A program made the translations under genes and the position numbers. A stretch of DNA of 64,000 nt, taken from positions 1 to 64,000 of the forward strand of contig CAVSBO010000015.1 in the NCBI GenBank assembly GCA_963726195.1. Reading direction: 5' to 3'. The notes beneath the pieces are model-generated. The model was given only the letters and a program-made list of their open reading frames with translations. It was not told the DNA's origin and ran no database searches. Source of the stretch: Candidatus Thorarchaeota archaeon. GTDB lineage: Archaea > Asgardarchaeota > Thorarchaeia > Thorarchaeales > Thorarchaeaceae. Positions within the stretch are counted from its first letter, which is position 1; each line of letters starts with the position of its first letter. Shown here one piece after another: positions 1 to 64,000 of this stretch.

Positions 1-17
1 TGATTTCAAATTGATGG

Positions 18-674
18 GTGGTTCTAATGGCTGAGAGCGCGGCCAAAACCAGAGGAGGGCAACGACAGAGGTCGTACATAGTCATGAGGGCCGAAACCCA
101 AGAGGCTCTCAAACTTGCCGCAGAATCGTGGAAAGAGAAGGAGGCTCCAAACAAAGTCAAGGTGCACAGACTTCGCAAAAACGAGGTCGGCGTTTTCGTT
201 GATCTCTACAACAGATGCTTCATGGCATCGCCCGACCCCTTCTGCCCCTTGACATTTGATGATGCCAAACGCCTCGAAACAGAGGGCATATTCATCGCAG
301 AGCTGTGGGGAGTTCCATGCGGTTTCATAGCCTGCTTCATTGAGAAAAGTGCTGAATCTGACTACGGCGAAATCACAGGCATAGGCGTACTTCCACAACG
401 TCGCAGAAAAGGTGTCGCCACAGCCCTGGTCCACCGAGCGACCAAGTACTTCCTTGATGCTGGTGTAGAAGAGGTCTATTGCGAGGTCTATGAAGAGAAC
501 GAACCATCCAAGATGCTGATCACGAGTTATGGTTTTACAGAGGTAAGCAGAAGACAGATTCAGTTGGAGGGGGCAGATAGTGCCACTACCGAACGACAAT
601 ACCCTGGCGGCAAGATTATGAGGCGTCTCGGTCTAAGGCCAAGACCGGGGTGTGAGGAATGTAGGGACATTTGA
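18..674 (+). CDS. GNAT family N-acetyltransferase with C-terminal CxxC tail
   Basis: Acetyl-CoA-binding motif A (IGVLPQRRRKGVAT), motif B-like N..S..L..SYGF; ends GCEECRDI. Confidence 0.85.
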   Translation: MVLMAESAAKTRGGQRQRSYIVMRAETQEALKLAAESWKEKEAPNKVKVHRLRKNEVGVFVDLYNRCFMASPDPFCPLTFDDAKRLETEGIFIAELWGVPCGFIACFIEKSAESDYGEITGIGVLPQRRRKGVATALVHRATKYFLDAGVEEVYCEVYEENEPSKMLITSYGFTEVSRRQIQLEGADSATTERQYPGGKIMRRLGLRPRPGCEECRDI

Positions 675-870
675 GCATGAGCTCGTGCTTTCTTGATTGA
701 TGGATTGGCATGCCGAGCTCGCACGCTGCTTACGAGACCGTCCAGTTACTGATTGGCAAAGACAGCAACTCTAAATAGAGACATCCGCGGCCTGTCATCC
801 GAAGTGTTGAAGCAAGCAGCCTAAGTTGGTCTTTTGGACCTCTGGCAATGCCGCCGGGGAGGACGCCGCG

Positions 871-2134
871 ATGGTATCCTACGATGTAGTAGTAGTGGGT
901 GCAGGACCTGCCGGGTCGGTTGCCGCAAATGATTGTGCTGCACAAGGATTGAAGACGGTTCTGCTTGAGAAGTGCGCTTTGCCGAGAGACAAGCCTTGCG
1001 GCGGCGCTGTCATGTTCCGGGGCATCAGCATACTTCAAGGCAGAATACCCGCTCGCTTGGTTGAGCGCAAAATCTACGGGATGAGATTCATGCTTCCAAG
1101 CGGCAAGAACGCCGAGTTCGCTTCAGACAAGCTGATTGGAATAACTACGATGCGGTCAGAGTTTGATGAGTATCTCGCTCGGAGAGTTGTTGATTCGGGA
1201 GCGGAGCTTATCGAAGAGGCCAGAGTCGTAGGAGCACAGACCGCAAGTGAGTCGGCAGTCGTAAGGCTAGGTGACGGACGGGAGTTTAGTTGTAGAGTCC
1301 TCATAGGAGCAGATGGGGTCAATTCGATTGTAAGTCGGTCTCTCGGTCTAAGACCCGAACACAAGGATTTGACAAGAGTTGGTCTCGGTATGGAAGCCGA
1401 CTTCCAAGTGGGCGAGGATGGCGTCATGAAAGCCACACATGGCAGGCCTTACATCCTCGAGATTGCCCCCGTTGAGGGGAAAGTCAGCTGACGGGTGGAT
1501 CTTTCCAAAAAGAGAACACCTTGGAATCGGCATTGCAGGCGCTGCAGTTCACATGTATCCGCTCCGTCCTGCATTTGACGGTTTCGTCGCGAGTACCGAG
1601 AAGAGACTCGGGCTCAATCTGCCGCCTCCAAGAAGAAGGACCTATTTTCTTGGGGCTGATGGACTACGCTTCAGGAATGTAACAAACCGTGCGATGATCG
1701 TAGGAGATGCAGCCGGCTTCGTGGACCCGATGATGGGCGAAGGTATTGCGTATGCAATGAAGTCAGGAGTGTTCGCGGCCAGAGTTGCAGCCCGTGCAGC
1801 CGAAGAAGACAGATACGACGAAGCCTTTCTCTCCGAATATGATACTCTATGTCACAAAGCATTCGAGTCCAGTTTCGCAATGGCTGCGTGGGCTGGCATG
1901 AGAGGCACCTCGTTTGCTGAATTCGTTCTCTCTCGCGCCAGCGGCTATAGGATGGCTTCGGAAGTGATGGCAATGCTCGCGCGAGGCGAGATTGGATACG
2001 CTGACATACCCGTCACAGTCCTGCGAAGACTGCCCCGTGAGTTGCCTGACATACTTCGACATTATCTTGAAACGAGGAGAGGAACGACCCAACGTAGGTC
2101 TCCAGACCAGGGTGCAAGTGTCCGGAGAGAATGA
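871..2134 (+). CDS. Geranylgeranyl reductase family flavoprotein (frameshift near 1490)
   Basis: YDVVVVGAGPAG, DKPCGG, GADG, GWIFPK, GDAAGFVDPMMGEGI; split over two frames by an extra G in AGC-TGAC-GGG (expected TAC). Confidence 0.9.
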
Positions 2135-3138
2135 AGATGCTGCAACTGCGCTCGTTCCTGGTTCTCCTACTTGTGGCTCAGCCACTGTTTCCGATTGTCC
2201 ACCCTTCGTACATACCTGTGTTCGATGGGTCCCAAGCCTTCGCATATTTGACTTCACAATGTAACTTCGGTCCAAGACCCCCTGGATCGAACAATCTCAG
2301 CCTCTGTAGAGAGTATATTGTCAGCTGTATGACGACTAGTGGATGGAATGTCACTTGCCAAAACTTCACGTATCTCGGTGTTGCATGTGTCAACATAATC
2401 TGCCGGTGGAATTCATCTGGCAACGCATCACTGATTTTCGGCGCACATTATGACACTCGGCCTCGAGCCGATCAAGAATCAAATCCGGCGAATAGAACGC
2501 GACCAGTAGTTGGTGCTAATGATGGTGCCAGTGGCGTTGCAGTACTCATGGAGTCTGCATGCACTTTGCCGCAGATCGTGCGCGGGTCAGCGGAGTTCGT
2601 ATTCTTTGATGCTGAAGATTCTGGAGATATCAACGGCTGGCAATGGATAGTAGGTTCCACTTATTATGTCGGACAAATTGACAGTGGCAGGAAAGCGGCC
2701 ATCAGGGGGATGATTTTGCTCGACATGGTCGGCGATTCCGATTTGCGATTGCTACGTGAGACTGGTTCCACAAGTTCGCTGCAGGATTACGTGTGGTCAA
2801 TTGCCGACCACGCTGGCTACAACAAGACATTTCTCAATCAGTACGGGGCTTCAATACTAGACGATCACAGACCATTTCTAGAGGCCGGCATTCCCTCACT
2901 GGACATAATCCAGCACAATCCGTTTCCATGGTATTGGCATACTCTCAAAGACACACCTGACAAGTGCAGTGCAACAAGCCTTGAGATTGTCGGCAGAGTT
3001 CTCGAGGCATTTGTTGTTCAGTATTCGAACCAGACGACAACATTCTATCAGGGCCCCGCATACCTTGTGTATGTTCCCGTGCTCGTCGTCTTCGCCATCA
3101 TATGCTTGGTTGCATACGCAAAACTCAGACGCAGGTAG
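2131..3138 (+). CDS. M28 family peptidase / glutaminyl cyclase-like, signal peptide and C-terminal TM anchor
   Basis: GAHYDTR, GANDGASG, FFDAED, LLDMVG, DDHRPF, WHT motifs. Confidence 0.88.
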   Translation: MKMLQLRSFLVLLLVAQPLFPIVHPSYIPVFDGSQAFAYLTSQCNFGPRPPGSNNLSLCREYIVSCMTTSGWNVTCQNFTYLGVACVNIICRWNSSGNASLIFGAHYDTRPRADQESNPANRTRPVVGANDGASGVAVLMESACTLPQIVRGSAEFVFFDAEDSGDINGWQWIVGSTYYVGQIDSGRKAAIRGMILLDMVGDSDLRLLRETGSTSSLQDYVWSIADHAGYNKTFLNQYGASILDDHRPFLEAGIPSLDIIQHNPFPWYWHTLKDTPDKCSATSLEIVGRVLEAFVVQYSNQTTTFYQGPAYLVYVPVLVVFAIICLVAYAKLRRR

Positions 3139-3201
3139 TTATTTCTGCAATCGTAGTGTTCTAGAGTGAGAGAATTCCGTAAGTCAAGCACGCTTTGGTG
3201 A

Positions 3202-4105
3202 TTGCTTGTGAAACAGGTCGTCCTTTACAGACCCACAGGTGCGCAGCCTCCTGCTGTGACAAGTGTTTCTGTGGACCCTAGCGGCGTCCGCTTAGTGTGT
3301 GGCACATTGGATGGGCGCATTTTTCTCCTCGACGCCAAGACGGGCAAGATACAAAGAGTTCTCAAGGGCCACGAGTCCATGATTTCGGTGGTGCTGTTCA
3401 TTGATGGAGGGAAGCGAATACTTTCTGCCAGCTGGGACAAAACAACGAGGGCATGGACTCGAGCTGGAGTCCAAGGCGCACACGTGCTCAAACAGAGCGA
3501 TCAAGTGAAGGCTTTGACTGTGTGGGAGCCATCCCAAAGGGGCGCCGTTGGCGCACGAGACGGCGAAGTGAGAATCTTTTCGACCACGAGTTTGAGGAAT
3601 TTGAAGAGCCTGCGTGCTCATGTCGCTGATGTTTCGGGTTTGTCATTTGTAAGAGAGGGCAGTCAGACTCGTTACTTCTTCTTACGATGGCGAATGCAAA
3701 CTGTGGGACGTGCGGAGCGCCACGATGCTGTCCGTGCTTGGAAAATACGATGAGCGCGTTAGGTCAATGGCAACTACGTCGGATGGCTCGCACATCTTCT
3801 TAGGAATGCATGGCGGGAACGTACAATCCATCAGCCTTGAGAATCCAAAGGAAACTCATCGATTTGTCGGGCACTCCGATGTTGTCACCTCGCTCTCAAT
3901 AGACCCGAGCGGTAAGCATCTACTATCAGGCAGTATGGATCGTACTGTCAGGGTATGGTCTACCGAAACAAACTCGGAAGAACTGAATCTCAGAGCCGAG
4001 GGCGGCGTGTCGTCAGTAGCATGGGCGGCCAGTGGGGAGGCGTTTTCATCTGACTTCTCTGGAGCTGTGATTTCGTGGGGCCGGCTGGGCGAGCTGTCTA
4101 CCTAA
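3202..4105 (+). CDS. WD40-repeat beta-propeller protein (frameshift near 3664)
   Basis: GH...SASWDKT.R.W and GHSD...SGSMDRTVRVW repeats; two overlapping ORFs join after removal of one base. Confidence 0.85.
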
Positions 4106-4805
4106 GCTTGACGTTCTCGACTCGTATGTTTATGTCGACATAACCCTCCTTATGCCACTTCAAGCGAACCCTGCTGTACCTCTCTTGGCCCGCTGCGAGC
4201 GCCGTCAGTATGACTGCCTCGCGACTTCTGCTTCTCTTGTCGAATGGCACTGGAATCTCTTCTCCATGCATCGCAAGCACGACGCAGTCAGTTTCCCCAA
4301 TACTTGCAGTAGGTGCTGAAAGAATCATCCGGCCGGGTTTGAAGAACGGAGATCTATCTCTCAGACTTCTGACCATCCCTGCCATTCTCCGATGGCGGGT
4401 GATTTCTGATAATGCAGTTCGAACTACATCCCTGAAGTATCGGTCAACAAACCAATCGACAGGTCCTGTATCTTGTTCGCCCTGTTTCGAGGCAGAGGCT
4501 TGTCTGTGCTTCTCAACGGTTGGCGAATCGAACTTTGACTCGAATACAGCCCGAGCGTTCACAAGCGATGTCGTCTCAGGACCATCCGACGATATGGCCA
4601 AGGCGAAGAACCTCTTCTCGAAACCATCTCTCAACGTCTCCAAAGCTTTGGACTGCAGAATAATCTGTCTCTGAATCATGAGCTTGATGGTGTAGTTTAC
4701 CAAGGCTGCATAGAGCTGGAACTGAGAAAGAAGCAATGATTGCTTGTCTTTCGTCAATGGAACACTAAGAAGATTGACGATGAGCGCTTTCCGTTCCGCC
4801 ATCAC
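4098..4805 (-). CDS. Hypothetical protein resembling the N-terminal WED/REC half of TnpB/Cas12f, lacking RuvC
   Basis: Pattern L..PLTKDK..LL.....Y..LVNY.I ... P.FK....L ... I.VP ... RL......Y..I.I; ends before any GID RuvC-I motif. Confidence 0.5.
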   Translation of the reverse strand: MMAERKALIVNLLSVPLTKDKQSLLLSQFQLYAALVNYTIKLMIQRQIILQSKALETLRDGFEKRFFALAISSDGPETTSLVNARAVFESKFDSPTVEKHRQASASKQGEQDTGPVDWFVDRYFRDVVRTALSEITRHRRMAGMVRSLRDRSPFFKPGRMILSAPTASIGETDCVVLAMHGEEIPVPFDKRSRSREAVILTALAAGQERYSRVRLKWHKEGYVDINIRVENVKLR

Positions 4806-4862
4806 AGCTCACCATCGTGATCCGGGTTGGAGGGCCCATTAAGTGCAACTGGTGTCAGGGGT

Positions 4863-5879
4863 TCAGAGCCTCTGGGCAATGAACTGGGCCTCTCCTATGC
4901 TTCGCTTCAATTCCTTTTGTTGAAAGTCGACTGAACCGTACTTAACGAACACTTGATCGTAGAATTCGTTTTCCTTACCTTGCAGCTCTTTCACGACAGC
5001 ATCTCTCTTCAGGTCTGTCAGGCCGTCTATTGCGAGCAGGGCCAAGCCCAGCGTCATCACAGATTTGCGCATCTCAAAGACAGCCAGTTCGTAGTCTCCG
5101 TTAAGTGTCATATTCATGGCTCCGTAGTACTCCCTCTGTGCCTCCGCGAGCATTTCTGCCGGAGCTTTTCCCGTAGCATTCCTTATTCGTTCCTCAGCAA
5201 TCCCGATCCAGTGTTTTACATCATCCAGAATACCGCGCAAATCCTCTTCTTCAAGACCTTTCAGTTTGAAAGCTCGAAGGAACAGACCGTAGGTCAGCGG
5301 GTCGAGCATTCTGACCTCTCTCAAGACCTCAGACGGCTTCATGATGCAGAAGATATCATTCTTCATCAACAGGACTTGACCCAAGTCAAACAGAGCGTTC
5401 CACAACTGATATGTCGCGCTCTTTGTGTCGGCAGTTTGCTCCGATAGGTCCATTGCACTGTTGAGAGACGCGACGGCCTGAGTCTTGAGCTCCTTGATGA
5501 TATCTTGCGGCCATTTGAATTCTGGCGCTCTGTCTTGCCACTTCTTCAGCATGCCTCCGGTATCATGAACGATTCTTGCTCCCTTCAACCTGCAAATGAC
5601 CTCGGCTACCCTGAAAGAATCCTTCATCTTCTTATCGAAAACATTCTCCACGGTTTGTGACGAAAGAAAGGTCATGTCAATTCGAATGCCTTTTCGGTCC
5701 GAGAGAAGTCTCGCTGGAGCCTCCTCATCCCATACGACGCATATATCTAGGTCTGAGTTGGCGGTCGCGGTGTTTTTCAAATAAGAACCATAAACAAGGA
5801 TGCCTTTCACGTGTTCCTTCTTCTTCCATTCGTCGACGGTCTCGGAGAGCGCAGAATCGAATTTCTTGCGAATGCTCAT
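4863..5879 (-). CDS. Pol-beta-superfamily nucleotidyltransferase with two C-terminal helical (HEPN/KNTase-C-like) domains
   Basis: hYGS..K......SDLDI motif, third acidic residue in RIDMTF; SD GGAGG before ATG at 5879. Confidence 0.8.
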   Translation of the reverse strand: MSIRKKFDSALSETVDEWKKKEHVKGILVYGSYLKNTATANSDLDICVVWDEEAPARLLSDRKGIRIDMTFLSSQTVENVFDKKMKDSFRVAEVICRLKGARIVHDTGGMLKKWQDRAPEFKWPQDIIKELKTQAVASLNSAMDLSEQTADTKSATYQLWNALFDLGQVLLMKNDIFCIMKPSEVLREVRMLDPLTYGLFLRAFKLKGLEEEDLRGILDDVKHWIGIAEERIRNATGKAPAEMLAEAQREYYGAMNMTLNGDYELAVFEMRKSVMTLGLALLAIDGLTDLKRDAVVKELQGKENEFYDQVFVKYGSVDFQQKELKRSIGEAQFIAQRL

Positions 5880-6028
5880 CGTGTTGTGTCCTCCCCTGTC
5901 AGGATGCATTACACTGAGGTCGATTTGTCAGATATGACATCATCGGGAATAAAAGTCTATCTGCGAACTACCCACCCGGCAGCGATTAATAGCAGGCCTA
6001 CTTGGCCGAGTACGCAGAGGCTAGTCCC

Positions 6029-6733
6029 ATGGCTCGATATGACGGCAGAGCAAATGATGAGCTCCGACCCGTGGAGATTAAACGCGGGTTCCTGAAGAAT
6101 CCCGAAGGGTCCGTTCTGATAAGAACCGGTGACACACAAGTCATCTGTACCGCAACTGTTGAGCCGGACGTTCCAGGCTGGCTGAGCGGCACGGGACGCG
6201 GCTGGGTAACGGCCGAGTATGGAATGCTTCCCCGCGCTACCAATGAGAGGACCGACCGGTACAAGGTCACTGGCCGTGAACATGAGATTCAGCGGCTGAT
6301 TGGTCGCTCTCTGCGTGCTGCAGTGGATCTCAGCCGGCTTAGTGAACGAGCCCTGAAGGTAGATTGTGATGTCATTCAGGCAGATGGGGGAACTAGGACC
6401 GCATCAATAACCGGAGGTTTTGTGGCGCTTTGTGATGCACTTGACTACATGGTCAAGATGGGCATGATAGACGAACCGCCACTGTTGGGTTATGTGGCCG
6501 CCGTAAGTGTCGGCATGGTGGACGGTGAAGTCTTGCTCGATTTATCATACCCGGAGGACTCTCGTGCTACAGTGGACATGAACATCGTCATGCGTGGCGA
6601 TGATTTCGTTGAAGTACAGGGCACAGGTGAGAACGGTGTCTTCGATCACGAGACACTGGACCTCATGCTGAACATGGCCGAGCATGGAATCAGAGACCTA
6701 GTCTCAAAGCAGAGACAGTGTCGTTCTGAATGA
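6029..6733 (+). CDS. rph: Ribonuclease PH (bacterial type)
   Basis: R.DGR..DELRP, GWVTAEYGMLPRAT, EIQRLIGRSLR, DCDVIQADGGTRTASITG, EVQGTGE. Confidence 0.93.
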   Translation: MARYDGRANDELRPVEIKRGFLKNPEGSVLIRTGDTQVICTATVEPDVPGWLSGTGRGWVTAEYGMLPRATNERTDRYKVTGREHEIQRLIGRSLRAAVDLSRLSERALKVDCDVIQADGGTRTASITGGFVALCDALDYMVKMGMIDEPPLLGYVAAVSVGMVDGEVLLDLSYPEDSRATVDMNIVMRGDDFVEVQGTGENGVFDHETLDLMLNMAEHGIRDLVSKQRQCRSE

Positions 6734-6768
6734 ACGCCAACATGCCCAGATTCAGCCGCGCTATGTCA

Positions 6769-6901
6769 CAAGCTTTATTTAGGAACTTGACATAGTTACT
6801 TTGCTTCTCAGGAGTCGAGTAGAGAAGGCGTTGTCGGACGGCTATGGCAGGTCGCCCGTGTACCATTCTGGCGAATCTCGACTCAGAGCAAAGCTTAAAT
6901 C
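6769..6901 (+). promoter_or_regulatory. Tandem BRE/TATA-like promoters upstream of 23S rRNA
   Basis: CAAGCTTTATTTA (near 6769-6781) and CAAAGCTTAAAT (near 6889-6900) share an AAGCTT(T)A core. Confidence 0.5.
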
Positions 6902-7090
6902 CAAAGCCCAGAAGGCTGCGGAGGCGCGCACCCTTCCTAGAGGTGTGCACGCGGCGTCCGAGCTCCGGAATCAATGATACCGGACGAAGGCCCATCGGGA
7001 CCCGACCATGAGATTGGCGTCTTTCCCGGTGGTGGACCGTCAAGCACGCGACTTGGTGCCGTGCACCTCAAGAGTTGCGGGCTGAGACTG

Positions 7091-10333
<3,243 letters not shown>

Positions 10334-10410
10334 ATGTGTCTATTCTTTCTCAGGCAGAGACATTCTCTCTAGTTCCATGTCTTCGGACAGCGCTTCTTTT
10401 CACTCCTAAA

Positions 10411-11259
10411 CTATGATTGGTCCTTCTTGATTGCATCCACTCCCATCGATGCGAGACAAAGGAACTCGAAGACTTTGTAACCCTCGGTGATGTTGCTAGC
10501 TGTGAATTCCACATTTAGGCCGTCGGTCCTTTTCACGATGGGCAGAAGTTCAGCTGCATCAGCGAAGTATGTGGATTGAAACGTCACCTTGATCTTGACG
10601 GGACGTTCTGCAATGAGCGGCTTGGCTCTCTGCTCTCTCAGGTTTGTCATTGCTTTCTTCACACCTGCCCTCAGCTCCCTCTCGATTCTGCCCATGCCAA
10701 AGCTTCTGGCTGCTCCTCTATTGAGAGACCGTTTGAGCGCAACCGTTTCAACCCAGGGTGCGTACTTCTTGACATCATCTTCGATGAGCTGGTAGTCTCC
10801 GGCAAGGAATATCACCGGAACTCTCAGGTCTCCTGCACTGTATGCGTTGAGAAGGAATTCACTGGCCTCAATTCTGTTAATCTCGAGACGGCCTATGGAG
10901 AGGCCACTATATGTATGGTCGAAGGAAGATTTCATTGTGCCCGCCTTTCCGTGGTATCCTAAGAACAAGGCTGCATCGCATCCTTCTATGCCCGACAACA
11001 TTGATGTTGGTCGAGGATACCCTCTGACAAGTTCCACATAGTCCGGAAGATTGTCTGTCAGCAGGTTAACCATAGGACCGTGACTGTCAGCGATGACAAT
11101 CTCATCAACTCCGTTGCTGTGCAGTTCCTCGGTAACGATGAGCGCGACTTTCGTCGCAATCTGTCTGGCTTCACTGTACAAGGTCCCCTTCAAAGATAGA
11201 TGTCCAGGTATGACGACGTATGGCATTCCTTCCATATCCACAGAAACAAACGCTTTCAC
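10411..11259 (-). CDS. M55 family D-aminopeptidase (DppA-like)
   Basis: SVDMEG, DSHG, GYH, HTYS zinc-ligand motifs. Confidence 0.92.
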   Translation of the reverse strand: MKAFVSVDMEGMPYVVIPGHLSLKGTLYSEARQIATKVALIVTEELHSNGVDEIVIADSHGPMVNLLTDNLPDYVELVRGYPRPTSMLSGIEGCDAALFLGYHGKAGTMKSSFDHTYSGLSIGRLEINRIEASEFLLNAYSAGDLRVPVIFLAGDYQLIEDDVKKYAPWVETVALKRSLNRGAARSFGMGRIERELRAGVKKAMTNLREQRAKPLIAERPVKIKVTFQSTYFADAAELLPIVKRTDGLNVEFTASNITEGYKVFEFLCLASMGVDAIKKDQS

Positions 11260-11422
11260 CGAATCACCTTCCAGACGTCACCATGATTGTGTATTCAGCT
11301 GCAAAAGCATTTTGGACCAAGGCCTCCGATTGAGGTCGGCCTCTCAAGCATAGTTTCTAGGTCCAAAGTCGATTGGTTTATCGGTCGGGCCGCAGGATTG
11401 GAAGAAAGGGAGTCCGGTCTCA

Positions 11423-11653
11423 TTGAGCCTTACTGGTCCGCTCTACCAACGCAAGGGCTACATGAAGCTCGTTTTGCATCCGGACAAGATCATGTTGGAG
11501 GACGTTCGCAGCAAGTATATGTCCAAGACTATCTTCTTCTACGAATTCATCTGGGATACCCCAACGGCAAATCCCCAAGTTGAGGTTCTCGAGGCCCGTT
11601 CTCAAAGCGAGCATACCCAAGCTTTCGTTCAGTGTAGTGATGAATTCTCTTAA
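11423..11653 (+). CDS. Small hypothetical protein (76 aa)
   Basis: SD-like GGGAG upstream; fills the intergenic gap; protein-like composition. Confidence 0.5.
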   Translation: MSLTGPLYQRKGYMKLVLHPDKIMLEDVRSKYMSKTIFFYEFIWDTPTANPQVEVLEARSQSEHTQAFVQCSDEFS

Positions 11654-11931
11654 GACTCGGGCCGTGGCGTCACAAAGAACCCCGAGGTCTCTCAGTTTCA
11701 AGTACCGACACACTGCCGAAGTGGAGGTTACTAGGACTAAGTGACTGCTCGCAGTCGTATGATTCGTGAACAATCTACGTCAAGCAGCAAATCTGGGTTG
11801 TTTCGCTATCGGCTGCTGAACTGCCTTGTCTGGCGACGTCTTGGATGATGGGACGTTTTCATGGCACAGCACAGACGCTGCACAAGGGTTATGTCTGGGA
11901 ATGAGTGGCGACCGATGCCGAGGTCAAGACG

Positions 11932-12969
11932 ATGCCTGAGAAACTCACAGTCGGAACTGCCACAGCAAAGAGAGGAGAGCTGCAGAAAGGTCTCATAAAG
12001 GGAATAGAACTCAACACTACCACCAGAATAGACATCCCAGTCCTCGTGATGAATGGGATGAAAGACGGTCCTACTCTGTTGGTAGTTTCGACACAACATG
12101 GCATAGAAATCCAAGGTACTGAGGTCGTCCTGAGGGTCATGAGGGAGAAGGTTGATCCCAAGAAGCTGAAGGGCGCAATAATCGGGATTCCTGTTGAGAA
12201 TCCCCTGGCCTACATGCACCACCAGTATCTGTCTTGGATTGACAACCTCGACCTAGGTGGTGGAGGAAGCGGCAGCCTGCTAACGGCGGACAAGCCCAAC
12301 GGCACTGCCACAGAGAGACTTGCCTATGCACTATGGCAAGAAGCATGGAGCAAGGCCGACTTGGTCATCAATATTCACTGCAATACTAGACCGGATTCTA
12401 TCATATTTCAGGAAATCAACGTTGGCAACCCCAAGACGAAGGAAAAGATGGAGAAAATGGCGAAGGCATTTGGGGTGACCACGATGGTTGTCAATGAGCC
12501 ATTGAAAGATGATGCCCCTCCAATACTATCAAACTTGGTGGCAAAGAAGGGAGTACCAAATCTTCTCATGGAGCTCATAGACGGTCGTTGGATATCTGAG
12601 CCCTCCACGAGTGTCGGTGTGAGAGGTGTCCTCAACATCATGAAGGCCTTCGACATGATTGACGGTCAGATTGAACCGCAGCAGGGAATTAAGATCATAC
12701 CTGGACCATGCAAGGAGTGGGGTATCGTTCGGGCCAATAGAGGCGGGCTCATTCGATTCCTGAAAAAGCCGGGTGAGTTCATGAAGAAGGATGAGGTATT
12801 CGCGGAGATTTACGACCTCTATGGTGACGTGATTGAGAGAGTCAAAATGCCTGTGGATGGATACACATGGGCCTATCCTTGCGGTGACATTTTGGGCACG
12901 AACACCAGCTTGCAGGCAGTCCAGACAGGCGCGAATGTCGCTTACGTACTAACACAAGAGAGCAAATGA
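11932..12969 (+). CDS. Succinylglutamate desuccinylase/aspartoacylase (M14-like) family protein
   Basis: GPTLL..STQHGIE..G, VENPLA, DLVINIH, C-terminal lipoyl-like domain. Confidence 0.88.
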   Translation: MPEKLTVGTATAKRGELQKGLIKGIELNTTTRIDIPVLVMNGMKDGPTLLVVSTQHGIEIQGTEVVLRVMREKVDPKKLKGAIIGIPVENPLAYMHHQYLSWIDNLDLGGGGSGSLLTADKPNGTATERLAYALWQEAWSKADLVINIHCNTRPDSIIFQEINVGNPKTKEKMEKMAKAFGVTTMVVNEPLKDDAPPILSNLVAKKGVPNLLMELIDGRWISEPSTSVGVRGVLNIMKAFDMIDGQIEPQQGIKIIPGPCKEWGIVRANRGGLIRFLKKPGEFMKKDEVFAEIYDLYGDVIERVKMPVDGYTWAYPCGDILGTNTSLQAVQTGANVAYVLTQESK

Positions 12970-13041
12970 AGCGCTGGCCCTTCATACATTTGGTCGCCTT
13001 ATCAGGAATCCTGAGCTAAGCGTGTCGCCTAGAATATCATC

Positions 13042-13791
13042 TTATTGCCAGAGTACACTGTTTCCGGACGTCAAGTGTCTGTGCCACTGTTCTCCCGCGA
13101 ACACGAGACCCTCAAGAGCGTGTTTCGTATCGAGATTCTTCAAGTCCTCCACCGGGAGCCACCGAAGGCGATGACCCTCCCACTCTTCATTCCCACTCAT
13201 CCATTCCTTCGGGTTCACTCTACTGGATGCAGTTGATTCAATCAAGAGATTCGCCCCGGATACTCCTTTCACATTACTGACCAAGGCTAACAGATACTTC
13301 TCGGGTGCAACCTCTAGCTGGACTTCCTCCTTGAGTTCTCGCATAAATGCCGCTTCAACAGAGCCCTTCACATCTTCCGCTTCGAGCATCCCACCGGGAG
13401 TTGTTAGATACGATGGGCAGTACATAGACTCTTGCGAGCGGACCCCGACCAGGATGTGCCTCCTGTCCGGAGACAATACGATTGTCTGGAACCCTAGGGT
13501 GCTATGGCTTCCCTGAGCATGTCGCAGTCTCATCAGAGTAATGACTCTAGAAAAGGCGATTACGCCGACACTGAAATGAGCTCCACTGGACGAGACCTGG
13601 AAGTTTTTCAGAACTAGAAGCCGACCATCATAGCTACTGGGATACTTCTTCAGAATCTCATTCCATACTTGGGATTTCTGTTTCTCCAGCTCTGGCTCCA
13701 GAAGAATCTCATTGTCATCCGCGAGTTTCCAAGTTATGCTATTGAGAGGCAAACGTCCTTCCCACTGCACCGACAATCGAGATTGATGCAC
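13042..13791 (-). CDS. NUDIX hydrolase
   Basis: PGGMLE...AFMRELKEEV Nudix box; start uncertain. Confidence 0.8.
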   Translation of the reverse strand: MHQSRLSVQWEGRLPLNSITWKLADDNEILLEPELEKQKSQVWNEILKKYPSSYDGRLLVLKNFQVSSSGAHFSVGVIAFSRVITLMRLRHAQGSHSTLGFQTIVLSPDRRHILVGVRSQESMYCPSYLTTPGGMLEAEDVKGSVEAAFMRELKEEVQLEVAPEKYLLALVSNVKGVSGANLLIESTASSRVNPKEWMSGNEEWEGHRLRWLPVEDLKNLDTKHALEGLVFAGEQWHRHLTSGNSVLWQ

Positions 13792-13881
13792 TGCAATAGC
13801 CGCCCAGTGGCGGCGCTGGGCGAACTGTGGCTTTAAACCTGAGCTATGGTGAACCAGCTGCTACTATCCACGGTTTGTGGC

Positions 13882-13913
13882 AATCTCTGATTACGTGATT
13901 GAAGAGATTTATA
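13882..13913 (+). promoter_or_regulatory. Inverted repeat overlapping a TATA box of the ABC transporter operon
   Basis: AATCTCT-N14-AGAGATT running into TTTATA. Confidence 0.4.
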
Positions 13914-13973
13914 CTTGAACTCCATCGTGCGTGGGTACCAAGACTGGGCAAACATTCACTTTGGTGAAAGAAG

Positions 13974-14744
13974 ATGACTACTAACGGGATTTGTGTGAAA
14001 ACCGAACATCTGAACAAGGTATTCGGATCTGTTCAAGCAGTCAAGGATTTGGACCTTGAGGTTCCATGCGGTGGGAGATTTGGCTTCTTGGGCCCAAACG
14101 GAGCCGGGAAGACGACAACTGTGCGAATGCTAGCGGGTCTCATGAAGCCAACAAGTGGTACTGCTGTAGTATGCGGCTTGGATATCAATACGCAAAAGGA
14201 CGAAATCAAAGCTGTGACGGGTCTTTTACCTGAGACTGCGGGCCTTTACTCCAAGCTGTCAGCGGTCGAGTTCTTGGAGTTTGTGGGTGCACTCAAAGGC
14301 TTAAGCGGGCCTACCTTGAACCATCGAATCGAGAAGCTGCTTTCAATGTTGGGACTTGAGGGCAGACAGAATGACCTGCTTGAGTCATATTCCTCAGGCA
14401 TGAAACAGAAAGTGCTTGTTGCGTCTACGTTGCTGAGCGAGCCAAGACTCGTTTTCCTAGACGAGCCGACTTCTCGTCTGGATCCGAGCACTGCAGTTCT
14501 TGTTAAGGATCTCATCCTCGCACTTGCAGAGAAGACTAATACGACCTTCTTCATCTGCACACACCAAACGACCTTCGCTGAAGATGTGTGCGATGCAATC
14601 GGAATTCTCGTTGAGGGTCAGCTTGTCACTGTGGGTCCTCCAAAAACCATAGTTGAGTCAGTAGGAGCTCACGACCTTGAGGATGCATACCTTCGGATTG
14701 TAGGTGGCAAAGTCGATCGCGAAGCACTACTGTCCTGGAGGTGA
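13974..14744 (+). CDS. ABC exporter ATP-binding subunit
   Basis: GPNGAGKTT Walker A, YSSGMKQK signature, VFLDEPT Walker B. Confidence 0.95.
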   Translation: MTTNGICVKTEHLNKVFGSVQAVKDLDLEVPCGGRFGFLGPNGAGKTTTVRMLAGLMKPTSGTAVVCGLDINTQKDEIKAVTGLLPETAGLYSKLSAVEFLEFVGALKGLSGPTLNHRIEKLLSMLGLEGRQNDLLESYSSGMKQKVLVASTLLSEPRLVFLDEPTSRLDPSTAVLVKDLILALAEKTNTTFFICTHQTTFAEDVCDAIGILVEGQLVTVGPPKTIVESVGAHDLEDAYLRIVGGKVDREALLSWR

Positions 14745-14748
14745 GAGT

Positions 14749-16426
14749 GTGGTCCATACTTGGTACCACATTGCTAAGGCCGAATACTTCGTGTCAACTC
14801 CTAGCTTGAGGAAGCACAGGAAGCTGTTCGCAGGGACCATATTCATAATTGCAGCCTTGTGGGCGGTCGTGCTTGCACCAATGATGGTTGGTGCTGTCAT
14901 TGGTGGAATCATTCCTATGCCATTTATCCGTAATATGCTGATGTCGGTGTTTCCCGGGGTCATGCGAGCCGCAATGATGTTCCTGTGGGCAATGCTTCTG
15001 CTATATCCGCTATCAAACGCGCTCCAAGAAGTAAAGATTGGACAGTGGGAAATAATGCTGTCTCACGCAGTGAGAACTAGGGATATACTGATTGGCACTT
15101 ACCTCGGGAAGATTCCTCTTTACGGATTGCTGGTCCTCGCCTTTGCACCAGTATTGATTACGCCTTTCATGTTGGCATTTCAAGTGACGTTGTTCGGTCA
15201 GGTTCTAGTTTACATTGTAATAGCTCTGATGGTTCTCTCAACCGTCTGGCTATCGAATTTCATCACGGCTGTAGTCCAAGCACGCCTTGGACAGTCTTCG
15301 CGAGGAAACGACATTGCAAAGGCTCTTGCTATCTTGATAGCGGTGATCGTTATCATACCGATGTATGGGCTGATGTACTACCTACCAACTCTGTCACAAC
15401 TCCTCGGAATGAACGTGTTCCTGTTGATGCCTTTCGCTTGGACGGCAGATCTAATCAGCTGGATCACGATTAGTTCCAACGGGATTGGACTTTCCGAATC
15501 TCAGATTGCGGCCTTTTCAAATGTCCTCCAAATCAATGCCTTCAGCTAGCGCTCTTTTGATTGGTGCCTTCGGACTTGTATGCGTGCTTGCCGGATTGGC
15601 GTCGGCGGACAGGATATTCACAATTAGCGCCGGAGTGCGGACCGAGAAGATTACAACAGTGGGCCGTGACAACCTGCTACTACGGGGCATTCGCAGAGTG
15701 AGCAAGGGCGCCTTCGGAAAACTCGTCACAGTCAGTCTGAAGAGTTTTGGAAGGAAGGCCGAGAATCTTTCAAAGGTGTTCTATGGCATTGTTCTCGCCA
15801 CCATAATGCCCATAATGGTGCAGCAGGTCGACCCGGGCACTTTCGATTTCTTCTCTATTGCACTAATGGTTGGAATGATGATAGGCATACTCGGCGTGTT
15901 TCCATTTGCGGGAACAGGGTTTCTTGAGAGTAAGGACCAGTTATGGATGATTCAGAGTGCACCAAGAGGTGCATCGCACTTCATGAGGGCTAGACTAGTT
16001 TCGGGGCTCCTCATTGCAGTTCCTCTTGCTCTCGTCCCAACTACGCTAGTCGCCTTTATGTTTGGGATGACGGCTCTAGAGTTCCTCCTACTCATTGTTT
16101 CCTCATGTCTGATAGTGTGGGGGGCTGTGATGGTGAGTATGGGAATGACTGCTCGGAATCCGAATTACGAGGACACCAAGTCTCCTGGGTACCAGGTGGT
16201 GATCATGGGATCCATGATGATAACAGTATTCTCGGTCATGGCCCCTATCCTCTTGGATCTGTTCAGTTTCTTAGCCGGTTTCTCCATATTCGACTTCCTT
16301 GAGAACGCTTTCGGAACCATTGGTCTTAGGTTATTCATGATACTCTCAGGTCCTGTGTGCGTTCTTCTTATTGGAGCATTGATGATGAACCTCGGGGTCA
16401 GGAGCTTGTCCAGACCAGAGCAATGA
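14749..16426 (+). CDS. ABC-2-type exporter permease (frameshift near 15545)
   Basis: About 14 hydrophobic segments across two overlapping ORFs directly after the ATPase; SD GGAGGTGA. Confidence 0.8.
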
Positions 16427-16629
16427 ACGGGAACACAACAAGAGGTGAGTCACAATTCTCTGAACGTGCGGGCTAGGATCATAGAAGGAAGTCCGGCCCG
16501 CCCCGTTCCAGAGCCAAACCGGCTGTCGACGCTTATTTCTTAGCAAGCATAATCTAGTCTTTCGATTTCTCCTTGGAGAAAGTGGCCCCTTGATAATCAG
16601 AAAACAAGTCGGCCTTGGTGAATACGGAA

Positions 16630-17439
16630 TCAGTCCCCCGGAACTCGAATCTCCTCAGGAGTGAATAGAACTCTGCCTTCCATCCCGCCCGCCACTGTTA
16701 TAGCTTGGCCGCTAACATGCCCCGACATGGCATCTGACGAAAGGAACAGGATGGCGTTTGCGACATCGGAAGGCACCGCAGTTTTTCTCATAGGAATTGT
16801 CTGGAGTATTCTTCTTACCTTCTTGGAATCCTTCAGAGTGTCTTCCGACATTGGTGTCAGTGTCCAGCCCGGGTTCACGAGATTCACTCGTCCCTTTGGC
16901 GCTAGGTGCACAATCTCGTTCTTCAAGCTCATCAAAAGCCCGTACATGGCTGCCTTGGATGTGGAATAGTCACAAAACCACGCTTCTCCAAAGATGCCCG
17001 CAGTCGAGCCCACTAGTACGAGGGATGCATAATCACCGGGATAGCGTTCAAGATTCTGGAAGAAGTACTTTGCTGATAGAAATGTGCCAGTCAAATTGAC
17101 TGCCAACGTGTTCTCCCATTGTTTCAAATCCATTTTATGAACGGGCGCTTCCTCATGGTTTGCTATCCCTGCATTTGCTACTAACACGTCAACTCGCCCA
17201 AAGGATGCATTTGCTTGCTCAAAGAGTGACCTGACTTGCGCTTCGTCTTTCAAGTCAGCGCTTGCCGTCATCATTTGCTTTGACCACTCACGCCCAATGC
17301 GCTTCAACTCTACAGAAGACTGATGATATGCAGCTGTAACCTTCGAGCCCTCCCGGAGGAACGATTTGGTGACTTCAATGCCTATGCCTCCGCTGGCACC
17401 AGTGATTAGCGTGTGTTTATTCTTCAGACCAGTATCCAT
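16630..17439 (-). CDS. SDR family oxidoreductase
   Basis: TGASGGIG, VANAG, YSTSK, NLVNPG. Confidence 0.93.
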   Translation of the reverse strand: MDTGLKNKHTLITGASGGIGIEVTKSFLREGSKVTAAYHQSSVELKRIGREWSKQMMTASADLKDEAQVRSLFEQANASFGRVDVLVANAGIANHEEAPVHKMDLKQWENTLAVNLTGTFLSAKYFFQNLERYPGDYASLVLVGSTAGIFGEAWFCDYSTSKAAMYGLLMSLKNEIVHLAPKGRVNLVNPGWTLTPMSEDTLKDSKKVRRILQTIPMRKTAVPSDVANAILFLSSDAMSGHVSGQAITVAGGMEGRVLFTPEEIRVPGD

Positions 17440-17675
17440 CCAATGACCTCCGCTTACATTGCACACAACGCTTCCCATACTCCCCCTTTGAAGCATTCGA
17501 AGATGCAATCCTGTCCATGTGCGCAGCTTGCTAGTCCGTTACAGGTAGGTTCCGTACATGAGCAATGGTGAGCCGAATCATTGATGAGACTGCTTTGTCA
17601 CCAGCTGCGCGTGCGAGAGAACCTTTCTCTCCATCATCACACGACGAAGCAGAACAGCACAAATAATGAAGGCGG

Positions 17676-18590
17676 GTGAATGGTAAAATGAAACCCGATC
17701 TTGAGAGTCTCCATCGTGCACGGCTATCCACGTTTTCAATAGTAGCAAGGGATCCAAACAACGGCGACCTTGGCGTCATAGTTCAGTCAAAGTTTCCGGC
17801 AGTCGGCTCAATAGTACCTTGGGCCGCCGCCGAAGTGGGCGCAATTGCAACTCAGGCATGGGCCAACTCATCTTACGGACCTACAGGACTTGCTCTTCTG
17901 TCTCAGGGAAAAACTGCGACACAGACACTCAAGGCACTTCTCAAGGATGATGACATGGCTGAGCATCGTCAGGTTGGGATTGTAGATTCCAAGGGCCGTG
18001 CGGCTGCCCATACGGGTGAAAAGTGCATGGAGTCAGCGACACATCTGGTGGGCAAAGGATACACATGCCAAGGCAACATCCTTGCGCGCACATCTGTTGT
18101 CACGAGCATGGCTGAGTCCTTTGAAAGAACTGAGGGCGATCTCATAGACAAGCTGTTTGCAGGGCTCAAGGCCGGTCAAGCTGAAGGCGGTGACAGAAGA
18201 GGAATGCAGTCAGCCGCAATACTTGTGGTTCGGAAGAACGGTGGATACGGTGGGGGAAATGACCGGTACGTCGATGTACGTGTTGACGAACACCCTAGCC
18301 CCATCGAAGAGCTGGAGAGGATATTCAAGATATACGACATGACACTACTTAGTAGAGAGCCTCCGAGCAACCTTATCCGACTTGATGGCGTTGTGGCACA
18401 GAAGGTCCAAGAGGCTTTGGTGGCTCTGGGTTACTTGACGGTAGTAGAGCAGGGAATCTTTCCATCAGGAGCTGCGGCCGCTCTTGAGAAATACATGAAC
18501 GTCAGCAACTTCGAGAACAAGGCCCGTTCTGACGGGACAATATGGCAGAGCGTCCTTGATTATCTCATGGAAGAAGCGGGGCTTGGCTGA
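17676..18590 (+). CDS. DUF1028 (Ntn-hydrolase-like) protein with C-terminal peptidoglycan-binding-like domain
   Basis: TFSIVARD, GAIATQA, RQVGIVD, GGDRRG.QSAA, DVRVDEH. Confidence 0.88.
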   Translation: MNGKMKPDLESLHRARLSTFSIVARDPNNGDLGVIVQSKFPAVGSIVPWAAAEVGAIATQAWANSSYGPTGLALLSQGKTATQTLKALLKDDDMAEHRQVGIVDSKGRAAAHTGEKCMESATHLVGKGYTCQGNILARTSVVTSMAESFERTEGDLIDKLFAGLKAGQAEGGDRRGMQSAAILVVRKNGGYGGGNDRYVDVRVDEHPSPIEELERIFKIYDMTLLSREPPSNLIRLDGVVAQKVQEALVALGYLTVVEQGIFPSGAAAALEKYMNVSNFENKARSDGTIWQSVLDYLMEEAGLG

Positions 18591-19091
18591 TCATGACCGA
18601 TTCTGGGCGCGCTCCCGTGCCTTCCATAGAATGTCCCGATAACGCTCGACGAGAATATCCGGCCAGTTTCCTATCGACCTCAGCATCAAGTCTGCAGTCA
18701 GTGTGACCCCTTTGTCGAGTTCCAGTTCTCGAAGCCATGGACAGCCAAACAAGGGAGTTACGTCCAGTCGCTTGATTCTGTTCTCTTTCAACACGATTTC
18801 TCGAACGTCGTGACATTCACCGATTGGCGTCAAGTCGACTTCCTGCAGATGGTTGTGATTCAGTCTCAGCCCCTTCAAGTGGCTGCACTTGGCAAGCGGA
18901 GTCAAATCAACTTCTAAGAGGGAGTTGTAGCGCAGGCTGAGATATTCCAAGTCTGCACACCATATCAGTGGCAAGAGGTCAACTGACGCAATGTCTCGAA
19001 GGTCTAGGTTGATGTGACCTTCAGTTGCCTTGAAGATTTCATACTTTTCCAGACCAGTAGTTGTCGTGTATCTGATGAATACCTCAACCAT
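18591..19091 (-). CDS. Leucine-rich repeat protein
   Basis: About four 24-aa repeats VDLTPLxxCxxLxxLxLxxNxLxx. Confidence 0.85.
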   Translation of the reverse strand: MVEVFIRYTTTTGLEKYEIFKATEGHINLDLRDIASVDLLPLIWCADLEYLSLRYNSLLEVDLTPLAKCSHLKGLRLNHNHLQEVDLTPIGECHDVREIVLKENRIKRLDVTPLFGCPWLRELELDKGVTLTADLMLRSIGNWPDILVERYRDILWKARERAQNRS

Positions 19092-19339
19092 AACAAACCC
19101 CTCGTCTGCAGCATGTGTCTTGAAAGAATCTCATCAGCGCACAATTACCAGTTCTCGCGCCGTGGAGTTGGTACTTAAGGACTGGGCTTATGTGTAGGCC
19201 TTCTTAAGGTTTCTAAACGTGCCTGCCAGCGGAGCACAGATTCGCGAAAGAGACAGGCAACACACGAGATAAGAATGAAATTCCAGCATATCCAGTTGAA
19301 TCAAAAAGCGGGCCCTAGTGGTTCGCTGAATCAGTGGTA

Positions 19340-19906
19340 CTACTTGAATGAGTAACGCTGCTCTTTCCACGGGTCTGCTTCGTTGTGGTATCCCCTGACC
19401 TCCCAGTATCCAGGCTCATCTGTCTTGACAAACTTGAGCCCGACCAACCACTTGACCGACTTGTATGCATATATCGAACTGACTACGCTGCGAAGAGGCC
19501 CACCATGCTTCGGCTCAAGGTCCTTGCCTGCCCACTTGTAGGCCAAGATTGTGTCTTCTCTGAGAAATGTATCCATTATCGTGTTGCTTGTGTAGCCAGA
19601 ATCCGCAATCATCACCACATGCTTCGCAGTCGGTTTTGTTCTGGCCACGTCACAAATGGTTCTTCCGAGGACGCCTTGCCATTCGTTTTCGAGTCGGCTC
19701 CAGCCGGTCACACAATGGAAGTCAGCAATTATCTTGTGACTCGGCAACGCGAGGAACTCGTCCCAAGAGAGATCAAGAGGATTATCCACCTCTCCTGTGA
19801 CGCGGAACCGCCATTTCTGCGGGTCGAACTTCATGGGTCGCTCAGCGTTGAGCACGGGAAACCCATCAGTGACATGTTGCCCGGGAGGGATTCTTTCTTT
19901 GCTCAT
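19340..19906 (-). CDS. Sulfite oxidase-like molybdopterin-dependent oxidoreductase
   Basis: RIPPGQ, DFHCVTGWS, HGGPLR, YAYKSVKW, GYWE.RGYH. Confidence 0.92.
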   Translation of the reverse strand: MSKERIPPGQHVTDGFPVLNAERPMKFDPQKWRFRVTGEVDNPLDLSWDEFLALPSHKIIADFHCVTGWSRLENEWQGVLGRTICDVARTKPTAKHVVMIADSGYTSNTIMDTFLREDTILAYKWAGKDLEPKHGGPLRSVVSSIYAYKSVKWLVGLKFVKTDEPGYWEVRGYHNEADPWKEQRYSFK

Positions 19907-20059
19907 TGCAGCCGTGAGACATCTGACTCGGGCGAATTTCAACCTGTGCCTCCATGCATTCAGAGGAATAGTCTTTCGGCATAGAAATCCTGCAAGCACG
20001 GCAGATGGTCGGCCACCACAATCGGATGGGCTAAAAGCTAGGGCACGGACCGCTTGGTT

Positions 20060-20404
20060 GTGCCCATCGACAGGGAGTACCGCAACAAGCTAAGAATCAG
20101 TGGCAATCATTGTGGACATTCAGTCTGGACGTCGAACACTGGCAAAATCTGCATAATTCACGGCACCTTGGTGGGAGTCGATGCAGAGTCCTGCAATGGA
20201 TGCCAGAAATGTGTGAGCGCGTGTCCCCTCGCAGTCCTTGTTTCGTGGACAGACAGTTCTGGCAAACAGATAGTAGATCCCATGAACGAAATGGATTGCA
20301 TGGCTTGTTTGCTTTGCGAAATTGTCTGTCCTTCGGATGCCATAAGTATCCAAAGAAGCCCCGGGTCGACGGAAACCCTAGAGTCTTTATTGCGCGATGT
20401 GTAA
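20060..20404 (+). CDS. Zinc-containing-type dicluster ferredoxin (Zfx-like)
   Basis: N-terminal PID..YR....G.H.GH...IHGTLVGVD extension; two CxxCxxCxxxCP motifs. Confidence 0.8.
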   Translation: MPIDREYRNKLRISGNHCGHSVWTSNTGKICIIHGTLVGVDAESCNGCQKCVSACPLAVLVSWTDSSGKQIVDPMNEMDCMACLLCEIVCPSDAISIQRSPGSTETLESLLRDV

Positions 20405-20429
20405 TCTACTCAGAAGAGAGGTAGATGGT

Positions 20430-21692
20430 ATGTTCGAGGTTCTGTTAACTGAAAGTGAAAGGAAAATCAGGGACGAAGTCCGTGCTTTTGTGAGAGATAG
20501 GGTCGATCCTTCTCTAATCCTTAAGATGGACTCCCGTGAGCAGGAGTATCCTTACGAATTCGTGAAGTCCGTTGGACAAGCCAACCTCTTGGGCTTGCGT
20601 TTTCCGAAGAAGTACGGTGGTCGTGGCCTCGGCTGGGTCTCAGAGATGCTGGCCATAGAAGAGATTGGCGTTTTGGGCATCGCTCTAGGGTGCACATACT
20701 CACTGCCAAGCATCATTGGAGAGGGAATAAACAAGTTCGGAACCGAAGAGCAGAAGCGGAAGTACCTTCTGCCGACACTTCGCGGCGAGAAGATATGCGG
20801 AGAGGGCTTAACAGAGCCTCGCGGCGGGTCCGACTTCTTTGGTACCAACACGACAGCTATGAAGCGGGGAAACAGGTTCGTACTTAATGGTGAGAAACGC
20901 TTTGTTGCCGGCGGAGTCGGTGCCGACTACTTTCTAGTTTATGCAAAGACAGACTTTGAGGCACCACCACACAAGTCTCTCAGCGCCTTCTTGGTAGATC
21001 GAGACTCTGGCGTGAAAGTCGAGGAGCAGTATGAGCTGTTGGGATGCCGTGGGATGGGCGCAGCTAGGATTGTCATGAATAATGTAGAAGTCGACGAGGA
21101 TAATATCGTGAATGGTCTTGGCGGCGGCAACGATGTATTCAATGCAATGATGGTACCAGAGCGCCTCACGAGCGCCGCAGGTGCAATAGGGATGGGGAGA
21201 GCTGCACTGGAGATTGCAGTGAGGTATTCAGACAAGAGAGAAGCGTTTGGTCAACAGGTCAGACGATTCGAAGGGATTAGCTTCAAGGTCGCAGACTGTG
21301 CCACGCAGCTTGATGCGGCGAGGGGCCTAGTATATCATGCCGCCAAGAAGGCAGACACTGGAGCATGGTGTCGCAAGGAAGTCTCTCAAGCGAAGTTCTT
21401 CGCGACCGAAGCAGGCTTCCACACGATCCACGAGTCCATGCAAATCCTAGGTGGAATCGGTTACACTAACGTCTACCCTCTGGAGAGGCTGTTTCGAGAT
21501 GCCAGACTGGGAATCACATGGACTGGTAGCAATGAGGTTCAACGGCTGATAGTGCAAAACGAGGTCTACAAGGAGATTTTGTCCGAGGATCGCGGTACCA
21601 AGAGGGATGTAGAACTGGATACTCCGGGCGCCAACAAGACTGCCGAAAAGGTATTCACCGAAGCAGCTGACAAGTACTATCAGAAGCGATGA
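20430..21692 (+). CDS. Acyl-CoA dehydrogenase
   Basis: P..YGGRG, GLTEPRGGSD, LNGEKRF, R.AFG, QILGGIGY, GSNEVQR. Confidence 0.95.
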   Translation: MFEVLLTESERKIRDEVRAFVRDRVDPSLILKMDSREQEYPYEFVKSVGQANLLGLRFPKKYGGRGLGWVSEMLAIEEIGVLGIALGCTYSLPSIIGEGINKFGTEEQKRKYLLPTLRGEKICGEGLTEPRGGSDFFGTNTTAMKRGNRFVLNGEKRFVAGGVGADYFLVYAKTDFEAPPHKSLSAFLVDRDSGVKVEEQYELLGCRGMGAARIVMNNVEVDEDNIVNGLGGGNDVFNAMMVPERLTSAAGAIGMGRAALEIAVRYSDKREAFGQQVRRFEGISFKVADCATQLDAARGLVYHAAKKADTGAWCRKEVSQAKFFATEAGFHTIHESMQILGGIGYTNVYPLERLFRDARLGITWTGSNEVQRLIVQNEVYKEILSEDRGTKRDVELDTPGANKTAEKVFTEAADKYYQKR

Positions 21693-21841
21693 TAGGAATC
21701 TCCTCGATGCCAAGCTCGGCATTCATCAGCGCAATCTCGATTTCCCCGATGCGCAAGTTCATAAGGTGGGCCGCTTAATTATAGTTAAGGTTCTCACTAT
21801 CTACAGAGTGAGACAAATAATACGAAACGGAGACCATGAAA

Positions 21842-22009
21842 ATGAGCAAGCTCGTCTGCAAGAAATGTGGAATGGAGATGGCGATGCCGACGCACTGTGG
21901 ACAGGAAATGCACCAAGAGGGCAACCAGCTTGTCTGCTGGATGGGTGCAGAATGCGGGCATCAAGCGATTCCTAAGCATCATGGCGCACCCATGACAATC
22001 AAGGCGTAA
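21842..22009 (+). CDS. 55-aa Cys/His-rich metal-binding miniprotein (not in ORF track)
   Basis: MSKLVCKKCGMEMAMPTHCGQEMHQEGNQLVCWMGAECGHQAIPKHHGAPMTIKA; SD GGAGA upstream; two-fold internal repeat. Confidence 0.8.
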   Translation: MSKLVCKKCGMEMAMPTHCGQEMHQEGNQLVCWMGAECGHQAIPKHHGAPMTIKA

Positions 22010-22236
22010 AGGCAGACACACAATATTAGCATGGGTCGGAAGGGGGACATCGCTTTTGATGGGGTCTGAACACCTGTCGCATCTCAGATTGTTCACCATG
22101 GTGAGACTACAGACTAAAGTGTGTCTCATGACCCAGGCGAGTACTGATTGAGTTTCTTTGCTACAGTGCGGAACTAATGAGAGCGCAAGAATGATTATCT
22201 CCAGTTGAATGATCGCCTCCCAGATGAGGCGGTCAT

Positions 22237-22608
22237 GTGTTCTCTCAAATCCTGCCTTCTCTGGAGCTAATTGAGTATGGCATTCCTCCAATCCTAGTGG
22301 GCCTCATCATTGGGTATGCCATTGGAGGTTCCTCACATCTGTCTATTCGTGAACGGCTTGGCTTTGCAGTGGTCATCTATCCCTTGGGAGGTCTAACGCT
22401 GTCTGTCTTGATGTCTGTATGGTTGCCTGTAACGACCCAAAGTGTACTGTTTGGGATAATATCGTTCTCAGGTGGTTATGCATTCGGAACAATATACCAA
22501 TGGAGCCCACCTGAAAAACCGTCCTCCAAACCCCATGTCATATTCGAACCTGAAGATGACGAGGAGTTCGACCATGAGATAGACCAAGCTCTTGGTCGAG
22601 ACGGATAA
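22237..22608 (+). CDS. Small membrane protein with acidic tail
   Basis: Three hydrophobic segments, C-terminal FEPEDDEEFD. Confidence 0.65.
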   Translation: MFSQILPSLELIEYGIPPILVGLIIGYAIGGSSHLSIRERLGFAVVIYPLGGLTLSVLMSVWLPVTTQSVLFGIISFSGGYAFGTIYQWSPPEKPSSKPHVIFEPEDDEEFDHEIDQALGRDG

Positions 22609-22728
22609 ATTTGTATCAGAAAACATGGCCTTTTGATATTGGTCTCAACATGGTGGACAACCCCATAACTGTTAATAGATAGGTTGAGGCAGGAGTCCTG
22701 TGCCCTAACTAGAAGAGTGACATGTAAC

Positions 22729-23949
22729 ATGAGAAAGACACTGCCTTTGCTGATTCCTCTTGTGTTTATCACGTGCATGCTGTGGTCAACTCTATTCGTA
22801 ATGCCATCGCAGGCTGTACCTGTAGGCTGGAGCGGTGATAGCAACTTGGAGTTTCAGCTCAAGTTGAACGGAACACCGGCTCCCGACGCGAATTCCAGCT
22901 ATCCAGTACCAGTGCTCACTAATCTGACGATGGAGCTGACAATCAATGTCCTCAGCAACCTGACCCTCTGGGAATCTCGTCTCATAATGCAATACTTGGG
23001 CATTACCTTAGTTGATGTGCCGTCTCCCATCAACTCTTACATACCCGCGGGATTTAGCGGGAGTCTACTCAACAAAACAATCCCGCTCGGGTCGCTTCTA
23101 ACATACAATGGAATTGCTCTGATAACCGGAACCATCATTGGATCGTTCTCCTTCGTTTACAACGTTACAGCTGGGACAAACAAGACTGTAGCCCAGAGCT
23201 TTGTTCTTCGGGTAGGACCCACTGGCGCAGCTGCAATCATGTCTGTCGCAGGTCTTGTCACGGTGGCTTTGACAGTCACATCTGTTTTCGGCCTGCTATT
23301 ATCGCTAGACGACTTTCAACGAGGGATTATGGCCGCGAGGAAGACCCACGGAGCAAAAAGGGCCTCGGATGTAGGAATATTTCCATCCGCTTTAATCCTC
23401 CGAAGACGACCGAAGAAGGGTGCAGAGCAAATAAGCAAGGATGAACTCGTGCGACGTGTAAGCGAGGCCGCCAAGAAAAGTTGGGATGGAAAGCGATGCC
23501 CACAGTGCGGTCACAAGTGGCTAAAGGAGGCAAGCAACTGTCCGAAGTGCAAACTCGACCGTGCGTCGGCGGTAGATTACTTCTCGAAAGACATTGCGGA
23601 ATATGCACCGAAAGCATTGAGTGTTGTCAAGCCGAAGTCCAAGATGCCAGTCGGCACGTTCTCAAGGCGTCTCAAACTGAAGCGTGACAAGGGTGGTGCG
23701 TTGGCTGCGGCGCTGACCGACATGGGCGTCTTTCAGACCAAGAGCGTGAAGGTGCCGCTGATTAAGGTAGCACTGGCAGGCATGACTCTTGCAGGCACGT
23801 ACTGGAGCTGGATGCAGATGATTGCGGGGGCGACTCCGAGTTGGATAGACATCCTGCTCTTGACCTGTGGTGCTCTTGTTGTATCTGTGCTCGTAGCCTA
23901 TTTCATGAATTGGCTCGCCAGAGTGCCGAAGCTCGGCTACGAAGACTAA
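22729..23949 (+). CDS. Membrane protein: signal peptide, extracellular domain, TM, cytoplasmic zinc ribbon, two C-terminal TMs
   Basis: Hydrophobic N-terminus, N-x-S/T sequons, CPQC-x9-CPKC. Confidence 0.7.
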   Translation: MRKTLPLLIPLVFITCMLWSTLFVMPSQAVPVGWSGDSNLEFQLKLNGTPAPDANSSYPVPVLTNLTMELTINVLSNLTLWESRLIMQYLGITLVDVPSPINSYIPAGFSGSLLNKTIPLGSLLTYNGIALITGTIIGSFSFVYNVTAGTNKTVAQSFVLRVGPTGAAAIMSVAGLVTVALTVTSVFGLLLSLDDFQRGIMAARKTHGAKRASDVGIFPSALILRRRPKKGAEQISKDELVRRVSEAAKKSWDGKRCPQCGHKWLKEASNCPKCKLDRASAVDYFSKDIAEYAPKALSVVKPKSKMPVGTFSRRLKLKRDKGGALAAALTDMGVFQTKSVKVPLIKVALAGMTLAGTYWSWMQMIAGATPSWIDILLLTCGALVVSVLVAYFMNWLARVPKLGYED

Positions 23950-24092
23950 TACGAGGTGGACCTTATGGTCCCCTCTAACCATTTTACAATACCCTATGAC
24001 TAGGCCACTATTTCTCAAGTTCTCAGCTTAATGTCTACAGGCTCGCTACTACAAGGTTCCTAGAAAGAGCACGCACAGACAATCTGCGCAGT

Positions 24093-25454
24093 TCAGGGGA
24101 CAATCGTCAGCGCAAGATGCAGAAAAGACTGCTCTAGCCAGAGGATGGTTGAGGCGGTCGTCACTTCAGCCAAAGATAGTATTGACCCGACCTTCAGGTA
24201 TTCTCTCAGTCTTATCTCGAGACCTTTTCTCTTCATTGTGCCAAGCCACATCAGTATTGCCAAGGACCCCAAGGGGAAGAAGTGCGGGCCCAAGTTGTTT
24301 CCGATTATGTTGGCGAATATGAGACTCGTACTGGCTTGCGGGCCCAAGCTTGCGGAGGAAATTGCTTGCTTAACCGACAATAGGCCCAACATCGTCATGG
24401 GCCAATTGTTCATGGCGCTGGCACCGACAGTTACAATTAGGCTTGGAACAAGAACAGAGAGTACTGATGGTAGGGTCAGTGCATCTATGAAGAGGGTGGC
24501 AAAGAAATCAACGGCGCCTGCGTGTCTCAGTCCTTGCACAACAAGGAAGATTGCTATCATAAAGAAAAGAATGTCCCAATTGACCCTCCTCAAGACATGC
24601 AGAGGGCCATCCGAGTGTGCTCCAAGTGTCGGATCTCTTTTGTACTTTAGCGTGTACAGTGTCAGGAGAAAGACTGCTCCTGAAAAGATGACGAATGAAA
24701 CAGGAATATGATTCAACGATGTAAGAACATAGCCTACATCTATAGCAATCAGTGTGGCTATGCTCGTCCTTAGCAGGAGAGGGCTTGGACTATTCCTGAT
24801 CAGGTCCTCAATTGTAGTAGTAGAGTAGGTCGCCGGGATTCTCTTCCTGAAGAACAAATAGACGATAAGAATGGTCTGCACTGCTGTGACAACCCCGACG
24901 AGGCCCATGAAGACCATGTGCTGAACAAACGTGTATCCGAAGAAATCAGCACTGACGATGTTCACCGGATTGCTCGTAATCAGGGGCATTGCCGCAGTGT
25001 CAGCAATGAGTCCTGCGCCAAAGAGATATGCAAGACTGCCTTCCCTGCTGGTATTCAGCTCTTTGACCATCTCCATCACAATCGGCGTTAGGATGAGCAC
25101 TGCACTGTCGTTCGCGAACAGTATGCTTACTATCGCGGTGAAGAGAGACACATAGAAGAACAGCCTTACTCCATGGCCATGAGCGAGTCTCGCAACCCTA
25201 AGTGCCGCCCACCTGAAGAAACCCATCGCATCCAAGGTCACTGACAGCATGACTATGCCAACAAAAGCGAGAGCCGCATCCCATATGTTTCCGAAGGCTA
25301 CAACGGCATCTGCCACCGTGACGGTGCCGAGCAGTAGAGATGCTACTGCGCCAATCCCCGCGGCTATGCCCAGGTTCATACGTCTCGGACGCTTCACCAT
25401 GAGAAACAGCGTTACGAGGAATATGGCTACTGACGTGAAAGCTGCATAGTCCAC
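24093..25454 (-). CDS. ArsB/NhaD family transporter (arsenite efflux-like)
   Basis: FANDSAVLILTP, SNPVNI, NNWP, GSLAILMW. Confidence 0.88.
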   Translation of the reverse strand: MDYAAFTSVAIFLVTLFLMVKRPRRMNLGIAAGIGAVASLLLGTVTVADAVVAFGNIWDAALAFVGIVMLSVTLDAMGFFRWAALRVARLAHGHGVRLFFYVSLFTAIVSILFANDSAVLILTPIVMEMVKELNTSREGSLAYLFGAGLIADTAAMPLITSNPVNIVSADFFGYTFVQHMVFMGLVGVVTAVQTILIVYLFFRKRIPATYSTTTIEDLIRNSPSPLLLRTSIATLIAIDVGYVLTSLNHIPVSFVIFSGAVFLLTLYTLKYKRDPTLGAHSDGPLHVLRRVNWDILFFMIAIFLVVQGLRHAGAVDFFATLFIDALTLPSVLSVLVPSLIVTVGASAMNNWPMTMLGLLSVKQAISSASLGPQASTSLIFANIIGNNLGPHFFPLGSLAILMWLGTMKRKGLEIRLREYLKVGSILSLAEVTTASTILWLEQSFLHLALTIVP

Positions 25455-25551
25455 GAGTTCAGCAGTCGCAGTTTCACTGGTCTATAACGCTATCTGTAAT
25501 GTCAAGGATAGCACTCAAGGCCTTCACGAGGAAACTGGTGCATGATGCTCT

Positions 25552-27342
25552 TTACGCTGCATCCAACACCGCACGGATTCTCATCAATCCAGCTCCGATG
25601 TTGTCTTGCTTGGTAATTCTGAAGTGCTCTAGCACTCCTGTGTGTTCAACATGCGGCCCTCCGCACACCTCCTTGCTGAAGTCACCAATCGTATACACCG
25701 ACACCTCATCACCGTAGGTGTCCCTGAAGAATGCAAGGGCTCCTCCTTCCACCGCCTGATTGAGTTTCATGATCTGCCGTGTGACCTTCAAGTCCTTCTT
25801 TATCGCATCGTTTACGAGGTCTTCTACTCTTTGCAGTTCTTCGGACGTTAGTTTCCTTGAGAAAGTGAAGTCGAACCGGAGACGCTCTTCTGTGATATTG
25901 CTCCCGTTCTGGCGAACTGACTCTCCGAGCACCTTCCTTAGCGCGGCTTGCAGGAGATGAGTTGCCGTGTGGAGCTTTGTAATCTCCTCGGTATGGTCTG
26001 CTAGACCACCCTTGAACTTGCCTTCTGTCGCAGTCCTCGATGTGTCTTGGTGCTGTTCGAACTCTCTCCGGAATTCATCAATGTCAATCTTGATTCCTCT
26101 CTCAGAAGCGAGTTCGGCTGTCATTTCGAGAGGAAGACCGAAGCTCGTGAACAACACAAAGGCATCCTTGCCAGTGATTGTCCCGGTCTCATTGAGAGTC
26201 TGTTCAAACTTTCTCAGTGCCTTGCCAAGAGTGCTCCTGAACTTCTTCTCCTCGGCTTCTAAGTTCTGCATGACAAAGTCTCGATTCCTCTCAACCTCGT
26301 CATAGATATCCTTGTACATGTCTATCACGATGGCCGCCAAGTCGACGAGGAAGCCTTCAGGAATGCCAAGATCGTCTGCGGACCTGATGGCCTTTCTGAG
26401 AAGACGACGCACAATGTAGCCGTGTTCCACGTTGGACGGCGAGATGCGCCTGTCATCTGCCATTATCATGACTGCAGCCTTTACATGGTCGGCCACTATC
26501 CGCACGAGTTTCTCGTTGGATTCCTCAATCCTTTCCTTGCCGGAGAGCTGCTTTATTCTGTTCGTCAGGGGAATGAAAGCTTCTGTATCGTAAACGCTCT
26601 TGACCCCGCTGAGAATGGCACCTGTTCGTTCCAATCCCATACCGGTGTCGACATTCTTCTGTTTCAGTAGCTCATAAGCACCGTCTTCCTTCTTGTTGTA
26701 TTGCATGAAGACGTCGTTCCAAATCTCAAGGAAGTGGCCGCATGAACAACCTGGTCTGCAATCCGGGCCGCACTTTGGAATCTTGCTGACTTCCATGAAC
26801 ATCTCAGTGCAAGGGCCGCAGGGTCCGGTCTTTCCGGCTGGACCCCACCAGTTGTCCTCCTTTGGCAGGAAGTCGATCCGCTCAGCTGGTATGCCTAGGC
26901 TCATCCACGTTTTTGTAGACTCGTCGTCCTCAGGTGCATCAGCATCACCTGCGAACACAGTGACCGAAAGCTGCTTCGGATTCAATCCCAACCATTTCTT
27001 TGATGTCAGGAACTCATAGCTCCAAGTTATCGCTTCTTTCTTCCAGTAGTCGCCCAAGCTCCAATTGCCCAACATCTCAAAGAAGGTGAGATGGCTTGTA
27101 TCACCTACGCTGTCTATGTCAGTAGTGCGTATGCATTTCTGACAATCCGTGAGACGCTTTCCCTGCGGGTGCGGCTGGCCCAACAGGTATGGTACTAATG
27201 GGTGCATTCCTGCTGTTGTGAATAGTACCGTGGGGTCATGCTCTGGCAACAAAGATGCCGAGGCGATAACTGCATGTTTCTGCTGTTTGAAGAACTCAAG
27301 ATACTTCTTACGCAGCTCTTCCAGTCGCATTCGGGTCACCAA
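25552..27342 (-). CDS. alaS: Alanyl-tRNA synthetase, compact (no C-Ala domain)
   Basis: LFTTAGMHPL, HLTFFEMLGNWS, GPCGPCTE, VDTGMGLER, editing HTATH and CGGPH. Confidence 0.95.
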   Translation of the reverse strand: MVTRMRLEELRKKYLEFFKQQKHAVIASASLLPEHDPTVLFTTAGMHPLVPYLLGQPHPQGKRLTDCQKCIRTTDIDSVGDTSHLTFFEMLGNWSLGDYWKKEAITWSYEFLTSKKWLGLNPKQLSVTVFAGDADAPEDDESTKTWMSLGIPAERIDFLPKEDNWWGPAGKTGPCGPCTEMFMEVSKIPKCGPDCRPGCSCGHFLEIWNDVFMQYNKKEDGAYELLKQKNVDTGMGLERTGAILSGVKSVYDTEAFIPLTNRIKQLSGKERIEESNEKLVRIVADHVKAAVMIMADDRRISPSNVEHGYIVRRLLRKAIRSADDLGIPEGFLVDLAAIVIDMYKDIYDEVERNRDFVMQNLEAEEKKFRSTLGKALRKFEQTLNETGTITGKDAFVLFTSFGLPLEMTAELASERGIKIDIDEFRREFEQHQDTSRTATEGKFKGGLADHTEEITKLHTATHLLQAALRKVLGESVRQNGSNITEERLRFDFTFSRKLTSEELQRVEDLVNDAIKKDLKVTRQIMKLNQAVEGGALAFFRDTYGDEVSVYTIGDFSKEVCGGPHVEHTGVLEHFRITKQDNIGAGLMRIRAVLDAA

Positions 27343-27434
27343 GCCAAAGGTGTGCTAACTTGCCGGAGCCTTCTGCTGTTCTATTTTAACGCTTTTGATG
27401 AGTCTTGTCGTAGTCATCACAAGTAGTCACGACT

Positions 27435-28016
27435 TCACACAAGTATCAGTCCTGATGGCGACATCCTGTACTTTCTGAGCCTTGAGGGTAACCAAGGATA
27501 CTTGTCCACATAGTCAAGAAACCTATCATTGCTAACAATGTCAGCGTCATTCTTTTCAGCTGTTCTTATGATTTCGAAATCGTCATCCATACCCTTTGGT
27601 GCCTGTATGACGCGTTTGGATGCAATCATCTTGAGCAGCTGTTCATCCTCGTCGACTTGATGGACCAAGGCAGCCGACACTACAGTGATTGGCACGAACC
27701 CGGCACTGGCAAGGCTGCTGTTGGCCATGACGATATTCTCAACTCTTGGTTTTCCGGCCCGAGTCATGTAGAATGCTACGTTACTGCCGTCTACCACGAC
27801 AATCTTCCTTTGAGCAGTTTGGGTGGATTGCCCGCTTGGATGTCTTGTTCGGCACTGTCTGACGTGATCATCTAAGTCGTCCCGACTAAACAGACTTATC
27901 ACAATACGGACATCGCGCTCGCTTTGGCATTGATTCAAACCTCTCGAGGGATGCGATTCTTTGGACTGGGCTTCAGTCTGGATACCATTGTTACGCTGCA
28001 GTCTCTTTCTTCGCAT
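27435..28016 (-). CDS. NYN/PIN ribonuclease (Zc3h12a/Regnase-like)
   Basis: VVVDGSNVA, DDDF.II..A, IVSNDRF.DY. Confidence 0.85.
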   Translation of the reverse strand: MRRKRLQRNNGIQTEAQSKESHPSRGLNQCQSERDVRIVISLFSRDDLDDHVRQCRTRHPSGQSTQTAQRKIVVVDGSNVAFYMTRAGKPRVENIVMANSSLASAGFVPITVVSAALVHQVDEDEQLLKMIASKRVIQAPKGMDDDFEIIRTAEKNDADIVSNDRFLDYVDKYPWLPSRLRKYRMSPSGLILV

Positions 28017-28031
28017 TACCTTGACTGTTGC

Positions 28032-28946
28032 TCAGATACGATCGCCGTATGGGAGACCTGCGCATATGTCTCCCTCTACGAAGTTGGGAATGTCAATCTC
28101 TCTATCGTCGATTATGATTTCGGCAACTGCTGACTCGACCAAACTAGCCAATTGGTCATCCGACGGTCGGCCATATCCGAGAGGAACAGTCACTGCAACC
28201 AAGTTACCAACCTTGGCCATCTTCCTCACATGACTGTGTCCTGAGATTGAAAGGGAGACCCTGCTATCCTCCTGAAGAATGTGGCCGGTGCTCTCTGCTC
28301 CCATGAACGCAGAGAAGAAATCCCAAGGCAACCGACCCTTGTAGTATGATAGTTCTCGGAAGGGGATGTGATGTGACACATATACTACTTGCTCAATTCC
28401 GCGCGGCAAGTTCGCCAAGTCGTACTCAAGTTTGCGATTGAAGAGATCCGTGGCCTCGAGATCAGTGAATTCCCAGTCAATGCTGAACAAGTCAAACCAG
28501 ACTTCCCCCTTGAACTCTTTCCTCTCATATGCGCTCTCAGGAATTCGCAAGTCCTGTCGCCTAAGGGAATAGTCATACCATCCGATGCTTCCCACAAATG
28601 CGGTCCTGCCAACTATGAATGGGTTTTCGGGGAGATTGACGAACTTGTTCTTCTCACAGACCTCACCGATTCTTTTCGAGTACTTATCAATCGAGCCTAG
28701 CCCGTTGCCCTTCTCAAAGAAGATGTCATGATTGCCGGAGACAAAGAGATTTGTGCAGCTTGGCTGAAAAAGGGTTTCCAGCGAGTCCGAGAGAATCTGG
28801 AGATCACTGCTTAGGTCACCTGCTATGATGAATATATCTGGCGACAGTGTCTCCACGCGCGCTCGGATAGTGTCCAGGAGCATGCGGTCACTTCCGTCAT
28901 TACGCACATGTATGTCAGAGATTGCCGCTATCCTCATTGATGTCAC
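28032..28946 (-). CDS. Calcineurin-like metallophosphoesterase
   Basis: SDIH, AGD, GNHD, HH.P, GHSH. Confidence 0.92.
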   Translation of the reverse strand: MTSMRIAAISDIHVRNDGSDRMLLDTIRARVETLSPDIFIIAGDLSSDLQILSDSLETLFQPSCTNLFVSGNHDIFFEKGNGLGSIDKYSKRIGEVCEKNKFVNLPENPFIVGRTAFVGSIGWYDYSLRRQDLRIPESAYERKEFKGEVWFDLFSIDWEFTDLEATDLFNRKLEYDLANLPRGIEQVVYVSHHIPFRELSYYKGRLPWDFFSAFMGAESTGHILQEDSRVSLSISGHSHVRKMAKVGNLVAVTVPLGYGRPSDDQLASLVESAVAEIIIDDREIDIPNFVEGDICAGLPYGDRI

Positions 28947-29063
28947 CTCGATGGTTTTCCCTGAGTACAGAGACGATTTGTCTTCTCCAGACAGCGTCTT
29001 TGAGTTACTGGTAGTGACATCGCCCAGCCTATACGAGTTACTGACATGCTCCCATGACTAAAG

Positions 29064-30104
29064 TCATGGGGTTCTGGCGTTGGCTGCATTCATGGCCATT
29101 GGGCCTCTGGGGGTGCCAGTGCTCCCGTCCTCTGCATCTCTGTCTGCAAAAGATTGACTCGTGCCCGATGATGCCTTAGCGATATTGAATGCTGCGTTGG
29201 CATCGGCATGGTCAACGTGCCCGCAAGCGGGACACCTGAACTCCTTCTTGTTCCTGTCACCAATCGAGCCACACATGCTGCAAGTCTTGGACGTGTATGC
29301 AGGATTAACGTATTCGACCTCTACTCCTAGCAGCCTGGCCTTGTATTCTATCATCTTTCTTAACTGACAAAACGACCAGCTGTGCAGGGCGTATCTAAAC
29401 GTTCGAGTCGTTCTTGCGGTATCTCTGATACCGCTCAGGTCTTCAAGTCGTATCCCGCACCTATGTTCGAATGCAGTGCCCACAATCTTTCGGCTCATCT
29501 GGTGATTGAGTTCCGTGACAATCTTCGATTCCCTGTTCTTTACGCTCTTCAGTTTCCGGTACTTTCTCATCCGTTGAAGTCTTCTTCTCATCTCCCTGTA
29601 CTTCTTGTGAATATGATGTGCCTTCTTTCCAAGCTTCAAGACCTTTCCTGTGGCAGGGATTGCGGCCACTGCTGCATGACCCGTAGCATTCAGGTCGATA
29701 CCGATGTATCCCTCCGGAGCGAGCGGCTCTGCTTCTTTTACAGTCAGCGAGACGTACAAGAATCTCCTGTCAACCTCTATCTGGTTAATCTTCACAAAAT
29801 CGTCCCTGAACCTGTACGCGAACTCCATTCCGAGGGAAGTGATTCTTATCGTTCTCTTCTCTCGGTCGCACTGTATGCCTTGACACGGAATGGTCAGCTT
29901 GACAGAACGCACTTTCCTAGTCTGCTTGTTTCGTCCGTATTTCCTGAGTACCTGGTTCGCTATCACTGACTTCAGGCCGATGTGTCTTACAGCGGGCGTC
30001 GTTAATGGGACAGGCGAGTTTACCGCAATCCTTGCAATCGTTCTCGCCTTTCTCAGCTCTTCGGAGAAGTCACGCTCGTGCCGAACCTTGTACGTCAGTA
30101 TCAA
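29064..30104 (-). CDS. tnpB: TnpB RNA-guided endonuclease
   Basis: RuvC-I GIDLN, RuvC-II LEDL, P.YTSKTCSMCG...CPACG zinc finger, RuvC-III ADANAAFNI. Confidence 0.95.
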   Translation of the reverse strand: MILTYKVRHERDFSEELRKARTIARIAVNSPVPLTTPAVRHIGLKSVIANQVLRKYGRNKQTRKVRSVKLTIPCQGIQCDREKRTIRITSLGMEFAYRFRDDFVKINQIEVDRRFLYVSLTVKEAEPLAPEGYIGIDLNATGHAAVAAIPATGKVLKLGKKAHHIHKKYREMRRRLQRMRKYRKLKSVKNRESKIVTELNHQMSRKIVGTAFEHRCGIRLEDLSGIRDTARTTRTFRYALHSWSFCQLRKMIEYKARLLGVEVEYVNPAYTSKTCSMCGSIGDRNKKEFRCPACGHVDHADANAAFNIAKASSGTSQSFADRDAEDGSTGTPRGPMAMNAANARTP

Positions 30105-30145
30105 TGATTCTTCTGCTCCTCGATGTACTTCTTAGTGCTTTCCAT
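30101..30145 (-). pseudogene. tnpA: Internally deleted tnpA (Y1 transposase) remnant, 14 codons
   Basis: MESTKKYIEEQKNH* matches the Y1 C-terminal helix (..KKYIEEQ); SD GGAG upstream; its TGA overlaps the tnpB TTG start. Confidence 0.7.
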
Positions 30146-30309
30146 ACGAATATACACTCCTTCTTTGTATCGACTGGGTGTAGGGATTCATCCCACAACC
30201 GAAGTCGTGGACTCTCTCCTGCTTCCATCGTAATAGCGAAACTCCACACCGCAGTTTTGATATTCTCTCGAATCGTGGAGCATTCACTGTGAAGGCCTCG
30301 GTGAGCTCA

Positions 30310-31968
30310 ATGACCAACGAGATTAAGGCAATCAGACCTCGGCCATCTGACCTGTCAAAGATGAAAATCGTTTCGGAACCCAAGGAGATTATTGATGCCT
30401 ACGGTCCGTACTTGGATGACGAGTCACATTCAATCGACGGCAGAGTTGACATGATATACTTCCCGACGAGCGAGGATGACATCGGAGTCGTTCTGAAGAC
30501 GGCAAATGAGAAGGGCAAGCCTGTAACTATCCAAGGCGGCAGAACAGGTCTGACGGGTGGTGCAGTACCCGAGGGCGGTATTGCACTGAACCTTGAGAAG
30601 ATGAACCAAATCCTCTATGTCCATTACATTTCCGAAGAAGACACCTACTCAATTGCAGCACAGTCTGGGGTGCTTCTTGAGGACCTAGTAAAGGCGGTTA
30701 CGTCCAAAAACCTCGCAGCTCTGAAGGCGAAGGGCACAAAAGAACAGCAGGCGGCACTTGACAAGTTCCTGAGCGATAGAAGAGCTTTCTATTTTCCTGT
30801 GGATCCAACCGAGACCAGTGCGTGGTTGGGTGGAATCGTCGCCTGCAACGCGTCGGGAGCTCGGACCTTCAGATATGGCGCTGTCAGGAATTGGATTCGA
30901 AGAATAAGGGTCACTTTGGCCAACGGAGAGATGTTAGACATCGAGCGCGGCAAGGTCATCGCAATGAATCGTAAGTTCAGGATTACACTGAGCGACGGTT
31001 CAAAGATGGATTTCTCTGTGCCAAGCTACAAGATGCCGAATGTAAAGAATGCAGCAGGGTTGTACGCGAAACCTGACATGGATCTGATTGACCTATTCAT
31101 AGGGTCTGAGGGCATCTTGGGTGTAATCAATGAAGTGGAACTCAAGCTCGCCAAGATGCCTGAGAACATCATGTCAGTCATGGCGTTCTTTCCAACTGAG
31201 AACGATGCAGTCGAGTTTGTAATTGATGCCAGATCTCCTGACTCGAAGATCAAGATGGACTTCCTAGAGTACTTCGGGGCAACTGCTATCAAGATGATTC
31301 GTGAAAAGGCTGGGTCGGCAGGCATCAAGGTGCCAGCGTTAACCGACATGACCCAAGCCATCGTGTTCTTCGAGTTTCCCTATACTGAACAGGAAATGGA
31401 AGAGAAGGTGACCTTTCTAGAAGCGATGCTGAACAGGCACGAGTCGTCCTCAGAATCAAGTTGGGCCGGGCTCGACCGTACTGAGCTTGAGAAGATGAAA
31501 ACTATCCGGCATTTCGTTCCTGAGACAATCAATTCAATCATTGCGCAGCGCAAGAAGGAGTATCACGACGTGCACAAGATAGGTACGGACATGGCTGTTC
31601 CTGATGACGCACTGAAGACGTACCTCAAGTTCTATGAGGATACGCTGGACGGCCAAGGAATGGAGTACGTCATATTTGGTCACATTGGCAACAACCACCT
31701 TCATGTGAATATGCTCCCACGGAACAACGAAGAGGTGGAGCAGGGCATGGATAACTATCTTCTCTTCGCAAAGAAGGCCGTTGAGCTGGGCGGCAGTGTC
31801 TCTGCGGAACACGGAATTGGGAAGCTCAAACGGACATTCCTTGAGGTGATGTACGGTCGTCAGGGAATCTCCGAGATGCAAGCGGTGAAGAAAGCACTTG
31901 ATCCCAAGTGGATTCTCAACAGAGGCGACATGGTCCCCGTTCCGGTCCCATTTCAGCTAGTAGGTTGA
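30310..31968 (+). CDS. FAD-binding oxidoreductase (GlcD/D-lactate dehydrogenase family)
   Basis: GGRTGLTGGAVP, NASGA..FRYG, FIGSEGILG, GHIGNNHLH, SAEHGIGK. Confidence 0.92.
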   Translation: MTNEIKAIRPRPSDLSKMKIVSEPKEIIDAYGPYLDDESHSIDGRVDMIYFPTSEDDIGVVLKTANEKGKPVTIQGGRTGLTGGAVPEGGIALNLEKMNQILYVHYISEEDTYSIAAQSGVLLEDLVKAVTSKNLAALKAKGTKEQQAALDKFLSDRRAFYFPVDPTETSAWLGGIVACNASGARTFRYGAVRNWIRRIRVTLANGEMLDIERGKVIAMNRKFRITLSDGSKMDFSVPSYKMPNVKNAAGLYAKPDMDLIDLFIGSEGILGVINEVELKLAKMPENIMSVMAFFPTENDAVEFVIDARSPDSKIKMDFLEYFGATAIKMIREKAGSAGIKVPALTDMTQAIVFFEFPYTEQEMEEKVTFLEAMLNRHESSSESSWAGLDRTELEKMKTIRHFVPETINSIIAQRKKEYHDVHKIGTDMAVPDDALKTYLKFYEDTLDGQGMEYVIFGHIGNNHLHVNMLPRNNEEVEQGMDNYLLFAKKAVELGGSVSAEHGIGKLKRTFLEVMYGRQGISEMQAVKKALDPKWILNRGDMVPVPVPFQLVG

Positions 31969-32246
31969 CCAGTCCTCGAATAGACCACCGCTTCAGCCTT
32001 CCTTATCTTAGCGCACAAGTCTGGCTCCTCTTGACACAGCAATTCCATGTCTCTTACGCCAACTTCCGCCCAGTATCTATCGAGTGCTTCTCTTGTCTCC
32101 AGGCCGGTCGGTTCAATACACGGAGTCAGGCTACGCTGGATCCCATCCACGATTTCATCTAATGTCTGATTTCTGAGTCGCACTCGAGCCCAAAAATCGC
32201 ATTTCTCACCTCTGCAGGGCCCTTTGACCATCACGCACCAGACCAT
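31953..32246 (-). CDS. Cys-rich hypothetical protein
   Basis: N-terminal C-x6-C-x4-C-x2-W; helical remainder. Confidence 0.6.
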   Translation of the reverse strand: MVWCVMVKGPCRGEKCDFWARVRLRNQTLDEIVDGIQRSLTPCIEPTGLETREALDRYWAEVGVRDMELLCQEEPDLCAKIRKAEAVVYSRTGQPTS

Positions 32247-32459
32247 ATGATCAGCTCAAGTCCGAATCCGGGCAAGCCTTGCGTTTCTTAAGGCTTGTTT
32301 CATGTGTTTGGTCAGGATGTGCTAGCATTGGATTCTTCCGATGTTGCATTCGCGGCTTGGCGGTTTATGACTGTGTAGAATACGCTTTTGCAGCTCTAGC
32401 TGAGTCAAACCCGGTTTCTCAGGATGCGGGCTGCGCGGAGAGCTGGCACCCACGCCATG

Positions 32460-32876
32460 TCACTCGGGTTCTTTCCATTCGCCGTGACTCTTGAGATACT
32501 CAGCCTTCTCTGCAGCAGGATGAAGCTCGGCCACAGCGCCCATGTACTTGCCATTCAGGTCAAGAAGCGGATAGATATACTCATACAGAATGTTGCCACG
32601 AAAGTTGACCCAACCTTGATACTTCTTTAGTTCTCCACTCTTCATTTGTCCGATCATCTTCAAGACGCCGGGCTCGGCTCTCTCGGGATGACAACGAAGA
32701 ATGGAGCTGTCGAATCTGCTTTGTGCATCCTGTCCAAAGAGCTCACCTGCGGTCCGATTGAACATGACGATGCGTTCCTTGTCATCTATTACCACGACTG
32801 CGACGTTCAGGGATTCCATGGCTGTGCGCAAGATATCGGGCTTAGCTTTCATTTGAGGCCACCAGTCTTGCACCAT
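32460..32876 (-). CDS. Stand-alone PAS-domain protein
   Basis: AVVVIDDKERIVMFN.TA..LFG, RCHP, P..D.NG.Y.G. Confidence 0.8.
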   Translation of the reverse strand: MVQDWWPQMKAKPDILRTAMESLNVAVVVIDDKERIVMFNRTAGELFGQDAQSRFDSSILRCHPERAEPGVLKMIGQMKSGELKKYQGWVNFRGNILYEYIYPLLDLNGKYMGAVAELHPAAEKAEYLKSHGEWKEPE

Positions 32877-32972
32877 CCGCGATATGTCGGGTTATTGTCC
32901 TTTCCGATGACAACCTATTGGTGTTCTCCATCTAGGCCTGCATTCGCACTTGGAGTCGGTTGTGTTTTTTGC

Positions 32973-34006
32973 TCACTGACTGCGGCTTGTAATATGATAG
33001 TTCTTTCCGGCCTTAACTAACGCATTGACATTCTGGACTGGCGTTTCGATAGCCAAGTCACAGCCTGAGCTCAGGACAAAGCCATCAACAACCCCACCAA
33101 CAGCTTCGATGCATTTCCTGCTCGCGGCTGCCACTTCCTCTTGCGAGCCATTCAACAGCAACGTTGTGTCCACATTCCCAATGATTGTACATCTGCCATG
33201 TGAGATCTTGTACGCATTCGTTAGACTGGTGACAGAGTCCAAGCTGAGAGCGTCTGCTCCAGTCTCACACATTGCATCCAGAATCTTTGTAGTGTTTCCG
33301 CAGATGTGAAGCGTGGCTTTTGCACCTCTTGACTTGATGAAAGAAACTAGGCTCTTCACGTTTGGGGCGCAGAACTTGGCGAACCACTCGGGAGATATGA
33401 CGCTTGAGCTCCCCGTGGGCTCGAGTATTACGATATTATGAGATTCGGCACTCAGGAGTTCATCCACGTATGGTTCAATGACTCTGCGGCATTCCTTGGC
33501 AACAAGCGCAGTCTCCTCAGGGTTTTCCATTGCTAGTTCAAGCAGATTTTCTGCACCCATTAGTTGACCGGCCAGTGTGAACGGGCCAATTACGTAACTG
33601 CTTACGAGGTGGGTTTTTCCAACTTGACGGATTAGCTGCTTGGTGGTCTCTACGAACACACTCAACCTGCAGGTCTTGATGGATGGTAGTTCCAGATTGG
33701 AGAATACGGCGGCCTCTCTGATCGGGTACAAAGCCAAATAGGGAAAGGCCTTGTCTTGGAAATTGACGGGAGCTCCCAATGCCTCGGCCTCTGCAGTCAG
33801 GTCCATGCACGTCATGACGCCATCGTAGTCCACTTCTTGAGAGTCATTAACTGTGAATGTGCTTGCTTGTTTGCGTCTCTCAGAAGCTCAATCACAGAGT
33901 AGCCCGAGACCGTGGAGGAGAAGAGTCCCGCGAGAGGTATGACGGGCACGCGTTCTGGTTGCCTACGTTCTATACTCTGTAGAACCACATCCAGAGGTCT
34001 TGTCAT
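32973..34006 (-). CDS. Uroporphyrinogen decarboxylase/MtaA-CmuA family methyltransferase (frameshift near 33830)
   Basis: PERVPVIP, EAEALG, GPFTLA, LHICG, GNVD, SSGCD. Confidence 0.88.
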
Positions 34007-34189
34007 TTACGAGCACTTCTGCGCAGGAGTCGAATGCCCGTCATTAATCCTTGGTGATATCGACTGGTCGTCTGAATCTCATCCCTCTTTTCTGATTTGC
34101 GCATTCATCTGGCCACGAGAAAGACCTCCGCTCCTAGAGAACGCATTCGATGGCAAGCATGAGTACTCTTGGTCTCTCCTCAATCGGTA

Positions 34190-34224
34190 TGTGACTGTAG
34201 CAAGGCAGTCACACATGATTAAAT
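34190..34224 (+). promoter_or_regulatory. Palindromic operator next to a TATA box
   Basis: TGTGACTG-N8-CAGTCACA (34190-34213) just upstream of ATTAAAT. Confidence 0.55.
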
Positions 34225-34266
34225 GCACTTTTGGTCAGCCCGTTATCTATAGGTTGGGTGTTAGAT

Positions 34267-34513
34267 ATGATGATTGACAATAACCTAGGGGCGGAACCGG
34301 ACGCCGTTCGACTCACAAAGAGCCAGACAATCGTACTGGATCTTCTCCGAAAGAACGGAATGAATGGTGCAACTCCTAAGCAGCTCTTGGACAAAGTCTC
34401 TTTTGCGCCAAGAACTGTCAGATACGCCCTGAGAAAGCTTCTGAAGAAGAAACTGATTAGGCGTGTGCCCTGCTTGCAGGACATGAGAACAGTGGATATA
34501 CGTGCCAGCATAG
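34267..34513 (+). CDS. Small winged-helix (MarR-like) DNA-binding protein (frameshift near 34488)
   Basis: LTKSQ.IVL..L...RTVRYAL.KL....LI.R.P...DMR; removing one A gives DMRQWIYVPA*. Confidence 0.8.
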
Positions 34514-34593
34514 ACGGCCCCTGTAAAGACTGAAGTCTTCTTGCCCTCTGTGCTCTGGCAACAAACTCGAATGACATGTTTTTCAGAAGAGTG

Positions 34594-36015
34594 TCAATAC
34601 CCTTTTCGCAGTTCCATTCTCTCTGAGGTTCTGCTATCACTCCCAGCAAAGAGAATCTTGCCATGCGCTTTCACCAGTTCAGAGTAGACATCTATCGGAT
34701 TGTCAATTCTGCCCAGTTCGTGGGAGTTGTAGGCACAGATTGCTATCATTGGAATGTCAAGAGTCGTATGCAATGCTTGCTCGTACTCGAGGAGCTCCTT
34801 GGTTAGTCGATGCTGAATGAAACAGCTCATTTCACCTGTGACTCTTAGCCCCTTGAATCCCATGGCCATTGCTTCTCTATAGTAGTTGCCCCAAGAATCC
34901 ATCACATCTGGGATAGAGAATCTTCCATCCTTGATGTAGACGCTTGTGTAGTTCAGAATGTCTAGGGCACCTGTCTTCTCGTATTCCTCAACGTTGACAC
35001 CGAAGCTTCTCATGCCCTCTCTTATCTCGCTTGGAGTCTCCTCCGAACAGACGTACTTGGCTGCTTCTCCTCTCTCTAGACCGTACCTCATGTAGGCAAA
35101 GAGGGCTTCGCGTTTCACCTCGGGAGAGTTGTAGACCAGTATTGCATGATCCCTTGGCTTGAGACCCTTGAGAACCCGGGTCAGCTTGTCAGACGCCGAA
35201 AAGTGCATATCCCTCCAGTCGGTCGCCGTACGGAATTGATCCTCAAAGCCCCTCTGCATGAGAGTCACGAGGCTACTATCATCTGTCCAGAGCGTATTGT
35301 TTTCTGCCAATCCTTCGTCCGGAGAAGTTGTAATCATGGATTCCCTGCCGTCGAAGATGACGTATCGACTCGGAATCTCATCATGATATTTCAAGCTGAA
35401 TGAGTCTCTCGGTATGGAGCTCTCTAACACTCTCGGAACAGTGCCCTCATCACTGGGGCAGTTCGTCAGAATGCGAAACTTGACTCCCTTGGTACCGGCT
35501 TTCCTGAGTGCGTCAGCATAATTGAACATGAAGCGGATGATAGAATCACTGGAGTCTGCTAGGTCAATGCTCTTCCTTGCGTTCGCAGCTAGGATGGCTG
35601 TTCTTCTTGTAATCGCTTCTTTCTCTGATATCAAGATGAAGTGTGAGCCATTCTCTCTGAAATCTTCACTCTTGACTTCGGGTCTAAAGTTGCGGAGGAG
35701 TCTGTCCTTTTTGGTACTCAGTTCTGAGACCTCTTTATCGAGTTCCTCTTTCCTGTGTTCAATCAGGAGAGAGAGTGCATCTTCCAAAGGCAATGCCCTA
35801 ACCTTTACGGGTCTGCCCAGCACTCTGTCAATGAGTCCCGTCCTCTCCAGTTTGGGGAGCGTCCTATAGACCTCTTCTCGACGGATACCAGCCAACTTTG
35901 AGATCTTGCTCGCTGATGTTGGTCCCAATCTGACAACGGCCAAGTATACCTTGGCTTCATACGGCGTGAGGCCAAAGTCAGACAACATCTTGGCACCGTC
36001 TTCCAAGTGCGACAT
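34594..36015 (-). CDS. TrmB-family transcriptional regulator fused to a MEDS sensory domain
   Basis: FGLTPYEAKVY HTH, PLD-like effector domain (YVIFDGRE), MEDS (DHAILVY, GLRVTGEM, ICAY). Confidence 0.88.
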   Translation of the reverse strand: MSHLEDGAKMLSDFGLTPYEAKVYLAVVRLGPTSASKISKLAGIRREEVYRTLPKLERTGLIDRVLGRPVKVRALPLEDALSLLIEHRKEELDKEVSELSTKKDRLLRNFRPEVKSEDFRENGSHFILISEKEAITRRTAILAANARKSIDLADSSDSIIRFMFNYADALRKAGTKGVKFRILTNCPSDEGTVPRVLESSIPRDSFSLKYHDEIPSRYVIFDGRESMITTSPDEGLAENNTLWTDDSSLVTLMQRGFEDQFRTATDWRDMHFSASDKLTRVLKGLKPRDHAILVYNSPEVKREALFAYMRYGLERGEAAKYVCSEETPSEIREGMRSFGVNVEEYEKTGALDILNYTSVYIKDGRFSIPDVMDSWGNYYREAMAMGFKGLRVTGEMSCFIQHRLTKELLEYEQALHTTLDIPMIAICAYNSHELGRIDNPIDVYSELVKAHGKILFAGSDSRTSERMELRKGY

Positions 36016-36204
36016 GGCTGTGAGTCTCCTCCCACAGAGATTGTCACTGCGAAGATGCGCCGCCAGCGTATTTGAGACTATTGTACCAAGTTGTTTTGTA
36101 CGGTTGTCTCTACGCGACTCGTGCGGGGCGCCTAAGGAGAGGCAAGTAGCAAACTGCTAATGCTTATTTCGGGGATGTGACCCGGCAAACCATGAGGAAG
36201 GAAC

Positions 36205-37968
36205 TTGGCAAGGGAACCGAGGTATCTCACGCTGTTCATCCTTTCAGTGATCATCGTATCGTCGACCTACATGGTTTGGTCTGCTGAGCGGGGATTGGGT
36301 GAAGTCACAGTTGAGAACATGCAGATAACGCGAACAAATGGCCGGGTGGTTGATTTCTCGGTCTACAAACCACGCATCATTACATACGGCAAGCCCCTGC
36401 CAGTCGTTCTTACGATTCATGGTATCTCTGCATCAAGGGGAGAGATGCTGCCCATTAACATTGAATTGGCCCGCAGGAACTTCACGGTTGTTTCCGTGGA
36501 CTTGGCTGGACACGGAGTCTCATCCGAGAACGTTCAGCTTCGCGACGTTCTTGGAAATCGTCACGGACGCTTACGAAGCCGTCCACTATGTCCAGGCTAA
36601 CGACGCTGATTCTAGCAAGTCGACTTGGGGTGTTATTGGTCACTCACTGGGCGCTGGTGTTGCGATGCTCATGCAGGACATGCCAGTCCAGCCCAATGCC
36701 ACGGTAATCATAGGCGGAGGCATGGGCGAGAACTTTGGCGGTCTCTCTATGCCCTTGAACCAGACCAGCCCACGCAACCTGATGATAGTATGTGGACTCT
36801 ACGATGAGCTCGTTTCGCCGGAGCTTGCGTATTCGACTCTAAGAACCGCAACGGGACTCTCCAGCGTTTCAGAGGGCACGACTTACGGTGACTTCTCGAA
36901 TGGGAGCGCAAGAAGCTCGTGCTCAGCACCACAGACCATCTTTTCGAGGTTTCTGATGCCACCATAGTAATGCAGTCAGTGGACTGGCTTGGCCGGTCCC
37001 TACAAGGAGTATCTCAACTTGTTCAACACACGCTTCCTCCTTCAAATCAAATCTACCAGTATGCGGGAATAGGCGGCTTGGTCCAAGCTTCAGCGCTGCT
37101 GCTCTCCGTCTTTCCGTTGTACCTGATTGCGTACTCCAGATTGCCAGCTCGGCTGAGACCGCGTGCTGTCACCGATGAACGTCCTCCCGTAGGGTATTCG
37201 AGAGCTTTGAGATTCAGTCTCCTGTTGGGCTCCGTAACCGCCGTGCTGTTCTTGTTGCTGGTATTCACAGGTCTCATAATGGAGTTTGCAGGGATTGTCA
37301 TAGTCCCTGTGTCTTTCGGCACAGCGTTCACGTTTTTGTCTTTGGTTACGTTCCCGATCTCCGTTTACTTTGTTCGAAGAACCTTCGGGCCGTCACAGAT
37401 GCAGCCTCAAGTTGCGCCTAGCCCAGCGTCTAGAATGAAGCGGACACTTGACAATCTTGCGAGGTCACTGATACCCATTATTCCCATAGTCGTATGGCTG
37501 TGCGTGTGGTCTTACCTCTCATCATCACTTGCTGGTGGCAAAATCGGTGCCACACCCCAGACCATCGGCGGCGCTGTGCTGGTCAGGGCACTCTCCACAG
37601 TTGTCCTCACTTTCACACTCTACCCTCTATTCTATGCAGACGTTCTTTGGCTTGACAGAGTCGTTGGCATCGTCTCCGGATGGGCTTCATTTATCTCGCT
37701 GTCCAAGAAGTCCGTGGCAATAGTCGTCTGCAAGCTGGCGGGGTTTGGAATCGTGATAGCAGCACTGTACTTGCCATTTCTGGCTGGAATTCAATTCGGT
37801 TTCGTGATGTTTGTTGCCTTGTTGATGCTCCCCTTTGCCTTAATCTTTGGCCTAACTGCTCTGATGACCCTGTGGGCGGGAGGGCTGTCGAAGAGCTATA
37901 TGTCTGTAGCCCTGCTCAATGCATTTCTTCTCGCAGTAATCATTGCGAGCACATTCGAAATCATCTAG
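36205..37968 (+). CDS. Membrane-bound alpha/beta hydrolase (frameshifts near 36529 and 36914)
   Basis: HG, DLAGHG.S, GHSLG nucleophile, G.YDE, TDH; multi-TM C-terminal region. Confidence 0.82.
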
Positions 37969-38016
37969 CATGGTGTAAGAGACTGAGGAACAACAGCGTC
38001 CTCAGTCGTCGTCCCA

Positions 38017-39273
38017 TTATGTCCCTTCAGCATATGCTTTCGCATATGCGGTCTGTTCCGTTGTCAACTTGTCGATCTTGATGCCCATTGTCTCAAGCTT
38101 TGCCATGGCCGTCTGTTTGTCAAGATCATCTGGAAACGTGTAAACCGCAGGCTTCAACGTCTTGCCGTGCGCGGACAACCACAGCATCGCATTCAGTTGG
38201 GCTGCAAACGAAAGATCCATCACCTCCGATGGGTGGCCCTCAGCCGCAACAAGGTTGACTAGCCGTCCCTCGCCTAAAAGGTACAAACGTCTGCCGTCCT
38301 TAAGCACGTATTCATCAAGTGATGGGCGGACTCTCTTCTTTCCCGTACTGAGTGCATCAAGGTCATTGCAGTTAATCTCCACGTTGTAATGGCCGGCATT
38401 ACCGAGAATCGCCCCATCTTTCATGACCTTCATGTGTTCGCTATTCACTATGTCCTTCATGCCAGTTGACGTTATGAACAGGTCTCCTTCTTTTGCTGCC
38501 TGTTTCATTGGCATGACCCTGTACCCGTCCATGCGTGCTTGAAGCGCCCTGACAGGATCAACTTCTGTTACTATAACATCAGCACCGAGACCTCTCGCCC
38601 TTGTCGCAAGTCCGTGCCCACAGAAACCGTAGCCGGCTATGACCACGGTCTTTCCTGCAATTAGTATTGCAGAAGCTCGCAAGACTCCATCGAACGTGCT
38701 TTGCCCTGTACCGTACACATTGTCAAACATATGCTTGGTGGCCGCATCATTGACTGCCATGATAGGGTACTTCAGAGCACCATCCTGTGCCATGGCCCTT
38801 ACTCTAATCACTCCGGTTGTTGTTTCCTCTGACCCTCCGTAAAGGTTGGTAATCAAGTCCTCATGCTTACGATGCAGTGTGAATATAAGATCCGCACCGT
38901 CATCGAGAGTCAGGTTTGGGTGATACTCCAACGTCTTCTCTATGCACCAGTAGTACTCCTCTTTGTTCAAGCCATTCCACGCAAACACGGGCACATTGTT
39001 GGCCGCCAGAGCGGCTGCGACCTTGTCATTCGTTGAAAGAGGATTGCAACCGCACCACGCAACTTCTGCTCCTGCTGCTCTCAGAGTTTCCACAAGCACA
39101 GCTGTCTCCTTGGTTACATGCAGGCAACCAGACACCCTCATGCCTTTGAGCGTCTTTTTCTCTGAATGCTGTTTTCTCAGATGCATCAGCACCGGCATGT
39201 GCTTCTCCGCGTAATCGATTAGCATCCTGCCTTCTTGGGCAAGTGCAATGTCCTTTACCTTGTAGTCTGTCAT
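38017..39273 (-). CDS. ahcY: Adenosylhomocysteinase
   Basis: GCLHVTKET, DDGADL, EETTTG, K..FDNVYGTGQS, GRLVNL..A.GHP. Confidence 0.97.
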   Translation of the reverse strand: MTDYKVKDIALAQEGRMLIDYAEKHMPVLMHLRKQHSEKKTLKGMRVSGCLHVTKETAVLVETLRAAGAEVAWCGCNPLSTNDKVAAALAANNVPVFAWNGLNKEEYYWCIEKTLEYHPNLTLDDGADLIFTLHRKHEDLITNLYGGSEETTTGVIRVRAMAQDGALKYPIMAVNDAATKHMFDNVYGTGQSTFDGVLRASAILIAGKTVVIAGYGFCGHGLATRARGLGADVIVTEVDPVRALQARMDGYRVMPMKQAAKEGDLFITSTGMKDIVNSEHMKVMKDGAILGNAGHYNVEINCNDLDALSTGKKRVRPSLDEYVLKDGRRLYLLGEGRLVNLVAAEGHPSEVMDLSFAAQLNAMLWLSAHGKTLKPAVYTFPDDLDKQTAMAKLETMGIKIDKLTTEQTAYAKAYAEGT

Positions 39274-39414
39274 GTTGCAGTCGATTCCATAGAAGCCGTC
39301 TGCCTTATGAATCCTCCATTAGGAAGATACAGTTTGGCGGCTCAGTTTCTAGAACCAACCCCTCCAATGCGGCTCCAATATCAAGTCCCTTCGTTGTCAG
39401 TATGCGGCGGCATG

Positions 39415-39984
39415 TCAGCTTCCAGATTGACCAAGCCATACACTACTCCACAGCGCATGTCTATTCTTCACGGCGATTGTCATCAGTGATACAAGCATTA
39501 TCAGACTCACGAGCACATTTGCAGCGAAGAAACCCTGCTGCAGATCTCCTCCTTCAGCGAAGAAAAGCACAAGAATGCCGGGCAAGGCTGTCGGATTGAC
39601 CCACGGCCACAAAAGCTGATTGTAGGGATGCATAGGGACATCCAATAGAAGGTGACCGAGTAAGCCCAACAGACATGAAATCCCGAGGGTCCTATTCATT
39701 GTACACGCGTCGTTGAGCTTTGCTCGTTCGATTCCAAAGAGCCGGGCGATCACAGGAGGATAAACAAAGTGTGTTATCCCGAGCGCGATGAGAAGCCCAA
39801 CAGTGACCGCACCAATCAGACTGTGCAGAATCCAATGGTCGTAAACCCCATTGCCAAGCATCCATAAGACTGGAACCTCAATGTCCGGTACAAACGATCC
39901 AATGACCAGACCGGGCATGGAGAGCCCTTTACCAAGCGCATGAAGTGCATACGGAATGGGGTAGTGGAACGGAGTGAGTGGCAT
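39415..39984 (-). CDS. DUF4184/YdjM-like membrane protein
   Basis: MPLTPFH, GS..PD, HS..G, H...D...H motifs. Confidence 0.75.
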   Translation of the reverse strand: MPLTPFHYPIPYALHALGKGLSMPGLVIGSFVPDIEVPVLWMLGNGVYDHWILHSLIGAVTVGLLIALGITHFVYPPVIARLFGIERAKLNDACTMNRTLGISCLLGLLGHLLLDVPMHPYNQLLWPWVNPTALPGILVLFFAEGGDLQQGFFAANVLVSLIMLVSLMTIAVKNRHALWSSVWLGQSGS

Positions 39985-40047
39985 CGATGTTCACGAGCTG
40001 CCGCGCGATACAACCGACCGATCAAGTACTCTGATATGAGGACCTGA

Positions 40048-40866
40048 CTACTTCACCACGACTCGGGTGCACGTTACACTCTGACCTTTGAGCAGAGCGA
40101 TAAGGCTCCCCTGTTTCATCATTGAAAGCAAAGTGACTTCCAGACCTGCTTTGACCAGGTCTTTGGCCTGTGCAATCGACGCCAGTTTTCCCTTGATTGC
40201 GCCACTTGCATCAACAGTTGTCGAAGAGCCGATTCGCGTCAAGACTTTGTCGATATCGTTGAGGTTGACCTCGTCAATGATAGATGCTTTGGGATCCGTC
40301 TTGGGATTGCCTGTGTAGATTCCTCCTACGTCCATCGCGAAGATTAGACGTTTGGCTTCAAGCTCACGAGCCATCAGCACTGCGAGTTGATCGCCGCTTC
40401 CTACACTGAATCCCATCGCTGTGTCATATAGCATGTCACCACCGAGTAACGGCACCATTCCTAGGGATAGGTATCCTTTCAGGGGGTCTAGGAAATACTT
40501 GACAATGCGCATCTTCTCTGCCACAACCATCGAGGACGGATGAAACAGATTAACGGGCAATCCGGCCTGTTGGAATTCGCTCTCAACCATTTGACGGAAC
40601 TCATTCACAATGCGTTGCGTGTTGGACAGAGGAATGAGTTGTTCGGGTCCCTTGAAACCCTTGTGGAGATTGTGTTCGAGAATCGGTGGATGACCGTATG
40701 ACCCGACCCCTTGCACTACAACCAAGGACTTGATGAGTCCACCATCAATGCATGTCTTGAGTTCCCGTGTGACAGACCTGATTACTGATTTGCGTGCTTC
40801 ATAGGGCTTCGACTTGTCTGTAAGGAGCGATCCGCCCAGCTTAATCACTGTAAGGTCCTTTTCCAT
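40048..40866 (-). CDS. ipk: Isopentenyl phosphate kinase (amino-acid-kinase fold)
   Basis: KLGGSLLTDK, G.GSYGH, SGDQL, DVGGIY..NP, D.SG.I.GK. Confidence 0.85.
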   Translation of the reverse strand: MEKDLTVIKLGGSLLTDKSKPYEARKSVIRSVTRELKTCIDGGLIKSLVVVQGVGSYGHPPILEHNLHKGFKGPEQLIPLSNTQRIVNEFRQMVESEFQQAGLPVNLFHPSSMVVAEKMRIVKYFLDPLKGYLSLGMVPLLGGDMLYDTAMGFSVGSGDQLAVLMARELEAKRLIFAMDVGGIYTGNPKTDPKASIIDEVNLNDIDKVLTRIGSSTTVDASGAIKGKLASIAQAKDLVKAGLEVTLLSMMKQGSLIALLKGQSVTCTRVVVK

Positions 40867-40888
40867 TGCCCCGACACCGCCTGACATC

Positions 40889-41678
40889 CTAGATACTTAG
40901 CAATGCGAACGGCCACCATGTCGGCATAAAGTAGATGAACAGAAAGACCATGACAATCACCGCAAATGGCACTGTCCAGTTGTCTACGTTCTTGGGTGAG
41001 AGCGCTTCGATTATTGTGGCCACCAAGCTGATTACGAGAATTGGCAGAAACAGGTGAACGAGATTATACGTTGCGATTTCTAGGGAGAAGATGACAATCA
41101 GGACATAGCTGAACAGAAAGGAGCCAAAGAACATGCCAGCAGACCCGACTAGTGTCTTCTCTGCGCCGCCGACACCGAACTTCCTGTTGCCGCCATACTT
41201 ACGGCCGATGACATCAGCAAGTCCGTCACCTCCAGCTGAGGCAGCCAAAGATGACGAGCCCTAGGGGAGTCACAGGATAATAGAACCAAAAGAACGTCAC
41301 TATGACTATCATTATCGCGTAGTAGAGAGTTCCTCTAAGTAGCTCTCTTGGATCTCCAGAGCGCGACATCGATGCAACAAAGGACTCATTCTTCACCTTT
41401 CCAGCTCCTATTGCAGCGAATAGAAGCACAAACAAGATGGGCACAATCATTGCGAAGTAGCGACTGTAGGTATCGCCAGGGTATAGATACCAAGTCAACG
41501 CGAATACGGGTGCCGCAAAGATGTGTACGACCTTACGTGTCACGTTAGCCGATAGCTTGCCACTCTTACGAATGGCTCCGTTTATTTGCACGACCATCAT
41601 GACTGCTATTATAGACAACACCATTGCAATTAGGTTCCAGAGCAGTACTGAGCTAGGACCCAAGGGATTCAGAAACAA
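40889..41678 (-). CDS. Phytol/farnesol kinase-like CTP-dependent polyprenol kinase (frameshift near 41238)
   Basis: TRKVVHI, MSRSGD.RELLRG.LYY, GDGLAD.IGR.YG, KT..GS, E.LSP...DN..VP. Confidence 0.85.
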
Positions 41679-41883
41679 CTACTTTTTTCCTCCTCTCGCA
41701 TAATGTGCTACTTGGCTTGGCCGAGCCACCCTATAAATAGTGTTGAAATCCGGGCGCGGAATGTGTGTCGCAACTCTCCGAACGGTCTTCCGGTCCGTCT
41801 GTTCAGTGAGCAGGCTAGCTGTCCGCTATTGTTTCAATACTCTTTTAGCCCCCAGACTGTGAGTGATTTTTGGTGTCAGAACG

Positions 41884-42417
41884 ATGGGCTTGTACAAGTT
41901 CGATGGCAAGATGCCCAAGGTTCATCCCGGTGCGTATGTCTCTTCTCGTGCATCTGTAATTGGAGACGTCGAAATCGGGGACGGAACAAGCGTCTGGGAA
42001 TTCGCAGTGATTCGTGCTGACATGAACAAGATTCGCATTGGGAAGAACACGTCTATCCAAGACAATTGCACAGTGCACTGCACATTCATGAATCCGACCA
42101 CGATAGGTGATTTGGTCACTGCAGGTCACAACTCAGTGATTCATGCGTGTGAGATAGGTAATCAGGTCGTTGTGGGTATCGGTGCGATAGTTCTCAACGG
42201 TGCCAAGATTGGAGATGGAAGTGTCATAGGTGCAGGAGCAGTTGTCACGGAGAACACTCAAATCCCTCCAAACTCTCTAGTGCTGGGAATACCTGGAAAG
42301 GTCATCAAGGAGGTATCCCCAGAGATGCACGAGTCCTTCAAGACAAATGCAGAAATGTACGTCGAGCTTGGAAAGAAACACAAACAGGAATCGGAGCGTT
42401 CCAAGCAGACTAAATAG
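41884..42417 (+). CDS. Gamma carbonic anhydrase family protein
   Basis: Hexapeptide repeats, IRAD, QDNCTVH, GH.SVIH. Confidence 0.92.
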   Translation: MGLYKFDGKMPKVHPGAYVSSRASVIGDVEIGDGTSVWEFAVIRADMNKIRIGKNTSIQDNCTVHCTFMNPTTIGDLVTAGHNSVIHACEIGNQVVVGIGAIVLNGAKIGDGSVIGAGAVVTENTQIPPNSLVLGIPGKVIKEVSPEMHESFKTNAEMYVELGKKHKQESERSKQTK

Positions 42418-42493
42418 GGCTTGCTTCGACCAAGAACAGTCATCGGCTTAGTTTGCCTCCATCTCCTCTGTTTTGGGCAGTATCGGTCTGTAC

Positions 42494-42550
42494 AGAGTCA
42501 CATCTTGTGACTCTCAGCAGTGACCCCGAAACGTGGCTTCGCATTATATA
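42494..42550 (+). promoter_or_regulatory. Inverted repeat and TATA box upstream of the small-peptide operon
   Basis: AGAGTCACA-TCT-TGTGACTCT (42494-42514); TTATATA at 42544-42550. Confidence 0.55.
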
Positions 42551-42582
42551 CTAAACCTGAGTCGTGTTGCTCGTGAAATAAC

Positions 42583-42693
42583 ATGGCACACGAAAGCAAT
42601 TCCCGGAACATAGCTGTAACGAAGAACAGAAAGATTGCAAATGCACAGTCCACTGCTGCACTGGCGTACGCCTTCGCAACTGTTGTGAGGTGA
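42583..42693 (+). CDS. Putative 36-aa peptide MAHESNSRNIAVTKNRKIANAQSTAALAYAFATVVR
   Basis: ATG about 33 nt downstream of the TATA box; resembles the next small ORF. Confidence 0.5.
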   Translation: MAHESNSRNIAVTKNRKIANAQSTAALAYAFATVVR

Positions 42694-42698
42694 ACAAC

Positions 42699-42788
42699 AT
42701 GGTTGAGACCAAGAACGCTCGTAGGACGATTGCTCTTAAGCCAAGGTCCTCGACGGAGGCAATTGTCTTCGTCTACTTCTCCAGATAA
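42699..42788 (+). CDS. Putative 29-aa peptide MVETKNARRTIALKPRSSTEAIVFVYFSR
   Basis: Strong SD GAGGTGA 5 nt before ATG, overlapping the upstream stop codon. Confidence 0.6.
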   Translation: MVETKNARRTIALKPRSSTEAIVFVYFSR

Positions 42789-44602
42789 GAAAAAACCAGC
42801 CTCGTGCAGTTCAACGACCACACGAGGCTACGCGAGTGAAGAGCTGAGATGATCCCTTTCTTCTTCATCTCGTTCATTCGGAGTTCTCGTCTTAGTACCT
42901 TGCCCACTTGCGTGAGAGGTAGTGATTGCACAATCTCGACTTCCTTGGGTCTCTTGTAGCCTGCGAGTTTCTCTCTGGCCCACTCAAGTATTTCCTCAGG
43001 TGTTGCCTTCTCTCCGGGCTTCAGGACTACATAGGCCTTGACGTATTCGTTGCCCATGTCTTCCTTGCTCTTGGGGATACCAACGACGGCTGCCATTGCG
43101 ATTTTTGGATTCTCGTAGAGTGTGTCCTCAATCTCGCGTGGATAGGCCTTGAGCCCGCCCACGTTGATCATCTCTTTCTTCCTGTCACTGATTATTGTGA
43201 AGCCTTCCTCATCCATGTGTCCTATATCACCAGTTAGGAAGAAGCGCTTTCCGTCGATGGTCCTAAAGACTTCCTCAGTCTCCTTAGGTTTGTTCCAATA
43301 GCCCATCATCACCTGTGGACCGCAAATCGCTATCTCACCGGTTTGACCGATGGGCAGTTCCTTCTTTCCGGTCTCCATGTCGACAATCTTGCAGATTGTA
43401 TCCGAAATAGGCAGGCCGATAGAACCGAACTTACGGTCCTTCTTGTTCGTGGGATTGATGTGAGTGACCGGTGATGTTTCGGTGAGACCGTATCCCTCGA
43501 ACATGATTGCTCCGGTGACAGCCTCGAATCGCTTTGCAAGTTCGGGAGGAAGCGGCGCTGCGCCTGAAGAACATACTTTGATCGATTTGAGGTTGAACTT
43601 CTTGACATCGGGATGGTTAATGACACCCGCATAAAGCGCCGGCACACAGCAGAAAATCGTGCCCTTGTAGTCCTGCAGGTCCTTGAGCAAAGCCGTCATC
43701 GGAGGCTTCCCTGCTCTCGGGTCGGGGATACAAACCAGCTTCGCGACAAGATATGTGCACATGAGCATGGTCAAGGTGAGACCGTAGCTGTGGTACCATG
43801 GAAGGGCCCCGACAAACACCTCTTTTCCCGCTTCCATCTTCGGAGGTGTATCCTTGATGTCATCCGGCGAAAGGGTCACCCATTCGTAGATTTGAAGGAC
43901 ATTCGAAACGAGGTTGCTGTGCTTCAAAGCAGCGCCCTTTGGTGTACCTGTGGTACCGCCCGTGTACAGAATCAGCGCAATCTCGTCCGGGTTGAAGGAA
44001 ATCTTGGGTGGCTTTGGTTCGTACTTCTTTATTATGTCGTCGTAGAAGAACGTGATTCCGGGCTCGTACCTCGGGCTTTTCGGTATCTTGCCGAGTGCAG
44101 CTCCCAGCTTCGCTTTTGACCCCGGCAGGAAACTCTTTACACTGCATACAACGACAGTATCAACGCCGGTTCCTTTGATGGCCTCGTAGCAGGTCGGTGT
44201 GAAGGTCTCGTGATCAAGCACGAAGACAACCTTGGACCCCGAGTCTTTTAGCTGGAAATTCAGTTCTCCTGCCTTGTACGCAGGATTGCATGTCACAGTC
44301 GTGGCTCCCGACTTCAGTGCTCCAAAGAAGACGGCTGGAAAATGCGGCACATTAGGCAGGAATATGGCAACTCTTGTGTCCTTCTTGACACCCCTAGTGA
44401 CTAGGAAGTTGGCAATTCTGTCAGCATGGTCGCGTATCTCTGCATAAGACTTCGAGGCGCCTTCAAACAGAGTAAACGGGTTCTTACCATGCTCGTCTGC
44501 TGCTCTGTCAAGCATGGCAAACAAGGGTTCCTTAGGATAGTCTAGATTCTTCCGAACATCCTTTGGCCACTTGTGTTTGTACCAGATGTATTCCTTATCC
44601 AA
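42773..44602 (-). CDS. Long-chain acyl-CoA ligase (FadD-like)
   Basis: YTGGTTGTPKG, EGYGLTE, TGDIG, DRKK, GKVLRR; the true stop is possibly earlier than 42773. Confidence 0.95.
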   Translation of the reverse strand: MDKEYIWYKHKWPKDVRKNLDYPKEPLFAMLDRAADEHGKNPFTLFEGASKSYAEIRDHADRIANFLVTRGVKKDTRVAIFLPNVPHFPAVFFGALKSGATTVTCNPAYKAGELNFQLKDSGSKVVFVLDHETFTPTCYEAIKGTGVDTVVVCSVKSFLPGSKAKLGAALGKIPKSPRYEPGITFFYDDIIKKYEPKPPKISFNPDEIALILYTGGTTGTPKGAALKHSNLVSNVLQIYEWVTLSPDDIKDTPPKMEAGKEVFVGALPWYHSYGLTLTMLMCTYLVAKLVCIPDPRAGKPPMTALLKDLQDYKGTIFCCVPALYAGVINHPDVKKFNLKSIKVCSSGAAPLPPELAKRFEAVTGAIMFEGYGLTETSPVTHINPTNKKDRKFGSIGLPISDTICKIVDMETGKKELPIGQTGEIAICGPQVMMGYWNKPKETEEVFRTIDGKRFFLTGDIGHMDEEGFTIISDRKKEMINVGGLKAYPREIEDTLYENPKIAMAAVVGIPKSKEDMGNEYVKAYVVLKPGEKATPEEILEWAREKLAGYKRPKEVEIVQSLPLTQVGKVLRRELRMNEMKKKGIISALHSRSLVWSLNCTRLVFSYLEK

Positions 44603-44847
44603 TCCTATCCGCTCACTACTCTCTTTTCATAATTCTTGAGTTCGATTGATAATCAAGAATAGGCGGCTGATAGAATCCGTGACTGATATCTCTTCTGTCA
44701 GAAGAGAGACGGGTATTTAGCCTCGACAGCGCCTCTTGAGTCGGGTTCAGGTGCATCATTGCGAGCACAACAATTAAGAAACTGCGCAATGAATCTCTGT
44801 TGCATTCAATCGCTCGACACAAGAGCAAATGAGCGAAGGTTATCAGT

Positions 44848-46056
44848 TTGAGTTATGAACAAGCGACTGTACAATCGAATAGCCAGGGTTTGAAGCTAGG
44901 CACGACCGAGAAGCTCACTCTCGGGTACATCTATCCGCATGCGCCTCTGGAAATCATCATGGCCCACGGCCTGATTCCGTCGTTGGTCCGTGCCAGACCG
45001 GGCGTTGTCGGTGCATTCGAGGCGAGCTTACAAACATTCGCGTGTTCCTACACTCGGAACTTATTCAGTCAACGTGTGAATGACGAGCTTCCTCCCCTGG
45101 CAGCACTATTGTTCCCGGGCAATACCTGCGACTCGCTCCTCAATGTCGGTGATATCTGGCGTATTCGTTATCCTGATGACTTGGTTTTTCGTCTCACATA
45201 CCCTGCGGCCAATCAAGGCGATGCAGGAGTGCGCTTCCTTGCAGATGAAATCAGAAACCTCAGCAGTTCGATAGAGAAGGCTTTCGGACTTCCCTTCTCC
45301 CCCTCTGGATTCGAAGAGGCTGCAAGTATGACTCGGCAGTTCCGAGAAGCATTTCAATTCCTTTACGCAGCAAGGGCCATACTTCCTCAAGTTCTTCCGT
45401 ATTCGAAACTCGTTGCTCTAGTTCATGCATTTCTAATGTCTCCTGACCAGAAGTCAGTAAGTGAAACATTACGTGCTGCTTTGCAGGTTCAACGCGCACT
45501 CACAAAAGCGAAATTGTTGGAGTCGGCTAAGAAGACTCAGGGGCAGCTATTGAAGCGACATCTTTCAAAGACATCTTTTCCACACGACACGAACACACCC
45601 CGACTGGCTGTAGCCGGGGGAATGATTGACCCCGGAGCCTTGGTAGCACTCCTATCTTCTGCAGGCATTTCAGAAAATATGTTAGCCATCGATCTTCTCA
45701 CTTTCGGTTTCAAGACAGCATTCACGTCGCCTTGCCATTTGGAGGGAGACCCATTCGAGAGCGTTGCGAAGTCTATCCTGTCATCTCCTCTGGAACCGAC
45801 ACAAGAAGGTCTCCAAACGCGTCTTGCCCTTTTGAGAGAGATTCTGACAAACCTAGCCATCGATGGCCTAGTCATTTGCGAACAATCATTTTGTGATCCG
45901 GATGAGTTTGAGGCGCCAAGTCTTGAGGCGGAGGCACTGAAATCTGGGGTTTCTGTGCTCCATCTTCCTATCGACCCCGAGCTTTCCGACCGCGAGCGGC
46001 TTGGCGTTCGCCTCCAGAGTTTCCTTGAGACTATCAAATCCAAGAGTCAGAGGTGA
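44848..46056 (+). CDS. 2-hydroxyacyl-CoA dehydratase / benzoyl-CoA reductase family subunit
   Basis: PLEII.A.G, FACSY, NTCDS, FCDPDEFE, RLQSFLE. Confidence 0.85.
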   Translation: MSYEQATVQSNSQGLKLGTTEKLTLGYIYPHAPLEIIMAHGLIPSLVRARPGVVGAFEASLQTFACSYTRNLFSQRVNDELPPLAALLFPGNTCDSLLNVGDIWRIRYPDDLVFRLTYPAANQGDAGVRFLADEIRNLSSSIEKAFGLPFSPSGFEEAASMTRQFREAFQFLYAARAILPQVLPYSKLVALVHAFLMSPDQKSVSETLRAALQVQRALTKAKLLESAKKTQGQLLKRHLSKTSFPHDTNTPRLAVAGGMIDPGALVALLSSAGISENMLAIDLLTFGFKTAFTSPCHLEGDPFESVAKSILSSPLEPTQEGLQTRLALLREILTNLAIDGLVICEQSFCDPDEFEAPSLEAEALKSGVSVLHLPIDPELSDRERLGVRLQSFLETIKSKSQR

Positions 46057-47285
46057 CCGTAGTGGAACAAGAAGAAAGAAGAGCCGAAGAAAAGGTCTAC
46101 AGACAACTACGCACGAATTCGCTCCTGCAGCAGGTCATGTTTCGCTATATGCTTGAGGGTCATGCTGCCAGTGAAGAGGGAAAGCTTGCTTGGGTCACAT
46201 CCGGCTTTCCAGTAGAGATACCCGTGGCAATGGGTGTGGGCGTCAACTATCCAGAACAGTACGGAGCTGTGATTGGATCCCAAAAGGTTGGTCCAGAGAT
46301 TTGCGGTTTCGCGGAAGAGTTGGGTTACTCGCAGGAATTATGCTCGTATGCTCGTTCCAGCATAGGCGCAGCACGCTATCCTGAGAAGAGCCCGCTAGAG
46401 GGACTGCCAAAGCCTCAGGCTTTGCTGGCATGCAACAACATCTGCGGCACAGTCTTGAGATGGTATGATGCCATATCTGAGATGACAGGAGCGCCCGTCT
46501 TTCTCTTCGACACTCCTCCCATACAGGGTGAACAGACGCCTCACCACAGGGAATACGTACGCCAGAGCGTGATGAGGCTTATCGACTTTCTATCAACTAC
46601 TTTCCACGCCAGCTTTTCAGAGGAGCGCCTGCGAGAAGTAGGGGCTCTCTCAGGCAAAGGCATTGACCTGTGGACACGCTCATTGAAGGCCTGCCGAAAC
46701 AGACCAAGCCCGTTGAACTGTGCCGACAGATTCCTCGCAATGGCTCCCATTGTGTCACTGCGGGGCACAGATTTGGCAATCGAGTTCTACCAAGCTCTTC
46801 TCGAAGAGGTGGAGGAACGGGTTGCACAAGGTCTGGGTGCAATACGGGAAGAAAAGATACGATTGCTATGGGACGACATTCCTCCTTGGTTCACTATCTT
46901 TCGGTTCTTCAATGGGCTTGCTGCCAGAGGGGTGGTCTTTCCTGCAGACACGTACACTCATGCTTGGTCGGGTTCACTCAGTGGAGCAGATTTGCTGGAC
47001 AGCGTTGTCTCTGTGTATTCCAATGTCTACCTCAACAAAGGCTTGGAAGCCAAAGTCGACAAGATGTGCGAACTCATTAAGGAATACTCCCTTGACGGCT
47101 TCATCATGTTCTCTGTGCGGTCCTGCAAGCGGTACTCCCTTGGGCAGCTAGTAACCAAGGAACTTGTCATGGAACGTACAGGCGTACCGGGCGTCGTTAT
47201 TGAGGGCGACATGGTCGACAGTCGTCTCTTCAATGATGCCCAGATTCAGACTAGGATTGACGCACTACTTGAGATGTTTGTCTAG
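46053..47285 (+). CDS. 2-hydroxyacyl-CoA dehydratase / benzoyl-CoA reductase family subunit
   Basis: YPEQY, ELCSYARS, NNICG, RSCK, EGDMVDSR, TRIDA. Confidence 0.88.
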   Translation: MTVVEQEERRAEEKVYRQLRTNSLLQQVMFRYMLEGHAASEEGKLAWVTSGFPVEIPVAMGVGVNYPEQYGAVIGSQKVGPEICGFAEELGYSQELCSYARSSIGAARYPEKSPLEGLPKPQALLACNNICGTVLRWYDAISEMTGAPVFLFDTPPIQGEQTPHHREYVRQSVMRLIDFLSTTFHASFSEERLREVGALSGKGIDLWTRSLKACRNRPSPLNCADRFLAMAPIVSLRGTDLAIEFYQALLEEVEERVAQGLGAIREEKIRLLWDDIPPWFTIFRFFNGLAARGVVFPADTYTHAWSGSLSGADLLDSVVSVYSNVYLNKGLEAKVDKMCELIKEYSLDGFIMFSVRSCKRYSLGQLVTKELVMERTGVPGVVIEGDMVDSRLFNDAQIQTRIDALLEMFV

Positions 47286-47296
47286 GTGACAGCGAT

Positions 47297-48076
47297 TTGA
47301 CAAGACATTCATCCATGGGAGTCGGTCTCGACGTTGGGTCAACGACTACCAAAGGTGTGCTAGTCAACTCGTCGACTATGGTCCTCGCTAGTGCACTCAT
47401 ACCCACCGGCTCATCAGCGTCCGTTGCCGCGAGACGAGTGATGGAGGATCTCACACGGGCCTCTGGAAAGGATTTGGCGGGACTGCCCATAGTCAGCACC
47501 GGATATGGAAGAACGTCTGTTGAGTTCGTTCATGACGCCGTGACCGAGATAACTTGCCATAGTATAGGTGTTCACTCGCTGAATCCTGACATTCGCCTCC
47601 TAATCGACGTAGGCGGTCAGGACTCGAAGGTGATTAGGATAGGGCCCAACGGACGACCAACAGACTTTGAGATGAATGACAAATGCAGCGCGGGCACAGG
47701 CAGATTCCTTGAGGTGATGGCCAGAGTTCTCGAGGTGTCTATCGATGACCTAGGTCCACTCGCCCTTCAATCGAATTCACCTTGCGCAATCAGCAGCACA
47801 TGCACAGTGTTTGCTGAGAGCGAGGTCGTGGGCAAGATCGGAACGGGTGTTGCACCTGCTGACATCGCTGCTGGCGTACACTCAGCTATGGCTGCAAAGG
47901 TAGGCGCTCTTGCGAAAAGAGTAGGGCTCGTGACTCCCATCGGTGTGACAGGCGGCGTAGCTCTCAATCCTGCCTTTCGTCACTATCTATCAAAGCAGCT
48001 CAACAGCCCTCTTTGGATGCCAGAAAAGCCTCAGCTGACTGGCGCTCTTGGTGCAGCAATTTTGGCCATCAAGTAA
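47297..48076 (+). CDS. ASKHA-fold dehydratase activase (HgdC/BcrAD/BadFG family)
   Basis: GLDVGSTTTK, TGYGR, EITCH, DVGGQDSK, MNDKCSAGTGRF, STCTVFAESE. Confidence 0.95.
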   Translation: MTRHSSMGVGLDVGSTTTKGVLVNSSTMVLASALIPTGSSASVAARRVMEDLTRASGKDLAGLPIVSTGYGRTSVEFVHDAVTEITCHSIGVHSLNPDIRLLIDVGGQDSKVIRIGPNGRPTDFEMNDKCSAGTGRFLEVMARVLEVSIDDLGPLALQSNSPCAISSTCTVFAESEVVGKIGTGVAPADIAAGVHSAMAAKVGALAKRVGLVTPIGVTGGVALNPAFRHYLSKQLNSPLWMPEKPQLTGALGAAILAIK

Positions 48077-48086
48077 GTCCAGAGTC

Positions 48087-48653
48087 CTATGCTTGGTCCG
48101 CGAGAGCCTTCTCACCCGCCTTGATACCTAACTCAAGGGCCAAGTGATTGATTTTCACGAACTTGGGCCAGCGCTCCTCCATCTGATGCTTGAGACCCTC
48201 AATAGAGATAGCTTTCGTGATTGCCGCGAATGCTCCCATCATTACCACATTTGTTGTCTGCTTGCTTCTGACTTCCTCATCAGCAATTCGTGTCGCGGGC
48301 AGGCTGTACACCTTGACGCCTTGTGGCAGTTCGCCCTCTACAGTCACTAAATCACTGTCGATTATGAGCACACCATTCTCCTTCAAACCGTGAACATATT
48401 CCAGATATGCAGCCCTGCTCATCGCAATGAAGACATCAGGAGCTGTCACTTTCGGGTAATCGATTTCCTCGTCACTGATGACTATCTCGCTCTTGCTCGC
48501 CCCACCGCGCGCTTCTGGACCATAGGATTGGGTCTGGACTACATACTTCTTGTCAAAGAGAGCCGAAGACTCCCCGATTATCACTGCCATCGTGACAATT
48601 CCCTGACCGCCGAATCCTCCGATCCTTATCTCGTAGCGGCTCATACAAATCAC
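48087..48653 (-). CDS. korC: 2-oxoacid:ferredoxin oxidoreductase gamma subunit
   Basis: GFGGQG, QSYGPEARGG.S. Confidence 0.92.
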   Translation of the reverse strand: MICMSRYEIRIGGFGGQGIVTMAVIIGESSALFDKKYVVQTQSYGPEARGGASKSEIVISDEEIDYPKVTAPDVFIAMSRAAYLEYVHGLKENGVLIIDSDLVTVEGELPQGVKVYSLPATRIADEEVRSKQTTNVVMMGAFAAITKAISIEGLKHQMEERWPKFVKINHLALELGIKAGEKALADQA

Positions 48654-49492
48654 TTCCTGACCTTGGCGTGCATCTGTTTCAGGACGTCCGTGTACTCAGG
48701 CTTCTCAATGTCGACGAACTCCCCGCATACTATTCTCTTGTCATACTCAATTTCAGCTTCGTGTGGCGGCAGACCGTTTTGGATGTCCGTGACTTCAAGA
48801 AGGTGCTTATGCATGTCTACGCCTTCACCCAGCTTGTTCATTCTGCCATACGCAGTGGGACATGCGCCGACAATCTCGATGAAAGAGAAGCCCTGTTTTT
48901 TGATTCCCTTCTCGATTGACTTTATCGCACGACGAACTTGAACCGCGGTCCAACGTGCGACAAACGTTGCTCCTGATGATGCAGCCAGCTTAACGAGATT
49001 GAAAGGATGCTCCATGTTCCCGATTGGCGGAGGGCTTGTTTGGGTCAGCTTCTCATGTTCCGTCGTCGGACCGAATTGCCCGCCTGTCATCCCGTAATTC
49101 CAGTTGTTTATGCAGACCACGGTCATGTCTATGTTGCGCCTACAGGCATGGATGAGGTGGTTTCCTCCAATGGCGGCCAAATCGCCGTCGCCAGCAACTA
49201 CGATAACCTCCAACTCGGGGTTCGCGATTTTCACGCCAGTTGCGAAGGGAATAGCTCTTCCGTGCGTCGTGTGAAACGTTCCAGTCTTGAAGTATCCAGA
49301 TGTGCGACCGCTGCAACCGATTCCGGAGACGACCACGACTTTGGAGAAGTCAATGCCAATATTGTCGATAGCCCGTGTAATCATACCAGTAGTTATGCCA
49401 ATCGAGCATCCGGGGCAATAAATCCACGGGAGCCTGTCTTCTCTTATGTACTTGGACATCGGATGCATGAGTACAGCTGGTGTCGTCGTCAC
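48650..49492 (-). CDS. korB: 2-oxoacid:ferredoxin oxidoreductase beta subunit
   Basis: YCPGC, SGIGCS, HGR, GDGD...IGGNH, YGMTGGQ. Confidence 0.95.
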   Translation of the reverse strand: MTTTPAVLMHPMSKYIREDRLPWIYCPGCSIGITTGMITRAIDNIGIDFSKVVVVSGIGCSGRTSGYFKTGTFHTTHGRAIPFATGVKIANPELEVIVVAGDGDLAAIGGNHLIHACRRNIDMTVVCINNWNYGMTGGQFGPTTEHEKLTQTSPPPIGNMEHPFNLVKLAASSGATFVARWTAVQVRRAIKSIEKGIKKQGFSFIEIVGACPTAYGRMNKLGEGVDMHKHLLEVTDIQNGLPPHEAEIEYDKRIVCGEFVDIEKPEYTDVLKQMHAKVRK

Positions 49493-50625
49493 AGGGAGTC
49501 TGCCTCCTTGATTTTCTCGAGAATCTCATCAGGCAGTTGTGGTGTGCCAGCTGGCTTGGTCATTAGATGAATGGGTGTGGGTGCAGCAAATGCCCTGACC
49601 ATGTAATAGACCTGTCCCATGTTCTGTTCCGGGACTATGATGTGCTTGACCTGTGAACCAAGTTCAGAGATGATTCTCTCGGGGAATGGCCACACAGTCT
49701 TCAGCCTCAGCATTCCAACCTTGATACCCTCAGCACGTGCATCTTTGATTGCTTTCCTGGCGCTTCTTGAAGGCGTGCCATACGCCACGATGGCAATGTC
49801 GGCGTCGTCAAGCATGAACCTCTCAACTTCGACTATGTCGTCCACGTGACGCAGTATCTTTTCACTGAGTCGCGTAATCAACTCGATTTGTACTTCGTCG
49901 CTGTCGGAAGGGTATCCTCTCTCGTCATGTGTTAGGCCGGTTGCATAGAACTGATACTTGGTACCAAGCAATGCCATGGGCGGAACAAGGTCCTCATCTG
50001 GCTTGAACGGAAGATACTCGGACGGGTCGACAGTGGGCATCTTTCTGCCCACAAGTTTCAGATCCTTTTCGTCGGGAATGACGAGTTTCTCTCTCATGTG
50101 CCCGACCACTTCGTCAGCCAATATGAAGACCGGTACCCTATACTTCTCGGACAGGTTGAATGCTCTGACCGTCAGGTCGAACATCTCTTGGACTGAGGCA
50201 GGTGTGAGGGCGATTATCTGATAATCACCATGACTGCCCCACTTGGCCTGCAATACGTCGCCTTGCTGTCCGCGGGTGGGCTGACCAGTGCTTGGACCGC
50301 CTCTCATTATGTTCACAATGACAACCGGGGTTTCTGTCATGACTGCGAGACCGACCGCCTCCATCATGAGACTGGCACCGGGACCGGATGTTGCAGTCAT
50401 CGCCTTTGTTCCGGCCCACGAGGCACCCAGCGCGCTCGTTATCGAAGCAATCTCGTCTTCGTACTGAACAAAAGCGCCACCAACTTCAGGCATTCTGACA
50501 GCCATCCACTCGGCGATTTCCGTTGCTGGTGTTATTGGATAGCCGCCAAAGTATCTGCATCCTGCGCTAATCGCGCCTTCCGCGCAGGCAATGTCTCCCA
50601 TTGAGAACATTTCACGCCGAGGCAA
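49489..50625 (-). CDS. korA: 2-oxoacid:ferredoxin oxidoreductase alpha subunit
   Basis: GYPITP, EDEI, TSGPG, RGGPSTG.PT. Confidence 0.95.
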   Translation of the reverse strand: MPRREMFSMGDIACAEGAISAGCRYFGGYPITPATEIAEWMAVRMPEVGGAFVQYEDEIASITSALGASWAGTKAMTATSGPGASLMMEAVGLAVMTETPVVIVNIMRGGPSTGQPTRGQQGDVLQAKWGSHGDYQIIALTPASVQEMFDLTVRAFNLSEKYRVPVFILADEVVGHMREKLVIPDEKDLKLVGRKMPTVDPSEYLPFKPDEDLVPPMALLGTKYQFYATGLTHDERGYPSDSDEVQIELITRLSEKILRHVDDIVEVERFMLDDADIAIVAYGTPSRSARKAIKDARAEGIKVGMLRLKTVWPFPERIISELGSQVKHIIVPEQNMGQVYYMVRAFAAPTPIHLMTKPAGTPQLPDEILEKIKEADSL

Positions 50626-50982
50626 TCAGCCGGTTCCCCCTACCTTTGCAGCATCTCTCTCGAGTTCTGGGATTTTGGTGCCTTCCTGTACTCCATGGCT
50701 GTTGAACACCTCTTCGGCTTCGTCTCTGTCTGCTAGGAATATCGCCATGTCGGGACAAATGAGTTCGCAAAACTGGCAATTTGTACAGCTATCGATGTCA
50801 CATGCCGTGACCGGGTGGTACCCCTTCCGGTTGTACTTATCAGTCAGGCAGAGGACGGTCTTGGGACAGAAACTGATGCACAACTGGCACTGATCGCCTT
50901 TACACCTCTCCTCCAACATAACGAGAACCTTCTCTCGCATCCTGACCGGCTTTGGTGTAATTGGTTTTCTCACGGAAGTCAT
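50626..50982 (-). CDS. korD: 2-oxoacid:ferredoxin oxidoreductase delta (ferredoxin) subunit
   Basis: C-x4-CxxCxxxCP and CxxCxxCxxxCP. Confidence 0.88.
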   Translation of the reverse strand: MTSVRKPITPKPVRMREKVLVMLEERCKGDQCQLCISFCPKTVLCLTDKYNRKGYHPVTACDIDSCTNCQFCELICPDMAIFLADRDEAEEVFNSHGVQEGTKIPELERDAAKVGGTG

Positions 50983-51136
50983 TGAGTACTCACCGACTCC
51001 GTCTCGCTCAGACTGGTCGTCAAGTCGCGGCTATATGAGCCTTACCTTGATGATTCCAGCGAACGGCCCCAGAAAGACCACAGTTAAGAGTCAGCATGAA
51101 GAGGGGTGTGGCAACATCATGGTGCGGTGTTAGGAT

Positions 51137-51601
51137 TTGCCCGACGAAGAGCCTGATGAGGAAGAGCTGGCCAAGTCGCTCAAGGGCAGGACTCTTCGTG
51201 TATACTGGTATATGCTGCGGCACCCCGAGCCTATGACCGCGAGAGAAATCCAGAGAGGTGCCGCCCTCTCCAGCCCATCTCTTTCAATGCATCACCTAGA
51301 GCATCTAAGGCAGCTTGGTCTTGTTGACAAGGACATTCATGGGCAGTACACAGTCAGGCGTGACATCAGAGTTGGCGTTCTCAAGATGTTCGTGGGAAGG
51401 GGCCGCCTGATGGTCCCCCGGTTTCTCTTCTACGCTACTTTCTACACTTCGGTCACAGCTGCTCTCGCTACGATGCTGCTTGCCTACATCGAATGGTATT
51501 CAGGCATTCTGCTCGGTCTTCTCATATCAGCTTGCGCGGTCCTTTGGTACGAGTCTTTCAGAATATGGAGGGAACAGCCATTTCCAGAAGAAGAGGACTG
51601 A
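51137..51601 (+). CDS. Winged-helix regulator with two C-terminal TM helices
   Basis: LKGRTLRVYWY, REIQR....SSPS...HHL..L; PRF.FY followed by hydrophobic tail. Confidence 0.8.
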   Translation: MPDEEPDEEELAKSLKGRTLRVYWYMLRHPEPMTAREIQRGAALSSPSLSMHHLEHLRQLGLVDKDIHGQYTVRRDIRVGVLKMFVGRGRLMVPRFLFYATFYTSVTAALATMLLAYIEWYSGILLGLLISACAVLWYESFRIWREQPFPEEED

Positions 51602-51660
51602 GTTCTAACAATAGAACTAACTGCAGCAGAGCATGGGCTCACACGTCTAGGTCATGGCTT

Positions 51661-52575
51661 ATGGAGCAATCGTTCCGGAGTCCGGTAGCGGGCACCCGCG
51701 CTCACTATGGATGCATGATGATGCTGGCGCTACTTCTGTTGGTTTCGATTTCATCGTTCCATGCCTGCCTGACAAACGCCTCGCCTTCCTTTCTGCCAAT
51801 CGGACACACGCCTTCTAGTAATGATCTCCGTGTCATGCTGACTTACCATTCGAGATGGAACCCTGCTCCGATGCCAGTTCAATCAGATGATGCAATTTCG
51901 GGTGACCACATAATCCTGAATGCCACGTGGCTGCCTCTGGGATTAATCATCAAAACGGAGATTGAGGTGAACGCGACGGCAATTCCAAAGACAATCTCGA
52001 ATGAGAGCAACTCTACTGCAGCATGGATCGACACCAGAAGCCTTGGCAACAATGCCACCTGTGTCATAACTGTGTCCGGGTGGCTGTCCAATGGAACTCT
52101 TGCGAAACAGAAGTTCACGAACGTATTCTTGGGCAACTTCTTCGTGCCTCACGTGAGGGTCACCTCACCGAATGGAGGCGAGCAATGGACAGGAACCCAC
52201 AACATAACGTGGTTTGGGTGGGACAACAACTCTGACGAGCAGCTCACTTACGAAGTCCTTCTCTCATCCGATTCAGGAGCGACCTTTGAACTTCTTGCCA
52301 AAGGACTGAATGATACTTGGTTCACGTGGTACACTCAGGGCTTCCTCAATCTATCGACATACATGATCGAGGTGAGAGTATCCGACGGCATCTACACCAG
52401 CCACGACACCTCTGATGGGCCCTTCACCGCAGGGGATATTCCGGTCGAGACAACTTCGTCCACCACAACAACAGTTGACCACAATCTCATTGTTGAGATA
52501 TTCATCGCAGCGGCCATAATATCAAGTGCCATCATGTCTCTTGTTGTATACTACGCGGCTAAGAGATGGTACTGA
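51661..52575 (+). CDS. Cell-surface protein with Ig-like (SPNGGE) domain, Thr-rich linker and C-terminal TM
   Basis: V.VTSPNGGE.W...NITW, many N-glycosylation sequons, TTSSTTTT, TM followed by KRWY; start uncertain. Confidence 0.75.
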   Translation: MEQSFRSPVAGTRAHYGCMMMLALLLLVSISSFHACLTNASPSFLPIGHTPSSNDLRVMLTYHSRWNPAPMPVQSDDAISGDHIILNATWLPLGLIIKTEIEVNATAIPKTISNESNSTAAWIDTRSLGNNATCVITVSGWLSNGTLAKQKFTNVFLGNFFVPHVRVTSPNGGEQWTGTHNITWFGWDNNSDEQLTYEVLLSSDSGATFELLAKGLNDTWFTWYTQGFLNLSTYMIEVRVSDGIYTSHDTSDGPFTAGDIPVETTSSTTTTVDHNLIVEIFIAAAIISSAIMSLVVYYAAKRWY

Positions 52576-52606
52576 GGAGCCGTCGTGCGGTCGGAAGCGC
52601 AGACGA

Positions 52607-53502
52607 CTAGAGGATGCGGTCGAGAAGTGCTTGAGTGCTGACAACATGCTTGTGGAGTCCGAGATCCTGAGGCTCAAACCCCATTGACAGTCCCAATAGC
52701 TGAGTATAGTAAATCACGGGCAGGTGATACTTGTTCTCTCCTCAGCTCCTTGTTCAGCTCAGCTTGACAGACCTCGAACTGAAGATGGCAGAACGAACAG
52801 ACATCGACAATGCAATCCGCGCCCGCCTCCATCATATTATCGAGTTTCTCTCGTGCAATATCTATGCTGACAGGAACATTGGAGCCGCGTACTCCACCTC
52901 CAGCGCCACAGCACAGGAACTTGTCCTTGTACTTAACGCTCTCGGCTCCTGTGACTTCGACTAGCTCGTCAAGAAATGTCTGTTTCTGAATTTGGTGCCA
53001 AGGTCTCAGACTTGCTTGGCCTCAGAAGGTGACATCCATAGTGTACGCCGACCTTCAAGCCTTTGAGGGGACGCGTAACTCTCTTTCGCAGAGGGTCAAT
53101 CCCCATGCTGTAGATAACCTCGATGAGGTGTTTTGCGTCGACATTTCCCTCGTACTTGAGTCCAACACTCTTGAGGATCTGCTGAACCTCCTTGAGTCGC
53201 TCAGGTTTCTCATGGACTATGTTTAGTGCTTCTTTGAAGGTTCCATAACATCCGTTACAGCCCGTGATGATATCATGGCCTGCTTTCTCTGCCAATGCAA
53301 GATTGCGTGAAGCGAGGGCGAGCCAAGTCCGTTCGCTGAATGATCTTATCACGCCGGGTGCAGGACAACAGCTTGCTCCCTCCAACTCCTCGAAATCTAT
53401 GCCGAGCGCTGGAAGAACAACTCTGATGCTCTTCTCCACATTTGGATAGCGATTTGGCATCACGCATCCAAGGAATAATGAATACGTTTGAGGCGCCGTC
53501 AT
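52607..53502 (-). CDS. hdrB: Heterodisulfide reductase subunit B (frameshifts near 52995 and 52740)
   Basis: FLGC, SCCPAPG, GCNGC, HYGCH, then in other frames CCGAGGGVR, CSFCHLQF, YTQLLGL to TAG at 52607. Confidence 0.88.
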
Positions 53503-53504
53503 CC

Positions 53505-54050
53505 CTACTTAGCCCCTGTTCCCTCTCCTTCTACAAGGGCCTTGAATCCCGTTAGCCTCATTATCTCCTTGACCTGTGCAAGTGCCTCTTCGCTTGAGTG
53601 CGTTGTAGGAGGTATCTCTGGGATACCCAGTTCCCTTCGCATTTCCCGGTTTGCATCGTCCAAGGGCACTGCATGTCCTGTCTGGAGCAGCTTCTGGGCA
53701 GACTTTCGATGCTGAGGAAGCATGAAGCCCTCCTTGACAGCCATATTCCTCATAATGATGATTGCATCTGTGATCTTGATTTGTCTCGGACACCGCTCTA
53801 AGCACGTAAGACATGTGGCACATAACCAAAGGTCTGGAGAACTCAGAACGTCCTCTCTGAGACCGAGCAAGGCTTTGCGAATAAGCTCACGCGTTCTGAA
53901 AGCTGTACGACGACCCGAGGGGCAGACACTTGAGCAAGTTCCACAGGATAGGCAAGTCCGTATCCTGTCTGCACCAGCCTTTTCGATCTTCTCTATGAAT
54001 GTCGGGTCCATGTCGCCGGATGAAATGGTCTCCCGAACGATTTCGCCCAT
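53505..54050 (-). CDS. hdrC: Heterodisulfide reductase subunit C
   Basis: CLSCGTCSSVCP, LWLCATCLTCLERCP, TGHAVP. Confidence 0.93.
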   Translation of the reverse strand: MGEIVRETISSGDMDPTFIEKIEKAGADRIRTCLSCGTCSSVCPSGRRTAFRTRELIRKALLGLREDVLSSPDLWLCATCLTCLERCPRQIKITDAIIIMRNMAVKEGFMLPQHRKSAQKLLQTGHAVPLDDANREMRRELGIPEIPPTTHSSEEALAQVKEIMRLTGFKALVEGEGTGAK

Positions 54051-54282
54051 TGTAAGACCTCTGAACCTGGAGCGGCGGCGGATGTTTCGAGCCTGACGAT
54101 ATAAGCGTTGACATAAGCGAGGCAAAACAGAACTATGTCAGCCGCCTCGGCTAGACTAGCCGCTACCCGTTCGATTCAATCTTTTCGTCTCTGCCCCATA
54201 ACGAATGCATAATAAGAATAGCCGTGAAGCAACGGATAAAAGGCCGAAGCATTTGCTGGTCCGAACGCTCAGGTGCACAAAC

Positions 54283-54852
54283 TTGACGATTGCTGAAGAA
54301 AAACCTCCGGTTGACGTTGACGAGGTGGACCTTGAATTCATCGAAATGATCAAGAAGGCCGGAGGACCGAATATCCAAAGCTGCTACCAATGCGGCACCT
54401 GCTCTGGATCTTGCCCCGCAGGAGCCCGCACGAACTATCTTGTGAGAGGAATCATAAGGAAGGCTCTGCTTGGCCTGAAGAACGAGGTCATCACTGCTCC
54501 TGAGCTTTGGTACTGCACCACCTGCTACATGTGCACGGATCGTTGTCCGCAAGATGTGAAGCCGACCGATGTCATCAAGGCAATCAGAAACGTGGCAGTC
54601 GCAGAGGGGCACATGCTCAAGTCACATCAGGACACTGCCAAGAAAGTGATGGAATCCGGACACGCTGTACCTCTCGACAAGGATACGTGGTCCGAACTGA
54701 GAAAGAAGTCTGGCCTCGAACCCCTGCCTCCCAATGGATCCTCAAGCCCGAAGGTAGCAGAAGAGATTCGTAAGATAGCGAAGAAGAGTGGGTTTGACAA
54801 GCTCATTGGCTACACTGATTCACCACCCGCTGCGGAAAAGAAGGAGAAGTGA
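54283..54852 (+). CDS. hdrC: Heterodisulfide reductase subunit C
   Basis: CYQCGTCSGSCP, LWYCTTCYMCTDRCP; start inferred (TTG after AGGTG). Confidence 0.93.
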   Translation: MTIAEEKPPVDVDEVDLEFIEMIKKAGGPNIQSCYQCGTCSGSCPAGARTNYLVRGIIRKALLGLKNEVITAPELWYCTTCYMCTDRCPQDVKPTDVIKAIRNVAVAEGHMLKSHQDTAKKVMESGHAVPLDKDTWSELRKKSGLEPLPPNGSSSPKVAEEIRKIAKKSGFDKLIGYTDSPPAAEKKEK

Positions 54853-55787
54853 ACGGCTTGTCGAAGCGACCTGCATACTATCACTTTCTGGGCTGTATAA
54901 TACCACATCGCTATCCGAGTATCGAGAAAGCAACGAAGCTTGTCTTCGAGGACCTAGGCATAGACTTGCTTGACATGGTCGGGGCGAGCTGTTGTCCTGC
55001 TCCGGGCGTGTTTGGTTCGTTTGACAGGGTCACGTGGGCTACCATTGCTGCTCGAAATCTGACTATTGCAGAGCAGGGTGGTCACCCCATTACAACTGGG
55101 TGCAACGGTTGCTTCGCCAGCTTGTGGGATTCAAACCATGAGCTGAAAGAAGACGACGAACTCAGAGCTGCAGTTAACCGGAACTTGGCAGAAATCGGGC
55201 GCGAGTTCAAAGGCACGACTGAGGTTACACACTACCTCGATGTACTCCATGATGTTGTAGGTACCCAGAGGGTCAAGGAGCACATCACTCACCCACTCAC
55301 TGGTGTGAGAATGGCACTTCACCCGGGTTGTCACTGGATGAGGCCGAAGCTGGTGAAGAAGAAGGATGATAGCGAGCGTCCTCACATATTCAGGGAAATC
55401 TGCGAAACAACTGGGGCTAAGTACGTTCACTATAAGGACGAGCTGATTTGTTGTGGCGCGGGCGGCGCGGTAAGGACGGCCGACCTCAAGATTGCCCTCG
55501 ACTTCACGAAGCAGAAGTTTGACAGTATTCTTGCTGCGGGAGGTGCTGATGTCATTGTGACACCGTGCCCATTCTGTTTGCTTCAGCTTGATTCAGGCCA
55601 AGTGGAAATCCAGAAGCTCTTCGGAGTTGAGTACAAGTTCGACATTATGCACGTATCAGAGCTTCTAGCGCTTGCTTTCGGCCACGAACCTGAGGAATTC
55701 GGGCTGGCAAACCATCTTCAGTATTCGCAGAGAAAGACCGAACCTAACTGGCAGCGGCTCAAGCTCAAGGCAAAGGCAACTGCCTAG
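54849..55787 (+). CDS. hdrB: Heterodisulfide reductase subunit B
   Basis: Two CCG domains: SCCPAPG/GCNGC and CCGAGG/CPFC. Confidence 0.95.
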   Translation: MNGLSKRPAYYHFLGCIIPHRYPSIEKATKLVFEDLGIDLLDMVGASCCPAPGVFGSFDRVTWATIAARNLTIAEQGGHPITTGCNGCFASLWDSNHELKEDDELRAAVNRNLAEIGREFKGTTEVTHYLDVLHDVVGTQRVKEHITHPLTGVRMALHPGCHWMRPKLVKKKDDSERPHIFREICETTGAKYVHYKDELICCGAGGAVRTADLKIALDFTKQKFDSILAAGGADVIVTPCPFCLLQLDSGQVEIQKLFGVEYKFDIMHVSELLALAFGHEPEEFGLANHLQYSQRKTEPNWQRLKLKAKATA

Positions 55788-55835
55788 AACATATAAGAAG
55801 GCCCGCTTCATTGTTAGAAGCGAGGTCCAAGTGCT

Positions 55836-56735
55836 TTGAAGAACTGGCTGGACGACATGGACTACCTCAGTCTTGGAAAGAGGGTGAGGCTCCATCGACT
55901 AATGTACGAGCACGGTCTTGGTAACGGACATATGCTGATAATGCCAATCGACCAAGGCCTTGAGCACGGCCCGATAGACTTTCTCCCGAATCCTCCTTCA
56001 GAAGACCCTGATTTTCAGTTCAGGCTCGCTGTTGAGGGTGGGCTGTCAGGCATTGCGCTTCACTTAGGTCTGGCGGAGAAGTATGCAGCGAAGTATGCTG
56101 GCAGGGTCCCGATTATCCTGAAGCTCAACGGTAGGACGAGCATTCCGGGAGAGGCTTACCCTGTTTCACCCATGACGGCCTCGGTTGAGGATGCGGTGAG
56201 AATCGGCGCAGATGCTGTGGGCTACACGCTTTTTGTGGGCAGTCCGAGGCAGGTCGAAGACTTCAACCAGTTCAGGAAAGTGAAGGCCGATGCTGACCGT
56301 TATGGCATGCCAATCATCATGTGGGCATACCCTAGGGGAACAGCAGTAGATTCGAAAGGCGGACGCGACTCTCTGTATGCTGTCGATTATGCAGCTCGTG
56401 TAGCAAGCGAGCTCGGAGCAGACCTCGTGAAGATCAACGTTCCCGCGGATAATACAAAGACGAAGTCTCTGGAGCCAAAGCCCTACGATTCAATGAACCT
56501 GAGCTATGAGGAACGCGTGAGGAAGGTCATACATACGGCTGGCAAGACTCTCGTGCTGTTCTCAGGTGGGGGTAAGATTGATGACGACCAAATCCTCCGC
56601 AAGGCACGGGTATGCTTGGAGGAAGGAGCTGCGGGTCTGATTTTTGGCCGGAATCTGTGGCAGCGGGAGTGGGTTGATGCGCTCAGGATCGTGAAAGATC
56701 TGAAAGACATGATCCTAAGTCTTGGCACGACATGA
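55836..56735 (+). CDS. Class I (DhnA-type) fructose-bisphosphate aldolase
   Basis: PIDQGLEHGP, LKLNG, WAYPRG, ELGADLVK, FSGG, FGRN. Confidence 0.9.
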   Translation: MKNWLDDMDYLSLGKRVRLHRLMYEHGLGNGHMLIMPIDQGLEHGPIDFLPNPPSEDPDFQFRLAVEGGLSGIALHLGLAEKYAAKYAGRVPIILKLNGRTSIPGEAYPVSPMTASVEDAVRIGADAVGYTLFVGSPRQVEDFNQFRKVKADADRYGMPIIMWAYPRGTAVDSKGGRDSLYAVDYAARVASELGADLVKINVPADNTKTKSLEPKPYDSMNLSYEERVRKVIHTAGKTLVLFSGGGKIDDDQILRKARVCLEEGAAGLIFGRNLWQREWVDALRIVKDLKDMILSLGTT

Positions 56736-56808
56736 GCGAAATCTCCGCTAGAGCAAACATTTTATCGTCCTGCCATAAGGCCGCCACACATCACCCCCAA
56801 GAGGACAC

Positions 56809-59800
56809 ATGATGGCAGAGACCTCGACAAAACCTGTGGTTATCATCGGCGCGGGAATCGCTGGTATCCGTGCTGCATTAGACCTCGCCGGAATGGGCGT
56901 GAAGGTGTACATGGTTGAGAGGCAGCCATCCATCGGTGGACACATGGCCCAGTTGGACAAGACTTTCCCTACCTTGGATTGCTCGATGTGCATAATGGGG
57001 CCATGGATGGTAGATTCTTCCAGAAACCCGAACATCGAGATTCTGGCCTATTCTGAGGTCACAGAGGTTTCAGGCCAGCGGGGCGACTTCACGGTAAAGG
57101 TCCTGAAGCATACTCGCCGTGTGGATCCTGGCAAGTGTACAGGTTGCGGCGATTGTCAAAGGGTATGCCCGATTGAGGTTCCCAACGAGTACGACCTCGG
57201 CCTGAAGATGAGAAAGGCTGTGTACATACCATTCCCGCAGGCTGTACCCAACATTGCGACAATCGACATCGAGAACTGCATTCAGTGCATGACTTGTGCC
57301 AATGGTTGCAAGGCCCAAGCAATCGATTTTGAACGCCCAGATGAGACAGTTGAGATCAATGCCGGCTCAATCATTGTTGCGACTGGTTACAGACTTCTTG
57401 ACGCATCAACTGTGCCGGAGCTAGGCTACGGCCGTTATCCGAATGTTGTCACTAGTCTTGAGTATGAGAGAATGGTTTCCGCGAGCGGACCGACAGGGGG
57501 AGTAATTATGCGACCCTCCGACGGTCGAGAACCCCACCGAATTGCATTCGTTCAGTGTGTTGGCTCACGTGATGTAAACCATTGCGCCTACTGCTCAAGG
57601 ATATGTTGCACTTATGCCACGAAAGAGGCAATCATAACGAAGGAGCACATGCCCGAGATCCACATTGACGTCTTGTACAACGATATGCGTGCCTTTGGTA
57701 AGGGCTTCGAAGAATTCCTTGTGCGGGGCGAGAAGGAATACGGCATCAACTATGTGAAGGGTCTGCCAAGCGAGATTGTTGAGGACCGCGAAAGCCGAGA
57801 CCTGCTCGTCAGACATAGCGATACAAAAGGACGTGAGATTCTACAGGATCGGTACGATTTGGCCATCCTCTGCCCAGCGATGGTCCATAATGAGAATCAG
57901 GATCTGTTTCAGAAACTTGGTGTTCAGGTTGATAGCTACGGCTACTTGGAGGGCATGGCGGGTCATATTGAGAGTGTTCAGACCGGTGTCCCGGGAATTC
58001 ATATGTGTGGGACCGTGAATGGGCCCAAGGACATTCCTGACTCGGTCGCTCAGGGAAGCGCCGCTGCCGCACTAGCAGCCCTTGACATAGTCGTCCCCAA
58101 GCCACCTGAGGTCGAGGCAGCGAGAGAGACCGTCATCGAACTCGCAACAGGGGAACCTCGGATTGGTGTCTTTGTCTGTTCTTGCGGTGTCAATATTGCT
58201 GGAACAGTAGACGTTGCAGAAGTCACTCGCTATGCGGGCACACTGCCTAACGTGGTTCATGCTCAGAATCTGCTTTATTCATGCTCATCGGATGCTCAAG
58301 TGGTCATCAAGGATGCCATCAAGGAACACGAGCTCAATCGTGTTGTTGTGGCGTCATGCACGCCGAGAACTCACGAGCCCCTGTTCAGAGCGACCACCGA
58401 AGAAGCTGGACTCAACAAGTATCTCTTCGAAATGGCTAACATACGCGAGCATTGTTCGTGGATACACCAAGGCGCCAAAGACGAAGCAACAGGGAAAGCC
58501 ATGGATTTGGTCCGAATGGCTGTAGCCAAGTCCAGACTCCTTGAGCCTGAGGAAGAGGCAGTCACGAAAGTTGAGCCTGCAGTTCTCGTAATCGGAGCTG
58601 GCCTAGCCGGGATGTCGGCTGCAGAACTGATAGCTGACAAGGGGTTCAAGACATATCTTGTCGAAAAAGAAAGCCGGGTCGGTGGCCTGTTGAGCCAGCT
58701 GCACACAGTCAATTTTGATTTCACACCTGCCCTAGACGTTGTCGAACAACACGAACGAATGGTCAAGGGCAACTCTAACATCGAGCTCATGTTGAATTCA
58801 GAGGTTACAAATGCCAAAGGATCGATTGGCGATTTTCAAGTAACGGTGATGACTAGCAAGAAGCAGAAGAGGGAACTAAAGGTCGGGGTCGTCGTCGTCG
58901 CAACAGGAGCAACCCAGCTGGAGGAGAAGGGTCTCTATGGCCTCCAGAAGTTTCCTGAGGTCATGACCGAACTTGAACTGAATCAGCGGCTCGCGCAAGA
59001 CGACGCTTTCCAGGACGGAGAGACCTTTGCTGTGATCCACTGTGTCGGTTCCCGTGAAGATGAGTCTCTTGAAGGGTCACGAACATGGTGTTCAGGAATA
59101 TGCTGCACCGTTGCCCTTGAGCACACGCTTGAGCTTCTTGACAAGTATCCGAATTCGCGGGTATTCCATCTTTACAGGGACCTTAGGGTCTCGTACACAG
59201 CGGAGGACAGGTACCGAGAAGCTCGGAAGAAAGGTGTTGTTTTCATCAGATTCGACAAGGATTCGCCCCCAGAAGTAAAGAAGGGAAAGAACATGCCCCT
59301 CAGGGTGGAGGTCACTGACCAGATACTCGGGGCGAAGCTGGGGCTTGATGTCGATCACGTAGTGTTAGCAACAGCAATGGTGCCGCGGGAAACCAACAAG
59401 CAGATCTCAGAGCTGTTCAAGGTTCCACTTAACATGTCCGGGTTCTTCATGGAAGCACACCCGAAGCTGAGACCTGTGGACTTCCAAACTGATGGTGTCT
59501 ATGTGGCCGGCACTGCGACAGCGCCTAAGACAATCGATGAGTCCATTGTTCAAGGAAGAGGTGCTGCTGCTCGCGCACTTGTACCCCTTGTCACGGGTGT
59601 TCGGAAGGCTGAGGCGATAGTTTCCGTAGTGGATCCCGAGGTCTGCGTTGGCTGCGGCACATGCGAAATCAACTGTGCTTACAATGCAATAGAGGTTGTT
59701 CCTGGTCAGGGCGGCCACGATTATGCAGTATCGAATCCTGTCCTTTGCGCCGGGTGTGGAAAGTGTGCTGCTGGGTGCCCCTCAGGTGCTATCACAATGA

Positions 59801-60273
59801 AGCACTTCACTGATGACCAGATACTCTCTCAGATTCGCGCTGCACTCCAAGACATGCCGGCGAATCAGTCGCGGATTCTGACAATAGTGTGCAACTGGTG
59901 CAGCTATGCAGGGGCAGACAATGCAGGTGTGTCGAGGTTTCAACAGCCGACCAATGTCCGCGACATACGTGTCATGTGCACTGGACGTGTGAGTGTCACG
60001 CACATCCTTGAAGCATTCAGGCTTGGGGCAGACATGGTTTGGATTTCCGGTTGTCACACGGGCGACTGCCATTATGTGGACGGTAATATCACCTTTGAGA
60101 GAAGATTCGCGATTGCGAAGAAGATACTTGAGAAGGCGGGGCTTGAGACCGAGCGGCTCCAGTTCACGCACATTAGTGCAAGTGAGGGCTCAATCTGGGC
60201 CGACACGGTGCGAAAGCTATCTGAACTCGCTGACAAGTTGGGACCAAGTCCACTGAGACCGAGGAGAAGATGA
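56809..60273 (+). CDS. hdrA: Large HdrA with two FAD modules and fused C-terminal MvhD domain
   Basis: KTFPTLDCSMC, QCVGSRD, CSRICC, ASCTPRTHE, second GAG.AG and HCVGSR, MvhD CNWCSYAGAD/MCTGR/GCH.GDCHY. Confidence 0.95.
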   Translation: MMAETSTKPVVIIGAGIAGIRAALDLAGMGVKVYMVERQPSIGGHMAQLDKTFPTLDCSMCIMGPWMVDSSRNPNIEILAYSEVTEVSGQRGDFTVKVLKHTRRVDPGKCTGCGDCQRVCPIEVPNEYDLGLKMRKAVYIPFPQAVPNIATIDIENCIQCMTCANGCKAQAIDFERPDETVEINAGSIIVATGYRLLDASTVPELGYGRYPNVVTSLEYERMVSASGPTGGVIMRPSDGREPHRIAFVQCVGSRDVNHCAYCSRICCTYATKEAIITKEHMPEIHIDVLYNDMRAFGKGFEEFLVRGEKEYGINYVKGLPSEIVEDRESRDLLVRHSDTKGREILQDRYDLAILCPAMVHNENQDLFQKLGVQVDSYGYLEGMAGHIESVQTGVPGIHMCGTVNGPKDIPDSVAQGSAAAALAALDIVVPKPPEVEAARETVIELATGEPRIGVFVCSCGVNIAGTVDVAEVTRYAGTLPNVVHAQNLLYSCSSDAQVVIKDAIKEHELNRVVVASCTPRTHEPLFRATTEEAGLNKYLFEMANIREHCSWIHQGAKDEATGKAMDLVRMAVAKSRLLEPEEEAVTKVEPAVLVIGAGLAGMSAAELIADKGFKTYLVEKESRVGGLLSQLHTVNFDFTPALDVVEQHERMVKGNSNIELMLNSEVTNAKGSIGDFQVTVMTSKKQKRELKVGVVVVATGATQLEEKGLYGLQKFPEVMTELELNQRLAQDDAFQDGETFAVIHCVGSREDESLEGSRTWCSGICCTVALEHTLELLDKYPNSRVFHLYRDLRVSYTAEDRYREARKKGVVFIRFDKDSPPEVKKGKNMPLRVEVTDQILGAKLGLDVDHVVLATAMVPRETNKQISELFKVPLNMSGFFMEAHPKLRPVDFQTDGVYVAGTATAPKTIDESIVQGRGAAARALVPLVTGVRKAEAIVSVVDPEVCVGCGTCEINCAYNAIEVVPGQGGHDYAVSNPVLCAGCGKCAAGCPSGAITMKHFTDDQILSQIRAALQDMPANQSRILTIVCNWCSYAGADNAGVSRFQQPTNVRDIRVMCTGRVSVTHILEAFRLGADMVWISGCHTGDCHYVDGNITFERRFAIAKKILEKAGLETERLQFTHISASEGSIWADTVRKLSELADKLGPSPLRPRRR

Positions 60274-60277
60274 GTAA

Positions 60278-60796
60278 ATGGCAGAGAACTGGGGTCAGCT
60301 GAAGTCCTTCGAAGGCAAGAGGTTTGAGACGCTTGATGCCGAATTCACAAAGGAAGTTTCAAAGCTGATCGGCGGGCAGGACCTGACAGCGTGTTTTCAG
60401 TGCGCAAAGTGCAGTGCAGGATGCCCTGTTTCTGACAAAGTGAACATCCAAGTCCACGAATTGATGCGGATGCTTTTGTTCGGTCTCAAGGAGGTCCTTG
60501 ACACAGACATGGTCTGGCTTTGCAGTACTTGTTATCAATGCCAGCAGCGTTGCCCTCAGGGAATCGAGATAACCGACATAATCTTCGGCCTCAAGAACAT
60601 GGCCTTTCGCAAGGGCATCACACCGTCCGGCTACGTGGCATCGCGGAAGGCGTTGTACGATAATGGAAAGCTGTACGAGCCAACAGACTGGGAACGCGAC
60701 GACTTGGCTCTGCCTCCTGTTCCCCGTCTTGATGTGACCGAAACTCGCAAGGTGCTTGACAAGACGGGTCTGATGAAACTGAGGGAGGGAAAGTGA
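60278..60796 (+). CDS. hdrC: Heterodisulfide reductase subunit C
   Basis: CFQCAKCSAGCP, WLCSTCYQCQQRCP. Confidence 0.92.
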   Translation: MAENWGQLKSFEGKRFETLDAEFTKEVSKLIGGQDLTACFQCAKCSAGCPVSDKVNIQVHELMRMLLFGLKEVLDTDMVWLCSTCYQCQQRCPQGIEITDIIFGLKNMAFRKGITPSGYVASRKALYDNGKLYEPTDWERDDLALPPVPRLDVTETRKVLDKTGLMKLREGK

Positions 60797-61671
60797 TGAC
60801 CCAAACTTACGAGGTATTCTTGGGTTGTGCAATTCCTTCAAGATTCAACAACTACGAAGCCTCGATGCGCGCAATCGCAAAAGAGCTCGATATTGAGCTT
60901 TTGGACTTCGAAGGCGCCTCTTGCTGTGGCACAGTCGTTCTGAAGTCTATCGACGAATCGAGCTGGCTGGCGGTCTCAGGAAGGAACATTGCCCTTGCAG
61001 AAAAGCGCGGCCATAACATAGTCACTCCATGCAACGGCTGCTTCGGATCCCTCAAGGATTGTGCTCACGTTCTCCACACTAACGAAGCTGCTCGCAAGGC
61101 GACTAACAAGACTCTGTCTGCTCTGGGGCTGCAGTTCACTGGCAATGCCACAATCCGGCATTTGGTTGAGGTTCTCTACGAAATGAAGGACGAAATCAAG
61201 GGCAAGATTGTCCGACCACTAGATGGGCTAACGGTAGCATTCCACCCCGGTTGTCATCTGCTCCGACCCTCGAAAGTGGCCGGTTTCGATGACCCTGAGC
61301 TTCCACGCAAGATCGATGAGCTAATCGAACTAACAGGAGCCAAGAGTGTTCATTGGAGCCTGAAGCTCAGATGCTGTGGTTCACCGTTGCTCATCGCCAG
61401 CGAGAGTGTTGCCTCACGGATACTGAAGGAAAAGATGTTCTCAGCCAAGGCTGCTGGTGCTAACTGCCTCGTGACCAATTGTCCCGCATGCCATACACAA
61501 TTTGATGTTCAAGTCCTTGGCATGAAGGATGATGAAGGCGAATCGCTTGAGATGCCGGCACTGTTCGTGACACAGGTGCTCGGGGCCGCTATGGGCATTG
61601 ACGCAGACGCCCTTGGGCTGAGACTGAACAGAGTGCCACTCGACCCAATAGCCAGCATTCTCGGATTGTGA
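60793..61671 (+). CDS. hdrB: Heterodisulfide reductase subunit B
   Basis: FLGC, SCCG, PCNGC, HPGCH, RCCG, CPACH.QFD. Confidence 0.92.
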   Translation: MMTQTYEVFLGCAIPSRFNNYEASMRAIAKELDIELLDFEGASCCGTVVLKSIDESSWLAVSGRNIALAEKRGHNIVTPCNGCFGSLKDCAHVLHTNEAARKATNKTLSALGLQFTGNATIRHLVEVLYEMKDEIKGKIVRPLDGLTVAFHPGCHLLRPSKVAGFDDPELPRKIDELIELTGAKSVHWSLKLRCCGSPLLIASESVASRILKEKMFSAKAAGANCLVTNCPACHTQFDVQVLGMKDDEGESLEMPALFVTQVLGAAMGIDADALGLRLNRVPLDPIASILGL

Positions 61672-61685
61672 ACCGTGCTGTCGTT

Positions 61686-62258
61686 CTACTTCGAAACAGT
61701 CCTGTCTTGTCCGTAGAATATCTCGCCAAGCCGCTTCATCGCATCGCGGACGCATTCTTTCTTGCCACTTACTTGCAGGTGACGATCGCCGTCCAGTGAT
61801 ATGCGGACTCGGCAATCCTCAGCCAGTTCCGAAACAATCTCCACCGGTATCTCGTCTGGCAGCCGTATCCGAAAGAAAGCGACGTCCTTCTCTCTCGGGA
61901 GGTCAGAAATCGGAGTCTTAGGCTCTGGAGGAATCTTCCCGCCTTTCCCTTGGACTGCATCATTGAAACGCCTTTCCCAGGTACGCCGAACTCCCGCACC
62001 ACCATCTTGCTCGGCCCACATCATCAGGGTCTCCTTCAGGCGGAGCATCCTCGTCTCCATTTCAGACCTCAGTTCCACATCTTGCTGGTCGACACTGGCA
62101 ATCTCACGTTCGAATGCCCGAAGATACTCAATGACCATCTTGCTGTTTCGCAAATCTGCATAGGTAAGATCTGGTATGAAGACGCCTCGGTTCTTCAGGT
62201 CGCCAAGCAAGTCATTGAGAACCATCCACCCCGCCAACATACCCTCCGCCGATACCAA
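61686..62258 (-). CDS. DUF2096-like protein
   Basis: W.VL..L..DL...G..IP N-terminus; C-terminal RI.LP..I..E...E.AE motif; lies among hdr genes. Confidence 0.7.
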   Translation of the reverse strand: MVSAEGMLAGWMVLNDLLGDLKNRGVFIPDLTYADLRNSKMVIEYLRAFEREIASVDQQDVELRSEMETRMLRLKETLMMWAEQDGGAGVRRTWERRFNDAVQGKGGKIPPEPKTPISDLPREKDVAFFRIRLPDEIPVEIVSELAEDCRVRISLDGDRHLQVSGKKECVRDAMKRLGEIFYGQDRTVSK

Positions 62259-62262
62259 GGAA

Positions 62263-64000
62263 TCACTCTCTCAGCATGGCCTCGACTTCTTCCATATAGC
62301 TCTTCTCGCGCCACCAGCGTAGGTCTCGAGCACCTGTGGGGCAAATTGCAGCACATGCACCACATCCGTGGCATTTCACGTCGTCCGTCACGCTCTTCTT
62401 TACTCCCGGCGAGACCTCCATCATCGTAATGGCATCGTATGGACAGATTTCAGAGAAGTGGCACAGGTCACAGCCCACACACAGGTCTTGGTCCACTTCC
62501 GCAGTGAGCAGCTCAATCTGTACTGTACCCAGATTGAGTGGAATGCATGCCTCACTAGCTGCCGCCCGACCTTGGTTGATCGAGTCCGCCACGTTCTTGG
62601 CGTACGTCGTGCCGAGGAACACTCCGGGTACTGTCGTCTCGACTGGTCTGAACTTCATGTGCATCTCCCGGAGGAATCCGTCTTGACCACGGTTGATGCC
62701 CATGGCCTTTACCAGGTCAGCTACGTCATGCGGAGCTTCGAGGCCGACTGCCAGAACGACCAAGTTCGACCTTATCTTCAGTGTCTGTTGCGAAAGTGTA
62801 TCATAGATCGTGACTATGGCTTCGTTCGAATCCGGGGCCTTATCGACCGCTAGTGGTCTCTCTCGTACCCATCGGATGTATGTGATTCCATTCTGTCTGT
62901 TCTCGCGCCACATCTCTTCCATGCCGCTCGCGAATGGACGTATGTGCTCCTTGAATGCAGAGAAGATTCTCACATCCGGAAACATCTCTTTGAGCTCATG
63001 TTGCATTGCCACGAGGGCCGAGCAGCAGACTCGAGAGCAGTACCTGTTCCCCTCGCTAGGGTTCTGCCTCGAACCCACACAGTGAATGAACACAGGATTC
63101 TTTGGCGGGGTATTGAGTTCCCCGTCTCTGAGCCTCTTTTCCAATTCGAGTGTGGTGATGACTGCTGGAACAACTCCGAATCCGTACTCACCCTTTTTCG
63201 GTTCATATGTGTCAGTTCCGACAGTGAGAAGTATCGAGCCAACTTTCACAGTCTTTTTCTCATGTGTGGCGACGTTCTCGAGTATCACGTCGTAGTTTCC
63301 ATAGGTGCCCTCGCGACCGACTGGTCTTGAGTTCAACAGCACTTGAATTTTCTTCTCCTGACTGACACGCGCCTTCAGATTGTCAACAATGTCCTTCGCC
63401 GATTCCATCATGGGAAAGATATGATGCAACTCGTTAAGTCGTCCACCAAGCTTGTCCGTCTTCTCAACAAGGACGACGTTGAAGCCTTTCCTAGAAATGT
63501 CAAGGGCCGCAGTCATGCCAGATACTCCTCCGCCTACGACCATGGCTGTGCAAACAACCTCAACAGACTTCATTGGAACGGCTTCGTTATTCACAGCCTT
63601 GGCCACTGCACTTCGAATCATATCCTGCGCCTTTTCCTGACGCTCCTCCGTCGTGGCCCTTGCATTCACCAAGGCCAGCAGTTCCCTCAGGCCTACAGGA
63701 CCGACAAAGTAGTACCTTGAGAGACCTGCTCTTTCAAGTGCGTTCCTGAAAGTCTCTTGATGCTGAAGCGGAGAGCACGAACCTACCACAACGCGATTAA
63801 GCTTGTACTCCTTAATTGCATCGACAATCTTCTGCTGCCCCGGGTCACTGCACATGAATATGTAATCTGTCGCAAAGGCGACATTGGGAAGGTCGCGTGA
63901 CCACTCGGCAAGACCCGGAGAACTAATCATATTGCCTATGATACCACCACAGTGGCAGATGAATACGCCAACTCTGGGCTCAACCCCTTCCTCAAGTGGG
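62263..64000 (-). CDS. hdrA: HdrA-family protein (5' end beyond window)
   Basis: Frame open to the window edge (PRVGVFICHCGG), GSCSP, GGGVSG, HCVGSR, CSRVCC, C-terminal 2x[4Fe-4S]. Confidence 0.93.
   Translation of the reverse strand, partial: PLEEGVEPRVGVFICHCGGIIGNMISSPGLAEWSRDLPNVAFATDYIFMCSDPGQQKIVDAIKEYKLNRVVVGSCSPLQHQETFRNALERAGLSRYYFVGPVGLRELLALVNARATTEERQEKAQDMIRSAVAKAVNNEAVPMKSVEVVCTAMVVGGGVSGMTAALDISRKGFNVVLVEKTDKLGGRLNELHHIFPMMESAKDIVDNLKARVSQEKKIQVLLNSRPVGREGTYGNYDVILENVATHEKKTVKVGSILLTVGTDTYEPKKGEYGFGVVPAVITTLELEKRLRDGELNTPPKNPVFIHCVGSRQNPSEGNRYCSRVCCSALVAMQHELKEMFPDVRIFSAFKEHIRPFASGMEEMWRENRQNGITYIRWVRERPLAVDKAPDSNEAIVTIYDTLSQQTLKIRSNLVVLAVGLEAPHDVADLVKAMGINRGQDGFLREMHMKFRPVETTVPGVFLGTTYAKNVADSINQGRAAASEACIPLNLGTVQIELLTAEVDQDLCVGCDLCHFSEICPYDAITMMEVSPGVKKSVTDDVKCHGCGACAAICPTGARDLRWWREKSYMEEVEAMLRE

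Follow-up and report, generated by a model that had tools for sequence, protein, structure and literature searches.

Gene Content of the Locus

The window, that is, the whole stretch of 64,000 nucleotides that was analyzed, carries near its beginning a small gene, here called X, which lies between a nucleotidyltransferase (NTase) gene and a convergent WD40 gene. The features of the locus are the following.

3202..4105, (+) strand: WD40 propeller gene, convergent, its 3′ end overlapping the stop of X by 8 nt
4098..4802, (-) strand: X, a WED+REC-only protein of 234 aa with a pI of ~10; stop codon at 4098-4100
4441..4602, (-) strand: ~54-aa helical insertion within the REC of X, residues ~68-121, defined by alignments
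4806..4862, (-) strand: NTase-X spacer, with an element that is conserved in relatives as ATTGATTAG
4863..5879, (-) strand: NTase, 338 aa, with a Pol-beta/MNT N-terminal domain and a helical, HEPN-like C-terminal part of ~230 aa (Pfam and orthologue alignment)
5880..6001, no strand assigned: NTase-rph divergent promoter region, with conserved CTATTAATC..CGG and AGATAGYTTTATTG
6002..6733, (+) strand: rph, a bacterial-type RNase PH (RNase_PH 8e-29, RNase_PH_C 5e-14)

The ATG at 4802 is likely the start of X because orthologues begin with M[ASP]E; an SD-like GGTGA is located ~10 nt 5′ of it, and a GTG at 4805 provides an alternative start (ORF 4098-4805). The gene order agrees with an earlier note on this DNA, in which X was described as co-oriented with the NTase and the NTase as divergent from rph. 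The 23S rRNA gene directly follows rph.

The NTase matches NTP_transf_2 (3.6e-9) and Polbeta (5.5e-8), both above the cut-offs, and the starts of its orthologues indicate that it begins at M11 of the ORF as listed. In detail, residues G31, S32, D43, and D45 of the catalytic motif (G-S...D-x-D) are invariant or nearly so in 28 orthologues, and D68, the third acidic residue, is nearly invariant. All 28 also show weak matches to a poly(A)-polymerase-like palm, and a weak HEPN match is found in 14 of them. The R-x4-6-H motif of the HEPN RNase (HepT-type toxin) was not found in the C-terminal part, the consensus of which has no invariant His after any invariant Arg, and no recognizable RNA-binding domain was detected in the protein. 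The layout of the NTase is KNTase-like, and its atlas neighbors carry KNTase_C/HEPN.

In relatives, the element ATTGATTAG is positioned 22-39 nt upstream of the X start. It is exact in 13 of the 19 relatives, most of the remaining ones differ from it at 1-2 positions, and it has diverged to CTTAATGGG in the window. The AT-rich elements of the rph-NTase spacer resemble it, and it probably serves X as a TATA-like promoter of its own. The alternative that it is a TAM-like operator or regulon motif for X was considered and rejected: the element has 10 copies in the genome, which is below the chance expectation, and the further copies found in relatives lack a common extended context and are not located upstream of genes.

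In relatives, the WD40 gene is a single ORF of ~295-303 aa. The split into two ORFs in the window is due to a 1-nt assembly insertion at 3667, and the extra base is absent from the contigs of four public runs. The candidate reading of the split WD40 and GGR genes as pseudogenes was consequently rejected, both splits being 1-nt assembly insertions. Another 1-nt assembly insertion lies at 5956, in the NTase-rph spacer. The X locus was found in public DNA runs, and no RNA-seq run was listed with it.

Predicted Fold of X

The AlphaFold2 (AF2) model of X reached a pLDDT of 92 and a pTM of 0.89 with an alignment of 36 sequences, as against a pLDDT of 57 with 14 close sequences only. The order of elements of the TnpB N-terminal half, which had been read from the letters alone, is matched by the predicted secondary structure: a strand (8-14) is followed by a long helix (19-46) carrying LTKDKQ... 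and Y..LVNY.I, then by the REC helices, the P.FK linker (153-158), and WED strands (159-230) ending in RVRLKWHKEGYVDINIRV. The ~50-aa insertion proposed for the REC part is also real. Residues ~68-121, with model helices at 81-91 and 94-104, are missing in short-form orthologues (183-205 aa) and limited to the long-form genera, in which orthologues have 230-250 aa. A basic PFDKRSR motif in the WED is invariant or nearly so across the family, and the pI of 20 orthologues ranges from 8.5 to 11. The conserved residues are K21, N37, Y123, D126, H138, P187-R193, R212, R214, and R228.

The comparison with TnpB and Cas12f structures that the earlier note had called for gave matches to this superfamily throughout the top ranks. 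Among the Foldseek matches listed, nearly all of the first ~48 are Cas12f, TnpB, or Cas12, rank 49 being an exception. A scan of 48,161 PDB representative chains that did not rely on Foldseek has only Cas12, TnpB, Fanzor, or TranC at ranks 1-26, and its first unrelated chain has a Z of 7.0 over 90 residues. The best VIA match is to Cas12f residues 3-216 (Z 13.2, rmsd 3.5, 176 residues aligned); ISDra2 TnpB residues 2-175 give a Z of 10.1 (VIA). The closest structures are those of Cas12f and not of TnpB. The feature that marks membership of this superfamily, a WED β-barrel split by a REC helical bundle, is present in the model at these scores; its absence would have spoken against the relationship.

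The model matches only the N-terminal WED+REC lobe of the superfamily and does so along the full length of X, residues 5-235 aligning to 2-175/179 of ISDra2 TnpB and to 3-216 of Cas12f. In PDB entries 8ex9 and 8dzj_B, WED+REC alone is resolved in RNA- and DNA-bound form, which suggests that this lobe is an autonomous unit.

Sequence Relationship to TnpB and Missing Parts

Searches with X in Pfam, NCBIfam, PADLOC, and PDB sequences returned no match. Protein searches gave 13 homologues, and 16 representatives were found among 1.84 billion proteins. Nearly all are of 179-240 aa, with a few shorter truncated entries, and the sole longer one, at 377 aa, is extended at its C-terminus by an unrelated part. 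No homologue was found among proteins of 439-2000 aa, a range that begins just above two TnpBs of 427 and 436 aa, which fall between the two protein-length windows searched. These two are the only matches of the X-family profile outside its own family in 400 Asgard genomes (E of 2e-6 and 1e-5, per genome). Both contain a Cas12f1-like TNB domain, and a serine recombinase adjoins one of them.

In the hhalign comparison of the X family with the N-terminus of an Asgard TnpB (probability 88.7%, E 2.6e-6), residues 6-228 of X are paired with 3-180 of TnpB at an identity of ~20%; a profile-profile comparison with TnpB gave 80.5%. In the genome of the window, the best matches to X, although below threshold, are mostly N-termini of TnpBs. 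Similarity to TnpB at the sequence level is weak: an alignment of 22 TnpBs from this same genome gave no hhalign signal with the X family (probability 0.7%), and only the subset nearest to the two Asgard TnpBs aligned to it.

The nuclease part is missing altogether. X ends at the residue that aligns to ~175-180 of TnpB, before RuvC-I; in the 436-aa Asgard TnpB, residue 180 pairs with 228 of X and Pfam places the beginning of OrfB_IS605 (RuvC) at 187. The structural and hhalign endpoints thus support the proposal that X stops at the site of RuvC-I. No OrfB_IS605 match was found in X or its family members with Pfam, and the DNA downstream holds no residual RuvC, being occupied by the WD40 gene. 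The TNB/zinc ribbon (PF07282) was sought in 14 family members at E up to 10 and was found in none, whereas the genome of the window has 35 PF07282 matches, all away from X. IS-like hairpins are absent from the flanks, as had been noted before. A second copy of the X DNA was not found in the genome.

An Rfam scan of positions 1-12000 detected the 23S rRNA only and no RNA near X. At most loci, X and WD40 are spaced by -26 to +61 nt, and the upstream spacer is mostly of 13-70 nt, reaching 245 nt in a few. Flanks this short would leave no room beside X for a guide scaffold gene of ~100 nt or more.

Distribution, Synteny, and Selection

X is present in 79 of the 85 other genomes of one Thorarchaeota-type Asgard family, and no true orthologue was found in ~314 other Asgard genomes. 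Its length and locus are conserved in ~80 genomes, which represent 16 or more genera. The order rph <- | -> NTase -> X <- WD40 is identical in 20 of the 20 relatives fetched, and the whole 6-gene neighborhood is syntenic. In the most divergent, metagenomic member, the WD40 neighbor is lost and X is still adjacent to and co-oriented with the NTase. The sister family has the NTase near rph but no X; there, NTase, rph, and 23S rRNA remain linked.

The dN/dS of X is 0.11-0.18, and the gene is intact in independent assemblies and free of indels in four independent runs. Neither absent orthologues nor full-length TnpBs, either of which would have pointed to simple decay, were encountered: the orthologues all lack RuvC, are syntenic with the NTase, and evolve under purifying selection, which indicates domestication and not decay.

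Origin and Possible Role of X

Based on these results, X is probably a TnpB-derived WED+REC lobe that was fixed as a host gene and would serve as a nuclease-free nucleic-acid-binding protein. The basic pI, the PFDKRSR motif, and the RNA- and DNA-bound WED+REC of 8ex9 and 8dzj_B speak for the binding role. A TnpB gene would have lost its whole nuclease lobe (RuvC and the zinc-ribbon TNB) together with the transposon ends, leaving the WED β-barrel with the inserted REC helical bundle as its sole remainder. This may have happened as a single event in the ancestor of the family, with X becoming fixed between the NTase and WD40 genes and being inherited vertically from then on, in single copy and under purifying selection. 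Nucleic acid would be bound in the WED/REC cleft, where TnpB and Cas12f hold the TAM duplex, the guide:target heteroduplex next to it, and a portion of the guide scaffold. Of the domesticated recognition module that the earlier note had suggested, the selected, WED+REC-only protein at a fixed locus is thus established, and recognition of a TAM or guide is a candidate role.

That X is a functionless TnpB remnant in decay or a product of faulty annotation can hardly be credited. TnpB fragments are common in the genome of the window and 1-nt indel errors of the assembly occur near X, but the conservation of length and locus, the low dN/dS, the four runs without indels inside the gene, and a confident AF2 model driven by co-variation all argue against it. 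The presence of many TnpBs in the genome (the 35 zinc-ribbon matches) might also suggest that X is kept by the host as a dominant-negative inhibitor of them, competing for TAM sites or omega-RNA; N-terminally truncated transposases are known to inhibit their parent elements and offer a precedent. Such a role is nevertheless very improbable, since the TnpB load within the family varies from 0 to 35, genomes G016 and G018 keep X with TnpB undetected, and X, at ~20% identity to any TnpB N-terminus, has diverged too far to pass for one of the present-day elements.

Nucleic-acid binding is the most likely role of X, and it leaves the question of a guide. X could act as an RNA-guided DNA-binding regulator similar to TldR or dCas12f, its guide being encoded elsewhere: WED+REC of TnpB reads the TAM and cradles the guide:target duplex, nuclease-dead relatives of TnpB act as guided repressors, and the dCas12f-gRNA structure 9n9c is among the best structural matches (Z 12.2). 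This is, however, decidedly unlikely. TldRs keep the RuvC fold, an RNA-binding interface, and an adjacent gRNA, which X does not; the spacers on both sides of X are short, Rfam found no RNA there, and X is kept in a 91% and a 95% complete genome without detectable TnpB, hence it does not depend on resident omega-RNAs. Guided binding of the TldR kind seems less likely than binding that needs no adjacent guide, because X lacks the RuvC lobe, to which much of the omega-RNA scaffold of TnpB is bound, and because the flanks are too short for a scaffold gene.

The adjacency to the NTase raises a further alternative, in which X is the nucleic-acid-recognition subunit of this enzyme and guides it to particular RNA 3′ ends (rRNA or tRNA, with RNase PH) or to DNA that is to be nucleotidylated. 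In its favor, X is adjacent to and co-oriented with the NTase at every locus, even in the most divergent member, the catalytic motifs of the NTase are intact, its orthologues weakly match a poly(A)-polymerase-like palm, no RNA-binding domain of its own could be recognized, and the linkage of NTase, rph, and 23S rRNA persists in the sister family. On the contrary, the NTase of the sister family exists without X and is therefore independent of it, X has a conserved promoter-like element of its own, and the synteny of the whole neighborhood makes the adjacency nonspecific, so that it adds little. For these reasons, the subunit reading is rather unlikely, and the joint nucleic-acid modification or regulatory system that the earlier note had suggested is no more than a possibility. 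A complex prediction for the two proteins scored 0.00 in a run without controls and speaks neither for nor against binding. It is possible that X acts with the NTase and RNase PH in RNA 3′-end metabolism near the 23S gene. The lobe could also have been re-used for protein binding, as similarity of fold does not prove a retained function.

A bolder and improbable version is that X is a programmable or sequence-specific, nuclease-free module which recruits the NTase to defined sites in RNA or DNA, whether or not a guide encoded elsewhere takes part. If this were true, a TnpB-derived system of "targeted nucleotidylation" would lie beside RNase PH and the 23S rRNA gene and would operate in the closest archaeal relatives of eukaryotes.

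Relation to Known TnpB Derivatives

X shares with the TnpBs of IS200/IS605/IS607 (ISDra2 8EXA/8H1J/8BF8; ISFba1 8IAZ) the order in which the WED barrel is split by REC (Z 8.3-10.1 against TnpB residues 1-180), and with two N-termini of Asgard TnpBs of other families a homology at the profile level. Unlike TnpB, it has no RuvC, TNB zinc ribbon, omega-RNA region, IS ends, or transposase neighbor; it is a single-copy gene that does not move and is passed on vertically. The closest structures, those of Cas12f (type V-F; 9I8Y, 8J3R, 8DZJ, 9N9C), align over 161-176 residues with Cas12f ~1-216, i.e., WED+REC (Z 11.6-13.2), at a sequence identity of ~10%; X has neither their CRISPR array nor their nuclease lobe. 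Cas12f works as a guide-bound dimer, whereas nothing at X indicates a guide or a dimer.

Similarly to TldR, flagellin-TnpB, sigma-TnpB/dCas12f-sigmaE, Cas12k, and Cas12m, X is an immobilized, host-kept, non-cutting derivative of TnpB. TldR and other exapted TnpBs, however, retain RuvC as a mutated or C-terminally trimmed fold, along with the RNA-binding interface and an adjacent guide RNA, whereas X ends before RuvC-I and no RNA was found next to it; the former are bacterial and X is archaeal. The descriptions of TldR and flagellin-TnpB, both of which retain at least part of the RuvC fold, bear out what the earlier note had said of known domesticated TnpBs. TldRs are recognized by a TnpB fold that is kept as a whole, with RuvC in degraded form, and by the RNA-binding interface; in X, the whole RuvC lobe is missing.

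X is a further case of TnpB exaptation, with the cutting half gone. Re-use of WED+REC only was not found in the literature searched, in which the domesticated TnpBs (Cas12 effectors, Cas12k, Cas12m, TldR, and sigma-/flagellin-TnpB) have kept the RuvC lobe, alive or dead. Earlier cases were found via searches anchored on RuvC, and censuses of this kind overlook a class of TnpB exaptations. The selection of X alone throughout the history of an archaeal family points to WED+REC as an autonomous functional unit. As a module of ~180-235 aa, it might offer a minimal nucleic-acid-targeting scaffold if its natural ligand is specific. Within Asgard archaea, X is a lineage-specific addition to an RNA-processing neighborhood of RNase PH, NTase, and 23S rRNA.

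Three families of Pfam 38.1, PF27229 (SSO2105_N), PF27234 (MJ0013), and PF27142 (Aq_aa04), with 178-226 aa, are look-alikes of X. The literature searched does not mention them. They were likened to X by a language model and by size, which makes them a lead only; they carry the automatic name "transposase (fragment)", and their members may be split or fragmentary TnpBs and not fixed host genes.

Locus Structure and Gene Boundaries

The earlier note described a RuvC-less TnpB/Cas12f-like ORF (gene X) beside a nucleotidyltransferase (NTase) gene that is divergent from rph, with a convergent WD40 gene running over its stop, and this observation was confirmed. The genes of the locus are:

4098-4805, - strand, X ORF as listed, 235 codons
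3' end at 4105, + strand, WD40 gene, convergent with X and overlapping its stop by 8 nt
4863-5879, - strand, NTase gene, upstream of X and co-oriented, 338-aa protein
6002-6733, + strand, bacterial-type RNase PH gene (rph), divergent from NTase
7193-10274, 23S rRNA gene, next after rph

The ATG at 4802 is likely the start of X, because its orthologues open with M[ASP]E; an SD-like GGTGA is located ~10 nt before it. The NTase ORF was listed as 4863-5909 and residue 11 is the start in all 106 homologues, therefore the gene is taken as 4863-5879 (338 aa). The geranylgeranyl-reductase-like (GGR) gene (826-1491 and 1439-2134) and the WD40 gene (3202-3753 and 3710-4105) are split in the window and form single ORFs in all relatives. 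Compared with contigs from public DNA runs (up to four), the window has one extra base each at 1490, 3667, and 5956, and since these bases are absent from the contigs, the splits are assembly errors and not pseudogenes. X and NTase are free of indels in contigs from four public runs.

In every locus with enough flank, the bacterial-type RNase PH gene immediately precedes the 23S gene in the same orientation (window 6002-10274; relatives' loci L013, L018, L021, L023, L024, L025, L026, L031, and L043). The adjacency also occurs in a sister Asgard family, where pmbA/tldD-like genes lie between the RNase PH gene and NTase. The rph-NTase spacer is 700-920 bp in two relatives (L027 3968-4887; L024 7638-8338) versus 50-180 bp elsewhere. 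The 23S gene of the relative G006 contains a group I intron (L023 502-832, - strand; Rfam RF00028, 114 bits).

Fold and Relationship to TnpB

X showed no match to Pfam, NCBIfam, PADLOC, or PDB sequence profiles. The AlphaFold2 model built from 14 close relatives was poor (pLDDT 57); 36 sequences (down to 27% identity) gave pLDDT 92 and pTM 0.89. When this model was compared with the PDB by Foldseek, all but one of the first ~48 rows were Cas12f, TnpB, Cas12g/k/l/m/n/o, or CasX. VIA-align comparisons, covering the model from residue 5 to 235, gave Z 13.2 against a Cas12f (rmsd 3.5, 176 residues, Cas12f residues 3-216) and Z 10.1 and 9.9 against ISDra2 TnpB (residues 2-175 and 1-179). When 48,161 representative chains were scanned independently of Foldseek, ranks 1-26 were exclusively Cas12, TnpB, Fanzor, or TranC (Z 12.2 to 7.9), and the highest-ranking unrelated chain reached Z 7.0 with 90 residues aligned. 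The matches to the WED+REC lobe, which the earlier note had anticipated, span the model, indicating that X as modeled is this lobe in its entirety, ending where RuvC-I would start. The ~50-aa REC insertion also proposed there is a helical segment of ~54 aa (residues ~68-121), the mark of genera with long-form orthologues.

Among 1.84 billion representatives, phmmer retrieved 16 homologues of X and no TnpB. Most are 179-240 aa, a few are shorter fragments, and the single longer one (377 aa) carries an unrelated helical C-terminal extension. In 400 Asgard genomes, the X-family profile found only two matches outside the family, covering ~100-130 residues at the N-terminus of one 436-aa and one 427-aa ORF. 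Both have a Cas12f1-like TNB domain and are related to TnpBs of the window's genome, and one adjoins a serine recombinase, as in IS607. In hhalign, X residues 6-228 were paired with residues 3-180 of the 436-aa TnpB (88.7% probability, E 2.6e-6), whose OrfB_IS605 match starts at 187. Profile-profile comparison with the nearest TnpBs gave 80.5%; the run that took in every full-length TnpB of the window's genome (22) gave no signal. The best sub-threshold matches of the profile in this genome were mostly TnpB N-termini.

Conservation of X

A single X per genome occurs in 23 of 24 and, in a larger set, 79 of 85 other genomes of its Thorarchaeota-type family; the six without a match are 65-88% complete. 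Its homologues are labeled Thorarchaeota by NCBI, and no true orthologue was found in the ~314 other Asgard genomes searched. All 20 relatives that were fetched share the order rph <- / -> NTase -> X <- WD40 <- peptidase <- GGR. The NTase-X pair is also kept in the metagenomic member that diverges most (L063 5980-7134, + strand, 377-384 aa); WD40 is absent there, and X bears a C-terminal extension of ~190 aa, built from three helical repeats that match no Pfam family. Orthologues have a pI of 8.5-11. This distribution and fixed locus, a dN/dS of 0.11-0.18 (where dS is unsaturated), the single DNA copy in the window's genome, and the lack of hairpins flanking X support the earlier proposal that X is domesticated and not decaying.

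The NTase and Its Possible Association with X

The Pol-beta G-S...D-x-D motif and the third acidic residue of NTase are conserved. Its helical C-terminal region has a weak HEPN match in half of the orthologues, with no R-x4-6-H motif in the orthologue alignment, and its language-model neighbors bear KNTase_C or HEPN. Inside the family, NTase has the same distribution as X. In the sister family (genome G025), a full-length NTase orthologue (E 5e-85) is followed by a 102-aa membrane ORF in place of X; rph and the 23S gene lie close by there as well. From this arrangement we infer that NTase is older than X and does not require it. The joint system of X and NTase put forward in the earlier note is conjectural, as is TAM or guide recognition by X.

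The sequence ATTGATTAG is located 22-39 nt before the X start, exactly in 13 of 19 relatives and as near-matches in most others. It is kept across many genera, while the remaining NTase-X spacer has diverged (L013-L032). The window's own copy (spacer 4806-4862) has degenerated to CTTAATGGG. The element resembles AT-rich elements of the rph-NTase spacer and is probably X's own TATA-like promoter, a prediction which weakens a strict NTase-X operon reading. Searches of its occurrences led to its rejection as a repeat or regulon motif.

Comparison with Other Reuses of TnpB

A guided regulator similar to TldR would be one explanation for X, but the TldRs described so far retain the RuvC fold, with a gRNA beside the gene, and X has neither. 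The exaptations listed in the 2023 TnpB/Cas12 census retain RuvC, losing RuvC-III at most, and nothing like X is included there; no description of RuvC-less or truncated TnpBs, or of such a TnpB in Asgard archaea, was found in the literature searched. X as an inhibitor of TnpB is unlikely, because the TnpB load within the family spans 0 to 35 and X is kept in two genomes (91% and 95% complete) in which no TnpB was detected.

The window's genome has 35 TnpB zinc-ribbon domain matches, including several that are split or truncated; same-genus relatives have only 1-3. One full-length TnpB (346 aa) is located in the window at 29064-30104 (- strand). Look-alikes of X in the ESM Atlas, by language-model likeness only, are clusters of 178-226 aa with the Pfam 38.1 families SSO2105_N, MJ0013, and Aq_aa04 ("transposase fragment").

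Follow-up and report, generated by a model that had tools for sequence, protein, structure and literature searches.

A candidate operon for two paralogous basic micro-proteins in Thorarchaeota, one copy of a multi-copy cassette with an operator in common with a bactofilin gene

What does the apparent spacer between a hexapeptide-transferase gene and a convergent acyl-CoA synthetase gene of a Thorarchaeota genome (G000) contain? The DNA analyzed here is a stretch of 64,000 nt (the window), in which a preliminary description had proposed a hidden, self-contained operon of two paralogous micro-peptides with its own promoter and palindrome. Such a two-gene micro-protein operon is present at 42494..42796; every feature of that description was found at its coordinates, and the unit recurs in relatives with its ORFs intact. 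The explanation that we favor, with a probability of about 0.6, is that the interval is a translated operon for two paralogous, strongly basic micro-proteins. It would be one copy of a cassette confined to one family, recently duplicated into the spacer, and its products would act unmodified and in trans within a small regulon that includes a bactofilin gene.

Architecture of the locus

The elements of the operon and of its downstream boundary are as follows.

42494-42502 and 42506-42514, no strand: arms of a perfect 9-bp inverted repeat, AGAGTCACA / TGTGACTCT (9/9 complementary)
42494..42514, no strand: putative operator AGAGTCACA-tct-TGTGACTCT; consensus across cassettes TAGTCACA-N3/4-TGTGAC
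42520..42538, plus strand: direct half-sites GTGACC (42520-42525) and GTGGCT (42533-42538), spaced 7 nt
42544..42550, plus strand: predicted TATA box TTATATA; cassette consensus taTATATAC
42571..42582, plus strand: initiator/short-leader region TCGTGAAATAAC (consensus TTGTGAAatAtc), abutting the ATG and conserved across cassettes
42583..42693, plus strand: micro-protein gene A, an ATG ORF of 36 aa, MAHESNSRNIAVTKNRKIANAQSTAALAYAFATVVR, net charge +4; 59.5 bits, E = 1.7e-15 against the family profile
42687..42693, plus strand: Shine-Dalgarno (SD) sequence GAGGTGA for gene B, spanning the last Arg codon and the stop of A
42699..42788, plus strand: micro-protein gene B, 29 aa, MVETKNARRTIALKPRSSTEAIVFVYFSR, net charge +4; profile match of 36.4 bits, E = 2.9e-8
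42773-44602, minus strand: convergent acyl-CoA synthetase gene (AMP-binding match, 4.6e-92)
42797..42830, minus strand: hairpin and T-run terminator of the acyl-CoA synthetase gene, a boundary outside the operon

The acyl-CoA synthetase ORF overlaps the 3´ end of gene B by 16 nt. The window cassette carries the features by which the family is defined, namely the promoter elements, an A ORF that begins 63 nt past GTGACC, a stop codon of A within the SD of B, and STxA[IL]xxAY in both peptides. An alternative 32-aa form of B can be read from a GTG at 42690, which sits within the SD. On the minus strand, a 107-aa ORF (42498-42821) was rejected as a shadow ORF, since of 108 A copies only 7-15 have open antisense frames. 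The window contains no tRNA according to ARAGORN, and a permissive Rfam search of 41500-43800 gave three matches, all with E ≥2.8 and all outside the operon interval. A sigma-70 promoter scan gave no match, which is irrelevant to an archaeon.

Coding evidence and the relationship of A and B

Several lines of evidence show that the two tiny genes, of 36 and 29 codons, are real and that their frames are under purifying selection. Among peptides selected from ORF chains by motif filters, with a slight bias towards conserved columns, dN/dS is 0.39 for A (49 disjoint pairs), 0.27 for B (38 pairs) and 0.50 for a third peptide, C, that is carried by some cassettes. In shifted control frames the ratio is 0.96-1.20 for A and B, and 0.73 to 1.32 over A, B and C. 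Conservation in relatives with dN/dS below 1 was the check that the preliminary description had named, and both genes pass it. For the window copy itself, pN/pS of A is 0.43 against the orthologue in genome G002 and 0.25 against the C17 paralogue; that of B is 0.67 against the G002 orthologue, a value resting on 12 changes only. Conserved residues carry a wobble signature, with entropies at codon positions 1/2/3 of 0.21/0/1.74 for a Thr and 0.24/0/1.65 for an Ala of B. Of 129 unique promoter copies, 109 retain an A ORF that is 30-40 aa long and meets the motif filter, its start, length and stop being kept despite ~70% DNA identity and in-frame indels.

These data bear directly on the alternative that the conserved unit serves as regulatory DNA or encodes a small RNA, with ORFs of no significance. 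Promoter-proximal DNA is indeed better conserved than the ORFs, and elements E and D of variant cassettes show no wobble signature. However, the wobble signature and dN/dS of 0.27-0.50 are confined to the proposed frames, the ORFs persist as described above, and no Rfam match falls within the interval, so that a non-coding unit, already disfavored, is extremely unlikely.

The two peptides are paralogues. A profile-profile alignment (hhalign; 77 A and 83 B peptides) gave a probability of 98.2% and an E value of 5e-14 over 29 columns, which shows that the common layout reflects true homology. In both, S-T-x-A-[IL]-x-x-[AV]-Y-[FxY] forms a short conserved segment near the C-terminus, and the N-terminal MA[LH]xxNxRN is conserved as well; the two ends are conserved around a variable middle, an arrangement that is not clearly of the leader/core type. 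Across the family, the median net charge is +5 for A and +6 for B, and the peptides are hydrophilic (median GRAVY -0.42 and -0.60, respectively), with a hydrophobic patch of only 10 residues. Trp occurs in 6/108 A and 6/92 B peptides, and Gly makes up 1.4% of A and 0.7% of B. AlphaFold2 (AF2) modeled A as a helix with lower confidence (mean pLDDT 74.6), and the 32-aa form of B as a helix at residues 22-31 (block pLDDT 88-91) preceded by 21 N-terminal residues without regular structure.

A and B appear to be translationally coupled. In 100 of 118 A genes, the final Arg codon together with the stop (AGG followed by TGA, TAA or TAG) provides the SD core of the next ORF; an SD-like core ends A in 107/118 cassettes, and the following ORF begins 4-7 nt past the stop of A in 78/106. 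The terminal Arg that the preliminary description had listed as a shared peptide feature is thus largely the SD core of the next ORF, encoded by the final codon and the stop.

Distribution, promoter and the bactofilin gene

All genomes compared are metagenome bins, G000 being 88.9% complete with 3.93% contamination. The A profile matches 73 of 76 genomes of the same Thorarchaeota family and none of 224 genomes from 29 other families of the phylum, with no stop codons among the matches listed. A promoter scan of 185,579 species genomes returned at least 119 loci; the 80 listed titles comprise 57 Thorarchaeota, 6 Promethearchaeota, 1 Hermodarchaeota and 16 uncultured archaeon entries, with no non-archaeal name among them, and the promoter had no match in viral contigs. 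These results indicate that the cassette is restricted to a single family within the Thorarchaeota, a group of Asgard archaea; the preliminary description's guess of Thorarchaeia thus holds as well.

Within that family the cassette is multi-copy, with several copies per genome; the further paralogues that the preliminary description proposed to look for exist, since G000 has four cassette copies. The segment that runs from the palindrome through A is repeated there at 81% (C17) and 87% (C18) DNA identity, and is also found across the family. The spacer that holds the window cassette is also occupied in G002 and has no cassette in two genomes of the same genus (G003 and G001), a pattern consistent with a recent gain of the window copy by duplication into the spacer, which is part of our favored explanation.

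The cassette promoter is a conserved array of GTGAC-type half-sites, in which an inverted pair and two direct copies extend up to the TATA box, and it is among the most conserved non-coding sequences in its surroundings. Of 123 unique cassette promoters, 108 contain the strict palindrome GT[CA]ACA-N3-4-TGTGAC, whose right arm ends 8 nt upstream of the GTGACC box in 105 of these. The GTGGCT half-site ends 5 nt upstream of the TATA box, and the ATG of A lies 63 nt downstream of the GTGACC start in 105/123 copies. The half-site stretch is the best-conserved part of cross-genus DNA matches (94-97% over query 101-135); among the scan loci, conservation of the GTGACC and GTGGCT boxes is by construction, because these boxes formed part of the genome-scan pattern. 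The initiator/leader region is conserved although it was absent from the search pattern. The TATA-box region probably functions as the promoter, and the usual archaeal TATA-to-start distance suggests a 5´ UTR of ~8-10 nt. None of 20 RNA runs listed contained the stretch, a result that is uninformative as to expression. In the window, the core GTCACA-N3-TGTGAC with ≤1 mismatch occurs twice (at 42497, exact, and at 50797, with 1 mismatch) versus 0.19 expected; this recurrence exceeds chance.

A complete scan of G000 for GTGACC-N7-GTGGCT sites found four, which correspond to three cassettes and the promoter of a gene encoding a 415-aa Bactofilin/FapA-like protein. This is the sole bactofilin-domain gene of these genomes, and it lies directly 3´ of a gene for a 109-aa HTH_45 winged-helix protein (wHTH). 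An orthologue of the bactofilin gene is found in 70 of 77 genomes of the family, and of 30 such loci that were retrieved, 28 have the palindrome upstream of the gene, while contig ends truncate the remaining two. Homologues of the wHTH also occur beyond the cassette-bearing family (18/19 in f12, 25/28 in f5 and 9/11 in f27); it was therefore rejected as a family-specific marker, and the wHTH alone does not explain the cassette distribution.

Possible modes of action

In the favored explanation, a sequence-specific transcription factor would recognize the half-site array and so control the cassettes jointly with the bactofilin gene, in a small regulon; the HTH_45 winged-helix protein, whose gene immediately precedes that for the bactofilin, is the candidate for this role. 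Because the mRNA would be almost without a leader, A would be initiated in a leaderless manner. The ribosome that terminates on A would then initiate B, because the last codon and stop of A form the SD of B, and A and B would therefore be expected in about equal amounts. Each peptide would combine a basic front half, probably unstructured, with the short conserved C-terminal segment as a docking element, by which the unmodified peptides would affect a larger partner in trans. This partner might be the acidic C peptide found in sister cassettes, the bactofilin polymer under the same control, or one of the MFS transporters that are translationally coupled to some cassettes.

Action in trans rather than in cis is favored by the surroundings of the cassettes. 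Downstream sequence of 500 nt or more is available for 68 cassettes. Of these, 53 (28 plain and 25 with peptide C at the end) lack a long same-strand ORF within 150 nt, and the window cassette faces a convergent gene. Behind the remaining 15, a long ORF on the same strand follows closely; MFS genes are the recurrent type and account for some of the ORFs examined, so that a cis role may exist there.

A more specific proposal is that A and B (and C) are trans-acting partners of the bactofilin-like protein, the C-terminal segment docking on its beta-solenoid polymer for capping, bundling or tethering and the charged tails setting spacing or binding membrane or nucleic acid. We regard this version as speculative and unlikely. 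If true, the palindrome would mark an Asgard-specific regulon for cell shape or envelope, with a diversifying set of micro-proteins tuning a cytoskeletal polymer.

The preliminary description had likened the peptides to precursors of the RiPP or pheromone type. RiPP precursor cassettes include Cys-free aromatic cross-link classes such as triceptides, and precursors of this or another class might owe their maturation to enzymes from other loci. In line with this, short paralogous peptides that look like precursors occur in tandem, and Ser-Thr and aromatic residues (Y-A-Y, Y-F) form a conserved, aromatic-rich motif close to the C-terminus. A product might be exported by the MFS proteins of the coupled cassettes, and 31 radical-SAM and 3 SPASM matches exist somewhere in G000. 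However, no maturase, RRE or protease gene was found adjacent to or recurring with the cassettes. The modifying genes that might have co-occurred did not turn up in the flanks either: among 122 non-redundant, clustered flank ORFs (~1.1 kb on either side of the cassettes), no radical SAM, SPASM, YcaO, lanthionine synthetase or peptidase gene recurs. In G000, at 88.9% completeness, there is no YcaO match, all 3 SPASM matches are >60 kb from any cassette, and the radical-SAM match closest to any cassette, among the 31, lies 5.7 kb from that of C17; for the other cassettes the distance exceeds 40 kb. The peptides themselves are hydrophilic, their conserved ends and variable middle do not clearly fit a leader/core pattern, and no protease-type cleavage motif was seen in them. 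Cys, the residue of the thioether and thiazole chemistry of lanthi-, sacti- and thiopeptides, is present in only 3/108 A and 5/92 B peptides, a scarcity that leaves the Cys-free classes unaffected. Precursors of the RiPP or pheromone type, also with maturation in trans, are therefore unlikely.

Arrest and leader peptides, as well as uORFs with conserved peptides, are known from TnaC, SecM, the fungal arginine attenuator peptide and the leaders of efflux and resistance genes. By analogy, the nascent C-terminal motif of A, B or C might stall the ribosome at the stop codon and gate the next cistron, be it B, C or an MFS pump. The ORFs are very short, conservation reaches the stop codon in A, B and C, each stop is embedded in the SD of the next ORF, and an MFS gene begins -4 to +6 nt from the stop of B in several loci. 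In contrast to such leaders, most cassettes, the window's included, have no downstream gene to regulate (53/68 by the count above); the window cassette ends against a convergent gene and its peptides are nevertheless under purifying selection, and the N-terminal MA[LH]xxNxRN, needless for arrest, is conserved too. We consider cis-acting arrest distinctly unlikely. Secreted, archaeocin-like antimicrobials, with the MFS protein as exporter or immunity protein, seem very unlikely. Leaderless bacteriocins are membrane-active amphipathic or hydrophobic peptides, typically rich in Trp, Gly and Lys. Leaderless operons for two to four peptides include those of enterocin DD14/L50 and aureocin A70 (PMC6131525, PMC10376788, PMC7332713). 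The resemblance lies in tandem paralogous cationic peptides of ~30-44 aa (~30-36 aa here), presumably without leader or modification, within one operon; the predicted helices, the variable middle, the several copies per genome and the MFS genes behind some cassettes also fit. Unlike those peptides, the Thorarchaeal ones are hydrophilic and poor in Trp and Gly, with a hydrophobic patch of 10 residues only, and they have no Pfam match. No ABC exporter or immunity gene recurs in the clustered flanks or is found in the window, most cassettes lack any transporter, and an operator in common with a cytoskeletal gene is unexpected for a bacteriocin.

Relation to known proteins and wider meaning

The trans-acting micro-proteins of the favored explanation match no named family. 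The preliminary description had not recognized the family, and the libraries agree: A, B and C hit no family in Pfam, NCBIfam, PADLOC or PHROGs, the Rfam search gave nothing within the operon, and the best E value of the three profiles against PDB sequences was 0.42. In the ESM Atlas, A and C reached top scores of 0.76 and 0.80, which are below the lead threshold and uninformative. A lookup in ~15 billion predicted proteins did not return the window's A and B, and those relatives that gene callers did predict are unnamed. Among 1.84 billion representatives, 37 were profile hits predicted by gene callers, nearly all of them 32-37 aa long and unnamed; the longer ones were rejected as fused forms, being upstream-extended or read-through calls, and one match of 797 aa is an unrelated repeat protein. 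The literature on small proteins of Thorarchaeota and Asgard archaea, RiPP precursors and bactofilins, in the parts accessible to us, contains no description of the A/B cassette family. Within the family libraries and literature searched, the A/B cassette is thus an undescribed family of basic micro-proteins.

Among the closest known parallels are regulatory micro-proteins of archaea that were detected by Ribo-seq and peptidomics, such as the 23-aa sP26 of Methanosarcina mazei, for which an interaction with glutamine synthetase is reported (10.1101/2020.05.06.080432; PMC11456600). Both are encoded by unannotated sORFs of <40 codons on short-leader mRNAs and are translated and act in trans, which is presumed here. 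Unlike sP26, the Thorarchaeal genes are coupled tandem paralogues, present in multiple copies under a dedicated conserved operator and within the range of one family, and the family libraries gave no sequence relation between the two.

Asgard archaea are the closest known relatives of eukaryotes. To our knowledge, the Thorarchaeota have no cultured member, and sequence is therefore the sole working material. The cassettes point to an overlooked coding layer in this group, made up of multi-copy micro-proteins of ~30 residues in 73/76 genomes of one family. Their common operator ties them to the bactofilin gene and, in some loci, to MFS transporters, which yields a testable regulon: its DNA site is defined, a winged-helix protein is the candidate regulator, and the peptides, of three types, are accessible to chemical synthesis. 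If the peptides do modulate a cytoskeletal polymer or a transporter, they would provide a rare instance of Asgard regulation by micro-proteins; otherwise, they would offer a clean example of real genes below ORF-length cut-offs.

The variant cassettes contain, besides peptide C, two more conserved elements, E and D, which are those without a wobble signature. Genes that recur in the flanks encode MFS, PolX, desulfoferrodoxin, EF-1alpha, TBP, URO-D, GNAT and similar proteins.

Layout and distribution of the cassette

The preliminary description had proposed a hidden operon of two micro-peptide genes, and its inverted repeat, TATA box, two ORFs and overlap of an SD sequence with the first stop codon were all found in place:

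41863–42417: hexapeptide-repeat transferase gene, upstream of the cassette (Hexapep, 3.7e-20)
42494–42502 and 42506–42514: perfect 9-bp inverted repeat (palindrome)
42544–42550: TATA box TTATATA
42583–42693 (+): gene A, ATG ORF of 36 codons
42687–42693 (+): SD sequence GAGGTGA, which includes the gene A stop codon
42699–42788 (+): gene B, 29 codons, its ATG five bases past GAGGTGA
42773–44602 (−): convergent acyl-CoA synthetase gene, downstream (AMP-binding, 4.6e-92)

The end of the synthetase ORF overlaps gene B by 16 nt, and Pfam coverage of this ORF extends to residue 568 of 609. At 42773–42830 (−) the ORF runs through its own terminator-like hairpin and T-run. Rfam has no family match within the cassette interval, and ARAGORN finds no tRNA anywhere in the window.

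A 421-base query spanning the site, searched against the DNA of 40 relatives, located the segment from the palindrome to the end of gene A (about 42496–42715) twice more in the genome holding the window (contig C17, 81%; C18, 87%) and at several places per genome across genera of the window's family within Thorarchaeota. Conservation is highest in the promoter block 42520–42554, which reaches 94–97% in some other genera, and 28 copies align gap-free with the palindrome, GTGACC, GTGGCT, TATA, the TTGTGAAAT stretch and the ATG at constant distance. The promoter pattern (two boxes and a TATA box) occurs at no fewer than 119 loci in one-genome-per-species contigs and has no match in viral contigs; the titles among the 80 matches listed are 57 Thorarchaeota, 6 Promethearchaeota, 1 Hermodarchaeota and 16 uncultured archaeon. 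A profile built from 77 A peptides scores in 73 of the 76 genomes belonging to the window's family, giving between 1 and 12 hits per genome (hit counts rather than curated copy numbers), and in none of 224 genomes across 29 other families of the phylum; all genomes compared are metagenome bins, the window's own being 88.9% complete.

A check for further paralogues within that genome yielded three cassettes besides the window's A-B: C17 (A-B), C18 (A-B-C, where C is a third, acidic peptide) and the following:

C8:53985–54400 (+): cassette encoding one A-like (..TTTALYYAYLYRR) and one C-like (..LKQVLMWEPT) peptide

The C8 promoter differs, with an ACACA-N5-TGTGT palindrome, so the family is larger than the promoter pattern finds. 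The closest relative of the window copy is that on C17. Between the hexapeptide and synthetase genes, a cassette is present in the window's genome and in G002; in G003 and G001, both of the same genus, the corresponding spacer (about 220 nt and about 490 nt, respectively) has none, so the window copy is a recent gain.

Coding evidence and properties of the peptides

An A ORF of 30–40 codons passing a loose motif filter follows 109 of 129 unique promoter copies, and 92 B and 38 C peptides were likewise collected with motif filters. At conserved residues, codon positions 1 and 2 are near-fixed and position 3 varies freely (entropies at positions 1/2/3: B Thr, 0.21/0/1.74; B Ala, 0.24/0/1.65; C Glu, 0/0/1.32). 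The Nei-Gojobori dN/dS over disjoint nearest pairs is 0.39 for A (49 pairs), 0.27 for B (38) and 0.50 for C (10), the A and B values lying below 1 as the preliminary description expected of real genes; shifted frames of the same alignments give 0.73–1.32. Taken by itself, the window's A gives pN/pS of 0.43 when compared with its orthologue in G002 and 0.25 with the paralogue on C17; B gives 0.67, from just 12 changes. The antisense ORF of 107 codons seen in the window is unconserved, and antisense frames are open in 7–15 of 108 copies. The wobble entropies and dN/dS contradict a non-coding element and indicate that the A and B frames are translated and under selection; that the two genes are real is practically certain.

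Gene callers have predicted such proteins elsewhere: among 1.84 billion representatives, 37 match at E up to 1e-3, nearly all of 32–37 residues and either without a name or called 'hypothetical protein', and the window's own A and B are not in that collection. One prediction, P0030 (103 aa, from a contig of 524 nt), fuses the N-terminal 68 residues of an ATC-hydrolase-like neighbour to an A peptide at the common 'MAL', and is probably an assembly or gene-calling artefact.

A and B are homologous by profile comparison (hhalign 98.2%, E 5e-14), which bears out their suspected paralogy, and C is unrelated to A. The consensus of A is MAL-x-TN-S-R...K-N...S-T-x-A-L-x-Y-A-Y-x-T-V-V-R and that of B is MALAK...S-T-x-A-I-A-x-A-Y-F-R-R; in C, the Ser/Asp-rich front part varies and the end, L-T-x-x-E-V-L-A-L-E-A-T, is nearly invariant. 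Median net charge is +5 for A, +6 for B and −2 for C, which makes A and B strongly basic and C acidic; A and B are also hydrophilic (GRAVY −0.42 and −0.60). With the family alignment, AlphaFold2 predicts A as a single helix (mean pLDDT 74.6); in B the front is predicted as unstructured and the conserved motif as a helix of high confidence (block pLDDT 88–91). The A/B/C family has no match in Pfam, NCBIfam, PADLOC, PHROGs, Rfam, PDB or ESM Atlas clusters, and literature searches at the level of titles and abstract openings gave no description of it. Translated archaeal sORF micro-proteins are known as a kind; the novelty lies in the A/B/C family, in its form as tandem cassettes present in several copies, and in the operator.

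Promoter geometry and the operator common to the bactofilin gene

The strict palindrome is present in 108 of 123 unique promoters with full context, at one fixed position in 105 of those 108. The ATG of A lies 63 nt after GTGACC in 105/123, and the short TATA-to-ATG distance would leave a leader of only about 8–10 nt. Gene A ends in AGG plus TGA, TAA or TAG in 100 of 118 cassettes, an SD-like core stands there in 107 of the 118, and the next ORF starts 4–7 nt past the stop in 78/106. The terminal R noted in the preliminary description thus largely reflects the SD sequence from which the following gene is translated, and the design is one of translational coupling.

GTGACC-N7-GTGGCT occurs at four sites in the window's genome, three in cassettes and one on contig C5, where the palindrome directly adjoins the GTGGCT box and a TTTATAA box:

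C5 about 229336–231003 (L168 1838–3504) (−): HTH_45 and bactofilin locus

The C5 site serves as promoter for a protein of 415 residues (Bactofilin, 3.6e-10; FapA-like, 1.8e-8), and begins 14 nt past the stop of a 109-residue HTH_45 winged-helix (wHTH) gene. Of 77 genomes of the window's family, 70 have an orthologue of this bactofilin. Among 30 loci fetched, 28 show the palindrome upstream of the orthologue and two are truncated by contig ends; a stricter palindrome, box and TATA expression matches 24/30, and in at least 20/30 the C-terminal end of the wHTH protein can be made out immediately upstream. The cassettes and the bactofilin gene thus have a control site in common and very likely form one regulon; its most evident candidate regulator is the wHTH protein, but homologues of this protein are spread wider than the cassettes. 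At this locus, then, two basic micro-protein genes are conserved under selection as a translationally coupled pair, and they share their operator with a cytoskeletal gene.

G018, a genome of the window's family (95% complete), has no match to the A profile, the bactofilin protein or the wHTH protein, a single case that fits the three travelling together. A second palindrome-like site in the window at 50797–50811 (+), GTCACATGCCGTGAC, has one mismatch and no TATA or box context seen, and is probably inside coding sequence.

Neighbours and possible mode of action

Where 500 nt or more of sequence are available downstream (68 cassettes), B is followed by nothing in 28, by C as the last gene in 25, by a long same-strand ORF within 150 nt in 12 and by C plus such an ORF in 3; flanks of most loci span 1.2 kb only. 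Of the same-strand ORFs downstream, only an MFS transporter (MFS_1, MFS_3) recurs, and in about 8 of the 19 MFS-linked loci examined it starts −4 to +6 nt from the stop of the last family peptide. In L082, L091, L094, L102, L118 and L125, where peptide B precedes it, and in L079 and L108, the transporter ORF begins −10 to +6 nt from the preceding stop, and the pump there seems to be coupled in translation to the micro-protein genes. The rest of the neighbourhood consists of unrelated housekeeping genes (PolX, desulfoferrodoxin, EF-1alpha, TBP, URO-D, GNAT, 3-hydroxyacyl-CoA dehydrogenase).

The preliminary description suggested RiPP or pheromone precursors while noting no adjacent modifying enzyme. 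The latter holds, as no maturase lies beside the cassettes or recurs near them, and this speaks against the former, together with the near-absence of Cys (3/108 A and 5/92 B peptides) and of any YcaO match in the window's 88.9% complete genome. Radical-SAM matches number 31 in that genome, of which the one nearest to a cassette is 5.7 kb away, and its three SPASM matches are all more than 60 kb from any cassette; a RiPP of a Cys-free class matured in trans is an unlikely alternative. A leader or arrest peptide would act on a gene behind it, and most cassettes, the window's included, have nothing downstream to regulate. For leaderless bacteriocins the peptides are too hydrophilic, and export or immunity genes do not recur. 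We favour A and B as trans-acting, unmodified micro-proteins (probability about 0.6). One transcription factor would switch cassettes and bactofilin together; translation would begin at A on an almost leaderless mRNA and reach B through re-initiation, giving about equal amounts of both, and the peptides would act on a larger partner through their conserved C-terminal segment. Any one named partner is unlikely.

Variant cassettes with a longer array (for example L073, L058, L069, L101 and L126) have the order A, a conserved 41-codon stretch (..GHRTGQLVSETAYxVTNL), A', B' and a ~55-codon stretch (..NFGLKYKQNYDFK..). The two extra stretches lack a wobble signature (entropies 0.62/0.62/0.70 and 0.56/0.58/0.67) and may be conserved as DNA or RNA, such as a second operator, rather than as peptides. 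Roughly 50–95 nt past peptide C, a convergent tRNA gene of about 110 nt lies at these loci:

L010 910–1020 (contig C18 of the window's genome) (−): tRNA gene, Rfam 41.2 bits
L039 866–973 (−): tRNA gene, Rfam 42.8 bits

It is found by Rfam and missed by ARAGORN, and is therefore probably intron-bearing. In several genomes, alpha/beta hydrolase and aminoacyl-tRNA synthetase genes follow it.
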